Virus record (IMG/VR): IMGVR_UViG_3300036876_000145
Span: 19,489-83,488 of that record
Length of the DNA stretch: 64,000 bases
Strand: one strand, 5' to 3'
Origin: a virus
Lineage: Duplodnaviria > Heunggongvirae > Uroviricota > Caudoviricetes
How positions within the stretch are numbered: the first letter of the stretch is position 1; the number at the start of each line of letters is the position of its first letter. Shown here in pieces: positions 1-64,000 of the stretch. A program made the position numbers and the translations under genes. The notes below the pieces were generated by a model. That model was not told the DNA's origin, ran no database searches, and was given only the letters and a program-made list of their open reading frames with translations.

Positions 1-28
1 TTTCTTATCTATTTGCATCCAACTTTAT

Positions 29-874
29 ATGAGCAAATCTAAAGCCGATTCCCTGGGTGATCGGATGAAACGGCATGAAAATGTGTACCGTTTTCTTCTG
101 CCGAAGCGTACTTACACCATTCTTCGCGTTGGCAGAGCTTTCCATACATGGACTAAAGGACTGGCAAAGCCCTACGACAAGCAATTTATGGACTGCATGA
201 ATGCCGCAGCAAGGGCACTTTGTGAGCAAATCAGCGGGGCTCAATTCGCCTACATTCAATCCGATGAAATCAGTTTATTGGCTGTGGATTTTCTCGATAT
301 CAAAACTGAGCCCTGGTTTGATGGTGTGATACAGAAATGGGTGAGCGTGGGGGCTTCCATCGCTACAACGGCATTTAACCTTCAAGTCGGCTACTACCAG
401 AAGCTGGCGCTCCGCGACTCCTTCGGAGAAGGCTGGCTGGTAACGTCTGCCCGTGATACATCTTTGCTTGGCGGTAAAAAACTCATGAACGCTATGTTTG
501 ACGCTAGGGTATTCACGATTCCTGATCTGGTTGAAGTCGAAAATTACTATGTTTGGCGACAACAGGACGCTGAACGAAATAGCGTAACCATGCTGGCACA
601 AGCATACGCCAGTCACAAACAACTTCACGGAAAAAATCGTGCAGCGCAACACGAAATTATTCAAGCCGCAGGCGACAATTGGGCAAAGCACCCAGCTTCT
701 TTTAAGCACGGACGCATAATTCGGAAAATTGACTCAGTAACCATCGGAAATACCAACTGGGTAATTGACGAAAATACGCCGGTGTTTACTCGAAATCGGA
801 ATTATTTGAGAGATTTAATTCCATATGCTTGGGAAAATGATATACTGGTGAGAAAGGCGGCAACGAGTGAGTAA
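29..874 (+). CDS. Thg1-like protein (tRNA-His guanylyltransferase / tRNA 5'-end repair family)
   Basis: 281-aa ORF. AYIQSDEISLLAV resembles the Thg1 catalytic QSDEYSFVF motif. Size fits Thg1-like proteins. tRNA-rich context. Confidence 0.65.
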   Translation: MSKSKADSLGDRMKRHENVYRFLLPKRTYTILRVGRAFHTWTKGLAKPYDKQFMDCMNAAARALCEQISGAQFAYIQSDEISLLAVDFLDIKTEPWFDGVIQKWVSVGASIATTAFNLQVGYYQKLALRDSFGEGWLVTSARDTSLLGGKKLMNAMFDARVFTIPDLVEVENYYVWRQQDAERNSVTMLAQAYASHKQLHGKNRAAQHEIIQAAGDNWAKHPASFKHGRIIRKIDSVTIGNTNWVIDENTPVFTRNRNYLRDLIPYAWENDILVRKAATSE

Positions 875-1190
875 ATCTCTGGGCTATCGAGCCATTACAG
901 TATTCGATTCTCAAGTGCGATTTTGTGTTCGACAGTTGGAGACAGAAATTTACATATTTGATCATGTCATCAAGGTGCCGAATTGGGATATAAAAGGAGT
1001 CAGAGAGCCTTTCTACAGGGAAGAATATGTGTCCGTTCCAGTAGAAGAATACCTTCGCTCCGTCGTGGCACAAGAAGAGCTAGTAGAGTACGGTATCAAA
1101 GCCTCGGATGTTAAAAGATACATTTTGGAAAGACGCAAATATTTTTCTGAATTGATCGAAGATAATTTTGCTAATATTCCCTTGGAGTGA
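867..1190 (+). CDS. hypothetical protein
   Basis: 107-aa ORF packed between + strand neighbours; no recognisable motif. Confidence 0.4.
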   Translation: MSKSLGYRAITVFDSQVRFCVRQLETEIYIFDHVIKVPNWDIKGVREPFYREEYVSVPVEEYLRSVVAQEELVEYGIKASDVKRYILERRKYFSELIEDNFANIPLE

Positions 1191-1193
1191 TTT

Positions 1194-1628
1194 ATGTGTT
1201 TAAGTTCAGTTGAAAAAATATTCGACATCGCTACCAGAAGCTCAAAAAAAGCTTGGAAAATAGTTCGCTTTAATAAACCCATCCCACCAGCACCGAAAGG
1301 GAGTTATGAAACTTGTTGTTACCCTGCTTTTATTACTTCTTCTTGGCAAGTAGCCGAGGGAACGACGATAGAAAGTGTGGGGCAAGACCTCATTAACTTT
1401 TCATATAGTGCAGGATTCCATACCTTTGCCCGCAAAAAAGACGCCCAGAAAGAACTTTCCAAATGGAATGCAGAATATCCATATTATCAACTCATTCCAG
1501 TTGAAATTGATGAAATCCACACACAGGGACTTGATATGGGTATAAAACCTATGTCAGCAATAAAATTCGTCTGTATCCCACAAAGAGGAAATAGCCATGT
1601 GTTTATACACAATCACTCAAACACTTAA
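1194..1628 (+). CDS. MCL-family small protein (paralog 1 of 4)
   Basis: Starts Met-Cys-Leu. Shares AWKIV, GFHT(F/Y) and IPVEIDEI..G.D motifs with the ORFs at 23117 and 23543 and the fragment at 2532. Confidence 0.55.
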   Translation: MCLSSVEKIFDIATRSSKKAWKIVRFNKPIPPAPKGSYETCCYPAFITSSWQVAEGTTIESVGQDLINFSYSAGFHTFARKKDAQKELSKWNAEYPYYQLIPVEIDEIHTQGLDMGIKPMSAIKFVCIPQRGNSHVFIHNHSNT

Positions 1629-1817
1629 TCCCCCAGATCATAAAGTTCGCAAAGCTTGGAAGATCGTTACTGGTCGTAACTCATCCCCATTTTATCATAT
1701 TATACTAACTTCTAAGTGGAGCATCGGATGGTGTGGGGCTCTAAAGAAGCACTCCTCGTCGCCCTCGTAGACGGTGTAAGCTCCAGCTTGCTTCATACTA
1801 ATGAATACTGAAGTTTC

Positions 1818-1894
1818 GGCGCGTGTTGTTTAACGGTTAGCATATCTCCCTCTTAAGGAGCAAGGTGCAGGTTCGAATCCTGCCGCGCCGACCA
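1818..1894 (+). tRNA. tRNA, probable Lys (anticodon CTT), CCA encoded
   Basis: Acceptor cggcgcg/cgcgccg, T-arm gcaggttcgaatcctgc, anticodon loop ctCTTaa. Manual fold; D-arm imperfect. Confidence 0.5.
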
Positions 1895-2092
1895 AAATTT
1901 GAGTTTTGTGGTATTGTAGTGTATGGAACTAAAAATTGGACCGTACACAGCAACGGGGTCACAAGCATGGGTTGAGTTTTGCCGCTTCGTGATCGAGGAT
2001 TTGCAAGACGGGGAAATTTTTCATTGGCCTCCGTATAGCTCGGTTGGATTTGCAGCGAAGTATCCCGAGCACGTCGGTAGACTACAAGCTTT

Positions 2093-2434
2093 ATGAGTAT
2101 AGACGGAAACGGGCATATCAACGTTGACGATCTCGCGGATGCTTTCGCGGCGATATTTCGTCACGACATGGAGCCGCCTGAACTGATGATTTGGGCTGAT
2201 CCACCGGGAAGAGAATCGGGCACTTGGGTGTTCCGCAGGGGTCACGAACCCAGTTGTCTCGGCGATGACGCGGCAAAGCGCGAAGGTCGGAACTTTGACC
2301 CGCTCTACGGCACCGTCGAAATCTACTGCACGTACTGTGGGTCCTTCGTGGACATGCTCTGGCGCTGGCAGACGAGCGACAGCGTGTGGCAGAAGTTCAG
2401 GGATCAAGCAAAGTTCGGGTTAGCTCAAGGTTAG
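2093..2434 (+). CDS. hypothetical protein inside a GC-rich island
   Basis: 113-aa ORF in a ~55% GC segment (about 1900-2500) flanked by tRNA and tRNA-like elements. No homology recognised. Confidence 0.3.
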   Translation: MSIDGNGHINVDDLADAFAAIFRHDMEPPELMIWADPPGRESGTWVFRRGHEPSCLGDDAAKREGRNFDPLYGTVEIYCTYCGSFVDMLWRWQTSDSVWQKFRDQAKFGLAQG

Positions 2435-2487
2435 GCAGAGCAGCCGCGCAAGCGGAAGACCGGCGGGTTCGACTCCCGCCCCCTAAG
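2412..2487 (+). ncRNA. tRNA-like element with a GNRA tetraloop in place of the anticodon loop
   Basis: D-arm-like tagctcaaggttaggcagagc and T-arm cggcgggttcgactcccgcc. The anticodon position is the hairpin ccgc-GCAA-gcgg. No clean acceptor pairing found. Confidence 0.3.
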
Positions 2488-2531
2488 TAACAGGGTTTCA
2501 CTCTTATTTTTCAAAAAAAGATGCTGATGCT

Positions 2532-2732
2532 ATGGTACAAGCCATTACTCCTTACCATGTTGATGGCCAATATTCAGTTGTACCTGTTGAGATCAAAGAT
2601 ATAACTTACATAGGTACAGACGGTACTATGTGGTACACCACTCCAGAGACGCGTAGTATAAGAAATTATGTATCAAATAAAATAAGACTTCTTCCAATCA
2701 AGAAAAAGAAAAATAAAAAGAAAGGAAAATAA
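2532..2732 (+). CDS. MCL-family C-terminal fragment (truncated paralog)
   Basis: 66 aa matching only the C-terminal motif of the family (VPVEIKDITYIGTDG...NYVSNKIRLLP plus a lysine tail). Lies just downstream of the GC island. Confidence 0.4.
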   Translation: MVQAITPYHVDGQYSVVPVEIKDITYIGTDGTMWYTTPETRSIRNYVSNKIRLLPIKKKKNKKKGK

Positions 2733-2733
2733 A

Positions 2734-3138
2734 GTGAAAATTGGGATCAGAGGGTGGCTCTTGGTGTTCGTCATCTGGATGTACTGTAATGCTCTGGTTT
2801 ATTTTCTAGCGTCTTTTGACTCTTCCGACCCTTGGCTTGGGAATGGAGGGATTAAAAACTTTCATTCTTTCATACCCATATTTTTAACTCTCTTGGCGAG
2901 TGCTTCAGCCATACTATTAACAAAAAAAAGAGTAGAAGGCATACTTCTCGCTGTGGGTTTTTTAGTCTTGAGTGTGGTTGTGACGACAGTCTTGGTATTT
3001 TGGAGTATATCCGCTAAGAGTTTGTTTGTACCCTTATATTTTTTATCTTTGGTACGAACTTCTATCGCTGCGTGTATTTGGATACCGTATCTTAACTACT
3101 CTCAAAGAGTAAGGAACACTTTCGGGACAAATCTATGA
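2734..3138 (+). CDS. small membrane protein
   Basis: 134 aa with multiple hydrophobic helices. Confidence 0.5.
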   Translation: MKIGIRGWLLVFVIWMYCNALVYFLASFDSSDPWLGNGGIKNFHSFIPIFLTLLASASAILLTKKRVEGILLAVGFLVLSVVVTTVLVFWSISAKSLFVPLYFLSLVRTSIAACIWIPYLNYSQRVRNTFGTNL

Positions 3139-3169
3139 CCCTTTCATCTAACTTAGTCACAAAGTCCAC

Positions 3170-3496
3170 ATGGGGCAGTATATTTTGTATAATATCGGCT
3201 TGATTCTACTGATATTGTTGGGTATGTTTGGGTACCAGTGGGCCTATGTCCTGTACGGTCTGTTGATGCTTATGTCTTGTATCGGATGTCGATTGGTTTT
3301 ATTCTATGGGCAGACAGAGGATAACAAAAAATTTCAAGCCATAATGAACCAATCAGTATCCCCTGTCTTTAGCGTCGGGGTTGACATGTTCCAGGTATTT
3401 TTGCTAGGCTTTGGCTGGCACTTGTTTTTAGCTGCACTGGTTGTCGTGTCCCAATGGGATGAGATGGAAATCCGAAAACGCAGACTGGGAAGATGA
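3170..3496 (+). CDS. small membrane protein
   Basis: 108 aa, hydrophobic. Confidence 0.45.
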   Translation: MGQYILYNIGLILLILLGMFGYQWAYVLYGLLMLMSCIGCRLVLFYGQTEDNKKFQAIMNQSVSPVFSVGVDMFQVFLLGFGWHLFLAALVVVSQWDEMEIRKRRLGR

Positions 3497-4023
3497 TTAG
3501 ATTTTGGACAAAACGCGCAGGGGACGCGATATTCGCCATAAGGTGGGTGCTTTTTCCCATTAACTTGGCCTTGATCGTAGCGCTTTCTTTGTATGTGGTC
3601 GCTTTCTTAGTCAATGATTACATGTTTGTTGTCCATCAATTTACATGGGATATGGAATCCCTAATGGTGATGTTATTGGGATTCGTTGATGCCAGCATGG
3701 TAGCAAATTTAATTGTCATGGTGGTACAAGGCGGGCACCAAATTTTTATCCATAAATTTGATTTAGAAGAGAAGGATGAACGCCCCCAATGGCTGGATCA
3801 TATTGACTCCGGTATTTTGAAAGTAAAAATTTCCTTGTCTATCGCCGGAATCACATTGATTCAAATTCTAAAAGACTTTGTACACATTGAGCGCACTGAT
3901 TGGGGGCTTACGGAACACCGAATCATCATTCATGTGGTAGCATTAATATCAGCCCTAATGATGGCGTTAATTTGGCGAGTGACGCATCCTCAATGGGCAC
4001 ATGAGCATAAGGAACCTGTATGA
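3493..4023 (+). CDS. membrane protein
   Basis: 176 aa, several transmembrane segments; start overlaps the previous stop. Confidence 0.5.
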   Translation: MIRFWTKRAGDAIFAIRWVLFPINLALIVALSLYVVAFLVNDYMFVVHQFTWDMESLMVMLLGFVDASMVANLIVMVVQGGHQIFIHKFDLEEKDERPQWLDHIDSGILKVKISLSIAGITLIQILKDFVHIERTDWGLTEHRIIIHVVALISALMMALIWRVTHPQWAHEHKEPV

Positions 4024-4436
4024 GCAATGTATCATCGGATACCCAAAATCCGCTTGTTTTAATCATCATCGCTATAATCACGCTCACCTTTGCATCTTGT
4101 AATGGGTGTGATACCAGGCACAAAGCAAAAATCTATAAAATAAAAAACCATCACATTGTAATGCAAGATGACCAAGGCAAATGGTGGGAGTATGTACTAA
4201 AAAATATGGATATTGATGTAGATATCCCCTTTACCGGCGGAGAATTGAAATTACCCAGCGGGGGCAGCTGGCGTGCAGCAACAAAAGCAGAGGAAGAAGA
4301 AATAGACAAAGCTACCAACGAAGAAGAAACCACTGTAGATGAGTCTACGAATGACGCTGGCGCGTCTCCCGATGGTAGCGGAGATGTAGGGGGCGATTCA
4401 GGCGGGGGTGATGGAGGAGGAGGAGGCGATGACTAG
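4020..4436 (+). CDS. hypothetical protein with an acidic Gly/Asp-rich C-terminal tail
   Basis: 138 aa; N-terminal hydrophobic helix; tail ...GGDSGGGDGGGGGDD. Confidence 0.45.
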   Translation: MSNVSSDTQNPLVLIIIAIITLTFASCNGCDTRHKAKIYKIKNHHIVMQDDQGKWWEYVLKNMDIDVDIPFTGGELKLPSGGSWRAATKAEEEEIDKATNEEETTVDESTNDAGASPDGSGDVGGDSGGGDGGGGGDD

Positions 4437-4595
4437 TATATTTCATACAATTGTTTACCCTGGCGAAGATATGTTCAACGCTATTTGTCGTGCTGGGCAG
4501 GATGCCGCACATAACGGGTTTTCCGGTTATTCAATAGATTGCGAGCGATGCGGTCAAGCAGTTGATAGCCATGAAGTTCCGTCAGACTGTATCGT

Positions 4596-5012
4596 ATGGG
4601 CGGGATTGACGGCATGAAAAATCTCCAGCAAGAGAAATACGAGGATGATAATGGGCACGAGATAGGCGCATCAGAAGTGCAGATGCTCGCCTCGTATGTT
4701 CACCACGCCGACGGGTTCTACGACTGGACTTGTGGCTCGTGCGGTGCGGAGCACGCTGACCGCTGGTGGGATATTTCTGGCAGGGTAATTGCCTGCCCCG
4801 ATTGCAAGAAAATGAACTTGCTTGTTCGCACTAACTGCGCCGAAATAACCGAACTTGTGCGGCGCAAGTTCGAGTCTGAGGAGCGTGACCTCGAACTGAA
4901 GCGACTCCAGGGAATAGAGAAGTACAACGACGATCAGCTTCTCAAGATCAAGCGCGAAATTATGGGACTCGTGGAAGATGCGATTCGCTCCCAACTGCCG
5001 AAAAGAGGTTAG
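4596..5012 (+). CDS. zinc-ribbon protein
   Basis: 138 aa; CxxC...CPDC pair (CGSCGAEH ... ACPDCKK); GC-richer segment. Confidence 0.45.
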   Translation: MGGIDGMKNLQQEKYEDDNGHEIGASEVQMLASYVHHADGFYDWTCGSCGAEHADRWWDISGRVIACPDCKKMNLLVRTNCAEITELVRRKFESEERDLELKRLQGIEKYNDDQLLKIKREIMGLVEDAIRSQLPKRG

Positions 5013-5017
5013 CCAAA

Positions 5018-5343
5018 TGAACAGTCAACAAAGAATCGAGACCAGCGCAGAGCTTAAAGCTGCCCGCGAACGAGGGCGCTTTACGCCAACGCAGATCAAC
5101 AAACTCAAGGCCGTGAGTCAGAGTCTCAACGACTCGCGGTTTGATGTGAGGGCAATTGAATATAGCCTCACGCGGCAGCTTCACGAGCTTCAAGTGATTT
5201 GTCCGCATCCCTTCCGCTTCGTTAGCTGGACAGAACGAATCCCAGCTGGACAGGTCAAGGGTATCTGCGAACTCTGCGGCGACAATAACATTTGGTTTCA
5301 CACGTACCCGAAGAAAATGCGGGACACAGTGAAGTTCGTGTGA
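5018..5343 (+). CDS. hypothetical protein
   Basis: ORF 4978-5343 trimmed to the internal Met at MNSQQRIE. Confidence 0.4.
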
Positions 5344-5849
5344 TATGATAGAAAAGCTGAAAGCCCACCCGAGGCCCAAAAGTGGATCTCGTGGGTCGGA
5401 AAGAAGACATTCTGATGCCCAAGAAAATGACCAAAGAGCGGCTGCTTCGTTTGGCCGTGGCGAAGGTGAATCGTCTCACTGATGATGAGTTGCACAATTT
5501 CGTTTTCAATATCAATTGCTGCCCGCACAAGAAGACACATCCAGTCGGCATGGACTCGTCCTGCGACGATTGCGGAGCGTGGGTCTAATGCCAAGGCTTA
5601 AGATAGGAACTGGATCATGGCCGTACAAACGGAGATGGCGGGACGGCCCTACTTGGGATTGGCTTTGCCGGGTATTCGGGCATCAAAAAGAATGGTATCA
5701 CTGGTATGCCAGTGCAGGGGACAAGTTGGGTACGGAAATTGCCCGTGCATTGGGCTGGGGAAGTGGCCGAATAAAACCGCATTGGCACCGACATGGGACT
5801 GATTCCGCGAACGGTTTCATTTGTGGCAGGTGCGGAAAGGCTGGTATAT

Positions 5850-6369
5850 GAATATCACACAGAAGCAGGCACGAGCCAATGAGGATGCGGTCTGGGCTGT
5901 CTACCCCAAAGCGACCTACTTTGGCGTTGATGCTAAGAAGAACTTTTCCCATCCCGAAAACTGTGTCTGTGAGGTATACAGATCAGACGCTCTCGACGCC
6001 CCCGTGATCGGCTCGGGCGACACTTACGAAGAAGCGTGGGCCGACGCCGTAGCAAAGTTACCCAACCCGAACCGTCACATTCCTCAACGGAGTAAATCAA
6101 ATGGGTCAACCGGACGAAAACGAAATCCAAGCACTGGTAAGCGGAGCAAACGGCTATCAGAAGTTGAAGATCTTGAAGATCTTCTTGTACTGTCTTATAT
6201 CACAATCGTATATCTCCAGGAATGGCTCAGAGATCTTGATTCAACTCAGTTTGATAAAGAAGGACTAACTCAACTAAAAGAAGCCGATGAAATTAAAGAA
6301 AGATTAAAAACAGTTCTAGAACAGCTTCAGGGTGATGCGCCGATGAATCCGCCGCAGGCTCGTGGTTGA
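5850..6369 (+). CDS. hypothetical protein
   Basis: ORF 5821-6369, start moved to MNITQKQ; basic central region. Confidence 0.4.
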
Positions 6370-6397
6370 CAAATTTTAGGTATCTTGTATCCTATTT

Positions 6398-6838
6398 ATG
6401 AAAACAAAAAAGAAAGCTAAAGCAAAAACTCAAAAAAAGGTGGTTATGGAAAAACATTTTGTAACATTTTTCAGCCCGGGTACATTTGTAGCAGAAACAA
6501 GCTGCTTATCTATTGATTCTTGGGATGTTGAAGAAGCCAAGAAAAAAGCTCGCGGGATCAAAGAACGTCATGACGCTGTACCTTATGGATTTAGGTTTTC
6601 TACTCGCAGCAGGGGAGTGGATGATTTGGACTCCAAAGAAACCAAAACAAGCGGGATGTATTACTTGGGCGGTAAGGTCGAGACTTTGAAACAAGTGAAA
6701 GCTCGCGCAACTAAAGACGATGCAATACTCGTCTCCAACATGGAATGTAACAACTGGAAGCGTATTGTTACTACCACGAATGGGTATCGATGGACTCAGC
6801 CTCTAAAAGATGAAGATAAAGTGGTGGATTGGTCTTAA
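6398..6838 (+). CDS. hypothetical protein
   Basis: 146-aa ORF with a lysine-rich N-terminus. Confidence 0.45.
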   Translation: MKTKKKAKAKTQKKVVMEKHFVTFFSPGTFVAETSCLSIDSWDVEEAKKKARGIKERHDAVPYGFRFSTRSRGVDDLDSKETKTSGMYYLGGKVETLKQVKARATKDDAILVSNMECNNWKRIVTTTNGYRWTQPLKDEDKVVDWS

Positions 6839-6886
6839 TACCATTTTTTTCTTATCTATAAACCGCTAGGTTCAGTATTAGGAGAC

Positions 6887-7372
6887 ATGGAAGAGTTTAA
6901 AAAAACAGGTGAGGAACGTGTATTTAAGGGCGGTGCGAGTAGAGACGCAGCGATAGGGAAAGGGGCACCACACTGGATGCCTTCTATTGCTCTTTTCCTT
7001 GTTTCTCGCATTTACGAGAACGGTAACATCCAAAGGGATAAACTCAACGGCGGCATCGGCAATGGGGATACTCGTAATTGGGAAAATGGAATGCCAATTA
7101 ATGAGTTGCTTGGTTCCGCCGAACGCCACATTCAGCGTTATCGAGAAGGAGATCGCAATGAACCCCACCTCCCCCAAGCCGCTTGGAATATTCTTAACGC
7201 CATAATGATGTCTGTTTGGATTTGGCTTGGTTACAGAGATGTTAGTTTCAATAATCTTCCCGATCACATCCACAATTGGAAACCTGGAGATCCTTCACCC
7301 TGCCCCTTAAGTCCCCAAGAAATAGAATGGTTGAAAGTACGTGGAATAGAAAAAAATAACACAACTCAGTAA
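6887..7372 (+). CDS. hypothetical protein
   Basis: 161-aa ORF. Confidence 0.45.
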   Translation: MEEFKKTGEERVFKGGASRDAAIGKGAPHWMPSIALFLVSRIYENGNIQRDKLNGGIGNGDTRNWENGMPINELLGSAERHIQRYREGDRNEPHLPQAAWNILNAIMMSVWIWLGYRDVSFNNLPDHIHNWKPGDPSPCPLSPQEIEWLKVRGIEKNNTTQ

Positions 7373-7416
7373 ATCCATAAAAACAGTGACTTTCTACTTC
7401 TTCTGTAGAAACCGTC

Positions 7417-10008
7417 ATGCCTAATCTTTTACAAAAACTTACTTATTTCGACCCGGAAACCAGTAGACAATTTGTCATTGGGGATAAGGGATTCGCCTGG
7501 AAACAAGCGGTAAAATCTCCCGAAGACTCAAAAGTAACTCGTCTGGTAGCTCAATACGGCTGGGAATTGAAGTACGGTACGGATACATTTTTGCTTTTTA
7601 AGCGCCCCAAGCAAAAAGGGGAATTAAATGTACTGCGAGGTACCAAACAATGGTTTTTGGACATGGGCGGGCCGGTTTATGAAGATACCCCCGGGGGAAC
7701 GGGATTAAAGAGCCTACAGAGGGCTCTAGAGGATAACCAGATGAATATATCAAAAGCGGCTAACCCCGCTGCTACAGCTGTTAATAACGCCGCAAAAGGC
7801 ACTCCAGGATTAAATAGACGCCCAGATTACGCAGAAGCTGATTCCATTGTTGCTTTGGATGGTGGGGTTAAAACAGGAAGTACGGGTTTGCCAGCTACTT
7901 TATATGTTACGAGCGCCGATTACAAAGGCATTACTCTAGAGAAATTTTCTTTTAGCCCAAATATCGAAAAAGCTAGGATATTTCCTCCTCTTATGGCTAA
8001 AAGTTTAAGCAATCAAATCAAAGGTAGATTTGGTGTCACTTCCCACATCATTTTAGCCTATAATTATGAGGAAATGTTTAAGTCTATACTTGCTTTAAAC
8101 CCTGAATCCAAGTTTTTGATAGATAAAGAAATTACATGGGCTAAGCGGAGTCTCAAAAAACAGGATCGAGTTATTTGGTTTTTGCGCTGGATCCGCTTGG
8201 CTATCATGCAAGAACTTTATCATGCCGCTGGAGCCGCTGGATCTGGTAGACCTGCTGAACCAACATCCCCAGGCGAGAAATCCAGAGAACAGATTTATAA
8301 AGAGCGAGTAAAGAATGTTCTAGATCAATACAAAAAAGACATGTCAGCAAAAGGGGGAAATCCAGATGCTGATAGTATGAGTATAGGAGATTTATCGACT
8401 ATACATGCAAATTTAGATCACTTTTATGGTTTGAATGTACCGGAGATCAATAATTATAGTCCGACAGTAGAAACTTGGACTGATTTACGACAACGATTTT
8501 CTAGCATTGAGCAGGCTTGGGCAGAAGCAGCAAAACGAGGACTTAAACCTAAAACAGAAGATAAAGTTTTTATTAAGTTTCCCGATGGTTGGGCTTGGTG
8601 GTTTTTACCTCGCTCTTCCTGTGACCAAGAAGCTAAAGCCATGGGTCACTGCGGAAATTCCCCTTTCGCCGGTAGAGAAGGTATCGGCATACTCAGTTTA
8701 CGCAGACCAGTTAAACACGGAAAAGATTTTTTGTGGGAACCTCATCTTACATTCATTCTTCATGAAGACCCACCAGGTGCTGACAGTGGAACTTTAGGGG
8801 AAATGAAGGGTAAAGGTAATGCAAAACCTACTCCTCAATACCATCCATATATTATGAAATTATTGGAAGATCATAGAATACAAGGCGTTGGCGGCGGTGG
8901 AATCTTAGCGTCTCACAATTTTTCTTTTTCTGATCTTACCCCTGAACAACAAGCCATCGTCAATAAAATTAATCCAGGCGTAGGAATGACCATCGCAGGA
9001 TATTATAAAGAACATGGAATGGATGGAAAGCTGTTGAAAAAAATCAAAGCTATTTTGGGTTTAGAAAGTGCTACATACGACCCAAAATACGGAGTAGCGG
9101 TTGCCTCTTGGCCTAATGAAGAAGAGTTCATTAAGAAAACAGGTGACAGTGAAGCTAAGAAAGCGTGGATGTTTGTTCAGACTGGTGAACACAACTATGA
9201 CAGCCCGGATATCGATGAACTCACGGACTTGCTTAACGGAATCAATGATCCGCAAATCCATAATATTGGTTTATCCCTCACTTATGATTTTCCAGTAGAA
9301 ATGCAATCATGGTATTCAAATTTCAACCCTAATGATAAAGTTGCGGTGAAATTGGCGCTTACAGATTTATATAATGCTTACATCGCTAAAGGGCAAAAAG
9401 TTTTTGACCAGGAAGTTGACAAACTCAAAAAATATTTAACTACTCAGGAAAATGAGATGAATGAAACGGGAGGATTCGCAAATCCTGAAGTTATACAAGA
9501 GATAAAAGAAAAATTAAAGGGTTACGATCAAAATAAAGTGTGGGATGCTGTGCCTGTACTACAAAAATTGCATGCTGCATATGTGGCTGGGGGACCAAAC
9601 CAAGCAGAGGTAAGGGCAAATATTAAAAAGAAAGTCCAAGAAGGCTTAAAAGATAAAGATAGGATCAAAATCACAACAACCACCGATGGTCGTTATTTGC
9701 AACTCATGGATGAAAAGAAACTGGTAAAAGATGCCCAAGGCCACCAAGACGCTGAAGGCACGGGAGGGTATTACGATACTCCCGAATTTCGCTGGTCATT
9801 CCCCTATGATTGGGATGAGTGGAACCCCGAAAGAACAAATAAGGCTGTAGCTAAACTTTTTGGCGAACCTTCTAAAAAACCATCAAGGAATGTGAAGCAA
9901 AAAAGACTGTTTCCTGAGCCAAAAACTAATGAAGATGCCGTGCGCAAAGGCATTGCAGTGTCAAGTTTTAGGAATCCCTTATTACAAAAAAGACTCATTT
10001 TTGAGTAG
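7417..10008 (+). CDS. large hypothetical protein (863 aa)
   Basis: Long uninterrupted ORF. A GHCGNS motif but no fold recognised. Lies upstream of the alarmone hydrolase / AAA / Pup-like genes. Confidence 0.7.
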   Translation: MPNLLQKLTYFDPETSRQFVIGDKGFAWKQAVKSPEDSKVTRLVAQYGWELKYGTDTFLLFKRPKQKGELNVLRGTKQWFLDMGGPVYEDTPGGTGLKSLQRALEDNQMNISKAANPAATAVNNAAKGTPGLNRRPDYAEADSIVALDGGVKTGSTGLPATLYVTSADYKGITLEKFSFSPNIEKARIFPPLMAKSLSNQIKGRFGVTSHIILAYNYEEMFKSILALNPESKFLIDKEITWAKRSLKKQDRVIWFLRWIRLAIMQELYHAAGAAGSGRPAEPTSPGEKSREQIYKERVKNVLDQYKKDMSAKGGNPDADSMSIGDLSTIHANLDHFYGLNVPEINNYSPTVETWTDLRQRFSSIEQAWAEAAKRGLKPKTEDKVFIKFPDGWAWWFLPRSSCDQEAKAMGHCGNSPFAGREGIGILSLRRPVKHGKDFLWEPHLTFILHEDPPGADSGTLGEMKGKGNAKPTPQYHPYIMKLLEDHRIQGVGGGGILASHNFSFSDLTPEQQAIVNKINPGVGMTIAGYYKEHGMDGKLLKKIKAILGLESATYDPKYGVAVASWPNEEEFIKKTGDSEAKKAWMFVQTGEHNYDSPDIDELTDLLNGINDPQIHNIGLSLTYDFPVEMQSWYSNFNPNDKVAVKLALTDLYNAYIAKGQKVFDQEVDKLKKYLTTQENEMNETGGFANPEVIQEIKEKLKGYDQNKVWDAVPVLQKLHAAYVAGGPNQAEVRANIKKKVQEGLKDKDRIKITTTTDGRYLQLMDEKKLVKDAQGHQDAEGTGGYYDTPEFRWSFPYDWDEWNPERTNKAVAKLFGEPSKKPSRNVKQKRLFPEPKTNEDAVRKGIAVSSFRNPLLQKRLIFE

Positions 10009-10040
10009 ACAAACCCCTGCTTCAACTGTATAATAATAGC

Positions 10041-10811
10041 ATGAGTAGTTTACTCGAAATAGCTATTGAGCTGGCGCTGAAAGCACACCATGGGCAAATA
10101 GACTCGGATGGTGACCCTCACATTCTTCACAGCTTAGAGGTCATGTTTGCTGTAAAAAAAGAACTGGAATGTGCCCCCAATGAAACTCCAGATTGTTGCC
10201 TTCCCGTTTTATATGGAGCTACAAAAGAGCAACTTTTAGTAGCGGCTGTACTTCACGATGTGGTTGAAGACACTGATTTTTCTCTTGATCAGGTTCGTAA
10301 AGAATTCGGAGATGTGGTTGCAGATATCGTAGATTCCGTTACCCGACGTGAATCCGATGGAATAAAAGAATTTTATCGTGATTTTATTTATCGAGCCCGC
10401 GCGTCGAAAGGCGGAAGACTAGTTAAAATCGCAGACCTCCTCACAAATCTTAAACGCCTTCCAAATATTAAAATCGCTCACCCAAAATGGCATGACAAAC
10501 TTCAATATAAATATCACTTAGCAAAACGGGTGTTGCAGACTGAAGATGATGCTGCTTACAAGGTGGGTCAGTATACGCAGTTCGGAGGCTACGTGGTGCA
10601 GACTGAAGATGATGCTGCTTACAAGGTGGGCCAGCAGTTCGGAGGCTACGAAAAAGTGCGGCAGGTAAAGCTTTGGGAGAAGCTTTCTGGGGAGATTAGG
10701 GGTTATGACCCAAAGCAGTATTTTATTGCTGATCCCGATGGTAAACGCAAAGAAATTTCATCTGCTGAGTTTACATTCTTATTTCCTACCAAGCTACCCG
10801 AACCGAACTAG
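10041..10811 (+). CDS. small alarmone hydrolase, SpoT/Mesh1-type HD-domain (p)ppGpp hydrolase
   Basis: ALKAHHGQ...DPHILHSLEV, LHDVVEDT (HD motif) and KIADLLTNL match the RelA/SpoT hydrolase domain. Contains the internal tandem repeat VLQTEDDAAYKVGQ x2. Confidence 0.8.
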   Translation: MSSLLEIAIELALKAHHGQIDSDGDPHILHSLEVMFAVKKELECAPNETPDCCLPVLYGATKEQLLVAAVLHDVVEDTDFSLDQVRKEFGDVVADIVDSVTRRESDGIKEFYRDFIYRARASKGGRLVKIADLLTNLKRLPNIKIAHPKWHDKLQYKYHLAKRVLQTEDDAAYKVGQYTQFGGYVVQTEDDAAYKVGQQFGGYEKVRQVKLWEKLSGEIRGYDPKQYFIADPDGKRKEISSAEFTFLFPTKLPEPN

Positions 10812-10879
10812 CAGCTTGTGACCTAGAAAAGTATTATTCTTTTATGGTAAACTCAGCATCTAAGATTTGAGGAACAAAA

Positions 10880-12391
10880 ATGTCGATGACTGACAAGGAA
10901 ATCGCTGTTGTCAATAATGCTCGTGAAAAGATTACGGAGCAGCAAAATCTTTTAAAACGCCTCACCGCCGCCGCTTATCATGTGGGAGTCGTTACCGCTG
11001 TTTTGGATAAATCGGTGATTGTAGTTACGGCAAATCAAGTTTTTGAGTTAGATCAAGTTGAAAGTTCTATCCCAGTAAAAGTAGGAATGTCAGTAGACGT
11101 TCATCCCGAAACGGGACAAATTGTTCGGGTAAGCGACTACACTACTTACGGGGTATCTGGAACTGTCGTCCAAATAGACGATAAAACAATCCAACTTAAT
11201 ACCCCATCTGGTATATTGGCTACTGATTACGCTACCGTCCCCGTGGAAATTGGGGATCATGTGATCATGGACAGTACAAACCATGTCATCATCAAAAAAA
11301 TAAATCAGACTTCTAAATTTGCCTTTAAAACGAATGCAGTTTTAACCTGGGATGATATTGGCGCATGCGAAGATGCTAAAAAGGCAATTATTGCAGCGCT
11401 GGAAACTCCTTATGTTAAAAAAGATATTTTTAAGTATTTCCACAAAAAAGAAGTTAAAGGGGCTCTTTTGTGGGGTCGCGCAGGGAACGGTAAAACGCTC
11501 ATCGGAAGAGCGGCCGCAGGTTCCTTGGCTCGTATGCACAGCAAAGAATCAGTGGAATCCGGATTTGTTTACATTAAAGGGCCGGAGATTTTAGATAAAT
11601 ATGTAGGTGAGTCAGAAAGTCAAATTCGTTTGGCATTTGATTTTTGTAAACGCCACTACAAAAAATACGGGTACCCTGCTATTTTATTCATTGATGAAGC
11701 AGATGCTATTTTAATGCGCCGGGGAAGCCGCACATCCGCTGGCATGGAGCAAACCATTGTTCCCCAATTTCTCTCTGAAATGGATGGAATTGAAGATAGC
11801 GGGACTTTTGTGCTTTTGGCAACCAATCGGGCTGATACGCTGGATCCCGCTGTAATTCGTCCTGGGCGTATAGATCGACCAGTTTATGTAGCGCCCCCAA
11901 CGAAGGAAAATGCGCCATCCATTTGGAATATTCATATGCGGAATGTTCCTTTATCCAAGGGGGTCAGCTCTGAGGAATTGATTAAAACTACCAATGAAAG
12001 ACTTTTTAGCGAACAATATCCATTGTATAAATTGGAAACAACTATAGGAACTAGGGTTTTCAGTTTAGGTAGTCTGGTCAGTGGAGCGCTCATCGCTGGT
12101 ATTGTAGAGCGAGCTTCGGCGGTTGCTATTGATCGTAATAATGACGCTAAAAATATTGATGGGTTGTGTCAAAAAGATTTCGACATTGCTTTAACAGCTA
12201 TGCATAAAGAGCAGTATGGTATGAATCACATGGATGAGCTACGAGAGTTCGTTGAGAATCAAAAATTGCAAGTAACAGCTATGGAGCAGTACCATAACGG
12301 GGTGAAGATCGATGTTCGTTCTCCATCTTCACCTACGGCACAACTGGTAGCTGTTCCAATTCCAAGTTCAAAACAGAGGTATGATTCCTAA
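10880..12391 (+). CDS. AAA+ ATPase of the proteasome-activating PAN/Mpa/ARC type
   Basis: N-terminal coiled coil plus OB-like segment, Walker A GRAGNGKT, Walker B ILFIDEADAI, second region of homology LLATNRADTLDPAVIRPGRIDR. Confidence 0.85.
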   Translation: MSMTDKEIAVVNNAREKITEQQNLLKRLTAAAYHVGVVTAVLDKSVIVVTANQVFELDQVESSIPVKVGMSVDVHPETGQIVRVSDYTTYGVSGTVVQIDDKTIQLNTPSGILATDYATVPVEIGDHVIMDSTNHVIIKKINQTSKFAFKTNAVLTWDDIGACEDAKKAIIAALETPYVKKDIFKYFHKKEVKGALLWGRAGNGKTLIGRAAAGSLARMHSKESVESGFVYIKGPEILDKYVGESESQIRLAFDFCKRHYKKYGYPAILFIDEADAILMRRGSRTSAGMEQTIVPQFLSEMDGIEDSGTFVLLATNRADTLDPAVIRPGRIDRPVYVAPPTKENAPSIWNIHMRNVPLSKGVSSEELIKTTNERLFSEQYPLYKLETTIGTRVFSLGSLVSGALIAGIVERASAVAIDRNNDAKNIDGLCQKDFDIALTAMHKEQYGMNHMDELREFVENQKLQVTAMEQYHNGVKIDVRSPSSPTAQLVAVPIPSSKQRYDS

Positions 12392-12601
12392 ATGTCTCAA
12401 GTACAAAAAGAAAGACCACAAGAAAAGAAACCTCGCCCTCAAGAAAATCATGGTCCAACTCTCGATGCAAATATTGACATAGGGGATGCGGATGATATTT
12501 TGAAGGAGCTTGAAGAAATTGAACACCCGAACCAGAATATACCAGAATATTTTAGAGCACCCTGTTGTGTAGCAATAGCTAAAAAGAAATCGGTTCGCTA
12601 A
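12392..12601 (+). CDS. Pup-like small acidic protein (candidate ligand of the adjacent unfoldase)
   Basis: 69 aa. N-terminus MSQVQKER resembles Pup MAQEQTKR. Acidic helix DADDILKELEEIE resembles TDDLLDEIDDVLEE. Gene order right after an Mpa-like ATPase. Lacks the terminal GGQ/GGE. Confidence 0.4.
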   Translation: MSQVQKERPQEKKPRPQENHGPTLDANIDIGDADDILKELEEIEHPNQNIPEYFRAPCCVAIAKKKSVR

Positions 12602-12909
12602 TGCAGGAAAAGAAAACAAAACCGGCAATTCCTGTAAAGAAAGGAAAAGGTATTTCTCCGATCAATATCCATCTTGACCCTGTAGGCGACATTGTGGGTG
12701 AATTGTATGAGATCTCAAATCCCCGTCAGCGATTCGAAATTCAGTACACTGAAATTGATATACGTTCCACAAGGGGTGTTTGCCCTAACACTGGGCAGTA
12801 CACCGATTTATCATTTAGCGCTGAAAAACCTCGTATTCAAGCTTGTAGAGTGGGTTGTTCTTGCCACGCCTGTCTTTACAATAATTGTATCGGACACATA
12901 GAGCCATGA
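12601..12909 (+). CDS. hypothetical protein
   Basis: 102-aa ORF with a Cys-rich C-terminus. Confidence 0.4.
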   Translation: MQEKKTKPAIPVKKGKGISPINIHLDPVGDIVGELYEISNPRQRFEIQYTEIDIRSTRGVCPNTGQYTDLSFSAEKPRIQACRVGCSCHACLYNNCIGHIEP

Positions 12910-13220
12910 ATTTATCCGCTTTATTCCAACTGGTATACCTTAGCATCCCGTGTGGTGCTCTGAGTGCATTGATCACCCAAGGGGCGATATTTAACCCTCT
13001 ACATGCTGCGTTACGTTTACGTAGCCCTTGGCTGGACGAATTGCTTTCCTGCCCATGGTGTACAAGTCAGTGGATTGCGGCTATTTTGGTGTGTATTTAT
13101 CACCCAATCGTGATCTCTTGTTGGGCTCCAATTGACTATTTTGTATCAATTTTAGTGATGGCTGCACTTGCGTCTGTCACCGTTAAGCTGGTATACTCAA
13201 TATACAAGTCTATGGACTAA
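12885..13220 (+). CDS. small membrane protein
   Basis: 111 aa, hydrophobic, Cys/Trp-rich. Confidence 0.4.
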   Translation: MYRTHRAMNLSALFQLVYLSIPCGALSALITQGAIFNPLHAALRLRSPWLDELLSCPWCTSQWIAAILVCIYHPIVISCWAPIDYFVSILVMAALASVTVKLVYSIYKSMD

Positions 13221-13225
13221 TAATT

Positions 13226-15322
13226 ATGGGTCTTCAAGAATACACCACAGCGCTAAACGCGAAACTAGAAAAAGCACGGGACGCTTATTACAAGAAGGGC
13301 GAACCCGTGATGTCCGATGCTGAATATGACGCTCAGGAAAAAGAGTTGGCGGATATAATATCGGCTAATCCTCAATTGAAGGTGTTCGCCCCTGTACTCC
13401 ATACAGTGGGTTCCGATGTAACGGCCTCTGGAAGAGTGAAGCACAGCCGTCCCATGCTCAGCATTGAGAACAAATACACTGTTGATGACTTTGTGGAATG
13501 GGCTAAGAAAATATGGGCAGGATATCCCGACGCCAAATTCTGCTTAGAGCCAAAATTTGATGGTGTGAGCGTAGAATTAAGGTATAGGCATGGAAAATTG
13601 CATCAAGCCGTTTCCCGCGGTACGGGCAGTGAAGGAGAAGATTGCACTTTACAGGTAATGGCGATCAAATCCATTCCAAAAACAGTACCTAATAGTTTTC
13701 CAAATGTGTTTGACATTCGGGGAGAAATGGTCATGCGGAATGACACCCTTGAACGTCTCAACGCTGAGGCCCAAAAATATGGGGGTAAAATTTATCAGTC
13801 CACCCGTAATCTAACAGCGGGTACCATGAAAAAGCAAGACGCTAAAATTGTAGCTAGTCGTGACCTTGAATATAGACCTTGGGAAGTGACAGGTTCAGAT
13901 TTAAATGATAGTGGGTTTGCCCGCTTGGATATGCTTGTTGATGCGGGGTTTGTCGCTCCCTTGGGAGAACTGGTAGAAGATGAAGCTTCACTACGAGCTG
14001 TTTTAGCGAAGAAACTTAAGGAGCGCACAACTAAACTTCGTGATATTCTTTCCTTGGAAACTGATGGCGTAGTCATTAAAGTAGATTCGAATGCTTTACG
14101 CACACAGTTAGGAGTTGCTTCTAAATATACCAACTGGCAAACCTGCTTCAAACCCCAATCTGCCTCTGGTACTACGTATCTACGCAGCATCGAATGGCAG
14201 GTAGGACGAACAGGAAAATTGTCTCCTGTTGCGGAATGTGACCCCGTGATACTGGCTTCCGCGAAGGTCGAACACGCCAGTCTTAACAACATCTCCTGGA
14301 TTAAAGAAAAAGGTTTGAAACTGGGGGCAAAGGTAGAAATGCTGCGATCCGGGGATGTGATCCCTCAAATCGTTCGTGTGATTGACGAAGGGGATGATGA
14401 AATCATTCCACCAACAAAATGTCCGGAATGCGCTGGAAAAGTTGTGGAGATGGATGAGGGCGGAGTAGGCATCATTCAACATTTTTGTACCAATCAAGCA
14501 TGCCCCGGTATTCTACGGGGGTATTTGGCTTTTATTGGTAGTAGGGATGTACTAGAAATCGATGGGTTGGGTCCAGAAGCAGCAAGAACACTAGTGAAAG
14601 AGGAAGGGATCCATGATCTGGCTGGGCTTTTTAATTTTTATAATAGATGCCAAGATAAAAGACTCTCCATGGATACAAATAAAGAATTTATCGCCTATGC
14701 TCGAATGATAGGATTTGATGCCACTCTTCCCAAAATGTTGGATTCCTTAGAGAAGGCTAAAACCGCTCCTTGGGAGCGTTGGATCAAAGCTTTGGGGATT
14801 CCTATGATTGGGGAAACTCATGGTAAAGCTTTGGTGACATTTTTTAAGCTCACCCCAGAGAGCTTCAAAGATTTATGGCAAATTACCCAAAACTTGGAAG
14901 AGAACAAAATTGAGGGTATAGGGCCGCAGAAAATAAAAGCTTTATCTGAATGGGGGGCGAACCCTGACAACAAAGTTTTGTGTTTGTCATTATTCAATTT
15001 AGGTGTGCGTCCTACTCCTCCGGAAACGCCTAAAATAGTAGCTGGGGCACCTCTAAGTGGTATTATTTTCTGCATTACAGGGGAGTTTGACGAAGATAGA
15101 AACTCTCTTATCAAGAAACTTGTTAGCTTAGGGGCCGAATCTAAAACTGGTGTAACCAAAAAAATAAATCTTTTGATCGTTGGTGATGACGCGGGAAAAA
15201 CTAAGTTGACTAAAGCCGCAGAATTAGGTATAAAACAAGTAGGGAAAGATTGGCTCGTTAAAACTTTGTCCGATAGCGGCATTAAAATGTCGCAAAATAA
15301 CTTTGTTCCAGAGCAGGCGTAA
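13226..15322 (+). CDS. ligA: NAD-dependent DNA ligase
   Basis: Ia domain YYKKGEPVMSDAEYD, adenylation KxDG (EPKFDGVSVEL), OB domain, Cys4 zinc finger CPECAGKV...CTNQACPG, HhH region, C-terminal BRCT. Confidence 0.9.
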   Translation: MGLQEYTTALNAKLEKARDAYYKKGEPVMSDAEYDAQEKELADIISANPQLKVFAPVLHTVGSDVTASGRVKHSRPMLSIENKYTVDDFVEWAKKIWAGYPDAKFCLEPKFDGVSVELRYRHGKLHQAVSRGTGSEGEDCTLQVMAIKSIPKTVPNSFPNVFDIRGEMVMRNDTLERLNAEAQKYGGKIYQSTRNLTAGTMKKQDAKIVASRDLEYRPWEVTGSDLNDSGFARLDMLVDAGFVAPLGELVEDEASLRAVLAKKLKERTTKLRDILSLETDGVVIKVDSNALRTQLGVASKYTNWQTCFKPQSASGTTYLRSIEWQVGRTGKLSPVAECDPVILASAKVEHASLNNISWIKEKGLKLGAKVEMLRSGDVIPQIVRVIDEGDDEIIPPTKCPECAGKVVEMDEGGVGIIQHFCTNQACPGILRGYLAFIGSRDVLEIDGLGPEAARTLVKEEGIHDLAGLFNFYNRCQDKRLSMDTNKEFIAYARMIGFDATLPKMLDSLEKAKTAPWERWIKALGIPMIGETHGKALVTFFKLTPESFKDLWQITQNLEENKIEGIGPQKIKALSEWGANPDNKVLCLSLFNLGVRPTPPETPKIVAGAPLSGIIFCITGEFDEDRNSLIKKLVSLGAESKTGVTKKINLLIVGDDAGKTKLTKAAELGIKQVGKDWLVKTLSDSGIKMSQNNFVPEQA

Positions 15323-15333
15323 GGAGTGAAAAT

Positions 15334-15702
15334 ATGAAAATGAAAATCGTTACTATGTTTATCGCACTTTTCTTCGTTTTGGGAGTTAATTCCCAAGCAC
15401 AGGGTGTTTCTTATCCGTATTCTGTAGTTTTGACTTGGACTCCCCCATCTGGGGCTACAGGTATTAATGTCTACAGAACAACTTATTCGTCTGGAGCTTG
15501 TGGAACTTTCGCACTCCTGACAACCACATCACTCACCGGTACAGCAAAGACTTATACGGATACAACGGTAGCCTCTTTGGGGGATTATTGCTACGGAGTT
15601 ACAGCTCTGGTTGGTGCAGCTGAATCAGGAATGTCGAATATTCCTCCCCCGTCACAGATTCCGCCTACGCCACCTACAGCCTTGGCTACACAAGAACAAT
15701 AA
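15334..15702 (+). CDS. secreted protein with FN3/Ig-like fold
   Basis: Signal peptide MKMKIVTMFIALFFVLGVNSQAQG; SVVLTWTPPSGATGINVYRTTY is FN3-like. Confidence 0.55.
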   Translation: MKMKIVTMFIALFFVLGVNSQAQGVSYPYSVVLTWTPPSGATGINVYRTTYSSGACGTFALLTTTSLTGTAKTYTDTTVASLGDYCYGVTALVGAAESGMSNIPPPSQIPPTPPTALATQEQ

Positions 15703-15706
15703 ACTT

Positions 15707-15812
15707 TTAGGTGCGGCGTTAACGCGGAACGATTTAGGTCGCTCCGGATGAAGGGGTAAGGTTTAGGTTACGAATCCTTACGCTAATCGGTTCCAATCCG
15801 GCCCGCACAAGA
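15707..15812 (+). ncRNA. candidate structured RNA
   Basis: Terminal stem gtgcgg...ccgcac encloses internal hairpins (gtaagg...ccttac) and a T-loop-like ggttacgaatcc. Lies between convergent ORF ends. Confidence 0.25.
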
Positions 15813-16121
15813 GTTTTAGCGGAGGGGAGAGCATGACGCAGAAGATTGAGTCGATTCAGGATTGGTTGCTGAGGCACGGCCACCATGCCGAAGATACGGT
15901 TAATGGAGAGCCGCTGCTCGACCTGCTGTGGAAATTCTGGGTGGACTCCGTAAAGGAGCGGACGAAAATTGGAGGGTCAGGGAGATGAGCGCTGAATCCA
16001 CAATGACGCCTCAACAGAAAATCTTGGCGGCGAAATTAGCGAAAGAATCGCTGGAACAACACTCAAAAAATATTTTGTTCAATACGGCAAAAACCCACAT
16101 CATACACAATGGAGATGATTT

Positions 16122-16775
16122 ATGTCAATTAAAGAAATGTTGGAAAGTGCGGCACATGCGGTATGGGTACCCGGAGATGAAAAACTTTCAACTGCTGCCC
16201 CAGCTAAAGGTGCAACTCCAAGTTTTACTTTTCCGGGTTTAGGTAATTCAGGTACTGCACCTACAGCAGCACCATCTCCATTTTTGGTACCTGGTTCCGT
16301 GGCTCTAGACGAGGGCGTATACCAGAAAGTACTCGCTAAAACAAACTTTGAAACCACACCGGCTTGTATCTCCATTCATAAGTATTATGACGCTATGGAA
16401 GGTATGCCGATGGACATTAAAACTAAGTTCAAGATGGCAATAGCGCAAGCCGCCAAGCTTGACGGTCTGACGGCAGATAAAATCCTCGCCACATTTGATG
16501 GCTTGAAAACCGCTCTGGCAGCAGATGCGAATAATTTCGCTAAGTTTGCCGAGGAACGAGAAAAAACTCAAATTACATCCCGGCAGACAAAAATACAGCA
16601 AATCACTGATCAAATTACCGCCCTGGAAACTCAACATACCCAGCTCGCCGCTGAGTTAGCGGATGAACAGAATAAACACGTTGCTGGTACAACGCAATAC
16701 GCCTTGGCACAACAACGCCGAGCGACAGAAATTGATCAACAGAAGGCGGAATTTGCGGCCCTGCTATCGCACTAG
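16122..16775 (+). CDS. hypothetical protein with Pro/Ala-rich N-terminus and coiled-coil C-terminus
   Basis: 217-aa ORF. Overlaps the out-of-frame ORF 15928-16242, so the start is ambiguous. Confidence 0.5.
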   Translation: MSIKEMLESAAHAVWVPGDEKLSTAAPAKGATPSFTFPGLGNSGTAPTAAPSPFLVPGSVALDEGVYQKVLAKTNFETTPACISIHKYYDAMEGMPMDIKTKFKMAIAQAAKLDGLTADKILATFDGLKTALAADANNFAKFAEEREKTQITSRQTKIQQITDQITALETQHTQLAAELADEQNKHVAGTTQYALAQQRRATEIDQQKAEFAALLSH

Positions 16776-16811
16776 ATCAGGAATAAAATCCAACCACGGA
16801 GCGAAACATAT

Positions 16812-17906
16812 ATGAGCACAACACCTTTGAATCTAAGCAATTTCTCCCCGAAGTCTTTCTTCAGTCGGCCAGAGGGTAAATGGTTTGGAATACCCGTTTT
16901 ACTCGCTCTAGCCGCGGTTGGTATTTACGGGTTTTTTCAAGCTCTCCCTTTCCTGCTAATCGCCTTTACAAACATGATATATCTGGGTGTACTCGGTGCG
17001 GTTTTGATCGGGATGATAATGCTCGCTCTGAACCCTACAGTTCAGTGTGTTGTCAAGAACATGTTCCAATCTTTTTGTCGTGGGGTAGCCGGTATCCTGG
17101 TAACAATTGACCCCATCGGAATTTTAAAAAATAATCTCGATGATATGAAAAAGGGCAAAGAAAAATTAAGTGCCACAATTCGCCGGATGGCTGGCAGTGA
17201 TAGCAAACTACTTAGAAAGATATCCGACCGCAAAGAGGCAATTAAGCAGTTGATGGCAGAAGCCCAATCTGCTGAGCGTATGGCAGCAGCAGCTAAAACT
17301 CAACTAGATGCTGATCGCTTCAAAATGAAGACGACTACTAATCAGCAGAAAGCCGGATTCCTAATGTCTGGAGTTGACCAGTTGTCCCAATTGGAAGTGC
17401 AAACTAAAAGTCTCTTGGATAAATTTCGACGCTGGGAAGTGGCAACTGATGCTAAGATTGAGCGAACAGATTTCCAAGTAAGTTACTGGTCTGATCAACG
17501 AGAAACTATTCTGGATGCTCAGAAAGCGCTCAAATTTGCCGACCGAATTCTTAAGGGAGACCCAGAACAGTTGAAGCTGGTAAACAGTGCAATTGAATTT
17601 ATGGCCGATGATGCTGCACGAACTGTAGGCGAAATTGAAGATTTTAACCGTTTCTCTGAAAAAATGCTTACAGATTTCGATGTTGAAAATGATGCCAATG
17701 CTACTAGGGCTAAGGAGAAATTTACAGAATTTGGCGCAAAGTTGGATGCAGACGCGAGTCGCCCCACGGCGGCGGATGCTTTACAGGCGGCTATTAATGC
17801 AGCACCATCACCCACACTCCCAAATTCTCCGATCCTTGGTCGCGGTGTTGGGGTAGGAGCTAACGGAACAACGGGCTCTGATTACAACGATTTGTTTAAC
17901 AAATAA
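16812..17906 (+). CDS. membrane-anchored coiled-coil protein
   Basis: Two to three N-terminal transmembrane helices followed by a long coiled coil. Confidence 0.55.
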   Translation: MSTTPLNLSNFSPKSFFSRPEGKWFGIPVLLALAAVGIYGFFQALPFLLIAFTNMIYLGVLGAVLIGMIMLALNPTVQCVVKNMFQSFCRGVAGILVTIDPIGILKNNLDDMKKGKEKLSATIRRMAGSDSKLLRKISDRKEAIKQLMAEAQSAERMAAAAKTQLDADRFKMKTTTNQQKAGFLMSGVDQLSQLEVQTKSLLDKFRRWEVATDAKIERTDFQVSYWSDQRETILDAQKALKFADRILKGDPEQLKLVNSAIEFMADDAARTVGEIEDFNRFSEKMLTDFDVENDANATRAKEKFTEFGAKLDADASRPTAADALQAAINAAPSPTLPNSPILGRGVGVGANGTTGSDYNDLFNK

Positions 17907-17955
17907 AATTTAATTTGTTAAATGTTTGCATCTTAATTTACGAGGAGAAAAATTT

Positions 17956-19857
17956 ATGGCTGGACATGTTACCCCACAAGCGAAGGTTCTTTTGGTTATT
18001 GTTGGAGTTGTAGGACTCTGTTTCTTAGGTAAGACAGCGATGGAACGGGGCTGGATGCCAACTCCCAACATCATGAAGGCGATTGTCCCATCCCACATTT
18101 CACTTCCAGAAGTGAAAGATGCACAGGTTGCGAATGTTGTACCGGCACCCCTACCACAAAGCACACCGGCAACCGTTTCTAATACGCCTATCATCGGAGA
18201 AGTTTGGGAATGGAATGCTATGTTAGGTCATCTATTGGCAAACGGCGGTAAACATACAACCGCTGGTTCCCTGATGGCAAAGCGTAATGTTAATCTGACA
18301 CTTAAGAGGCAAGATCTCACCGATCAAATGCAATTGGATTTGATCGCTTGTGCCAGCCAGCTAGCGGGGGGGTCTACGGATTGTTCCACCGGAGCGAACT
18401 ATGTTATTATCATGGGCGACGGTGCGGGGCAATTTGCAGCTGCTACCAATCCAAAGCTTTATGACTTGGACTGCAAGGGAAAGCCAAAGGGCTGCGTTTC
18501 GAAGTATACGCTCAAGGTTATCGCCGCAACTGGATATAGCCGCGGAGAAGATGCCTTTTTGGCCCCTCCGAATGTAAAGAAAGATTCCAAGTCTTTCAAT
18601 CAATCCCCTATGCCTGGGTCGCAAGATTCCAAGGGTCAGGAAATTACTGGCCTATTGGTTGAAGGCGTTCTTCGTGATGGTGATTGGAACATCGCCTTAA
18701 AGTGGGCTGGTGATAACGCCATCCCCAATAACCCGGACGAAAAGACTTTCGATCCAGATGCAGTTAACTGGATCAATGCTCCGGATTACAACACCGCCGC
18801 TACAGATTATGTCGCCGGTAAGTGCGAAGATCGTAAACTCGTGCATGCGGGGCGTCCTACAGGGGATATGGTGCATGTCTGTGTAAACTCCCTTGTGACT
18901 TGGACACCCGGAGATGTTGTAGCCGTGACGAAGAAGGGCGGCGTAGTGAAGGTTGTTTCTTCCAAACAAAATCGCAGTCAGATGCCCGCTGTGATTATTG
19001 GTCCGGCAAAGTTTTTCCAAGACAATCGGGAAGAAATCACTAACATGCTCGCTGCTACTTTCGAAGGTGGCGACCAAGTGAAGGCGTTTGACTTGGCTCT
19101 GCACAAGGCGGCAGCTATTTCATCCGATGTTTATGACGATAAGGGTGATGCTCCAAACGAAAACGGAGACTACTGGTACCGTTATTACAAGGGTGTTCCG
19201 TACAAGGATCCCACCACGGGGCAGATAGTCGAACTAGGCGGTTCGTCTGTGAACAACTTGGATGATAACCTTATCTTGTTTGGTATGAAGGATAAGGGGA
19301 ATGACAACTTCCGCTCAACTTATACGCTCTTTGCGAACATTGATGTACAGCAATACCCAACTTTGTTCAAAGAGACTCCAATTCCTGATGTGAAGCTTGT
19401 GGAAGATAAGTCTTTCATCCAGGGAGCGAAGGATATACTCAGCGGGGATAACAACACCGGCTCCGAAGCAGCGGAACCAGCGTATGAACAGCAAGCTACG
19501 GGAAGTGTCATTGGTCAGCGTGCCTATGATATCAACTTCAAGACGAATGAAGCGAAACTTACCGAGGCTGGTGAGGCACAGTTGAAGCAATTGAAGGATG
19601 GCTGGGCAATCACCGGAGCGTTTATTCAGGTCGATGGCTATACAGACAGCACAGGCAATGAAGATCACAACCTTGAACTATCAAAGGGACGTGCGGCCGC
19701 TGTGGTTACATACCTGCACACAAACTGGCCGACAAACTTCCCGGCAAAGCGTTTCAAAGCCACGGGTCACGGTTCTCAAGACCCCGTAGCTTCTAACGCT
19801 ACAGCCGAAGGGAAGGCTCAAAATCGTAGGGTTACGATTACCCTGCTAGGCAAGTAA
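17956..19857 (+). CDS. OmpA-family protein (N-terminal TM anchor, C-terminal OmpA/MotB peptidoglycan-binding domain)
   Basis: Start set at MAGHV, which has an aggag Shine-Dalgarno. C-terminus ...GYTDSTGNEDHNLELSKGRAAAVVTYL is an OmpA C-like domain. Confidence 0.75.
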   Translation: MAGHVTPQAKVLLVIVGVVGLCFLGKTAMERGWMPTPNIMKAIVPSHISLPEVKDAQVANVVPAPLPQSTPATVSNTPIIGEVWEWNAMLGHLLANGGKHTTAGSLMAKRNVNLTLKRQDLTDQMQLDLIACASQLAGGSTDCSTGANYVIIMGDGAGQFAAATNPKLYDLDCKGKPKGCVSKYTLKVIAATGYSRGEDAFLAPPNVKKDSKSFNQSPMPGSQDSKGQEITGLLVEGVLRDGDWNIALKWAGDNAIPNNPDEKTFDPDAVNWINAPDYNTAATDYVAGKCEDRKLVHAGRPTGDMVHVCVNSLVTWTPGDVVAVTKKGGVVKVVSSKQNRSQMPAVIIGPAKFFQDNREEITNMLAATFEGGDQVKAFDLALHKAAAISSDVYDDKGDAPNENGDYWYRYYKGVPYKDPTTGQIVELGGSSVNNLDDNLILFGMKDKGNDNFRSTYTLFANIDVQQYPTLFKETPIPDVKLVEDKSFIQGAKDILSGDNNTGSEAAEPAYEQQATGSVIGQRAYDINFKTNEAKLTEAGEAQLKQLKDGWAITGAFIQVDGYTDSTGNEDHNLELSKGRAAAVVTYLHTNWPTNFPAKRFKATGHGSQDPVASNATAEGKAQNRRVTITLLGK

Positions 19858-19962
19858 AACAGTCCCACAACTGAAAATATGTGGGTGGTGGGAGTGGGAG
19901 TAGACCTACTTAGGGTCAGAAGAAATTCTGACCCTAATTCTTTTTATTCGCATCTTAAATAT

Positions 19963-20751
19963 ATGAACGAGATTCTATCAGCGTTTATCCCCAATCGGGC
20001 AATTAGCAAAACCACGGTTACCTATCTGGTGACGGGTTATGTTATTATGTTCTTCTTACTTTGGGCGTTCTCTCCGTTTGTCCTATTGCCTACCATTGGC
20101 GCTACTTGGGAGGCATTTAAAGAGCAATGGGGGCAGGGGTTGATGGGCGAATTGTGTATAAGCCTCTTCGCCAACTTAGAAGCGTTGACAATCGCCACGC
20201 TCATTTCCCTGGGGTTGGCGTACCTCACAGTCTTGGAAGGGCTGCGTCCTATAGTAGGGGTGTTGAGCAAATTCCGCTATATGTCTATGGTAGGGTTGAG
20301 TTTCTTTTTTACAGTTGCCGCCCACAATCAGCATCAATTGAAAATCTCCCTGCTAGTTTTTAGCGTTAGTGTTTTTTATGTCACAGGTATGGCAGATGTT
20401 GTAGCATCTATCCCTAAAGAGCAGTATGATCTAGCTCGTACGCTGCGTATGGGCTCTTGGCGTACGATGTGGGAAGTTGTCGTACTGGGGCAGATAGATA
20501 AAGCCTTTGATGTACTGCGTCAGAACGCCGCTATTGGCTGGATGATGCTCAGTATGATAGAATCCATGGTGAGGTCAGAGGGAGGCATCGGAGCCATGTT
20601 AGCCACTGCGAATAAGCATTTCTATTTGGACGCTGTTCTTGCAATTCAAATAACAATTTTGCTGACGGGGTTGGGGCAGGATTACCTCATCGGTGTGGCT
20701 AAAAATATGTTCTGCCCGTATGCTAAAATTGGATCGGAGAGAAAGTCATAG
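19963..20751 (+). CDS. ABC transporter permease (BPD-type inner-membrane component)
   Basis: Six TM pattern and an EAA-like loop EQYDLARTLRMGSWRTMWEVVV. Start set at MNEILSAF. Confidence 0.75.
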   Translation: MNEILSAFIPNRAISKTTVTYLVTGYVIMFFLLWAFSPFVLLPTIGATWEAFKEQWGQGLMGELCISLFANLEALTIATLISLGLAYLTVLEGLRPIVGVLSKFRYMSMVGLSFFFTVAAHNQHQLKISLLVFSVSVFYVTGMADVVASIPKEQYDLARTLRMGSWRTMWEVVVLGQIDKAFDVLRQNAAIGWMMLSMIESMVRSEGGIGAMLATANKHFYLDAVLAIQITILLTGLGQDYLIGVAKNMFCPYAKIGSERKS

Positions 20752-20752
20752 A

Positions 20753-20770
20753 CCCAGACTAAAGTCTGGG
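20753..20770 (+). terminator. hairpin after the permease gene
   Basis: cccagact-aa-agtctggg perfect 8-bp stem right after the stop; no U tract. Confidence 0.3.
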
Positions 20771-21044
20771 CTTGGGGAAGCCTGACCAACAGGTGGAAGC
20801 AAGTTAAACCTATGTACTAGACAAGTAGGGCTTGTATAGCCGCAAAGTTAGCCTGCTGAGGGTGGTTCCTCAGAGCATGTTTGGGATGCTTCTCTAGTCT
20901 CAAGCCTCTGTGCAGGCAACCGTCGAAGAGGCAAGAGATGGGGACAAAGTTTCAAGCCAGACGATTGCACATTTCTGAGTTTCAACACATGGAGGACGGC
21001 GCTCCTCCCAGCATAACTGCTGGGTTTCCGCGCCTAAAATCACG

Positions 21045-21380
21045 ATGAATACACTCAGGTTATTTTGTGAATTATTCGTAATTATTGCTGGGGGTTTCTG
21101 TTTGATGTATTTTATCAAAATCGCATCGAAATGGCACCCACATGAGTGGGAGATTGTGGGCGCGTTTTGCGTGGGTAAAGATCAAGTTGATACCGAAGTT
21201 CTTCATCGGTGTAAGATTTGTGGCGCTGTGAAGATTGTCGAGTTAAAGGGCGACTGGGCCATGGATCAACTCGTAGAATCAAAATCACCATATGACGACG
21301 CATGGCTTAAATCTAAGAAAGGAGAGAAAGAGCAAATTAGAAGGAGAACAGATGACAATAAAGACATACAAGAACGGTAA
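21045..21380 (+). CDS. hypothetical small membrane / zinc-ribbon protein
   Basis: 111-aa ORF with an N-terminal hydrophobic helix and CKICGAV. Confidence 0.35.
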   Translation: MNTLRLFCELFVIIAGGFCLMYFIKIASKWHPHEWEIVGAFCVGKDQVDTEVLHRCKICGAVKIVELKGDWAMDQLVESKSPYDDAWLKSKKGEKEQIRRRTDDNKDIQER

Positions 21381-21690
21381 GGTTGTTCTCAAAGAAGATG
21401 GAATCAAAATTTGGATAAGTCCCAAAGATCATCCGCAGGTTCATCTATGGGATGATCTTAACAGATATGGCTACTATGTTTATCGGGGCATCTCTCTTGG
21501 TGATAACCCAACAATAGAGATAAGGACTGAACTAGTAAAGGAGATTTTGATTCAATACAAAACAGTTCGCGGACAAAGAACAAGCTGGACTGTTGACGAC
21601 GCATGGCTTAAGAAATGGAAAGCAAGAAATGGAAAGGAAATAGATCCTCCGGTTCCTGTTAAGCCGGATGTAAAAGGAAAAAATAAATGA
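21352..21690 (+). CDS. hypothetical protein
   Basis: ORF 21292-21690 trimmed to MTIKTYKNGK, which has an aggag Shine-Dalgarno. Confidence 0.4.
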   Translation: MTIKTYKNGKVVLKEDGIKIWISPKDHPQVHLWDDLNRYGYYVYRGISLGDNPTIEIRTELVKEILIQYKTVRGQRTSWTVDDAWLKKWKARNGKEIDPPVPVKPDVKGKNK

Positions 21691-22553
21691 GCGCACTTTA
21701 TCCATACAGTTACGGTGATACTCTCCTAAAGATTGATCATGTGTACCTAAGCGCGTCCGCGGATGGGAATTCCCTGCTAACGAAGCCTATGCCTGGAAGC
21801 CGCGCTATTTTGACGGATGTCTGTGCAGAAATCAAGAAGATCAAACGCCCTAATCAAATTCAAGGGCAGATGGTAGGGTTATTGGGGCCTTCCGGACGGG
21901 GAAAAACACAGCTATTTCGTATTATTTCAGGTCTTAATAAACCCACATCCGGACAAGTTTTGATAAACGGGAAAGCGGTTCCCGTGGTCGCCGGAGAGGT
22001 AGGAGTAGTAGCACAAGATTATCCGTTGTTTGCGCATCGCACAGTTATGGGTAATTTAACGTTGGCGGCAGAGAAAAAAGAAAAAGATGCAAAAACCGCT
22101 CATGAAAAAATCATGACCTTTCTTAATGAATTCGGCATTGCAGATAAAATAAATTTGTACCCTGCTCAATTATCAGGGGGGCAAAAACAAAGAGTAGCAA
22201 TAATCCAGCAAATTTTATCATCATCATATTTCTTACTTATGGACGAACCTTTTTCAGGTCTCGATATTATCATGGAAGATAAGATGTTACAACTGATCAT
22301 GAAGATAGCCAATATGGATGATTTAAACTGTGTGATAGTTGTAACCCACGATGTAACAGCAGCGGCATCAGTGTGTGACCATATTTGGGCTTTGGGGTGG
22401 ACCCCAGGTGGGGATAAATCTTCTAGCATAGTAAAGACATATGATTTGATTGAACGGGGATTGTGCTGGGAACAATGGCAAAATATGGCGGCATTGCGCC
22501 CCGCTTTGACAGATTTTATTAAAGAGGTAAAAAACGATTTCTACACACTGTGA
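21687..22553 (+). CDS. ABC transporter ATP-binding protein
   Basis: Walker A GPSGRGKTQ, ABC signature LSGGQKQRVAI, Walker B LLMDEP, H-loop VVTHD. Confidence 0.8.
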   Translation: MSALYPYSYGDTLLKIDHVYLSASADGNSLLTKPMPGSRAILTDVCAEIKKIKRPNQIQGQMVGLLGPSGRGKTQLFRIISGLNKPTSGQVLINGKAVPVVAGEVGVVAQDYPLFAHRTVMGNLTLAAEKKEKDAKTAHEKIMTFLNEFGIADKINLYPAQLSGGQKQRVAIIQQILSSSYFLLMDEPFSGLDIIMEDKMLQLIMKIANMDDLNCVIVVTHDVTAAASVCDHIWALGWTPGGDKSSSIVKTYDLIERGLCWEQWQNMAALRPALTDFIKEVKNDFYTL

Positions 22554-22632
22554 AATTTTTGTGGTATACTAAAACAGGAGTAAATAAAATGGCATCTAAA
22601 AAGTCAGTAAAACCCAAGAGGAGAAGTAAGTC

Positions 22633-22896
22633 ATGGCATATGTAATTGCTGAGCCATGCATAGGGGTAAAGGATACCGCATGCGTGGACTCTTGCCCTGT
22701 AGACTGCATACACCCCAAGAAGGGGACTCCTGAGTTTGATCAGAATCCCCAACTTTACATTGATCCTGTGGAGTGTATTGACTGCGGAGCGTGTGTTCCT
22801 GTGTGTCCTGTATCCGCTATCTTTCCAGTAGATGATTTACCCGAACAATGGAAGCATTTTACCGCTATCAACGCAAAGTATTTTGGGAGAGAATAA
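22633..22896 (+). CDS. ferredoxin, 7Fe (3Fe-4S plus 4Fe-4S) FdxA type
   Basis: CIGVKDTACVDSCPVDCI and CIDCGACVPVCP cluster motifs. Confidence 0.8.
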   Translation: MAYVIAEPCIGVKDTACVDSCPVDCIHPKKGTPEFDQNPQLYIDPVECIDCGACVPVCPVSAIFPVDDLPEQWKHFTAINAKYFGRE

Positions 22897-22897
22897 C

Positions 22898-23107
22898 ATG
22901 AGTTTGGAAATCATCGCCAGGAATCGTTGGCATGAGCCTTTAGCTACCTGGCCGATTCATGATGAAAACCACAAAACAACGATATTTGGAAGTAAAGTGT
23001 TCGATTTAGACTGCCTACGCTGTTGGGTAGAAAAAGTAGCTACTGAAGAGTATGAAAAAGCAATTAACCAGATGCAATCTGACAACGGAGACTCAAGTCA
23101 CGAATAA
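22898..23107 (+). CDS. hypothetical protein
   Basis: ORF trimmed to MSLEIIARN, which has a ggagag Shine-Dalgarno. Confidence 0.4.
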   Translation: MSLEIIARNRWHEPLATWPIHDENHKTTIFGSKVFDLDCLRCWVEKVATEEYEKAINQMQSDNGDSSHE

Positions 23108-23116
23108 GGAAAATTT

Positions 23117-23539
23117 ATGTGTTTACTAAGCGTTACAAAAAATCATCGTAACCCAATCAAGGGACCTATTATCGCTTGGAAGATAGTTGAAGTAATATCG
23201 GGTAAAGTTTTTACCCCGTTTCAACAGTTCCGCATAACTAAAAAATGGAAGTCTGCTTGGAAAGGCTACCTGGCCGCAAATGATAGTTGCTGCACTCGCT
23301 ACAAAAGTGGGTTTCACTGTTATACTACACAACAAGATGCTGCAAAGGCGCGTGTATTGTATATGTATATGAAAACAAAAAAAGTGATCCCAGTTCAAAT
23401 CGATGAAATTACAACTACCGGCATTGATGGCACAACTTACGAAATTAAGCAAGCGATGCTAAAAAACTATGTTGCTCAAAAAATTCGATTGATGCCCCAA
23501 CCAGCAAAGAAAAAGAAAAATAAACTGAAGAGAGGATAA
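23117..23539 (+). CDS. MCL-family small protein (paralog 2)
   Basis: MCLLSV..., AWKIV, GFHCY, IPVQIDEITTTGIDG, NYVAQKIRLMP plus a basic tail. Confidence 0.55.
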   Translation: MCLLSVTKNHRNPIKGPIIAWKIVEVISGKVFTPFQQFRITKKWKSAWKGYLAANDSCCTRYKSGFHCYTTQQDAAKARVLYMYMKTKKVIPVQIDEITTTGIDGTTYEIKQAMLKNYVAQKIRLMPQPAKKKKNKLKRG

Positions 23540-23542
23540 GTT

Positions 23543-24049
23543 ATGTGTCTCGCTCGCATACTTGAAAATCATGAAGATCAGCCAATCCCAGGTCCTATAA
23601 AAGCTTGGAAGATTGTCTTACGGGGTAAGAAAGCACTCTCCTGTTTTAAGAACAATTCTATAACGATCACCTGGCAAACAGATACGCCAGGTGATAGAAT
23701 CGCTTCTTGGGAGTGGGATGAAAAAGGCTTGACCGTCGTCCTCGAAATTCGCGCCGGAACCGGCGGCGACGAGGCTACGCTCTTCGTAGGTGGTTGGAAA
23801 ACTTATAAAACAGGATTCCATACTTACTTCACTAAGGAAGCAGCTCAAGAAGCTTTGAATTCTTGGAACAAGAATTCGGATGATGCATATGGTACATGTA
23901 AAATTATTCCCGTGGAGATAATGGATATCACAACTATTGGAACTGATGGTAGTGTGTCAGACTCTTGCGATCTTAAAAATTATGTCTCGCAAAAGATCAG
24001 ACTATATCCGATAAAAATGAAAGCGAAGCCCAAAACCAAGCGAAAATAG
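23543..24049 (+). CDS. MCL-family small protein (paralog 3)
   Basis: MCLARI..., AWKIV, GFHTYF, IPVEIMDITTIGTDG, NYVSQKIRLYP plus a basic tail; has a ~50-aa insertion. Confidence 0.55.
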   Translation: MCLARILENHEDQPIPGPIKAWKIVLRGKKALSCFKNNSITITWQTDTPGDRIASWEWDEKGLTVVLEIRAGTGGDEATLFVGGWKTYKTGFHTYFTKEAAQEALNSWNKNSDDAYGTCKIIPVEIMDITTIGTDGSVSDSCDLKNYVSQKIRLYPIKMKAKPKTKRK

Positions 24050-24133
24050 TTGCAATATGTTGATTTTAAAAGGTTTAAAAATACACAAAATAGGTGTTCT
24101 CAATGTATACTATAGGTGGAGGGGACACCGCTA

Positions 24134-24844
24134 ATGGAACTCAGCGTAGCAGAAGTGCTTGCCAAGAAACTGATGCACGAATTCAATCTCTTCCCGCGCT
24201 GCTGGAGATTCGAGTTTGATAATTCTAAAAGTCGCTTCGGATGCTGTCATACTAGAAAAAAATTGATTACTCTCAGCCGTCATATTGTTCAACTCAACTC
24301 CCAAATAGATGTTGAAGATACCATCCGTCACGAAATCGCCCATGCTCTGGTAACAGAAGATAAATTAACTTTCCACGCAAAAAACCCTTTTTCCAGTGAT
24401 TTCGGGCGCAGAAGCATATCGCGTAGAGACATCCACGGGGCGGATTGGAAAGCAAAGTGCCTTATTACCGGTGCTAAACCGGAGCGCTGCTACGATGGCG
24501 CTGTTGTTGTAGCACCCAAAGGCAACTGGACAGCTACTTGCCCGAATTGTGGTAAGGTGGTTCATTATCATCGTCGTTCCACTAAAAGTAGCCCCACCGC
24601 ATGCTATGAATGCTGCAAAAATTTCAATCACGGCAGATGGTCAGAAAAGTTCATTTTTATCTATCGACACAGAGATTCGATTGGAGAGCACATCCCCGCT
24701 AATGCACCCAAACCAGCACCACAGACTCAAACGCCTGACCACAGGGCTGCAATTGAGCGGATGAAGGAGCAGATACGACTAGCTGAAAAACAGGAGATTT
24801 TAGACCGTATCATAGCATTAGAAACCCAATTGACCAGGAATTAA
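24134..24844 (+). CDS. SprT-like zinc metalloprotease-domain protein
   Basis: HEIAHALV zincin motif; Cys pairs CPNCGK...CYECCKNF; start placed at MELSV after a ggtggagggg Shine-Dalgarno. Confidence 0.65.
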   Translation: MELSVAEVLAKKLMHEFNLFPRCWRFEFDNSKSRFGCCHTRKKLITLSRHIVQLNSQIDVEDTIRHEIAHALVTEDKLTFHAKNPFSSDFGRRSISRRDIHGADWKAKCLITGAKPERCYDGAVVVAPKGNWTATCPNCGKVVHYHRRSTKSSPTACYECCKNFNHGRWSEKFIFIYRHRDSIGEHIPANAPKPAPQTQTPDHRAAIERMKEQIRLAEKQEILDRIIALETQLTRN

Positions 24845-24853
24845 GGAGGAATT

Positions 24854-25156
24854 ATGGGTGGTTGCGATTTTATGTTTAAAGTGAACGGGAACGATTTAAA
24901 CAAAGCGTTCAGTGAAGCAGTAGATCAAGCCGCTTGGGAACATGGACACGGCGGGTACAGCGGGACTATCGCTGAAAAACCCAGTGTTGAACTTCGGAAG
25001 AAGGAGCCTATGTTGATGGGTGACGCTGAGGTTTTCGCGGAAGAAGACATCGAAAATAACGATAAATGGGGTTCTGCTTTCGCCATTCCCCTTTGCGCCA
25101 GCTTGGAAGACAAAACCATAATTGGATTTTTGTTGTATGGAATTGTGTCCAGTTAA
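24854..25156 (+). CDS. hypothetical protein
   Basis: 100-aa ORF preceded by aggagg. Confidence 0.4.
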   Translation: MGGCDFMFKVNGNDLNKAFSEAVDQAAWEHGHGGYSGTIAEKPSVELRKKEPMLMGDAEVFAEEDIENNDKWGSAFAIPLCASLEDKTIIGFLLYGIVSS

Positions 25157-25162
25157 AATAAG

Positions 25163-25309
25163 TCTTGACAAATTTTCCAACTATCAGTATTATATAAAGA
25201 GTAGTTGGTTCGGAACGAGCCATCAGGCGTTAACGTAGAAGTATTAAATTCAAGCGTAGCCTGAGAATCTTTATGTGGGGGAGAACCCGCATTTAAAAAA
25301 GAAGTTCAA
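25163..25309 (+). repeat. ~145-bp direct repeat copy 1 (promoter plus conserved leader)
   Basis: Near-identical to 35663-35808. Confidence 0.8.
25166..25194 (+). promoter_or_regulatory. sigma70-type promoter (TTGACA-17-TATTAT) heading tRNA cluster 1; part of the 145-bp repeat
   Basis: cTTGACAaattttccaactatcagTATTATat, near-consensus. Confidence 0.55.
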
Positions 25310-25362
25310 CTAGTAGCTCCAACGGGGTGTGTTTGCGTAAAGCAATTAAAGAAACACTGATA

Positions 25363-25388
25363 GCCGCCGATTAAGGCGGCTTTTTTAT
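25363..25388 (+). terminator. rho-independent terminator
   Basis: gccgccgattaaggcggc followed by tttttt. Confidence 0.6.
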
Positions 25389-25392
25389 TTTA

Positions 25393-25481
25393 AGGAAGTG
25401 TGGGTGAATGGTTAAACCAGCGGTTTGCTAAGCCGCCGAAGCCTGAAAGGGCTATCCGAGTTCGAGCCTCGGCACTTCCGC
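25393..25481 (+). tRNA. tRNA-Ser (GCT), type II
   Basis: Acceptor ggaagtg/cacttcc, anticodon loop ttGCTaa, long variable arm, T-arm tccgagttcgagcctcgga, CCA encoded. Confidence 0.8.
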
Positions 25482-25515
25482 CATAACATCAAAACAAACT
25501 TTCTGTGTTCTTAGC

Positions 25516-25965
25516 ATGGACACTAAAATAGTTTGTAGGGAAAAACGGCATCGTTGGGCTAAAAGGCGTAGGCAAGATCCTAAATTTTTACCTAGCATTA
25601 TTTGGCGAGATTCTCGTAGCTCAGATAAAAAATTGCTTCGGGAAAATGATCTTGACAAAGACTTTATTAAGGATAAAATTAGCAATGGATGTTTTTACTG
25701 CGGAGAGACAAAAATAAGGATGACCTTGGATAGAATAGATAATAGCTTAGGTCATTTAAAGACGAATGTCAATCCAGCATGTATGCGATGCAACTATCTA
25801 CGCAGGGACATGCCATACGATGCCTGGTTGTTTTTAGTTGAAGGTATTCGTAAAGCCACAGAGCAGGGAGCTTTTAACGGATGGCTAGGCGGTAACACTA
25901 GTAAATATGCTGGTGGGGAAGATTTAATGGACTTCATCGAAGTCGGTGAAGGTCCAGAAGAGTAA
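25516..25965 (+). CDS. HNH endonuclease
   Basis: CFYCG...LDRIDNSLGHLKTNVNPACMRCN HNH motif; inside the tRNA cluster. Confidence 0.7.
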   Translation: MDTKIVCREKRHRWAKRRRQDPKFLPSIIWRDSRSSDKKLLRENDLDKDFIKDKISNGCFYCGETKIRMTLDRIDNSLGHLKTNVNPACMRCNYLRRDMPYDAWLFLVEGIRKATEQGAFNGWLGGNTSKYAGGEDLMDFIEVGEGPEE

Positions 25966-26064
25966 AAATTCGCAGCGGTGTTGCGTACAGTTACTTCGAT
26001 ACCCACTGGGGGAAACCCGGCAGTGGAGTTGTACCAACTGTATGTTTTATGTTCCCTGCGATTT

Positions 26065-26153
26065 GATGACATGGGGGAGATGGATTAACCCAGTAGCTTG
26101 GAAAGCTACCATACCGCAAGGTATCGATCGTTCGAATCGGTCTGTCATCGCCA
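26065..26153 (+). tRNA. tRNA-Ser (GGA), type II
   Basis: Acceptor gatgaca/tgtcatc, anticodon loop ttGGAaa, long variable arm, T-arm gatcgttcgaatcggtc, CCA encoded. Confidence 0.7.
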
Positions 26154-26158
26154 AGTTT

Positions 26159-26245
26159 AGAGAGTAACCAGTGGGCATGGTAGGTCGCCTCGAAAGCGAC
26201 TGCTTCTAGAAATAGGGCACACCGGTTCGAGTCCGGTACTCTCTG
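26159..26245 (+). tRNA. tRNA-Ser (CGA), type II
   Basis: Acceptor agagagt/actctct, anticodon loop ctCGAaa, long variable arm, T-arm accggttcgagtccggt, no encoded CCA. Confidence 0.65.
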
Positions 26246-26252
26246 CCTTTAC

Positions 26253-26351
26253 CGAGAGATGGGCGAGATGGATTATGCCGCCAGTCTTGAAAACTGGTAT
26301 ACCGTAAGGTATCAAGGGTTCGAATCCCTTTCTCTCGGCCAACTTTATGGT
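26253..26351 (+). tRNA. tRNA-Ser (TGA), type II
   Basis: Acceptor cgagaga/tctctcg, anticodon loop ctTGAaa, long variable arm, T-arm aagggttcgaatccctt, CCA encoded. Confidence 0.7.
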
Positions 26352-26370
26352 ATTATCGTAAGGAGTTACG

Positions 26371-26691
26371 ATGAAGAGAAAAAATAAACCACTGTTGTCC
26401 ATTGAGAACGCACGAGAATTTAACGCCAAAATAGAGTGGGAAGGAAGTTTGGATTATGTTTTGCAGAACTGGGATTTTAAAGAATTCAAAGATAAAAAAT
26501 TCAATAGTTTGCGAAAAGCGTACATTAAGGCCCACCAGGATATGATGGATTATTGCTATCTGGATAGAGTTCTAGAAGATACCACCGAACCATCAGATCT
26601 CGATGAATCTGACCGCTGCCCTTCTTGTGGAGATGCGCTGGAATTAAACGGTACATGTTATACATGTACGGGTGAGCAAAATGAGAATTAA
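26371..26691 (+). CDS. hypothetical protein with C-terminal zinc ribbon
   Basis: 106 aa; CPSCGD...CYTC. Confidence 0.45.
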   Translation: MKRKNKPLLSIENAREFNAKIEWEGSLDYVLQNWDFKEFKDKKFNSLRKAYIKAHQDMMDYCYLDRVLEDTTEPSDLDESDRCPSCGDALELNGTCYTCTGEQNEN

Positions 26692-26947
26692 GCTCATCGT
26701 TAGAAAAAATTTGCACATGAGTGAAAATAAGCAATCCGCTCAATGTGTACATGCAGCTCTAGGGCTTTACAAAAAAAATCCGCAGGATCATTGGTCATGC
26801 GTGGTGCTGGATGCTAGCGATAAAAAATTCGAGGAAGCAAAAGAAGCGCATCCAGAGGGATATGTAGTGACCGATGCGGGCTACACGGAAATTCCAGCGG
26901 GCAGTGAAACTGTTTTGGCTTTCTATGAGGATGACCCCAGAGAATAA
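26681..26947 (+). CDS. peptidyl-tRNA hydrolase, PTH2 family
   Basis: MRIKLIVRKNLHMSENKQSAQCVHAALG resembles the PTH2 N-terminal signature (KMVLVVRTDL...GKIAAQCSHA). Sits inside the tRNA cluster. Confidence 0.65.
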   Translation: MRIKLIVRKNLHMSENKQSAQCVHAALGLYKKNPQDHWSCVVLDASDKKFEEAKEAHPEGYVVTDAGYTEIPAGSETVLAFYEDDPRE

Positions 26948-27135
26948 TGCTGATTCATTGTGATCGATGTAAGCGAAAAGTTGAAGGCGATTTTCACGAA
27001 AGGTTTACCTGCGGATTTTACGATGTAAGCTTGGGTTGTTGGAGAAAATACGCCAGGAATTACGAGACCATTATTTGCGATGAATGTATGCATGCAGACC
27101 CGCAGTATATACAAAATTATGGAGTTACAAGATAG
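26947..27135 (+). CDS. zinc-ribbon mini-protein
   Basis: 62 aa; CDRCKRK ... CDEC. Confidence 0.4.
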   Translation: MLIHCDRCKRKVEGDFHERFTCGFYDVSLGCWRKYARNYETIICDECMHADPQYIQNYGVTR

Positions 27136-27218
27136 GCCCGGATGGCGAAATTGGAAGACGCGCTCGGCTTAAGATCGAGTCCGAAAGGGTGGGGGTTCGA
27201 GTCCCCCTCTGGGTACCA
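27136..27218 (+). tRNA. tRNA-Leu (TAA), type II
   Basis: Acceptor gcccgga/tctgggt with two G-U pairs, anticodon loop ctTAAga, variable arm, T-arm gggggttcgagtccccc, CCA encoded. Confidence 0.65.
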
Positions 27219-27230
27219 AAATTTGGATGT

Positions 27231-27325
27231 GGTGGGCAGCACTGGTGTGCGGCTGAGCCTTATAAACTCGGGAAAGCTCCAGATTAGAGCGACGGCGTGG
27301 GTTCAACTCCCCGGCCCACTACCAA
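27231..27325 (+). tRNA. tRNA-like gene with a non-canonical anticodon loop (9-nt loop containing TTATAAA)
   Basis: Acceptor ggtgggc/gcccact plus ACCA. Imperfect T-arm gtgggttcaactcccc. Anticodon stem ctgag/ctcgg encloses ccttataaa. Confidence 0.3.
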
Positions 27326-27521
27326 AATAAAATTTTCCATTTCATTTTTAATCTGTTAGCATCTAAAGAGTTGAGAGGTAAAACTCTATGGATCGCACTG
27401 AATTCAATTACTTATTGGGGTTTATTCTTTTCATACTCGTACTGATAGCAGTCCCCAGTAAATGCCAAGAACTCATCATGAATCAGCCTTCTGCTGATAA
27501 ATTTTTCTTCCAGGTGAAAAA

Positions 27522-27839
27522 ATGACAAAAGCGAAGTTTAAGGCGAAGAATGCAGCAAAAAAATGTGTACTTCGTAAGCGTCTGATTGTTCAGACTCCGG
27601 TGATTCCTACGCATGAAGCCAGAGTGAAGGACCCGCTCATGGAACTTCTGGCTGTACTTAGGATGAATCCCAGTGAAAGCGGAATCCAAAACATTGTCCA
27701 ATATGTGGAAGATGAGCGGAAAGCGGATTTCATTAATTTAGGAAAAGCGGTTCGTGATATTATGGGACGAACCCTAACAGAACAAGAAGAAATCCTGGTA
27801 AAAAAATTAGGGTCTAACACTGGGAGACAATATGTTTGA
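27522..27839 (+). CDS. hypothetical protein
   Basis: 105-aa ORF. Confidence 0.45.
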   Translation: MTKAKFKAKNAAKKCVLRKRLIVQTPVIPTHEARVKDPLMELLAVLRMNPSESGIQNIVQYVEDERKADFINLGKAVRDIMGRTLTEQEEILVKKLGSNTGRQYV

Positions 27840-28161
27840 AAAATACGAAAAACCCAAACCAATTGAAGCGTTAGCAGATGAATTAGAAAAAATAACCAGA
27901 TCACTTTCTCCTTCATCTTCCATGCAACTGGGCGAGGAAGCCTTGAACTCAGATGCGGTAGTGACGCTAGTACATCAAATAGGGGATATTTGCCTGAACG
28001 AAAAAGTACATCCAGCTGTGGCGATGACAGCTTTTCAAATTCTTTTCAGAGCATCGATTGCGCTTCTAGGGGAAGAAGAAAAACACCTCCTTGATACACA
28101 CTTGGCTGAGTTTGGCATTGAGTTATTGTCAATAAGTGTGCTAAAAATGGTACTAGGCTAA
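27832..28161 (+). CDS. hypothetical protein
   Basis: 109-aa ORF; overlapping start/stop ATGA with the previous gene. Confidence 0.45.
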   Translation: MFEKYEKPKPIEALADELEKITRSLSPSSSMQLGEEALNSDAVVTLVHQIGDICLNEKVHPAVAMTAFQILFRASIALLGEEEKHLLDTHLAEFGIELLSISVLKMVLG

Positions 28162-37672: not shown

Positions 37673-37748
37673 TCCTGCGTAGCTCAGGGGCAGAGCGAAC
37701 GGCTGTTAACCGTTTGGTCGGTGGTTCGAATCCATCCGCAGGAGCCAA
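37673..37748 (+). tRNA. tRNA-Asn (GTT)
   Basis: Acceptor tcctgcg/cgcagga, D-arm gctcaggggcagagc, anticodon loop ctGTTaa, T-arm ggtggttcgaatccatc, CCA encoded. Confidence 0.8.
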
Positions 37749-37822
37749 ATTTGGGTCAGGAGGTCGGCGGTCTCGTACCCGATCTTCCCGTATACTGTAC
37801 GCCTTCGGGCTACAGGCAGATG

Positions 37823-37860
37823 ACGGGTGTAGCTCAGTAGTAGAGCACCTGATCTAATTT
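37823..37860 (+). ncRNA. 5' tRNA-like half (acceptor, D-arm and anticodon stem, loop containing CTA) with no matching 3' half
   Basis: acgggtg-ta-gctcagtagtagagc-a-cctga-tctaatt; followed by a hairpin ttgagcgag...ctcgctcaa instead of a 3' stem. Confidence 0.25.
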
Positions 37861-37952
37861 ACTTTGAGCGAGTTACGTGGAAGGCAACTTTGTTCATGGA
37901 GGGCAACGACCAAAGCGACTCGCTCAATAAGTTTTGAAGTTTGAAGTCATGA

Positions 37953-38030
37953 TACACGTAGCTCAATTGGTAGAGCAGCGCCATTAACGGCGCTGATGTG
38001 GGTTCGATCCCCACCGTGAGGAAGGCTTCT
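37953..38030 (+). tRNA. tRNA-like gene with a non-canonical anticodon loop (attaac) and a poorly paired acceptor end
   Basis: D-arm tagctcaattggtagagc, anticodon hairpin gcgcc-attaac-ggcgc, T-arm gtgggttcgatccccac. Only about 4 acceptor base pairs. Confidence 0.3.
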
Positions 38031-38102
38031 TGGGAGAAGATAGACACTTGATCAGTGGACCGTTTCGTGAAATCCTTCAATCCCACCGGTTTTAGAAAGT
38101 TT

Positions 38103-38178
38103 GCGTTGGTAGCTCAATTGGCGGAGCACTCGACTCTTAATCGATAGGCTGTGGGATCGTTGCCCACCCAGCGCACCA
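38103..38178 (+). tRNA. tRNA-Lys (CTT)
   Basis: Acceptor gcgttgg/ccagcgc, D-arm gctcaattggcggagc, anticodon loop ctCTTaa, unusual T-loop atcgttg, CCA encoded. Confidence 0.6.
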
Positions 38179-38536
38179 AGATTTAGGAATTGATTATAAG
38201 CCAGTAAGCGTGTATTATTATGATTGACCCAAATCATCTCTACACTTTGCATCAGACATACACAGGAACTGATTGTGCTTTGTGCGGGAAGCCAGCGACA
38301 GAGCATCCATTAGAGTATTGGATGATTAACGGTAAACAACAAGAATTAGTTAGAATTCATATTGGGGAATGAGCTAGTAGGGTTATAGCGTTCCGCTGAA
38401 GACGGAAAGAATCCAGTTCAACTCTGGGATTCCCCACCAAATTTAAAAAGGAGAAGTAAAATGAACTACATGAATTTAAAACAGGAGGTACAAAATATGC
38501 ATACTCATTAAGATACTGCAAAGGAGCGGTAGAACT

Positions 38537-39352
38537 ATGCGCCCAGACATGGCCAAACTCCTCACTGAAGCTGAGAGGTACGGTTCAAAAAACCGATCTC
38601 AGAAGTGGGGTAAGCGGTTCAAATATAACCCTGATTCGGACTACGATGATCAACCATATCGTGCTTCGATGTCCCGACATCGGCAAGATGACTGCGGGAA
38701 AAACCTTAGCGATGTACTCAACCCATTAAAGGGTTATCTCCACAAAAGCGTGGGACGCCATTGGGATGATGTCTACAGTGAAATTTGTCAAAACCTTGAT
38801 CGTCGTAGTGTAACTGGATTACATGTATTCACTCATCTTTGGCAATTCGTAGCCAAAAATACTGTGATGTGCATTGACGGAAAGGTACGAGAATGGGCCG
38901 GTGGTGGCGGCTATTTGACTGAGCCCTATAATTATTATATCCACCCATATACCGGGATTTTGTGCGACAGTGGGTACAGCGGATGGCGCGAATGGCGGCG
39001 CAGCAATCGCACCAGGAAAGAAAAGCCCGTCACCGAGATTCGACTTTCGGACATCGGGCGTTACGAGAAGTTCGACGGCATCTGGTACTACTGCGAGAAC
39101 TACGCTATCAAGCACGAGGGCAAGACGCTGATTCGTCCGGGCTATTTCCGGGTCAATGACGCCATCAAGATCGATGGCGAAGTCAACGAGGAAGGCGAGC
39201 CCTTGGTTTTTTACTTAATCAAATGGACTGAGCACATCAGCACGAAACGCCAGCTTAACCGGAAAGAACTGAAAAAAGCAGGATTGAAAAATGACCCTCC
39301 GAATCCTAAAGCTTTCAGCAGACGGGAACGAAAGGCTTTGGAGAGAAAGTAA
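38537..39352 (+). CDS. hypothetical protein (GC-rich segment)
   Basis: 271-aa ORF; no motif recognised. Confidence 0.55.
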   Translation: MRPDMAKLLTEAERYGSKNRSQKWGKRFKYNPDSDYDDQPYRASMSRHRQDDCGKNLSDVLNPLKGYLHKSVGRHWDDVYSEICQNLDRRSVTGLHVFTHLWQFVAKNTVMCIDGKVREWAGGGGYLTEPYNYYIHPYTGILCDSGYSGWREWRRSNRTRKEKPVTEIRLSDIGRYEKFDGIWYYCENYAIKHEGKTLIRPGYFRVNDAIKIDGEVNEEGEPLVFYLIKWTEHISTKRQLNRKELKKAGLKNDPPNPKAFSRRERKALERK

Positions 39353-39421
39353 GTATTAGGGGGTATGAGCAGAATGCAAAATGTTTTAGGCTTTTAGACT
39401 CCTTAGAAAGGAAGGTAAATT

Positions 39422-39967
39422 ATGGCAGACACTTTAATTCTTGACCAAAACTGGCAACCACAGTCTTTTTGTAACTGGCAGAACGCTGTGAAATTGATAT
39501 ATGAAGGGCGTGCTCAAGTTATCAAAGAAGACGAGGGTGGGCGCATTTTACGGTCTCCTTCTCTGGAATGGAAGATGCCAAGGGTTATTGTTGTCAAAAA
39601 CGCTTGGGTTCGTAGGAAGCGTTTGTCCGTTCCTTTCTCCAGACGCAACATCGCGGTTAGGGATAATAGCGGGTGTCAGTACTGCGGTAGGGTATTGAAG
39701 ACTCAGGAATATACTCTTGACCACGTAATGCCTCGTTCTCAAGGTGGTGTATCTTCATGGACCAATTTGGTGCTCGCCTGTGTGCGCTGCAACAAGCGTA
39801 AGGCCGGTCAGACACCTAAGGAAGCTGGCATGCACTTACTTAAGCAGCCCGTGGAGCCGAAGAAGGACGATCCGAAGTACAACTTCAAGCTTCACATTAA
39901 CAAGCTACGGCCAGAATGGAAAGAGTGGGAAACCTGGCTATATTGGAATGTGGAACTAGAAGCGTAG
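39422..39967 (+). CDS. HNH endonuclease
   Basis: CQYCG...LDHVMPRSQGG...NLVLACVRCNKRK canonical HNHc motif; followed by the hairpin tgacacg...cgtgtca. Confidence 0.75.
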   Translation: MADTLILDQNWQPQSFCNWQNAVKLIYEGRAQVIKEDEGGRILRSPSLEWKMPRVIVVKNAWVRRKRLSVPFSRRNIAVRDNSGCQYCGRVLKTQEYTLDHVMPRSQGGVSSWTNLVLACVRCNKRKAGQTPKEAGMHLLKQPVEPKKDDPKYNFKLHINKLRPEWKEWETWLYWNVELEA

Positions 39968-40065
39968 AAGCTTTGACACGATCCTTTACGTGTCACATCT
40001 GGTCCCGGATGTGCTGACCCAGCTTAAAGGGTAGGGACTACCAATTTATGAACGGAAGTTGAGCC

Positions 40066-40142
40066 ATCCTCGTACCGGCCTCGTTTCCTAAACGAGTAAC
40101 CGTAAAGGAGCAATGTGGGTTCGAGTCCCACCGAGGATACCA
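40066..40142 (+). tRNA. tRNA-Arg (CCT)-like with a reduced D-arm and enlarged variable region
   Basis: Perfect acceptor atcctcg/cgaggat plus A and CCA; T-arm gtgggttcgagtcccac; anticodon hairpin ctcgt-ttCCTaa-acgag. Only 7 nt between acceptor and anticodon stem. 18-nt variable region. Confidence 0.45.
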
Positions 40143-40295
40143 GGTTTTTATGTACATCAAATGCAGCATATTCGATGTGGATTTGGATCATGTATTTGAT
40201 GAGTTTCTTTTTCAGTTGACAGATATAACACTTCCTGATACACTGGAACTTGATGATCAAAAGATAGATAATCAAGAAGATTATAAACTACGAGA

Positions 40296-40341
40296 GTATT
40301 TATTGAAGGCTACAAAATAAGCATTGAAGGTCTTGCGAAAA
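40296..40341 (+). repeat. 46-bp direct repeat copy 1
   Basis: gaaggctacaaaataagcattgaaggtcttgcgaaaaccaagctgg, identical to 63955-64000 at the window end. Confidence 0.7.
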
Positions 40342-40612
40342 CCAAGCTGGCTAAATCAATGCTGGATGTTGCATTCGGGAAATAAGAATTAAGAATTCTC
40401 GACGCCTTGGGATACATGGAGTCGTTAAACGACTGCGGACAGTGTGTAAGTCTGGCGAAAGCCAGCAGCGCTGGTTGAAACAGTTAAGGGCGGCGTTAGC
40501 CGCCTAGAATCTCCCGCCTTTAGGCGTGGGAGTATCAATATGATGGTAATTCTTAACAACACGCTCACCACGCTTCACCTCAGACCTAAACGCTAAATTT
40601 CCGCGTTCAAAA
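40342..40612 (+). ncRNA. non-coding structured region with multiple GNRA-capped hairpins
   Basis: No ORF. Hairpins agtcgtt-aa-acgact, ctggc-GAAA-gccag, gggcggc-gtta-gccgcc, ctcccgcc...ggcgtgggag. Lies between the 46-bp repeat and tRNA-Arg(TCT). Confidence 0.3.
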
Positions 40613-40686
40613 ATCTCTAAATGCCTCTATCGTCCAACTGGAAGGGCACCGGCCTTCTAAGCCGTGGATCCGGGTTCAAGTCCTGG
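40613..40686 (+). tRNA. tRNA-Arg (TCT)
   Basis: Acceptor gcctcta/tggaggt, anticodon loop ctTCTaa, T-arm ccgggttcaagtcctgg, CCA encoded. Confidence 0.65.
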
Positions 40687-40698
40687 TGGAGGTACCAA

Positions 40699-40774
40699 AA
40701 ATTTTAATGCCCCCGTAGCTCAGTTGGTAGAGCCACCGCCTTTTAAGCGGAGGGTCGCTGGATCGTTCCCGGCC
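40699..40774 (+). tRNA. tRNA-Lys (TTT)
   Basis: Acceptor gcccccg/cgggggt, D-arm gctcagttggtagagc, anticodon loop ctTTTaa, T-loop atcgttc, CCA encoded. Confidence 0.65.
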
Positions 40775-40780
40775 GGGGGT

Positions 40781-40856
40781 ACCAAACTTTGGGTGTATCG
40801 TCTAATGGCTAAGACCCCGATCTTTTAAATCGGCCGATTTCGGTTCGAGTCCGAAT
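40781..40856 (+). tRNA. tRNA-Lys (TTT), second copy with a different body
   Basis: Acceptor gggtgta/tgcaccc, anticodon stem ccgat/atcgg with loop ctTTTaa, T-arm ttcggttcgagtccgaa, CCA encoded. Confidence 0.65.
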
Positions 40857-40952
40857 GCACCCACCAAATATTCTACTTGACAAATTCCCCCTAAAACTCT
40901 TAAAGTAAAAATAGGTAACCGAAACCTCGTCAGACCAACCGGAGATGTTTTA

Positions 40953-41303
40953 ATGCCCAAATACGATTACTACAAGGTGCTCGAATCGCTCGAACAGGAA
41001 TTGCGCGTACTTCCAGCCGAGGTTCAGGCGCTCGCTTACGAGTTCAAAGAATTGATTGTCAAACACTACGCGCTGACTCCGCAGTACAAAAAGAAGTTAT
41101 CAATCCGTTTTCCGTTCAAAGCGGGCAAGAGTCGCTTTGGTGGTGACAACATCAACGTTAAGTACACCATCGAAGTATGTTCGAGAACCGAGCCCTGTCT
41201 CGATCAACCTCTTAAGATCCAGACTCTTAAGATTTATGTTAAGAGTCGCTTCGTTGAGAAGGATCAGTGGGAACCAATCAACTTGCCTTGGGATAAGGCG
41301 TGA
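40953..41303 (+). CDS. hypothetical protein
   Basis: 116-aa ORF. Confidence 0.45.
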   Translation: MPKYDYYKVLESLEQELRVLPAEVQALAYEFKELIVKHYALTPQYKKKLSIRFPFKAGKSRFGGDNINVKYTIEVCSRTEPCLDQPLKIQTLKIYVKSRFVEKDQWEPINLPWDKA

Positions 41304-41461
41304 AGTGCGGAACCACAGTATTAGTACAGCACCAAAATACGACACTATCATAGAACCTTTCCTTCCCCTGAAAATAATTATCGATAATCTATTGATTTTT
41401 TTCTCTACGTAGTGCATCATATGCAGTATTAAGAATTTGCGCAACTGCGCTACAAAGGCTA

Positions 41462-42778
41462 ATGATGAAAAAAGAAATGACCCTTTTGGGTCTAGTCGCC
41501 GCTACGTATTTTATGGTAAGCGGAGGCCCGTACGGTCTAGAAGACCTAATTGCTCAAACTGGTTACGGATGGGGAATACTCATTCTTTGCTTAGTGCCCT
41601 TCCTGTGGGCACTGCCAACCGCTATGATGGTTGGTGAACTCGCCTCTGCGATACCGAATCGCGGGGGTTTTTATATTTGGGTGCAACGTGCCCTTGGAAA
41701 ATTTTGGGGATTCCAGGAAGCTTGGCTTTCATTAGCGGCTTCCATATTTGATATGGGAATCTACCCGCTACTTTTTATTTCTTACCTGGGTGTATTGGCT
41801 CCAAGTTTCACCGCAGGGTGGCACGGCTCGCTTATAGCAACGGCTCTAATCGCTGTTTGCGTATTGTGGAACCTTCGGGGTGCCAAAGCTGTAGGAAACG
41901 GCTCTGTGGCGTTAGGAGCCCTTATGGTGAGCCCTTTTGTGATTATCACCCTAGCAGCTCTCCGACACGCCCATCTGACCCATGTTACGGGTCATCCTCA
42001 CGCCGTCAGTCTTATGGGCGGTATTATGGTCGCTATGTGGAACTTCATGGGTTGGGATAACGCCAGCACCATAGCCACAGAAGTCAAAAAACCTCAACGA
42101 ACCTACCCCATCGCCATGATGGTGACTATGCTGTTGATTGTTGGAAGCTATATTCTCCCCGTAGCAGCGTCTTGGTATCTGGGAGTACCCCTGTCTGCCT
42201 GGTCAACAGGGAGTTGGGCGACTATTGGTGAAATCATCGCGGGTTCTTGGGTACGAGACGCCATTGTACTGGGTGGAATGATCAGTGCAGCGGGGATGTT
42301 GAACTCCCTCATGATGAGCTATTCTCGTATTCCCCCAGCGCTGGCTGAAGATCATTATCTGCCTCGCATATTCACAAAAATAAATGCAGTGTCAGTTCCC
42401 ATGATAGCTTTATTTGCCTTGGCGACAGTTTGGGCAACAGCGTTCGGTTTGAATTTTGACCGTCTGGTGATGCTGGATATTTTACTTTATGGAACGAGTC
42501 TTATTCTGGAGTTTATCGCTTTAGTGGTATTGCGTTGGAAAGAACCAGATTTGCCTCGACCTTTTCGTGTGCCTGGGGGAAAATTGGGCGCTATCTTGGT
42601 AGGAGTTTGCCCAACGATACTTCTCTTCGCGGCCGGTATTTTTGGGGATCATAACGGACTATTGCTAGGCTTAGGCATGATTCTATCCGGGGTGGGTGCT
42701 TGGTGTGGAATTCATGGATTTCGTGCCGCTAAATATGAAAAAATCGCTCCCACTTTCTCAACTACCACGATCCCCTAA
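41462..42778 (+). CDS. APC-superfamily amino acid/polyamine permease
   Basis: 12-TM pattern; N-terminal GGPYGLEDLI...GELASAIPNRGGFYIWVQRALG typical of amino acid permeases. Confidence 0.85.
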   Translation: MMKKEMTLLGLVAATYFMVSGGPYGLEDLIAQTGYGWGILILCLVPFLWALPTAMMVGELASAIPNRGGFYIWVQRALGKFWGFQEAWLSLAASIFDMGIYPLLFISYLGVLAPSFTAGWHGSLIATALIAVCVLWNLRGAKAVGNGSVALGALMVSPFVIITLAALRHAHLTHVTGHPHAVSLMGGIMVAMWNFMGWDNASTIATEVKKPQRTYPIAMMVTMLLIVGSYILPVAASWYLGVPLSAWSTGSWATIGEIIAGSWVRDAIVLGGMISAAGMLNSLMMSYSRIPPALAEDHYLPRIFTKINAVSVPMIALFALATVWATAFGLNFDRLVMLDILLYGTSLILEFIALVVLRWKEPDLPRPFRVPGGKLGAILVGVCPTILLFAAGIFGDHNGLLLGLGMILSGVGAWCGIHGFRAAKYEKIAPTFSTTTIP

Positions 42779-42795
42779 TAGAGGTGTTTTTTATG

Positions 42796-43095
42796 GGATC
42801 TAATTTTTCACTCGCGGTTATTGTTAACAATCTAACCACTATTTTCGGTATTCTAGCAGGATTGCCAGTTCTAGTAATTGCATCCTGTCAAACTGCCGGA
42901 GTTGTTTTGGATCCAACTTTAACGCATGTACTTGCACTCGTTGGAGCAATCGGTTTAATTGGTCTTGGTGTTGTAGCTAAAGCATTTAATGTCCACTCTA
43001 CTGTGGCGCAGACACAAGCTTCGACAGCTGTAGTCACAAATAATCCACAAGCCCCTGAAATGGTTGCTGCGGCAAACAAACAAGCCAGTAGGTAA
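42796..43095 (+). CDS. small membrane protein
   Basis: Hydrophobic ~100 aa. Confidence 0.4.
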   Translation, partial: GSNFSLAVIVNNLTTIFGILAGLPVLVIASCQTAGVVLDPTLTHVLALVGAIGLIGLGVVAKAFNVHSTVAQTQASTAVVTNNPQAPEMVAAANKQASR

Positions 43096-43153
43096 ATAGC
43101 AACTTTTTTGCTGCTTGGGTGTTATAATAGTGTTAAAGAGTAAGGAGACAATT

Positions 43154-43531
43154 ATGCGTAAATCATTGTTTTGGCTGTTTTCAACCTTCCTATTTTTCAC
43201 TCTCCCTGTGTATGCTCAGCATTCCACTGGCGGTTCTCATGGTGGCGGTGGGACTCATGGTGGCTCACAGCATGGCGGTAATGTGCATGCAGGGGGTGCT
43301 GTACACCAAGGAGTGCAACAACGCTCTGCTCATTCTAGGATTTCCCGCGGGCATTTCCATAACGGAAGATTTGATCATGGTTACTTCGCGGGTCATTGGG
43401 GAGCTGGCAATCCCTTTTTCTGGGGTGAATGCCGTTGGTGGGGTCCACGATTCGGCATAGGTAGCTGGTTCTGGTACAATGATGCCTACCTTTGTGATTT
43501 TGGAGCCTATTCCATCCGACTGGTACGATGA
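43154..43531 (+). CDS. secreted Gly/His-rich protein
   Basis: Signal peptide MRKSLFWLFSTFLFFTLPVYA followed by GGSHGGGGTHGGSQHGG; aggag Shine-Dalgarno. Confidence 0.5.
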   Translation: MRKSLFWLFSTFLFFTLPVYAQHSTGGSHGGGGTHGGSQHGGNVHAGGAVHQGVQQRSAHSRISRGHFHNGRFDHGYFAGHWGAGNPFFWGECRWWGPRFGIGSWFWYNDAYLCDFGAYSIRLVR

Positions 43532-43683
43532 TGAAGTGTATGTAGATGAATACGATGGCGGATATGTTCTAGTAAATCCAATGTACCCCGGAGTACATTT
43601 CGGTGTTAGAGTAAGATTATAACTCTAATTTAACAAACTTTTGCGTATTTATTTGAGGGGCTATATCTTAGCCCCTTTATTTT

Positions 43684-44037
43684 ATGCTTACTGAAGAAAT
43701 TCGAGTTTTCAATTCCGATATTCAAACTTACTATTATCTTCACATTCGTAAAGATAGAGTACAGGCTTTTTATAGCCTTATAGCACAAGAACGACACCCA
43801 GCACGGGTTTCCTCCATGCCAGGGTTAAGCTGGGCTGCTATCTCTGGTTTGGATGCTATTTTTGAACGCCGACCTTTAAAATTTCCCGTCTACGATATCT
43901 TACATTGGTTTTGTGATAACGCCCTTACTTACGCCCCACAATTTGATCCTCCACTTACCCAAGCGGAAATAGAACATGCTTTAGAGCGATTCGCAACTCT
44001 ATATCCCCCTGATGTTTTAACTGAGAATAGAGTATGA
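43684..44037 (+). CDS. hypothetical protein
   Basis: 117-aa ORF. Confidence 0.4.
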   Translation: MLTEEIRVFNSDIQTYYYLHIRKDRVQAFYSLIAQERHPARVSSMPGLSWAAISGLDAIFERRPLKFPVYDILHWFCDNALTYAPQFDPPLTQAEIEHALERFATLYPPDVLTENRV

Positions 44038-44543
44038 ACTATCAAAATAAACTTCAAAAAATACAAAAAGAGTTTGTGCTGGGAATAAAAGATAAATTCA
44101 CCTGTATGACTAAATTTGAGCAAGTTTTATGGGAATACGGTCTTCTACCAAAACAAGAAGAGTTAGATAGGGAAATGTCTAATGAACATTTTTCTCGCTT
44201 GATACAAATGGCTATGGAACATACAGATACTCATTCAGATCGAGATCCTGAAAATAGTGAAGAATTGGATAATGAATACGCAGCGGCTTTTTATTCTGTA
44301 AGAGTTTGCCCAATTTGTCATATTACGCAATCCCGTCCATTAGTTGGTAGCGTGAGTGATTTAGCTCGAAAAATAACTGCATTAAACCCTCCTCGTTGTG
44401 AACGCTGCGCCATTGATTGGATGAAAAAACATCTAGAGAATTCCCCAAAAGGTGAAAATGTAGATTTGATAAAACCACTTAGCAAAGAAGAGAAAAAATT
44501 TTTTGATGAGTATGAGAAGGAAATGGAAGACTTTGAGGTTTAG
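44034..44543 (+). CDS. hypothetical zinc-binding protein
   Basis: 169 aa; CPICH...CERCA. Confidence 0.45.
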   Translation: MNYQNKLQKIQKEFVLGIKDKFTCMTKFEQVLWEYGLLPKQEELDREMSNEHFSRLIQMAMEHTDTHSDRDPENSEELDNEYAAAFYSVRVCPICHITQSRPLVGSVSDLARKITALNPPRCERCAIDWMKKHLENSPKGENVDLIKPLSKEEKKFFDEYEKEMEDFEV

Positions 44544-45232
44544 TGGTATTATTATGGTATATGAATATGAACGGCTCGACGAGCGCAATCCCGCCGCTTT
44601 GCGGTGGGTTAGCGAGTGCCTTGGTTCTCGACGTCGCAGTTATGGCGGACCCACAGAATGGTACCGTTCAACATCTCGGATTCAACCCAGCGGCAACCAA
44701 GTACAACTGGAGACGCAGGAGAGCCAACCTCAAGAGTGCAGGCAAGCGTCGTACACTGCGCCAACTGAGCCGTAAGCAATCACGACGTACAACACATGAG
44801 AATCACATCGTGTCTAAGCAAATAGTTTCCTATGCCGTAAAGCATCACCGCGCAATTGCCGTAGAAAACCTTGAGACAGTTCGTAAGCCGAACAGCAAGA
44901 TTCGGAAGTACGTCGAGAAGTCTCAATGGTCTTTCTATCAGTTGTTGTCGTTCCTCAAGTACAAAGCGGCTTTGCACGGCGTTATCATCGCGGAAGTCAA
45001 TCCTGCATACACCTCGCAGAATTGCTCTCGCTGTGGACAGCGGAACACTCCAAACGGCAAGAAGTACGTTTGCGAGCATTGCGGACACACCGACCATAGA
45101 GATGCTAACGCGGCATTCAACATCGCCAAGCGCGGTATTGAGTTCCTATCTATGGGCGGCACTCACGACTCAGAGCGCGTGAGCGGGGCTGTATTGGTGA
45201 CGCCCTATTCTGGAGGACCAGCATATGCTTAG
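44543..45232 (+). pseudogene. IS200/IS605-family TnpB (OrfB) remnant: C-terminal RuvC-II/III plus zinc finger only
   Basis: IAVENLE (RuvC-II), CSRCGQ...CEHCGHTDHRDANAAFNIAKRG (zinc finger plus RuvC-III). The N-terminal ~170 aa and the RuvC-I GIDLG Asp are absent (HLGFNP). GC-rich. Confidence 0.55.
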
Positions 45233-45305
45233 CATAATGTCACGGTTCGAAAGAATCCCAGAGTTCTACTCTGGGAGCATCAAATCGAATTTTAAGGAGA
45301 TAATT

Positions 45306-46028
45306 ATGATCAGCCCACTTCCGGAAATGCTTGAAACTTTAGGGAAAATGCTAGCACCTGGGATGACAGGAAAATTTCTTGACAGCTTTGCCGCCAATCT
45401 CTGCAAACTTCACGATGTAAAGCCAGCTTTCTTGGGGTATAAACCCCCCAATTTTAGCGGCAAAGAAGGGTTCCCCAATACAATTTGTGTCTCCATAAAT
45501 GATGAAGTAATTCATGGTATCCCATCGGATAGGAAATTTGAGGAAGGAGATGTTATAAAACTTGATATGGGAATCGAGAAAGACGGGGAGTTTGACGATG
45601 GAGCGATTACCGTACTTTGTGGTACAGTAGATGATGAAGGGCGCATACAAGGGTGCTCTGCGACCGCTAGGAAGCTTGTAGCAGCGACTAAGGAAGCTCT
45701 TGCCGCTGGGGTGCAGCAAGCCAAGGCAGGGAACACAACCCACGATATCGCCAAGGCTGTGGAGACGGTAGCTAAAAATCATGATCTTCATGTAGTTCAT
45801 GGTTATGGAGGACACGGTATTGGAAATCAACTACACATGGAACCTCATATCCCGAATGAAGAAGATGGGTCAATCGCAAAAAAATTGGAGTCCGGAACCA
45901 GGGTAGCGATCGAACCCATGCTGGCTACAAATCATGGATTTACTTATGTAGCAGCTGATGGTTGGACGGTAAAGCTTCGTAACGGAGGACTGGCCGCTCA
46001 TTTTGAGCAGACGGTAGAGATAAAATAA
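45306..46028 (+). CDS. map: methionine aminopeptidase, type I
   Basis: FLGYK...FP, metal ligands in GDVIKLDMG / DDGAITV / HGYGGHGIGNQLHMEP / IEPM; start set at MISPL after aaggag. Confidence 0.85.
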   Translation: MISPLPEMLETLGKMLAPGMTGKFLDSFAANLCKLHDVKPAFLGYKPPNFSGKEGFPNTICVSINDEVIHGIPSDRKFEEGDVIKLDMGIEKDGEFDDGAITVLCGTVDDEGRIQGCSATARKLVAATKEALAAGVQQAKAGNTTHDIAKAVETVAKNHDLHVVHGYGGHGIGNQLHMEPHIPNEEDGSIAKKLESGTRVAIEPMLATNHGFTYVAADGWTVKLRNGGLAAHFEQTVEIK

Positions 46029-46029
46029 G

Positions 46030-46242
46030 ATGCGTAGTTGTCAATTTGTGGGCTGTGAGAAGGATGCCAAGCACTGGTTTCCTCCTAGTGAGAGTAAGAG
46101 ATGGGTAAAAGGAATGTGGGTATGTTCATCTTGTTACGACAAAATAGCCAGTCATTTTAAAGAGTGTTTTAATGGTATAGGTACTGATGGTCAAATAAGT
46201 AGAGTAAGAAAATACATTAACAAATACGGACTGAGGCTTTGA
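46030..46242 (+). CDS. zinc-ribbon mini-protein
   Basis: 70 aa; CQFVGC...CSSC. Confidence 0.4.
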   Translation: MRSCQFVGCEKDAKHWFPPSESKRWVKGMWVCSSCYDKIASHFKECFNGIGTDGQISRVRKYINKYGLRL

Positions 46243-46281
46243 TGCTTACCTGCCCGCCAAGTAATAATACTGGATTTTTGG

Positions 46282-46536
46282 ATGAATAACGACGGTGAGA
46301 AGCCGCACAAGTGTGATTTCTGGGGCGAGTATTCCGTCATGGTCTGCAACGAACCAGCACCGTACAAGATGACCTACGTCGATGCTGATATCCAAGTCTG
46401 GAAAGCTGACTGGTACTGTAAGCACCATTACGAAATCATGGCGGATGTCATTATGAAAGATCGCGACAACAACTCCCGCCAACGCCGTCGAATTGACAGG
46501 ATGTTGGAGATTAACAATTGGTTTCAGCATGAATGA
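46282..46536 (+). CDS. hypothetical protein
   Basis: 84-aa ORF. Confidence 0.4.
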   Translation: MNNDGEKPHKCDFWGEYSVMVCNEPAPYKMTYVDADIQVWKADWYCKHHYEIMADVIMKDRDNNSRQRRRIDRMLEINNWFQHE

Positions 46537-46567
46537 AATGACAAGTTAGTGGAAGAAGAAGGCGCAA

Positions 46568-47053
46568 ATGAAGAGAATTAGCGACGAGAGCGGCGAATCG
46601 GCGGGTTGGCGCAATTGGGGACGGTTGATGTTGTCGCTGATTCCCGCTGCGCTCGGCGGTGCAGCAGTGCTATGGATAATTGCTGGGTTAGGATGGATCG
46701 ACTTAACCAAAGAGCTACGCATGGAACGGCGGACTATGCAAAGCGTTGGAATCAGTGTCCTCCCAAAAACACCAATTCAGCTACTTGCGCATGACGGAAC
46801 ATGCCTCAAGATTCAATCATCCTACATGGATGGTGACCGTCTTCAATTTTATGCTTTCAACTCTTGCCGCCACTGGCTTTTCAACCCGGCTTTCTACTAT
46901 CGCGTTAAGGCGCACGATGGCACGGTTGTGGACAGCCACGAGTGGGCTTTCGATGGGGACAGGGATTTAGGGCCACAGGAACGTAGAGAACAAGTCATTA
47001 ATCTGGAAAATGATGACAGAGCAGAACAGGTGGAATTGTGGATGCGAAGGTAG
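46568..47053 (+). CDS. hypothetical membrane-anchored protein
   Basis: 161 aa with an N-terminal TM helix. Confidence 0.45.
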   Translation: MKRISDESGESAGWRNWGRLMLSLIPAALGGAAVLWIIAGLGWIDLTKELRMERRTMQSVGISVLPKTPIQLLAHDGTCLKIQSSYMDGDRLQFYAFNSCRHWLFNPAFYYRVKAHDGTVVDSHEWAFDGDRDLGPQERREQVINLENDDRAEQVELWMRR

Positions 47054-47093
47054 CCACAAGGTAAATAATAGTAAAAAAAAATACACGCTCTAT

Positions 47094-47516
47094 ATGAGTA
47101 CGGATGGGAAATTGATGGATAAACCAAAGCAAGTAACAGAACAAACTTTACGTGCCCAAGCTGCGGAACTTAGAAAATTTTTTATAAAATTGGATGCTTG
47201 GGAGAAAGGTCTTCGACAAAGAGAACTTCTGTTGAAAAAACAAAAAAGCGAGCATACAGAGCGTAAAAGTGAAAAAGATCAAATGTCCTTTGATTTTGAT
47301 GTTAGTAAAAAAGGTATACTCAAAATGCAAAAAATGTTGGAACCCGGACATTTTAAAGAAGGGGATATGTATGACGGGCTGAAAGAAGAAATATTTAAAA
47401 GAGCAAAAGAAAAATACTATAGTCGCTCAAAACCACCCGTTGGTGATGAGATAGATTTTTTGGAGAAGTTGTTTGATTTAGAAGACCCTCGTAAAGACAC
47501 AAAGACCCCTACGTAA
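47094..47516 (+). CDS. hypothetical Lys/Glu-rich protein
   Basis: ORF trimmed to MSTDGKLMD. Confidence 0.4.
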   Translation: MSTDGKLMDKPKQVTEQTLRAQAAELRKFFIKLDAWEKGLRQRELLLKKQKSEHTERKSEKDQMSFDFDVSKKGILKMQKMLEPGHFKEGDMYDGLKEEIFKRAKEKYYSRSKPPVGDEIDFLEKLFDLEDPRKDTKTPT

Positions 47517-47760
47517 GAAAACAGTTTTCCCCACGCCGGGATCCTGTGCGAAATTAGGATCACCCCCTTTTAATCTAATATAATTCTGAAACGTGCTCTC
47601 CCGTAGGGACAGATGTAAGTTTGGGTTATGGTTGGTAACTGAAGAAGGGTCATAGGCAAAATCTCCTCTGGACTCAGTATTTGATAAAGTGGGCAAATAA
47701 ATTGCCCTTACTATCTAAAGGGGTGTATAGATAGAAAAATAAGGATAATTGATTATTATT

Positions 47761-49284
47761 ATGGCAAGCGAAAATGATGGTAATGTTGTACTCAAACGTA
47801 TATTTGGAATGCTGGCTGACAAGGTTCGCATCTATCAAATTTTAGAAGAAACTGAAGTGCAACGAGACGAATTTGTTTACTGTCAAATTATGCATCAAAT
47901 TGTTTTTGGTGAAAACGGTTTTACAAAAACATTAGGGCATGTTTGGGGTATGGTACATGACCCCCGTTTCCAGGAAATAGAAAATTTAATGATTGTAGAT
48001 CGCCACGCTATTTTCGGTGGTGATGCTCGATTAGGTAAGCAATACATAAATGACGATGGAACTTTTACTTCTCCTATATCTGATCTGGAGAAGTATTCTG
48101 AGATTGTTGGTGAAGGAAGGAATTTTCATAATGTTCTTACTCACCCCGATGAAAAATGTCCTCAACGGTTGTGGTTAGAACGAATTCATCGCGGCTTTAC
48201 AAACATTAAACCTCACTCCACTCTTCAATGTATTTGTGCTACCGGTAAAGAAAATCCCACTACATTTAAAGATATGCCCGATGAAATTATATGGGCATTG
48301 ATTAAGCAAGAATGCCCCAATCGTGGGTTCAATGCTGACAAAACTCCCAATGCCTACGGTCAATTGATGTATGATCTTATTCGAGCGGATATTATCGGAC
48401 TTATTCATGATTATGCGGAGACTCCTTTGATTGACAGTTATGTTTATTTAAGAGATAACGGCATTATTAAGTACACAGAAACAGAATCCGTAGCTTCAAT
48501 AGACCCGTTTGGTTTAGAAAATCCCAGAGTTCTTCAAGAACTAGATATATTGGAACAGGCCCTTACTCACCGTGCTACTTTGCGAATGACGGCCTTAAAA
48601 ATTCTCAAAAAAGCAGGGCTACAAAATGAAATCCGTGAGGCTGATTTAACGGATATAGAACGGGATGAATTGTTATGTTTAATATACAGTCATGATTACC
48701 CTGATGTTGAAAATACAGATAGTACGATGTACAGAGCTGCAATAGATGCTTGGGAAAAACAAATTAAAGAAATTGTTAAAGACTATATTTTATCGGTAAT
48801 TACAAAAGATTTGAAGGAACGTGAAACCGTTCAATTGAATCAATTACAATTAGAGTCTAACGAAGCTGTAGATGGTCTGATGAAAGGAACAATTCAACCT
48901 ATTAATTCTTACACCGAACCTACGGTAGAAATTCCTACTGAGCAAGAAGAATCGGAAGTTGTTAAATATGCTCGTATGCTGGAAGCTATTATGGGGAACG
49001 AGTTCAAATCCGAACTTTATCTTTTGTTGATTGAAGCAGAAAGACAAAAAAATACGGCTATTGTAGATTTGTTAACTCCAATATTTCTTACTCCAGATTA
49101 CCCTTTAGATGAAAAGATTTTTTATAATTTCATTGAAAGTATTAGAATAGGTAGTAGAAGTCTGCGAGCGGATCGTCTGGAGGCGATTCGAGGTACGAAG
49201 CAAACCGGAATGAACTTAGATCCTGCTAAGACTACGCAAATCGATGAAGAGTTTCACAGCAAGGATTCACCATTTAGAGGTTAA
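47761..49284 (+). CDS. hypothetical protein (~507 aa)
   Basis: Long ORF; start at MASENDG; no motif recognised. Confidence 0.6.
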   Translation: MASENDGNVVLKRIFGMLADKVRIYQILEETEVQRDEFVYCQIMHQIVFGENGFTKTLGHVWGMVHDPRFQEIENLMIVDRHAIFGGDARLGKQYINDDGTFTSPISDLEKYSEIVGEGRNFHNVLTHPDEKCPQRLWLERIHRGFTNIKPHSTLQCICATGKENPTTFKDMPDEIIWALIKQECPNRGFNADKTPNAYGQLMYDLIRADIIGLIHDYAETPLIDSYVYLRDNGIIKYTETESVASIDPFGLENPRVLQELDILEQALTHRATLRMTALKILKKAGLQNEIREADLTDIERDELLCLIYSHDYPDVENTDSTMYRAAIDAWEKQIKEIVKDYILSVITKDLKERETVQLNQLQLESNEAVDGLMKGTIQPINSYTEPTVEIPTEQEESEVVKYARMLEAIMGNEFKSELYLLLIEAERQKNTAIVDLLTPIFLTPDYPLDEKIFYNFIESIRIGSRSLRADRLEAIRGTKQTGMNLDPAKTTQIDEEFHSKDSPFRG

Positions 49285-49318
49285 ATGACTACAGACACCC
49301 TCTCTTAGAGGGCAATCT

Positions 49319-49660
49319 ATGGCAAACTGTTTGCACCTGGAAGTGGATGACGGCTCTGGTTGCGGTGTGAATGTGACAGAGATTAAAGAACCAGCACCAA
49401 ATGTCGGCAACATCGGTGGAATCGTCAAATTGATTAATGCGACGGTGAAAACTTATACCCAACTTGTAAGAGAAAATACAGACCCTAAAAACCCCTCACT
49501 CCCTCGCCTCCGTCTTATTGGAGGTCAGTTCGTCCGTATCCCACACAAAAATATCTATAATGATTTGATCGGCCCTTCATATATTGCAGCCAGGGCCTTG
49601 GGGTATAGGGGTGGAATCGGCCGCTGGGCTGACTTGGTTCGAGAAAATATTTCTCTTTAG
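49319..49660 (+). CDS. hypothetical protein
   Basis: 113-aa ORF. Confidence 0.4.
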   Translation: MANCLHLEVDDGSGCGVNVTEIKEPAPNVGNIGGIVKLINATVKTYTQLVRENTDPKNPSLPRLRLIGGQFVRIPHKNIYNDLIGPSYIAARALGYRGGIGRWADLVRENISL

Positions 49661-49802
49661 CCGAATCCAGTCAACACCCACTAATTCACATGCCACCTTG
49701 TAGGGCCCCGTACATACGACCTAAGCACAAGTTTACTCTGAGCATCAAAACTTTCCCGGTTATAAGTTGTTGATTTTAAATACTTTAAAAATATCCATTT
49801 TC

Positions 49803-49835
49803 AGTGTTTCCGATGTATACTAGGGATGGAGGCGA
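49803..49835 (+). promoter_or_regulatory. TGTATACTAGGG-type promoter-like element (copy A of a 40-bp duplicated block)
   Basis: atccattttcagtgtttccgatgtatactaggga is identical to 51907-51939. Extended -10-like TGTATACT sits about 10 nt before the ATG. Confidence 0.4.
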
Positions 49836-49836
49836 T

Positions 49837-50742
49837 ATGACAAAGAAAAGTAGCTCTGATGTGGCGGCTGATTTGAAAAGTGCAATGGGTTCCGCTGCCG
49901 ATGCAAAGACTATTCTCGATACACCAGATAAGAAAACCGCCAGCCGTTCCACATGGAAGGGTTATATTTCCGCTTTTGGCGTTATGCTGATTCCCGCCGC
50001 AACCCTGAAAGCCACTGATGTTGATGCTATCGAAACCCACATGTACCATAGCGCTGCTTGTCCGAATCGTTTGGTGCAGAAATACACCTGCTCTTGCTGC
50101 GACACCGAAGTCCCCAACGCTCGTACAAACGCCCTTAAGGGTGTAGAAGTGGGGGACAAAGTCATTACTCTCACTCAAGCGGAATTAGACGCTCAGAAGC
50201 CCACTAGTGACAAAATTCTCAAAGTCACCGAGTTTGTTCCCGCTGATGCGATTGATGTTACCTACTACGAATCCAGCGAATACATCGCCGCTGATAAGGG
50301 TGGGGAAAAAGCCTTCGCCACATTCCAGCAAGCCTTGGCGCAAACGGGGCGTATCGCTATCGGCACCTTCGTAAGCCGCGGTCACCAATACACTGTTGCA
50401 CTTCGCCCCAAGGGTCAGTATGGTATCGTCATGTCTTATTTGTTCGCGGAATATGAAGTTCGCAACTGCGGCAAGTGGACGCCTGTTGTTGTCAATCCGG
50501 CAGAAGTTGATTTGGTCAAGCAGCTTATGACTGAAACCGAACTGGCAAAAGAAGTATTCACCCCCGCCGCCTATGACCCCTATCTCTCTGGCGTGCGCAA
50601 GATGATTGCTGCTAAGGCAAATGGTACGGAAGTTTGCACCCCGGCTGCGGACGAAGTTCCCAAGGCTACGGATGATTTGTTGGCGGCGTTGAAAGCTACC
50701 CTGGAGCAGCAAAAGGCAAAGGCTGCAAAGGCTGGTGTATAA
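49837..50742 (+). CDS. ku: Ku protein (non-homologous end-joining DNA end-binding)
   Basis: WKGYISAFGVMLIPAATL, YYESSEYIAADKGGEKAFATFQQALAQTGRIAIGTFVSRGHQYTVALRP, YLFAEYEVR match bacterial Ku (WSGAISFGLVNVPVKLY, YYLAPDKGGEKAYALLREAL...AIARFV...LAALRP, YADEVR). A Cys-rich insert HMYHSAACPNRLVQKYTCSCCD. Confidence 0.85.
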   Translation: MTKKSSSDVAADLKSAMGSAADAKTILDTPDKKTASRSTWKGYISAFGVMLIPAATLKATDVDAIETHMYHSAACPNRLVQKYTCSCCDTEVPNARTNALKGVEVGDKVITLTQAELDAQKPTSDKILKVTEFVPADAIDVTYYESSEYIAADKGGEKAFATFQQALAQTGRIAIGTFVSRGHQYTVALRPKGQYGIVMSYLFAEYEVRNCGKWTPVVVNPAEVDLVKQLMTETELAKEVFTPAAYDPYLSGVRKMIAAKANGTEVCTPAADEVPKATDDLLAALKATLEQQKAKAAKAGV

Positions 50743-50765
50743 GGCTGCAAAGGCTGGTGTATAAA
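50718..50765 (+). repeat. 23-bp tandem duplication spanning the Ku stop codon
   Basis: aaggctgcaaaggctggtgtataa occurs twice in tandem. Confidence 0.7.
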
Positions 50766-50978
50766 TGGATCAGGTCAATACCCCAACCCCAACGCCTAAA
50801 GGCGGATTTAGTATGCCGCATACCCATGCGACTCGCTGACTAGCAAGGATCATCAGCTACGAGAAGAGGAGTACCAAATCGTAGATTTGATTCTGGGAAT
50901 CAATAGGAAAATTGGCGCTTTGGGAGTATTTAATCCCGCCGCACTCACATCTGAAATGGCGAAGCAGGAACTTGGGCA

Positions 50979-51332
50979 ATGAAGATCACTAGATCACTCA
51001 CTAAAGCACAACAGCAAGTGTTATTCAATATATCGATAGGATTTCCTTTCTGTGAATATCTAACACCGGAAAGAACGAGCAGGTTTTTTCGTACTTTGGG
51101 AGAGAATATTCCGGCTCGATTGAATTACATTATTACCCTTGACACGGCTGGTAAACGAGTTTCATATAAGACATTTTTAGCTTTATTCAAGAGAAACCTT
51201 ATTGCTCCCAGTAAGTACAAAGAAAGTCCATCCCCACAGGATGGCATCACCCAATTTTATTTAACGGAATTGGGGAGGCAGGAAGTTAACCGAAAAGTGA
51301 ATTTCAAAATCCCTATTAGGAGAACCGAGTAA
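50979..51332 (+). CDS. hypothetical protein
   Basis: 117-aa ORF. Confidence 0.45.
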   Translation: MKITRSLTKAQQQVLFNISIGFPFCEYLTPERTSRFFRTLGENIPARLNYIITLDTAGKRVSYKTFLALFKRNLIAPSKYKESPSPQDGITQFYLTELGRQEVNRKVNFKIPIRRTE

Positions 51333-51516
51333 TGCCCCAACAATGGGAGAGATTACCCCCAGATGAAGAAGCAGGAACCCCTGCTTTGTTTCCCCCAGAA
51401 TCAGACCTTTGCAGAGAATGTGACGGCACCGGAGTGCTGTATGGACAGCTCTGTAAAAAATGTGGCGGCAAAGGGGAAATTTAGCCAAAACCCGTGTTTT
51501 GGATGTATACTAAGGT

Positions 51517-51888
51517 ATGAGCCCATCTCAGGAACGAGTCTATTTGGACGCTGAGCGAGAAGAAGGCATCGCTGAACTTCGTAACGACCCCGCGTACAAT
51601 TTTGCGGAGCCAGAGTGCATAGTTCCCTCAAAATATCATCAATACTTCGTTGACTACGGGCGCTGCTTGTATGACAAGCTCCCGCTTCGCCAAGAAATGC
51701 ACGCGTTCAATCACTACAAAAAATTTCACTGGCACAAGTACCCTCGATACCTTGCGTACCAGGGCGGTACTTGGCATGAAGTTTCTATAGGTGCTTATTT
51801 GGCTGCGAAGTTTGGTCATTTAATTCCCGTCGCTATCGTCCACGATCCTAAAAAACCGAAAAATAAACGTGCAAAGGCTGTAAAATAA
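51517..51888 (+). CDS. hypothetical protein
   Basis: 123-aa ORF preceded by a tgtatactaagg motif. Confidence 0.45.
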   Translation: MSPSQERVYLDAEREEGIAELRNDPAYNFAEPECIVPSKYHQYFVDYGRCLYDKLPLRQEMHAFNHYKKFHWHKYPRYLAYQGGTWHEVSIGAYLAAKFGHLIPVAIVHDPKKPKNKRAKAVK

Positions 51889-51937
51889 AAGGGTTAGAAA
51901 ATATCCATTTTCAGTGTTTCCGATGTATACTAGGGAT

Positions 51938-52138
51938 ATGGCAAAGAAAAAAAAGAAAAAAAGTAGCTCTGACATGGCGGCTGATTTGAAAAGCGCATTG
52001 CAGTCGTTAAACAAGATGATTGGCTATGCAAAATACGTCGAAGAAATGGATTGGTGGTATTTCAGGGAAGAAGTGCAACCGGGTTGGAAAAATGATTTAG
52101 CGGAAGCCGAAGCTATTGCGGCAAAGTTACACACTTAA
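51938..52138 (+). CDS. small protein carrying a duplicated Ku N-terminus
   Basis: MAKKKKKKSSSDMAADLKSALQS parallels the Ku start MTKKSSSDVAADLKSAMGS. The upstream 40 bp are identical to the Ku promoter region. The rest is unrelated. Confidence 0.45.
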   Translation: MAKKKKKKSSSDMAADLKSALQSLNKMIGYAKYVEEMDWWYFREEVQPGWKNDLAEAEAIAAKLHT

Positions 52139-52341
52139 GGATTCTATGATGACAGACACATTTACATTTTGTAACCCGGCAGCACGTACAGAGTGGCGCA
52201 ATGATCACGGGGTGGAGAAATGTGGTGTGGAGTTTGCCTTCACAGAGACAGATGAAGTCTTTCATGGATTTCCTTTGTTCTACCTGCACATGGAGCGTAT
52301 CTCCCCGACCAATAAAGCGCTCTTGACAAGGGCGGCAGCAA

Positions 52342-52581
52342 ATGAGTAATTTATTTGTTATAGGGGAAGATGAAAAGCCACAATGCTCCGCTTGCTACAA
52401 ATTCTTTGAACCGGTGGGGGAATATTTTGAACGGTGTAAAAGCCGAACAAAATTTTCCCCTGATTTTCCGAAGTTCGCTGAATCAGATCCTTTTGCATTT
52501 TGTTCCGAGAGGTGTGAACAGGCGACAATCGATCAAATGCGAATAACTCGAATTGAGGATGTCAAACAGTCCGATTTCTAA
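52342..52581 (+). CDS. zinc-ribbon mini-protein
   Basis: 79 aa; CSACYKF...CSERCEQ. Confidence 0.4.
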   Translation: MSNLFVIGEDEKPQCSACYKFFEPVGEYFERCKSRTKFSPDFPKFAESDPFAFCSERCEQATIDQMRITRIEDVKQSDF

Positions 52582-52787
52582 AAAATTATCAATCTACCAA
52601 GGTCCTTAAAAGAGGTATCCCTTATGTACGATGAAGATGAAGATTTGGATCGTGTAGACCACGATTCAGATGATGAAGAAGAATTCGTTGAAGATGATGA
52701 AGACGAACTACAGGAACTGGATGTAGACGAACGCGGGCATGTTCGACCACGCCGCCGAAAGTCCGAAGATCGGGAAGAAGAGGATGT

Positions 52788-53075
52788 GTGAAAATTTTAT
52801 TTGTCTTCGCACTGCTGGCATTTTCAGGATTATCAATCTGGAGAATAAAAAACTCAGTTGTTAGTTATCCGCATACGGGGACTGCTCATACGGGGGCTGC
52901 TCATACGGGGGCTGCTCTAATTGCACCCCCGAGTTTACCACCATGTCTAGGCAATTGTGAGTTTTGGGGAGATTTTTCAGCTATTCCGACCCCAGAAATT
53001 CGTTCCTCTCCGCTATTTGATTCCATCTGCGTAACAGGAAATCCCTGCAATCAGCGAAAATTGAACTTTATATAA
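52788..53075 (+). CDS. hypothetical secreted/membrane protein with the peptide repeat TGAAH x3
   Basis: Signal-like N-terminus; the DNA carries a 15-bp tandem repeat x3 at 52873-52917. Confidence 0.35.
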   Translation: MKILFVFALLAFSGLSIWRIKNSVVSYPHTGTAHTGAAHTGAALIAPPSLPPCLGNCEFWGDFSAIPTPEIRSSPLFDSICVTGNPCNQRKLNFI

Positions 53076-53270
53076 ACCCAAAAATGTGGTATTATATTGA
53101 GTATCAGGATTCAAATGATAAAATTATGGAAGCGGTTTCGAAAATGGTATCGATGGAAGTTATTCGGTATTATAGAATGTGTAAAGCCAACAGGCACCAC
53201 CAGCTTGCTAGCAAAAATCTCTAGCGGTATTCATCCAACCTTCAGCAGAACATACATCAGGAGGTACTAG

Positions 53271-53564
53271 ATGCCAGCAGAAAGTAAGTCTCATTGTGAT
53301 AAGAAGAAGGTGTGGAGCATCGGTGAAGAATCAGAGCTGTTCGCGGCTCGTTCTGAGAAAGAGGTACGGGAGTTTTATGTTGAACTAGTCGGGCAAGATG
53401 ATGCAGCAGAAGCGTTTGAAAGTGACTTCACAGAACGAGATTTGGCAGAGGAGTGGGAGTTTGATTTTGACGGCGTGAGAAAGACAATGACGCTGGCAGA
53501 ACTGTTGCGCGATATTCACGCGCATACTGCCATGCCAAATCAGGTTAGCACGTCTTACAACTAA
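53271..53564 (+). CDS. hypothetical acidic protein
   Basis: 97-aa ORF with an aggagg Shine-Dalgarno. Confidence 0.45.
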   Translation: MPAESKSHCDKKKVWSIGEESELFAARSEKEVREFYVELVGQDDAAEAFESDFTERDLAEEWEFDFDGVRKTMTLAELLRDIHAHTAMPNQVSTSYN

Positions 53565-53573
53565 GGGGTAAAT

Positions 53574-53981
53574 ATGAGTCATAAAAATGATCCAGATTAT
53601 CATGATATAAAAGCTAAAATTCTACTTGAAACCGCAACCCATCTCAAAACTCTAGTTAAAAACAACTCCAAAGGCAATTTATGTCACGGTGATCAACCAG
53701 GTCTCCTAGAAGCCGCCGCAGAGCTGCGTAGGATGGCTTCTAATGCACGCCGAGCCCATAAGAAGGTACAAGATGACCGCCGACAGAAGTCGCGCAAGGA
53801 AAGCCTGGATAAAAGAGAAAATACGTTGAGCAAGTATCGCAATAAAGAAGCGGTTGCTTTGGATATCGACACGACAGTATTTGGTGATATTCTCCCGTCT
53901 TGTGACGAAGAAGAAAGCTCGCGGGATCTAAGAACGTTAAAGCGCCTTTGGAACAACATCCCAAGACTCAATAGAAATTAG
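53574..53981 (+). CDS. hypothetical protein
   Basis: 135-aa ORF. Confidence 0.45.
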   Translation: MSHKNDPDYHDIKAKILLETATHLKTLVKNNSKGNLCHGDQPGLLEAAAELRRMASNARRAHKKVQDDRRQKSRKESLDKRENTLSKYRNKEAVALDIDTTVFGDILPSCDEEESSRDLRTLKRLWNNIPRLNRN

Positions 53982-54059
53982 GGGGCATAAGCAGCTTGTT
54001 TCTGCTACAAGCGACCCATGGCAGCCGCCGCAAATTCAAAAAAAGGATGACGACAATCA

Positions 54060-54362
54060 ATGAGATTTTCTTATGACGAAGACGCAGATGTGATGTATAT
54101 CCGCTTCTCAGAGTCGTCCTCTACCACATCATACTTAGAGAATGACAATGGAGACATCCTCCGCTTCGACGAAGCAACTGAGAAACTTGTAGGCGTTACT
54201 ATCCCTTGGTTCAAGGAAAGAATTCTTAAGGGAGACATTTTAGATATTCCAGAAATCGAGGCAATTCCATTTGGTTCGGACATGAGAAAGTTGATAAACT
54301 CTAGAACGGTACGATCAAAAAATTCGGCCCTACTAAAGCCGGAGAATGAGATTGATTTATGA
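54060..54362 (+). CDS. hypothetical protein
   Basis: 100-aa ORF. Confidence 0.45.
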   Translation: MRFSYDEDADVMYIRFSESSSTTSYLENDNGDILRFDEATEKLVGVTIPWFKERILKGDILDIPEIEAIPFGSDMRKLINSRTVRSKNSALLKPENEIDL

Positions 54363-54556
54363 CATTTGAAATCGATCCACCGGAACCATGCCCTGATTGC
54401 GGCAGCACACACCATCGCAGCTGCACAATGAGTGGTGTTGGCCCTGAATTAGACATAATTCTTGACCCAGATCCTAAATGTGAGTTTTGTCACGGAACAG
54501 GGCGGATTTACGCCCTGATCAATGTGCGGTGTTCTTGCACCTATGGAAATGAATGA
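54359..54556 (+). CDS. zinc-ribbon mini-protein
   Basis: 65 aa; CPDCGS...CEFCHG. Confidence 0.4.
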   Translation: MTFEIDPPEPCPDCGSTHHRSCTMSGVGPELDIILDPDPKCEFCHGTGRIYALINVRCSCTYGNE

Positions 54557-54643
54557 ATTCGCCGCGCAAAGCAATTCTAGACCCCCTTTTTATACCCATC
54601 ATCAATACCTGTGGCGCTGCTTTGAAAGGCAGTATTACAGCTT

Positions 54644-55459
54644 ATGTCCAACTACTACAACGAATACGAACCGCATGCAGCCGCTTGGTTGCGAAATTTA
54701 ATCAGCGCGGGTCTGTTGCCAAAAGGGGATGTTGATGAACGAAGCATTACAGATGTTACAACTAGCGACCTCGCAGGATACACCCAATGTCACTTCTTCG
54801 CCGGGATCGGCGGATGGTCCGTCGCCCTCCAGATCGCAGGAGTGCCAGACGACTACCCAATCTGGACAGGGAGCTGCCCCTGTCAACCCTTCAGCGCCGC
54901 ACCTGGAGAACGAAAAGGTACTGCCGATAAACGTCACCTCTGGCCTGTCTGGTCAGGGCTCATCCGCGAGTGTCGCCCTGCAATTTGCTTTGGAGAACAA
55001 GTTGAGGCAGCTATTAGGTACGGATGGCTCGATATTGTATCGGCAGACTTGGAAGATCAAGGCTACGCCGTCGGGGCGGCGATACTTGGCGCTTGTAGCG
55101 TCGGCGCTCCCCACAAGCGACAACGGCTATATTGGGTGGCCGACTCCCAACGCGTCCCAGCACAATTACTACGAGAACCCGGACGGATGGTTAGCGAGAC
55201 AGGAACAGCGGAAAAAGGACGGCAAGCAGACGTTCGCGATCAACTTGGGAATAGCGGCGAAGTTCACTTCTGGGACAGCCCTGAGTGGCTCGCCTGTAGA
55301 GACGGGCGACAAAGACCATGTGAACCCGGAGTTAGCCCGCTGGCTAATGGGATTCCCAACCGGGTGGACAAATTACGCGCCTACGGGAACTCGATCTGCC
55401 CTCCGCTCGCCTCGAAATTCATTCAAGCGGTCCTTGAAGCGAAAGAAGAAATCCAATGA
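54644..55459 (+). CDS. DNA (cytosine-5)-methyltransferase
   Basis: Motif I FFAGIGG, motif IV GSCPCQPFS, motif VIII GAPHKRQRLYWVA, C-terminal RAYGNSICPPLA. An overlapping second frame (54729-55472) also encodes a canonical motif X: NPELARWLMGFPTGW. Confidence 0.7.
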   Translation: MSNYYNEYEPHAAAWLRNLISAGLLPKGDVDERSITDVTTSDLAGYTQCHFFAGIGGWSVALQIAGVPDDYPIWTGSCPCQPFSAAPGERKGTADKRHLWPVWSGLIRECRPAICFGEQVEAAIRYGWLDIVSADLEDQGYAVGAAILGACSVGAPHKRQRLYWVADSQRVPAQLLREPGRMVSETGTAEKGRQADVRDQLGNSGEVHFWDSPEWLACRDGRQRPCEPGVSPLANGIPNRVDKLRAYGNSICPPLASKFIQAVLEAKEEIQ

Positions 55460-55911
55460 CGACACCGCTTAACCGATCAGTCAATTGCCGTGTATGCGGT
55501 GTGCTCATTCCAAAACCACGCTCATCCAACAGGAAGTATTGCAGCGATGCACACGCCCAGAAAGGGTTCCGCCTAGACCATCCCGACCATGAAAAGGAAA
55601 GGTACCAGAAGGACAAACAGGGATGCAGGGCACGTCATTTGATTCGTAAGTATAAAGGGTTCACCCAAGCCGACTATGACAAAATGCTTGCCGAACAAAA
55701 CGGGGCGTGCAAGATATGCGAATGCAGGCAGGAGAAGTGCCTTGACATTGACCACGACCACAAGACTGGACGAGTTCGTGGCCTGCTTTGTCACAACTGC
55801 AATTTGATGCTAGGAAACGCCCACGACGATCCAGAAACACTCGCCAAGGCGATTAAATACTTGGCAAGTCGCGGCGGCATCGTGAAGGCAATTATTGACG
55901 AGGTGCGGTAA
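55456..55911 (+). CDS. recombination endonuclease VII-family (T4 gp49-like Holliday-junction resolvase)
   Basis: CKICE...CLDIDHDHKTGRVRGLLCHNCNLMLG matches the Endo VII zinc-binding / catalytic signature. Confidence 0.8.
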   Translation: MTTPLNRSVNCRVCGVLIPKPRSSNRKYCSDAHAQKGFRLDHPDHEKERYQKDKQGCRARHLIRKYKGFTQADYDKMLAEQNGACKICECRQEKCLDIDHDHKTGRVRGLLCHNCNLMLGNAHDDPETLAKAIKYLASRGGIVKAIIDEVR

Positions 55912-55925
55912 TCAAAGGATAAAAA

Positions 55926-56285
55926 ATGATGATCCGAGAATGGAAGCAAACCAAGGCCGAACGCCTGATGATCCTCTTCGAGTCCGCCGGTCCCTCAGGG
56001 CTTACGCTGAACGACCTCGTTGAGTTGTTTGATGGCATAAAGCGCAACGGCATCTACCCGCTCATCCACAAGCTCATCCAAAGAGGGTGGGCTGAAGAGG
56101 CGGGCAAAGTCACTAACGCCGCTCGTGTGGCTTGTCCTACGTGCGGGAAATATCCGAATGCGAATCCCCTCGTCATCGCATGGCGGCTCACCGAGGCTGG
56201 TCGCATCGCCATAGCCCTCATTCAAACCAACTTGCCCCCAAGTCGCGGCGATGTTCGTGAAGTGCGTCTTATAGAAAAGCGTTAG
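55926..56285 (+). CDS. hypothetical winged-helix-like protein
   Basis: 119-aa ORF. Confidence 0.4.
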   Translation: MMIREWKQTKAERLMILFESAGPSGLTLNDLVELFDGIKRNGIYPLIHKLIQRGWAEEAGKVTNAARVACPTCGKYPNANPLVIAWRLTEAGRIAIALIQTNLPPSRGDVREVRLIEKR

Positions 56286-56627
56286 CCCTGCGAGAGCAGC
56301 ATTCAAAGCGAACGCTACGCAAGGCAGCACGCACTGGATGCTTAGCCGCTATGTCAAGGAGTTGTTTCGTGTACCTACCCGGAGTTTGGCGTTCTGATGT
56401 TTTGGGGCATTTGCTAATCTTGAAAATTGATCCTGTCTCCGTTACATGTATCGTCTGCATAGAAACCTGCTCCCGGCTGGAGTACAAAACAACAAAAAAT
56501 TTTAAAGAAGCCGCTGAAAAATTTGTTAGTAAGCATGGCGCTCTGCATCAAAGAATCTCCAATTCTATTGCAGATTTAGTCCCTCCTACTGCAATCACCT
56601 AATACAGACCCCTCTTGTGAGGGGTAT

Positions 56628-64000: not shown

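Follow-up and report, generated by a model that had tools for sequence, protein, structure and literature searches.

Introduction

How did the promoter and first codons of a phage ku gene come to stand a second time downstream, in front of a different small gene, and what did this do to the genes around the second copy? The DNA in which the question arises (64,000 nucleotides; here called the window) belongs to a large, uncultured phage known from metagenome samples. In the reading we favor, to which we assign a probability of roughly 0.6, a tandem or circular intermediate of the ku cassette left a patch of ku-derived sequence that remodeled two genes, g123 and a gene for a 66-residue protein. 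The features of the locus are collected in Table 1.

TABLE 1 Features of the ku region and of neighboring repair genes (window coordinates)
Feature	Position	Strand	Basis or remark
LigA, NAD-dependent ligase	13226-15322		
Promoter repeat copy 1 (P_ku)	49788-49827	+	Exact 40-nt repeat
ku	49837-50742	+	Bacterial-type Ku, 301 aa
Clade-specific N-terminal extension, Ku residues 1-36	49837-49944	+	Alignment A1
Ku bridge segment, residues 68-88 (HMYHSAACPNRLVQKYTCSCC)	50038-50100	+	Alignment with Mtb Ku and relatives
22-bp tandem duplication (AAGGCTGCAAAGGCTGGTGTAT), 2.1 copies, across ku stop codon	50719-50764	+	TRF
864-bp deletion junction versus most of population	50835-50836	.	1-nt homology
Third promoter-family member (GATGTATACTA)	51502-51512	+	61% identity to P_ku
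g123, 123 aa, function not assigned	51517-51888	+	ORF
ku stop-region copy	51863-51897	+	25/35 nt identical to 50739-50773
Promoter repeat copy 2	51898-51937	+	Exact 40-nt repeat
Chimeric 66-aa gene	51938-52138	+	Residues 1-20 (MAKKKKKKSSSDMAADLKSA) ku-derived
Endonuclease VII	55456-55911		Pfam mark on equivalent L001 gene
SNF2 helicase	56920-58908		

Identity of the ku gene and its homologs

A first, sequence-only reading had called the ku product a bacterial-type Ku, and Pfam, PHROG, and structure matches agree with this. Ku residues 52 to 221 matched positions 7 to 185 of the 190-position profile PF02735 (E = 1.8e-29; 103.5 bits against a cutoff of 25), PHROG 4873 ("Ku-like DNA end binding") was matched at 1.3e-28, and the Mycobacterium tuberculosis (Mtb) Ku chains 9i91 and 8v53 matched residues 34 to 292 with an E value of about 2e-17. 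The last alignment is colinear with Mtb Ku residues 22 to 285 and covers the core and the minimal C-terminal region; chain 9vnq_A, from an entry named "Non-homologous end joining protein Ku," aligned to residues 38 to 250. Judged by these homologies, the product is a genuine Ku end-binding protein, predicted to be of the ring type. Its AF2 monomer model had a pLDDT of 66.8. The ATG at 49837 was taken as the start codon, and a GTG at 49804 was rejected. We found 36 homologs, and the uncultured clade to which this Ku belongs has about two dozen members, at 33 to 68% identity; the nearest cultured relatives are 26 to 27% identical. Searched as DNA, the ku region (49300-52600) had no match in 50,697 phage records, and a comparison of 48000-54000 with Rfam gave nothing credible.

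The protein had also been credited with an unusual Cys-rich insertion, possibly a zinc site. The supposed insertion is the ordinary Ku bridge: HMYHSAACPNRLVQKYTCSCCD aligns column for column, without extra length, to FHQVHAKDNGRIRYKRVCEACG of Mtb Ku and to all relatives. A metal site is nevertheless plausible by homology, as Ku residues H71, C85, and C88 occupy the alignment columns of Mtb His35, Cys48, and Cys51, which form a coordination site between protomers in the Mtb bridge (PMC12658125). C75 is an additional Cys particular to the phage clade, and H71, C75, C85, and C88 are conserved in all clade members compared (17/17). The phage clade plausibly carries a His-Cys3 version of the bridge coordination site.

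A clade-specific N-terminal extension of Ku

The PHROG, PDB, and tblastn matches to Ku all start at residues 34 to 37. What precedes them is an extension that is absent from bacterial and mycobacteriophage Ku proteins and whose first ~17 residues (MAKKSAADVAADLK) are conserved and clade specific. Two motifs were recognized, KKSxxDVAADLK at residues 3 to 14 (motif 1) and TPxKK (motif 2). The N-terminal motif is kept by most of the clade, even at identities as low as 33%; motif 1 is missing in two members (P0009 and P0020). AF2 placed a helix at residues 6 to 17, followed by a low-confidence linker at residues 17 to 32, and the extension may be a short conserved helix (KKSAADVAADLK) carried on a flexible linker. 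The idea that this helix is a copy of the conserved C-terminal, LigD-binding helix of Ku was rejected (hhalign probability, 0.4%).

Six-frame scans found the motif in the window only in Ku and the 66-aa protein, and no second copy in the loci of relatives. In a degenerate-DNA scan of IMG/VR, it stood at the N terminus only in another Ku, and the remaining hits were chance internal matches. A role as a general tag, or as a targeting sequence of the T4 internal-protein type, was rejected, as the motif in these scans was not common to several different proteins of one phage.

Duplication of the ku promoter and first codons

The two promoter copies agree at 40 of 40 nt, with none expected by chance. 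Past the promoter and an indel, the repeat runs into the first ~17 codons of ku (40/45 nt, 49843-49887 versus 51956-52000), and BLAST aligned 49785-49884 to 51894-51997 at 84.8% over 105 columns. The earlier observation that the promoter and first codons of ku recur downstream was thus correct. Over the 13 codons in common, there are four substitutions, two synonymous and two conservative (V/M and M/L). Copy 1 has a -10-like TATACT at 49816-49821, inside GATGTATACTA, and a GGAGG Shine-Dalgarno sequence (49828-49832) within a 9-nt stretch that is missing from copy 2. In copy 2, the -10-like TATACT lies at 51926-51931, with an ATG 7 nt on; as this copy has no Shine-Dalgarno sequence, we infer a leaderless mRNA.

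The repeat belongs to a wider promoter family. The ATG of g123 begins 6 nt past the -10 element of a third member. The TGTATACT motif has five occurrences, all of them on the + strand (none on the - strand) and directly 5' of an ORF start, and TGTATA[AC]T followed by an ORF ATG at +6 to +8 was found at 10027, 33242, 51504, and 51924. The third member is much less similar to P_ku (Table 1) than the two copies are to each other, and the match between the copies continues into coding sequence, so that they represent a duplication rather than a family resemblance. A generic sigma-70 scan gave no score to the two exact copies and nothing beyond chance elsewhere, and a scan of the + strand from 49000 to 53000 detected no terminator-like hairpin. 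Promoters and start sites were called from consensus only, and promoter activity and leaderless translation are predicted on that basis.

A chimeric gene with a ku-derived start

Residues ~21 to 66 of the 66-aa protein form the conserved core of a family of small phage proteins (alignment A2). In a phmmer search (library size, 1.84 billion), the protein matched seven small proteins (P0040 to P0045 and P0048) with E values of 1e-5 to 5e-4; their cores are 43 to 50% identical to it, and their N termini are unrelated and vary in length. The core follows the pattern L..L..M.G[WY].KY.E..D.WY..EE, and L24, M27, G29, Y33, D38, Y41, and E45 are invariant in the alignment. As the sequence-only reading had it, the short ORF has a 45-aa tail unrelated to Ku, but this tail is a conserved small-protein core and not an arbitrary sequence. 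Neither the protein nor the family alignment matched anything in Pfam, PHROG, or PDB, and no homologs of the protein were found in the ku neighborhoods of relatives. Because the motif is conserved in the Ku clade and the homologs of the small core have unrelated N termini, the transfer went from ku to the small gene.

The shared N terminus could itself be what was selected. In that case it would serve as a portable peptide for docking or targeting (to the phage NAD-ligase, another repair factor, a compartment, or the capsid, for instance), and the small protein would be a co-factor or competitor of Ku. The conservation of the motif in most of the Ku clade, its place on a flexible linker, the synonymous or conservative nature of the substitutions between the copies, and the identical promoter of both genes are consistent with such a role, and the conserved family core indicates that the chimera is a real protein. 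The distribution of the motif argues against it, being limited to Ku and the 66-aa protein in the window, without a second copy in relatives' loci and with only another Ku in IMG/VR; in addition, two clade members lack motif 1, the motif is unlike the LigD-binding C-terminal helix, and no partner was identified. We regard a docking function as possible, but doubtful.

A probable fossil head-to-tail junction and the proposed history of the patch

The sequence before promoter copy 2 also resembles ku. A 35-nt stretch abuts the copy (gap, 0), and it and the ku stop region are reciprocal best matches across the whole window (128 kb of sequence). Their identity was reached by 0 of 200 shuffled windows, and a match of 21/28 near the ku stop was attained by 0 of 19,893 random 28-mers. 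In ku and g123 alike, the match keeps to the reading frame, and the two stop codons fall at the same point. The final codons of g123, (R)AKAVK*, fall within the ku-3'-like stretch, whereas the sole distant g123 homolog (P0050) ends otherwise (..KKPKKPKTMTAIASG), without the RAKAVK tail; no g123 homologs were found in the ku neighborhoods of relatives. A synthetic 50773|49788 junction aligned straight through the joint with a score of 146, versus 126 for the native context. With the 35 nt before copy 2 resembling the ku stop region, site 2 looks like the fossil of a head-to-tail ku junction (50773|49788). The stretch is short and rich in Lys and Ala codons, and convergence could account for some of the resemblance. 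A search of JGI metagenome contigs for a pristine ku-ku junction returned none, only two unrelated chance matches.

These data bear on a simpler account, in which only the ku promoter and 17 codons (49785-49886) were copied as a partial duplication of ~100 bp and the resemblance at the 3' end of g123 is a coincidence of Lys/Ala-rich tails. The 100-bp repeat is unambiguous, and the 3'-like part, at 71% identity and of low complexity, has diverged in a way unlike the adjoining promoter. Coincidence would, however, have to produce a reciprocal best match over a 35-mer placed exactly at the repeat boundary, at a score that neither the shuffled windows nor the random 28-mers attained, and with agreeing frames and stop codons. 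We consider this account unlikely.

According to the patch reading, a head-to-tail form of a 986-bp ku cassette (49788-50773, from the promoter to 31 nt beyond the stop codon) would once have existed, as a tandem duplication or as a circle, and ~135 bp across its ku-ku joint would now lie at 51863-51999. This patch would supply the last codons and stop codon of g123, a second exact ku promoter, and the beginning of the small gene (its start codon and residues 1 to 20), whose other 46 residues are the core of an unrelated family. With its ku-type promoter, the small gene would then be expressed together with ku, its transcript probably leaderless, and its product would bear the N-terminal helix of Ku. 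Promoter capture would have been the main selected effect; the hitch-hiking helix might dock the small protein where the Ku N terminus docks. The parts of the patch diverge unequally (71% for the ku-3'-like part, 100% for the promoter, and 89% for the codons), so that a single event requires unequal constraint or later gene conversion, and two events in place of one are possible. Relatives of intermediate identity (70 to 95%) were sought, and none were found to show the state before the patch.

Tandem duplication at the ku stop codon and population variation

The tandem duplication of the end of ku is real and 100% identical (TRF score, 92), with a unit of 22 bp rather than the 23 bp first given. 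The second copy is noncoding, and the Ku protein is unaltered because the first copy holds the stop codon. A +1 frameshift into the second copy, which would append KAAKAGV to Ku, was considered and set aside. The junction homology of the repeat is 2 nt; in relatives, the KAGK* end is present once, with hairpins after it. We conclude that the 22-bp duplication is a separate slippage or microhomology scar.

Compared with the population, the window shows indels at 44571-45279, 50835, 51205-51285, 52872-52917, 53708-53774, and 55494-55700. That at 50835 is an 864-bp deletion, carried by the window and by L003, L004, and L010, which takes out a gene for an Ala-rich repeat protein and truncates a 93-aa gene by its 5' half. 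The duplications had been interpreted as a signature of recent illegitimate recombination around an end-joining gene. Scars of illegitimate recombination are supported by the 2-nt junction homology and the junction fossil. The term "recent" is unfit, because the copies have diverged (71% identity in the 3'-end part, 89% in the codons, and two indels) and all sampled contigs have the same arrangement. Nor is the signature particular to an end-joining gene, as comparable indels are spread over the whole region.

Cassettes of the PeSL type, kept as promoter modules for shuffling, would offer a regulatory explanation in which the repeats are not one-off scars. At least five related promoters lie on one strand of a variable early region, the rIIA and rIIB genes of relatives make these phages T4-like in part, and mini-circles formed by PeSL recombination (PMC2839356) could give a head-to-tail joint. 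The promoters here, however, have no stem-loop terminator, and promoter copies do not flank the population indels, whose breakpoints at 50835 and 51205/51285 lie outside the repeats. Furthermore, no variant had a deletion or inversion between the 40-nt copies, and in a promoter-promoter circle the joint would be the promoter itself rather than a ku 3' end meeting a promoter. We find this explanation improbable.

Assemblers can create or collapse short repeats, but the tandem repeat and promoter copy 1 were identical in 12/12 contigs spanning ku, and copy 2 was identical in 16/16 contigs spanning site 2; with every covering contig examined in agreement, whether from JGI, from ENA megahit, or from a scaffolded ENA assembly, and across several samples, the chance that the repeats are an assembly or sequencing artifact is practically nil. 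In the collection, ku was present in 76 blocks and the small ORF in 39.

Repair genes encoded with Ku

The co-encoded LigA and SNF2 helicase named in the sequence-only reading were confirmed, and the call of endonuclease VII depends on a Pfam mark carried by its counterpart in L001, which shares 99.8% identity with the window over the aligned DNA. A LigD partner had been suggested as something to look for. No LigD-type protein (ATP-dependent ligase/polymerase) was found among the 21 + strand ORFs of at least 229 aa in the window, and the sole ligase is NAD dependent.

A bolder version of the patch reading would have end joining make the ku cassette circular or tandem, perhaps through the action of the Ku protein itself with the NAD-ligase, the N-terminal helix serving as a docking peptide and the 66-aa chimera as a modulator of the Ku pathway. 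If true, it would describe a phage end-joining module with LigD-independent recruitment through the Ku N terminus; we hold it to be very unlikely in this full form.

Comparison with known systems

New here are the clade-specific N-terminal extension of Ku, the small-family identity of the tail, and the resemblance to the ku stop region before promoter copy 2. The patch, if read correctly, is a natural example in which a promoter was captured, an N-terminal domain grafted, and the C terminus of a neighboring gene product repaired, all at once. It illustrates the remodeling of phage ORFs; the system itself is not of a new kind. The PeSL cassettes of T4-type phages are likewise repeated early-promoter modules in a variable region, in which small ORFs are moved, and acquire promoters, by way of circular or shuffled intermediates (PMC2839356, PMC4122927). 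The locus described here differs from them in that there is no terminator stem-loop, the repeat enters coding sequence, the indels are unbounded by repeats, and the joint unites a gene 3' end with a promoter.

Bacterial Ku, as known from Mtb (PDB 9i91 and 8v53; PMC12658125), is of the same Pfam family, and the bridge His and CxxC are common to both. Relative to Mtb Ku, the phage protein is ~28% identical, has the 36-residue N-terminal extension and an extra Cys (HCCC), and ends in KAKAAKAGV without the long Lys-rich C-terminal arm; no LigD is encoded nearby. Since that arm serves LigD recruitment in bacterial Ku, a clade without it raises the question of how its Ku recruits a ligase. Phage-encoded Ku is known but rare, with 11 phages found in one survey (bioRxiv 10.1101/2020.04.14.041137). 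The Ku proteins of mycobacteriophages (Corndog and Omega type; phages Dallas and Klein) are likewise phage-encoded members of PF02735, and that of Corndog is thought, in one account, to aid genome recircularization by end joining (PMC4351075, citing Pitcher et al. 2006). They are 26 to 27% identical to the present Ku, with the match starting at residue 37, and their hosts and phage type differ; here, relatives have ku after rIIA-rIIB, and the window has an NAD-dependent ligase.

Mu Gam is a precedent for a Ku acting with a ligase other than LigD, such as the LigA-type enzyme encoded in the window. The host ligase in the Mu Gam end-joining study was reportedly E. coli LigA. A Pfam scan of the phage Ku with E values up to 1 found no Gam family, only Ku and a weak Rap1a match. 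Gam is, by the account of a later preprint (bioRxiv 10.1101/2020.04.14.041137, citing Bhattacharyya et al. 2018), a Ku-like phage protein that binds DNA ends and promotes their joining together with a ligase of the host; the phage studied here differs in encoding both a true PF02735 Ku and the ligase.

Ku and its N-terminal extension

The ku finding is real and more structured than the sequence-only reading had it, namely, lineage-specific remodelling around a variant of a known protein family. The identification as Ku was correct, as judged from matches to Pfam Ku (E = 1.8e-29; 103.5 bits versus a cutoff of 25), PHROG 4873 "Ku-like DNA end binding" (1.3e-28), and M. tuberculosis (Mtb) Ku structures (E~2e-17), with which residues 34 to 292 align colinearly. 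The ORF lister placed the ku start at GTG 49804; this start was rejected because a -10-like box (49816-49821) and GGAGG (49828-49832) fall within the resulting extension and all Ku relatives in the alignment begin with M-A/T-K-K.

The protein search returned 36 Ku relatives, of which about two dozen, all metagenomic, form a clade (33 to 68% identity). Against 50,697 phage records, tblastn matched only Mycobacterium phages Dallas and Klein (26 to 27% identity), from query residue 37, and the PHROG and PDB matches likewise begin at residues 34 to 37; Ku residues 1 to 36 are therefore a clade-specific extension. It comprises a conserved motif (motif 1; consensus MAKKSAADVAADLK), missing from two clade members (P0009 and P0020), a variable linker, and then TPxK. 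AlphaFold2 with the family alignment predicted a helix at residues 6 to 17 and a low-confidence linker at 17 to 32 (overall pLDDT, 66.8).

Features of the window discussed in the text
Feature	Position	Strand	Remark
Auxiliary genes unusual in phage (grouped)	29-874, 17926-19857, 19879-22553, 33432-34265, 41462-42778		
NAD-dependent ligase	13226-15322	+	domain search
Vault-domain protein	30675-33155		826 aa
Element-end-like sequence	40392-40537		146 bp
TnpB/Cas12f1-like ORF	44543-45232		TNB domain
Promoter repeat, ku copy	49788-49827		40 nt
ku	49837-50742	+	301 aa
Tandem repeat at ku stop	50719-50764		2.1 copies
g123, gene upstream of short ORF	51517-51888		123 aa
Segment resembling ku 3′ end	51863-51897		
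Promoter repeat, second copy	51898-51937		40 nt
Short ORF	51938-52138		66 aa
SNF2 helicase	56920-58908	+	domain search

Duplications at ku

As the sequence-only reading had claimed, the ku promoter and first codons recur downstream: the two 40-nt copies are identical (40/40), the next 45 nt share 89% identity between ku and the short ORF, and similarity stops after ku codon ~17 (short-ORF codon ~20). Past the repeat, the ku copy carries nine extra bases (GGAGGCGAT) supplying the Shine-Dalgarno sequence, and the second copy carries twelve extra A-rich bases adding four lysines. Among the shared codons there are four substitutions, two synonymous and two conservative. Both copies have the derived SSSD, versus SAAD in the clade consensus; the duplication is therefore specific to this lineage. 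The tandem duplication of the ku stop region was likewise borne out, with 2.1 perfect copies of AAGGCTGCAAAGGCTGGTGTAT. The fractional 0.1 copy consists of two nucleotides, AA, common to the borders, as would be expected for slippage or microhomology-mediated joining, and the Ku protein is unchanged because the stop codon already lies in the first copy. Relatives have one copy, ending in KAGK and the stop, and then hairpins.

The exact Ku protein was indexed in 76 collection blocks and the small protein in 39. We fetched 20 loci from JGI and ENA samples with differing assemblers, and every contig covering the repeats carried both with identical sequence, A-runs included. The repeats are not assembly artefacts and are uniform across the sampled contigs.

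The window contains five occurrences of the sequence TGTATACT, all on the + strand and each a short distance 5′ of an ORF start. In four cases (10027, 33242, 51504, and 51924), a TGTATA[AC]T box is followed after 6 to 8 nt by the ORF ATG. These boxes probably form a family of phage promoters, several giving leaderless mRNAs. No Shine-Dalgarno sequence lies between box and ATG at the four positions.

A probable fossil ku joint and a chimeric gene

A 35-nt segment at the second promoter region (site 2) fell into one repeat-finder family with the tandem repeat spanning the ku stop. Of its 35 positions, 25 agree with 50739-50773, reciprocally, and this is the sole non-self match of at least 22/35 in the window on either strand; no match of 25 arose in 200 Markov-shuffled windows, and none of 19,893 random window 28-mers came up to the observed 21/28 within 100 nt of the ku stop. 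The segment ends exactly where promoter copy 2 starts, and a synthetic joint (50773|49788) gives an alignment to site 2 that runs on through the junction (score, 146 versus 126 with the native upstream sequence). Ku (ending in AKAGV) and g123 (ending in AKAVK) are matched in frame, with coinciding stop codons. The single distant g123 homologue (53% identity) has the KKPK stretch in common and a different end, TMTAIASG. Site 2 therefore reads ku 3′ end, ku promoter, ku 5′ codons. In sequence terms, it looks like the joint of a 986-bp ku cassette that was duplicated in tandem or circularised, the only place where such an order would arise. A pristine ku-ku joint was sought in JGI metagenome contigs, with only two unrelated chance matches. 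The parts of site 2 have diverged unequally (71, 100, and 89% identity for ku 3′ end, promoter, and codons, respectively), which requires stronger promoter constraint, promoter gene conversion, or more than one event.

Close homologues of the 66-aa protein were found in the same phage population only. Exhaustive phmmer searching of 1.84 billion representatives yielded seven small proteins (55 to 101 aa) with 43 to 50% identity over residues ~17 to 64, among which L24, M27, G29, Y33, D38, Y41, and E45 are invariant; Pfam, PHROG, and PDB searches gave no match for this family. The 45-aa tail, previously called unrelated, is indeed unrelated to Ku but is not arbitrary, being the conserved core of the family. 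The other members have N-termini of varied lengths, unrelated to Ku, and one lies on a phage-like 41.8-kb contig with Dam, methylase, and integrase genes and without Ku. The short ORF is a real gene and a chimera. Transfer ran from ku to the small gene, since motif 1 is an original feature of most of the Ku clade but not of the small-protein family.

A tandem or circular ku cassette would have left the ~135-bp patch at site 2, which would supply the small gene with a ku-type promoter and the Ku N-terminal helix. Promoter capture with a hitch-hiking N-terminus is the most likely reading; that the shared helix is instead a functional docking helix is a less likely but live alternative.

The Ku bridge segment

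The proposed Cys-rich insert is an ordinary Ku bridge, given its residue correspondence and conservation: THMYHSAACPNRLVQKYTCSCCDTEV pairs with Mtb Ku RFHQVHAK-DNGRIRYKRVCEACG-EV and exceeds it in length by no more than one or two residues. True insertions at this point occur in relatives P0010, P0025, and P0026 and not in the window Ku. In Mtb Ku, His35, Cys48, and Cys51 form a coordination site (PMC12658125); their counterparts are H71, C85, and C88. Along with these, C75 is kept in 17/17 phage-clade members; it is absent from five actinobacterial Ku proteins, which have Asp in place of C88; C87 is found in the window Ku alone. Of the suggested zinc site, a metal site is reasonable by homology but is not part of an insertion. 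The clade-specific HCCC arrangement is a small novelty.

Genomic setting and population variation

Essentially all credible genes lie on the + strand, and the 64-kb stretch is phage-like. Further genes include those for an HNH protein, C5 methylase, SprT-like protein, Thg1, RlaP, and TnpB-type protein, among others. Auxiliary genes unusual in phage encode a Thg1-like tRNA-His guanylyltransferase, an OmpA-domain protein, an ABC transporter ATPase with a possible permease, an RlaP nucleotidyltransferase, and an amino-acid permease. The vault-domain protein, also unusual for a phage, matches the Major Vault Protein shoulder (3.6e-26) and vault repeat (1.8e-8) domains.

The gene order g511 ... g113 ... 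ku is retained in the window. Three distant relatives have ku immediately 3′ of a T4-type rIIB (L021:6122-9792, L023:6123-9765, and L022:7366-8460), and in L021 and L023 a putative rIIA of 768 to 769 aa comes before rIIB (HATPase_c_3 match in L023); one such relative is on a 458-kb contig. No rII genes were found within the window's 64 kb.

An 864-bp deletion at 50835|50836 (1-nt junction homology) sets the window apart from most of the population; it removes an Ala-rich repeat-protein gene and half of a 93-aa gene. Comparable structural differences occur at 44571-45279, 52872-52917, 53708-53774, and 55494-55700; plasticity is a trait of the early region as a whole, as it is in other large phages. 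The scars that had been read as a signature of illegitimate recombination around an end-joining gene are real, but similar indels occur elsewhere in the early region, and neither an excess near ku nor a role of Ku in the events could be demonstrated.

The Ala-rich gene (…AAAYAAADAAAYAANAARAAANAA…) lies just downstream of ku in L001 (11025-11699), L002, L011, and L018, its product varying by contig (209, 224, 236, or 246 aa; weak tail-fibre PHROG match, E~1e-3); it is also deleted in L003, L004, and L010. In L002 (11893-20906) and L007, ku and the Ala-rich gene are followed by an HNH gene and then large opposite-strand genes (443 aa, 1547 aa, and glycosyltransferases), an order differing from the window's that reflects either a module boundary or a different arrangement of the genome. 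Within a 117-aa gene, 79 bp (51206-51284) are missing from L005, L011, and L012 (called product, 80 aa; junction homology, ≤1 nt). The 15-bp tandem repeat at 52872-52917 (CATACGGGGGCTGCT, 3.1 copies), within a 95-aa ORF, encodes HTGTA/HTGAA repeats and differs in copy number in L011.

Most other contigs have an ADP-ribosylglycohydrolase gene in place of the TnpB/Cas12f1-like ORF. The element-end-like sequence recurs at 40392-40537, and in L018 (1-600) it follows a Zn-ribbon ORF resembling a TnpB 3′ end, immediately 5′ of the Ala-rich gene. Such a pattern points to activity of an IS200/IS605-type element in the phage population.

Comparison with known Ku systems

Actinobacterial Ku has a long Lys-rich C-terminal arm, whereas phage-clade Ku lacks it and ends in a short KAKAAKAG(K/V). 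The phage protein most likely binds phage DNA ends as a ring dimer, and it may either protect the ends or rejoin them with the phage ligase. A check for a LigD partner had been proposed; no LigD-type domain was found among 21 + strand ORFs of at least 229 aa, and the NAD-dependent ligase was the sole ligase seen. An earlier precedent is Mu Gam, a phage Ku-like end binder, for which the joining ligase is reportedly E. coli LigA. Gam promotes end joining with a host ligase, according to Bhattacharyya 2018 as cited in bioRxiv 10.1101/2020.04.14.041137, and all 11 Ku-encoding phages in that preprint's set had recent gene transfers.

Follow-up and report, generated by a model that had tools for sequence, protein, structure and literature searches.

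Two overlapping reading frames of a phage C5-cytosine methyltransferase gene probably encode the two subunits of an M.EcoHK31I-type enzyme

Introduction

The window analyzed in this study, a continuous 64,000-nucleotide stretch of DNA from a virus of the class Caudoviricetes, carries a C5-cytosine methyltransferase gene whose coding strand is open in two frames over nearly the same nucleotides. The locus raises the question of whether the enzyme is made from one of these frames, from a combination of them, or from both as separate proteins. A preliminary description of the locus had offered three explanations, namely a pseudogene with compensating indels, local errors in the assembly, and programmed frameshifting. 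A further explanation is provided by M.EcoHK31I (Escherichia coli HK31, YGGCCR), a natural heterodimeric C5 methylase that consists of two polypeptides and whose beta polypeptide lies wholly in another frame of the alpha gene (PMC2836561, PMC3404938). The alpha polypeptide of M.EcoHK31I contains motifs I–VIII and X together with a predicted TRD, the beta polypeptide contains motif IX, and activity needs both; the beta N-terminus, which is partly dispensable, has a role in the association with alpha (PMC2836561, PMC3404938). The only other two-subunit C5 methylase that has been cited is M.AquI (PMC3404938).

Results

Locus Organization and Base Composition

Two open frames that overlap on the same strand are present in the window, as had been reported. 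They are referred to here as frame A (alpha) and frame B (beta, in the +1 frame), and an endonuclease VII gene follows them:

54644..55459, plus strand: alpha gene (frame A), 271 aa; carries motifs I–VIII and X; proposed large-domain (catalytic) subunit of the C5-cytosine methyltransferase
54729..55472, plus strand: beta gene (+1 frame, frame B), 247 aa from the ATG at 54729; proposed small-domain subunit
55456..55911, plus strand: endonuclease VII gene (downstream context); PF02945, 1.3e-22

From an alternative ATG at 54735, beta would be 245 aa long. Beta starts upstream of alpha motif I and ends 13 nt past the alpha stop codon, so that it covers approximately 90% of alpha (245–247 of 271 codons) and is nearly, not strictly, contained in it. 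The ATG of the endonuclease VII gene overlaps the alpha stop (ATGA) and falls within the last beta codons. The methylase gene belongs to a phage replication module and has no restriction enzyme beside it, which makes an orphan methylase probable. The surrounding 15 kb gave no match when compared with known phages by megablast.

The GC-rich island described upstream of the endonuclease VII gene was also found, with a GC content of 55.8% for the gene region compared to 44.2% for the whole window. Over 137 loci of the family, the GC content of the gene was on average 4.1 points above that of its flanks (Wilcoxon p 3e-17), and in low-GC hosts the methylase gene exceeded its flanks by 5 to 16.5 GC points. 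The 137-locus comparison indicates that the island is a trait of the gene family, and it need not mark recent transfer. A plausible cause is that AT-rich stop codons are avoided in two frames.

Division of the Methyltransferase Motifs

Motif reading, together with conservation in 144 homologous loci, supported the earlier view that the canonical C5-methyltransferase motifs are divided between two real frames. The elements of both frames are given below in the order of their coordinates; gp70 of mycobacteriophage ShiLan (JN020143), to which parts of beta were aligned, is encoded in a single frame.

54794..54814, plus strand: alpha motif I, FFAGIGG (AdoMet binding), invariant in the alignment
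54878..54895, plus strand: alpha motif IV, PCQPFS (catalytic cysteine), invariant in the alignment
54960..55148, plus strand: conserved N-core of beta (SSASVALQFALENKLRQLLGTDGSILYRQTWKIKATPSGRRYLALVAS...GWPTP), a leucine-periodic helix and a beta-hairpin
54989..55003, plus strand: alpha motif VI, FGEQV (ENV-type); H3 of 0.06 at position 120
55103..55141, plus strand: alpha motif VIII, GAPHKRQRLYWVA; alpha selected (HA 0.83 vs. HB 1.80)
55142..55322, plus strand: variable-region (TRD-like) segment of beta, aligned by hhalign to the LLPTP repeats of ShiLan gp70
55323..55367, plus strand: beta motif IX, NPELARWLMGFPTGW; beta selected; aligned with LAPAFSEWMMGWPAGW in ShiLan gp70
55376..55411, plus strand: alpha motif X, RAYGNSICPPLA; alpha is the selected frame

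FFAGIGG, PCQPFS, FGEQV, HKRQRLYWVA, and YGNS lie in one chain, that of frame A, and show little or no variation among 89 homologues. The assignment of motifs I, IV, and VIII and of a C-terminal motif to this frame in the preliminary description was thus correct (FFAGIGG, PCQPFS, GAPHKRQRLYWVA, and RAYGNSICPPLA). In C5 methyltransferases, the LMGFP-type motif is motif IX and the C-terminal GN(S/A) is motif X. The LMGFP-type motif of frame B, which had been called motif X, is accordingly motif IX, and motif X is the C-terminal GN motif in alpha. Over 55323..55367, where frame B reads NPELARWLMGFPTGW, the same nucleotides are read in frame A as EPGVSPLANGIPNRV.

Three elements are conserved in beta: a helix and hairpin of the form LxxRLxxxLxxxGSxLYxLTWKxxxTPSGR; WPTP-type modules, which number 0 to 7 by a loose pattern count and mostly 1 to 3; and LNPxxSRWLMGxPxxW. 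The N-core of beta is interleaved with alpha motifs VI–VIII and is a candidate for the element that binds alpha. The TRD-like segment is read in alpha as a poorly conserved linker (aa 174–207) followed by an alpha-specific hairpin. Residues 1 to approximately 75 of beta show no amino-acid conservation, though the frame stays open there, and this N-terminal tail is probably disordered.

Openness of the Second Frame

The alignment and statistics were based on 144 homologous loci from many bacterial phyla and phages; 160 further loci were fetched from IMG/VR and GTDB genomes, among at least 600 matches listed per contig scan. The mean openness over the gene in the 144 loci was 89% for the +1 frame (minimum, 65%) and 23% for the +2 frame, which contained 13.5 stops on average in the same genes. 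Expected values for the +1 frame were obtained from shuffles in which synonymous codons were permuted while the alpha protein and its codon usage were kept. A +1 ORF that starts with ATG 5′ of motif I and extends to the end of the gene was found in 121 of the 144 loci, where 3.2 were expected. Stops in the core and C-terminal part of the +1 frame amounted to 0.19 observed against 2.55 expected, and the open run 5′ of the conserved beta core extended over 82.6 codons against 33.9 expected. One locus (L003) has a frame A of 457 codons and a frame B of 434 codons with seven WPTP modules, and frame A is open throughout. These results demonstrate that the double openness of the gene is far above chance.

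Selection Along the Two Frames

Codon-position entropy along the 144-sequence codon alignment showed which frame is constrained in which part of the gene. At alpha aa 1–100, alpha is constrained and the third position is free, and the N-terminal beta sequences TSSPGSADGP and PVNPSAP are mere shadows of alpha motifs I and IV. Both frames are constrained in an interleaved manner at alpha aa 106–153, where the per-position entropies revealed beta-specific constraint at L112, L116, L120, L124, G128, S129, T135, W136, K137, T141, and P142. In this region the codon of alpha Leu136 is always NTG, which keeps the beta Trp, and the third base of alpha Val120 is nearly invariant, as the same base sets a conserved beta Leu. 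Alpha is constrained again at aa 154–166 (motif VIII) and at aa 211–225, a stretch marked by W210, W215, C218, D220, G221, and R224. Selection then acts on beta at alpha codons 226–241, which correspond to LNPxxSRWLMGxPxxW (HB 0.90 vs. HA 1.35; H3 0.55 < H1 1.03), and returns to alpha at aa 242–262 (motif X).

The closest relative among the matches listed is a locus on a 447-kb contig with an alpha 78% identical to that of the window and with the beta ORF present. Between the window and this relative, beta was 93% and alpha 70% identical over alpha aa 167–209, and substitutions at alpha codon positions 1, 2, and 3 were 0.23, 0.09, and 0.02, respectively. Over aa 31–105, alpha was 87% and beta 48% identical. 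Both frames are therefore under region-specific purifying selection, with the dominant frame alternating along the gene. A pseudogene with compensating indels can be ruled out, as neither frame is broken in the 144 loci and each shows purifying selection.

Distribution of the Gene Family

Frame A gave 447 records and frame B gave 176 when phage genomes were searched with tblastn, and a protein database search with the frame-A protein returned at least 8000 candidates. Both frames are open in Xanthomonas phage FoX4, in gene 58 of N15, in gp80 of mycobacteriophage Che9d, and in two further metagenomic or genomic loci. The alpha proteins of the homologues in K1H/K1G, FoX4, N15, and Che9d are approximately 52–57% identical to the window alpha. 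The annotation of these direct homologues varies. In Escherichia phage K1H/K1G (GU196278), both overlapping ORFs are annotated, as ORF29 ("C-specific methylase") and ORF28 ("Mte8-like protein"). FoX4 gp11 has the same two-frame layout, and RefSeq lists its beta frame only, as "DNA methyltransferase". N15 gene 58 and Che9d gp80 also have this layout, and the alpha frame alone is annotated. DNA polymerase and helicase likewise share the module of the methylase in FoX4 and K1H, and the FoX4 module also has an endonuclease. For the family of the window gene, the literature on Mte8 or on overlapping or dual-coding phage methylase genes yielded annotation labels only.

Sequences identical to both window products were found in independent public metagenome assemblies (P0001 from JGI and P0121 from ENA), which argues against a local assembly error. 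The same layout is present in finished genomes (K1H, FoX4, N15, and Che9d) and in the closest relative listed, and this explanation, which the preliminary description had considered, can be ruled out.

Homology and Predicted Structures of the Two Products

Frame A matched Pfam PF00145 with 59.6 bits (cut-off, 22) over aa 67–186 only, and it matched phrog_363 (1.5e-74). Frame B gave no match to Pfam, PF00145 included, or to NCBIfam. Among 409 beta homologues in the protein database, none had a Pfam domain; the PHROGs families for beta are phrog_1008 and phrog_31772. The proposed split was to be refuted if only one frame scored against methyltransferase profiles across the whole length, with the LMGFP-type motif arising by chance. 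Frame A alone matched PF00145, and the LMGFP-type motif is not a chance one; it is conserved and homologous to that of ShiLan gp70, and the split is not refuted. When artificial A-B-A chimeras and the two alternative C-terminal halves were scanned with Pfam, the results did not tell them apart; PF00145 aligned to the N-terminal half alone in each case.

Comparison of profiles by hhalign aligned the beta core with aa 238–356 of ShiLan gp70, which comprise its LLPTP repeats and motif IX (probability, 94.8%; E value, 5e-8), and aligned the alpha profile with aa 66–160 of the same protein (E value, 7e-20). Against PDB sequences, the beta-core profile gave chance matches to LptG only (E value, approximately 0.5). 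By these profile alignments, the variable region (TRD) and motif IX of monomeric C5 methylases are the homologues of the beta core. Since beta thus has a counterpart that is encoded in frame in a monomeric enzyme, we rejected a de novo overprinted origin of beta; the overlap most likely arose by frame displacement of an existing coding sequence.

In the AF2 model of alpha (pTM, 0.69), the catalytic core at aa 1–170 was predicted mostly with high confidence. It is followed by a segment at aa 174–207 with a pLDDT below 50, predicted to be disordered, and by a small hairpin, in which W210, W215, C218, D220, G221, and R224 are conserved. The pLDDT was approximately 53 at aa 231–250, the shadow of motif IX, and the C-terminal helix after motif X (aa 253–270) was confidently predicted. 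The best fold match of this model was M.HhaI (E value, 2e-8), with approximately 168 aligned columns in the large domain only. Neither a motif IX nor a folded small (TRD) domain was found in the alpha chain by codon selection and in the AF2 model.

Beta modeled alone gave a poor AF2 prediction (pLDDT, 63.6; pTM, 0.28) with a coil at residues 1–75, a helix at 77–94, a hairpin at 106–120 (pLDDT of approximately 80), and short helices that include motif IX. Foldseek found no fold match with this model, a search made meaningless by the low confidence of the model. A poor model of beta alone would be expected if beta folds on its partner, and it is not proof of such folding.

Start of Beta and Frame Junctions

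A +1-frame ATG upstream of the beta core was present in 143 of the 144 loci, and an SD-like sequence in 125. Most of these ATGs arise where an Asp GAT codon is followed by G or A, with hot spots at alpha positions 31, 37, and 41. At Asp37, 95 loci use GAT and 20 use GAC, and at Asp42, 30 use GAT and 85 use GAC. A single universal start created by GAT-GAA (alpha D31–E32) was considered and rejected, because GAT occurs there in 87 of the 144 loci and the starts are spread over positions 29–41. The window has +1-frame ATGs at 54729, 54735, and 54753. AAGGGG is located 6 nt before the ATG at 54735, which gives this start the better-placed SD-like sequence. No slippery sequence was conserved at either frame junction in the 144 loci, and alpha positions 164–168 and 241–244 are variable.

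Discussion

The locus is probably a cytosine methylase of the M.EcoHK31I type, with alpha and beta subunits read from one stretch of DNA in two frames. Alpha would be the catalytic, AdoMet-binding large domain, in which a short linker that includes a small hairpin lies between motifs I–VIII and motif X. Beta would be the DNA-recognition small domain (TRD and motif IX) of the heterodimer and may be translated separately from its own ATG (54735 or 54729), just 5′ of alpha motif I. The two polypeptides are expected to associate into the equivalent of a monomeric C5 methylase, and both would be required for activity; in this respect the proposed enzyme resembles M.EcoHK31I, whose architecture was shown experimentally. 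As beta carries the homology to TRD and motif IX and alpha carries neither, the two products appear to be complementary parts of one enzyme. The poor model of beta, a split that differs from that of M.EcoHK31I, the open and unconserved N-terminus of beta, and the mini-hairpin of alpha were counted against a heterodimer.

It is unlikely that frame B encodes a real protein whose function is unrelated to the methylase, such as a regulator or an anti-defence factor, as an ordinary overprinted gene. Such a protein would fit the lack of a Pfam or NCBIfam family for beta, its frequent annotation as hypothetical, and its long disordered N-terminus, which is typical of overprinted genes. However, the conserved core has its homologue in the variable region and motif IX of monomeric C5 methylases, and alpha shows neither a folded small domain nor, in that very stretch, selection for its own motif IX. 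M.EcoHK31I also sets a precedent in which a beta of this kind is needed for methylation (PMC2836561).

Programmed frameshifting, +1 after motif VIII and −1 after motif IX, or transcriptional slippage would instead produce a single A-B-A chimeric polypeptide. The order of motifs in such a chain, I–VIII, TRD, IX, and X, is exactly the architecture of ShiLan gp70, and selection does change from A to B to A along the gene. Frameshifting, which had been put forward in the preliminary description, is nevertheless very unlikely, since no slippery sequence is conserved and frame A stays open through the beta-selected middle. Neither junction shows nucleotide-level conservation or a slippery heptamer. 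A chimeric product would also leave unexplained why frame B is open for approximately 80 codons 5′ of the first junction and has its own ATG and SD-like sequence, and why frame A is open where B is selected, as in L003, where a B of 434 codons lies inside an A of 457. In addition, the first WPTP of the window overlaps the motif VIII strand WVAD, so that one chain cannot hold both. We know of no precedent for two efficient opposite shifts in one gene.

That frame B is not expressed at all, being a by-product of GC-richness and frame A constraint, a decaying pseudogene, or an assembly artefact, can hardly be entertained: a GC-rich gene (55.8%) does have fewer stop codons, and the N-terminal "conservation" of frame B is only a shadow of alpha motifs I and IV, but the +2 frame of the same genes is full of stops, spanning +1 ORFs far outnumber those from shuffles, the substitutions at alpha aa 167–209 and 226–241 fit a frame-B gene with the B third position the most variable, ShiLan gp70 is an independent frame-B homologue in a different reading context, and identical sequences occur in independent assemblies.

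Extending the heterodimeric alpha/beta reading from the window to its relatives, we lean toward the view that the M.EcoHK31I layout is standard for a very large clade of phage and prophage C5 methylases. In this clade the +1 frame would encode the whole small domain (TRD and motif IX) along almost the entire gene of the catalytic subunit, target specificity would change through gain and loss of WPTP modules (0–7), and the alpha counterpart of this region would serve as an open spacer. Heterodimers of the two-frame kind were already known; the points of note here are the breadth of the family and the proposed placement of the entire small domain in the second frame. If this view is true, few conserved same-strand dual-coding regions known in bacteria and phages would be longer or more widespread than that of this family, which would also be a natural platform of domain-split methylases. 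Reviews have presented two-subunit C5 methylases as two isolated exceptions (PMC3404938), and the data obtained here indicate that the overlapping design is common among the phages and prophages of many phyla. Gene callers and reference annotations choose one frame, and half of the enzyme is consequently missed or mislabeled as a matter of routine. The family also provides a clean and deep data set for simultaneous selection in two frames, in which the dominant frame switches several times per gene. Heterodimeric methylases have been regarded as starting points for targeted methylation tools (PMC2836561), for which this family offers very many natural variants.

Comparison With Known Enzymes

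The subunits of EcoHK31I are reportedly 309 and 176 residues long. By its published description (Lee, Kam and Shaw 1995, as summarized in PMC2836561 and PMC3404938), M.EcoHK31I shares with the window locus, where this ORF is conserved and open, a beta ORF in an alternative frame of the alpha gene, as well as the distribution of motifs I–VIII and X to alpha and of motif IX to beta. Unlike in M.EcoHK31I, the window beta is nearly coextensive with alpha and contains the TRD homologue, whereas the alpha of EcoHK31I was described with a predicted TRD; the split is thus not identical.

In M.AquI (Synechococcus PCC 7002, CYCGRG), the break between the two polypeptides falls within the variable region and the two have to associate; its small subunit contains motifs IX and X, and the genes are arranged in series and overlap briefly (PMC3404938). 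In the window, by contrast, motif X (YGNS) is in alpha and the genes overlap almost fully in different frames. A split of the M.AquI type was rejected for the window, as motif X belongs to alpha and alpha is the frame selected there.

ShiLan gp70 contains in its one frame motifs I–VIII, LLPTPxAxDGxGG repeats, LAPAFSEWMMGWPAGW as motif IX, and GNGVVPQQA as motif X. Unlike the window gene, it holds all modules in one polypeptide, and ORFs in its other frames are short and cover parts of the gene. The order of modules is nonetheless shared by both: motifs I–VIII, LLPTP/WPTP repeats, LxPxFxxWxMGxPxxW (motif IX), and GNxVVP (motif X).

Junction with the endonuclease VII gene

The frames of alpha, the proposed catalytic subunit of the C5-cytosine methyltransferase, and beta, the proposed small-domain subunit read in the +1 frame, converge on the endonuclease VII gene as follows:

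55456, + strand: ATGA, start of endonuclease VII, shared with the alpha stop
55457-55459, + strand: TGA, stop of alpha, overlapping the endonuclease VII start
55470-55472, + strand: TAA, stop of beta, which reads on past the alpha stop

Coding sequence is predicted in all three forward frames between 55456 and 55472, and the overlap at the ATGA suggests that endonuclease VII is translationally coupled to alpha. Shortly upstream of alpha, a 65-aa ORF (54359-54556) carries two CxxC pairs, one of them in a CxxCxGxG motif of the DnaJ zinc-finger type (CEFCHGTG).

Genomic context

The window (1-64000) contains 22 ORFs of 220 aa or more, every one of them on the + strand, including:

13226-15322, + strand: NAD-dependent DNA ligase
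49804-50742, + strand: Ku-like protein
56920-58908, + strand: SNF2-type helicase

Megablast of the 47-62 kb region against 50,697 phage records gave no match. A metagenomic contig of 447 kb carries the nearest alpha homologue among the matches listed. The window appears to derive from a novel phage or mobile element, possibly a large one.

Across 137 related loci and the window gene (54644-55459), the G + C content of the methylase gene systematically exceeded that of the flanking sequence, and in low-GC genomes the difference reached as much as 16.5 points; the gene can therefore pass wrongly for a horizontally acquired island.

Annotation and layout of related genes

The reference annotations of FoX4, N15, and Che9d each give a single frame of the two:

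L002 (NC_055839), 2365-3214: Xanthomonas phage FoX4, gp11 "DNA methyltransferase", the beta frame
L168, 586-1596: N15, gene 58, alpha only
L166, 391-1149: Che9d, gp80, alpha only

The catalytic alpha frame of FoX4 (L002, 2365-3198) is unannotated. The beta-frame product of the window matches phrog_1008 and phrog_31772 in PHROGs, both labeled "DNA methyltransferase".

The locus L003 (2919-4296) shows the extent to which alpha stays open merely as a spacer: opposite a beta with seven WPTP modules, the repeated segments of its variable region, alpha runs through approximately 200 stop-free codons of repeated DGMADA-like, D/E/R/G-rich low-complexity sequence.

The actinobacteriophage methylase of mycobacteriophage Che9d shares only approximately 33% identity with the window alpha, yet a beta-type ORF is present in its +1 frame (L166, 533-1129), reading WHTPTTND...NPVWIEWLMGFPPNW. 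In contrast, the methylases of related mycobacteriophages, ShiLan among them, are of the single-frame type. Therefore, the two layouts coexist among related phages, and the switch between them could be dated.
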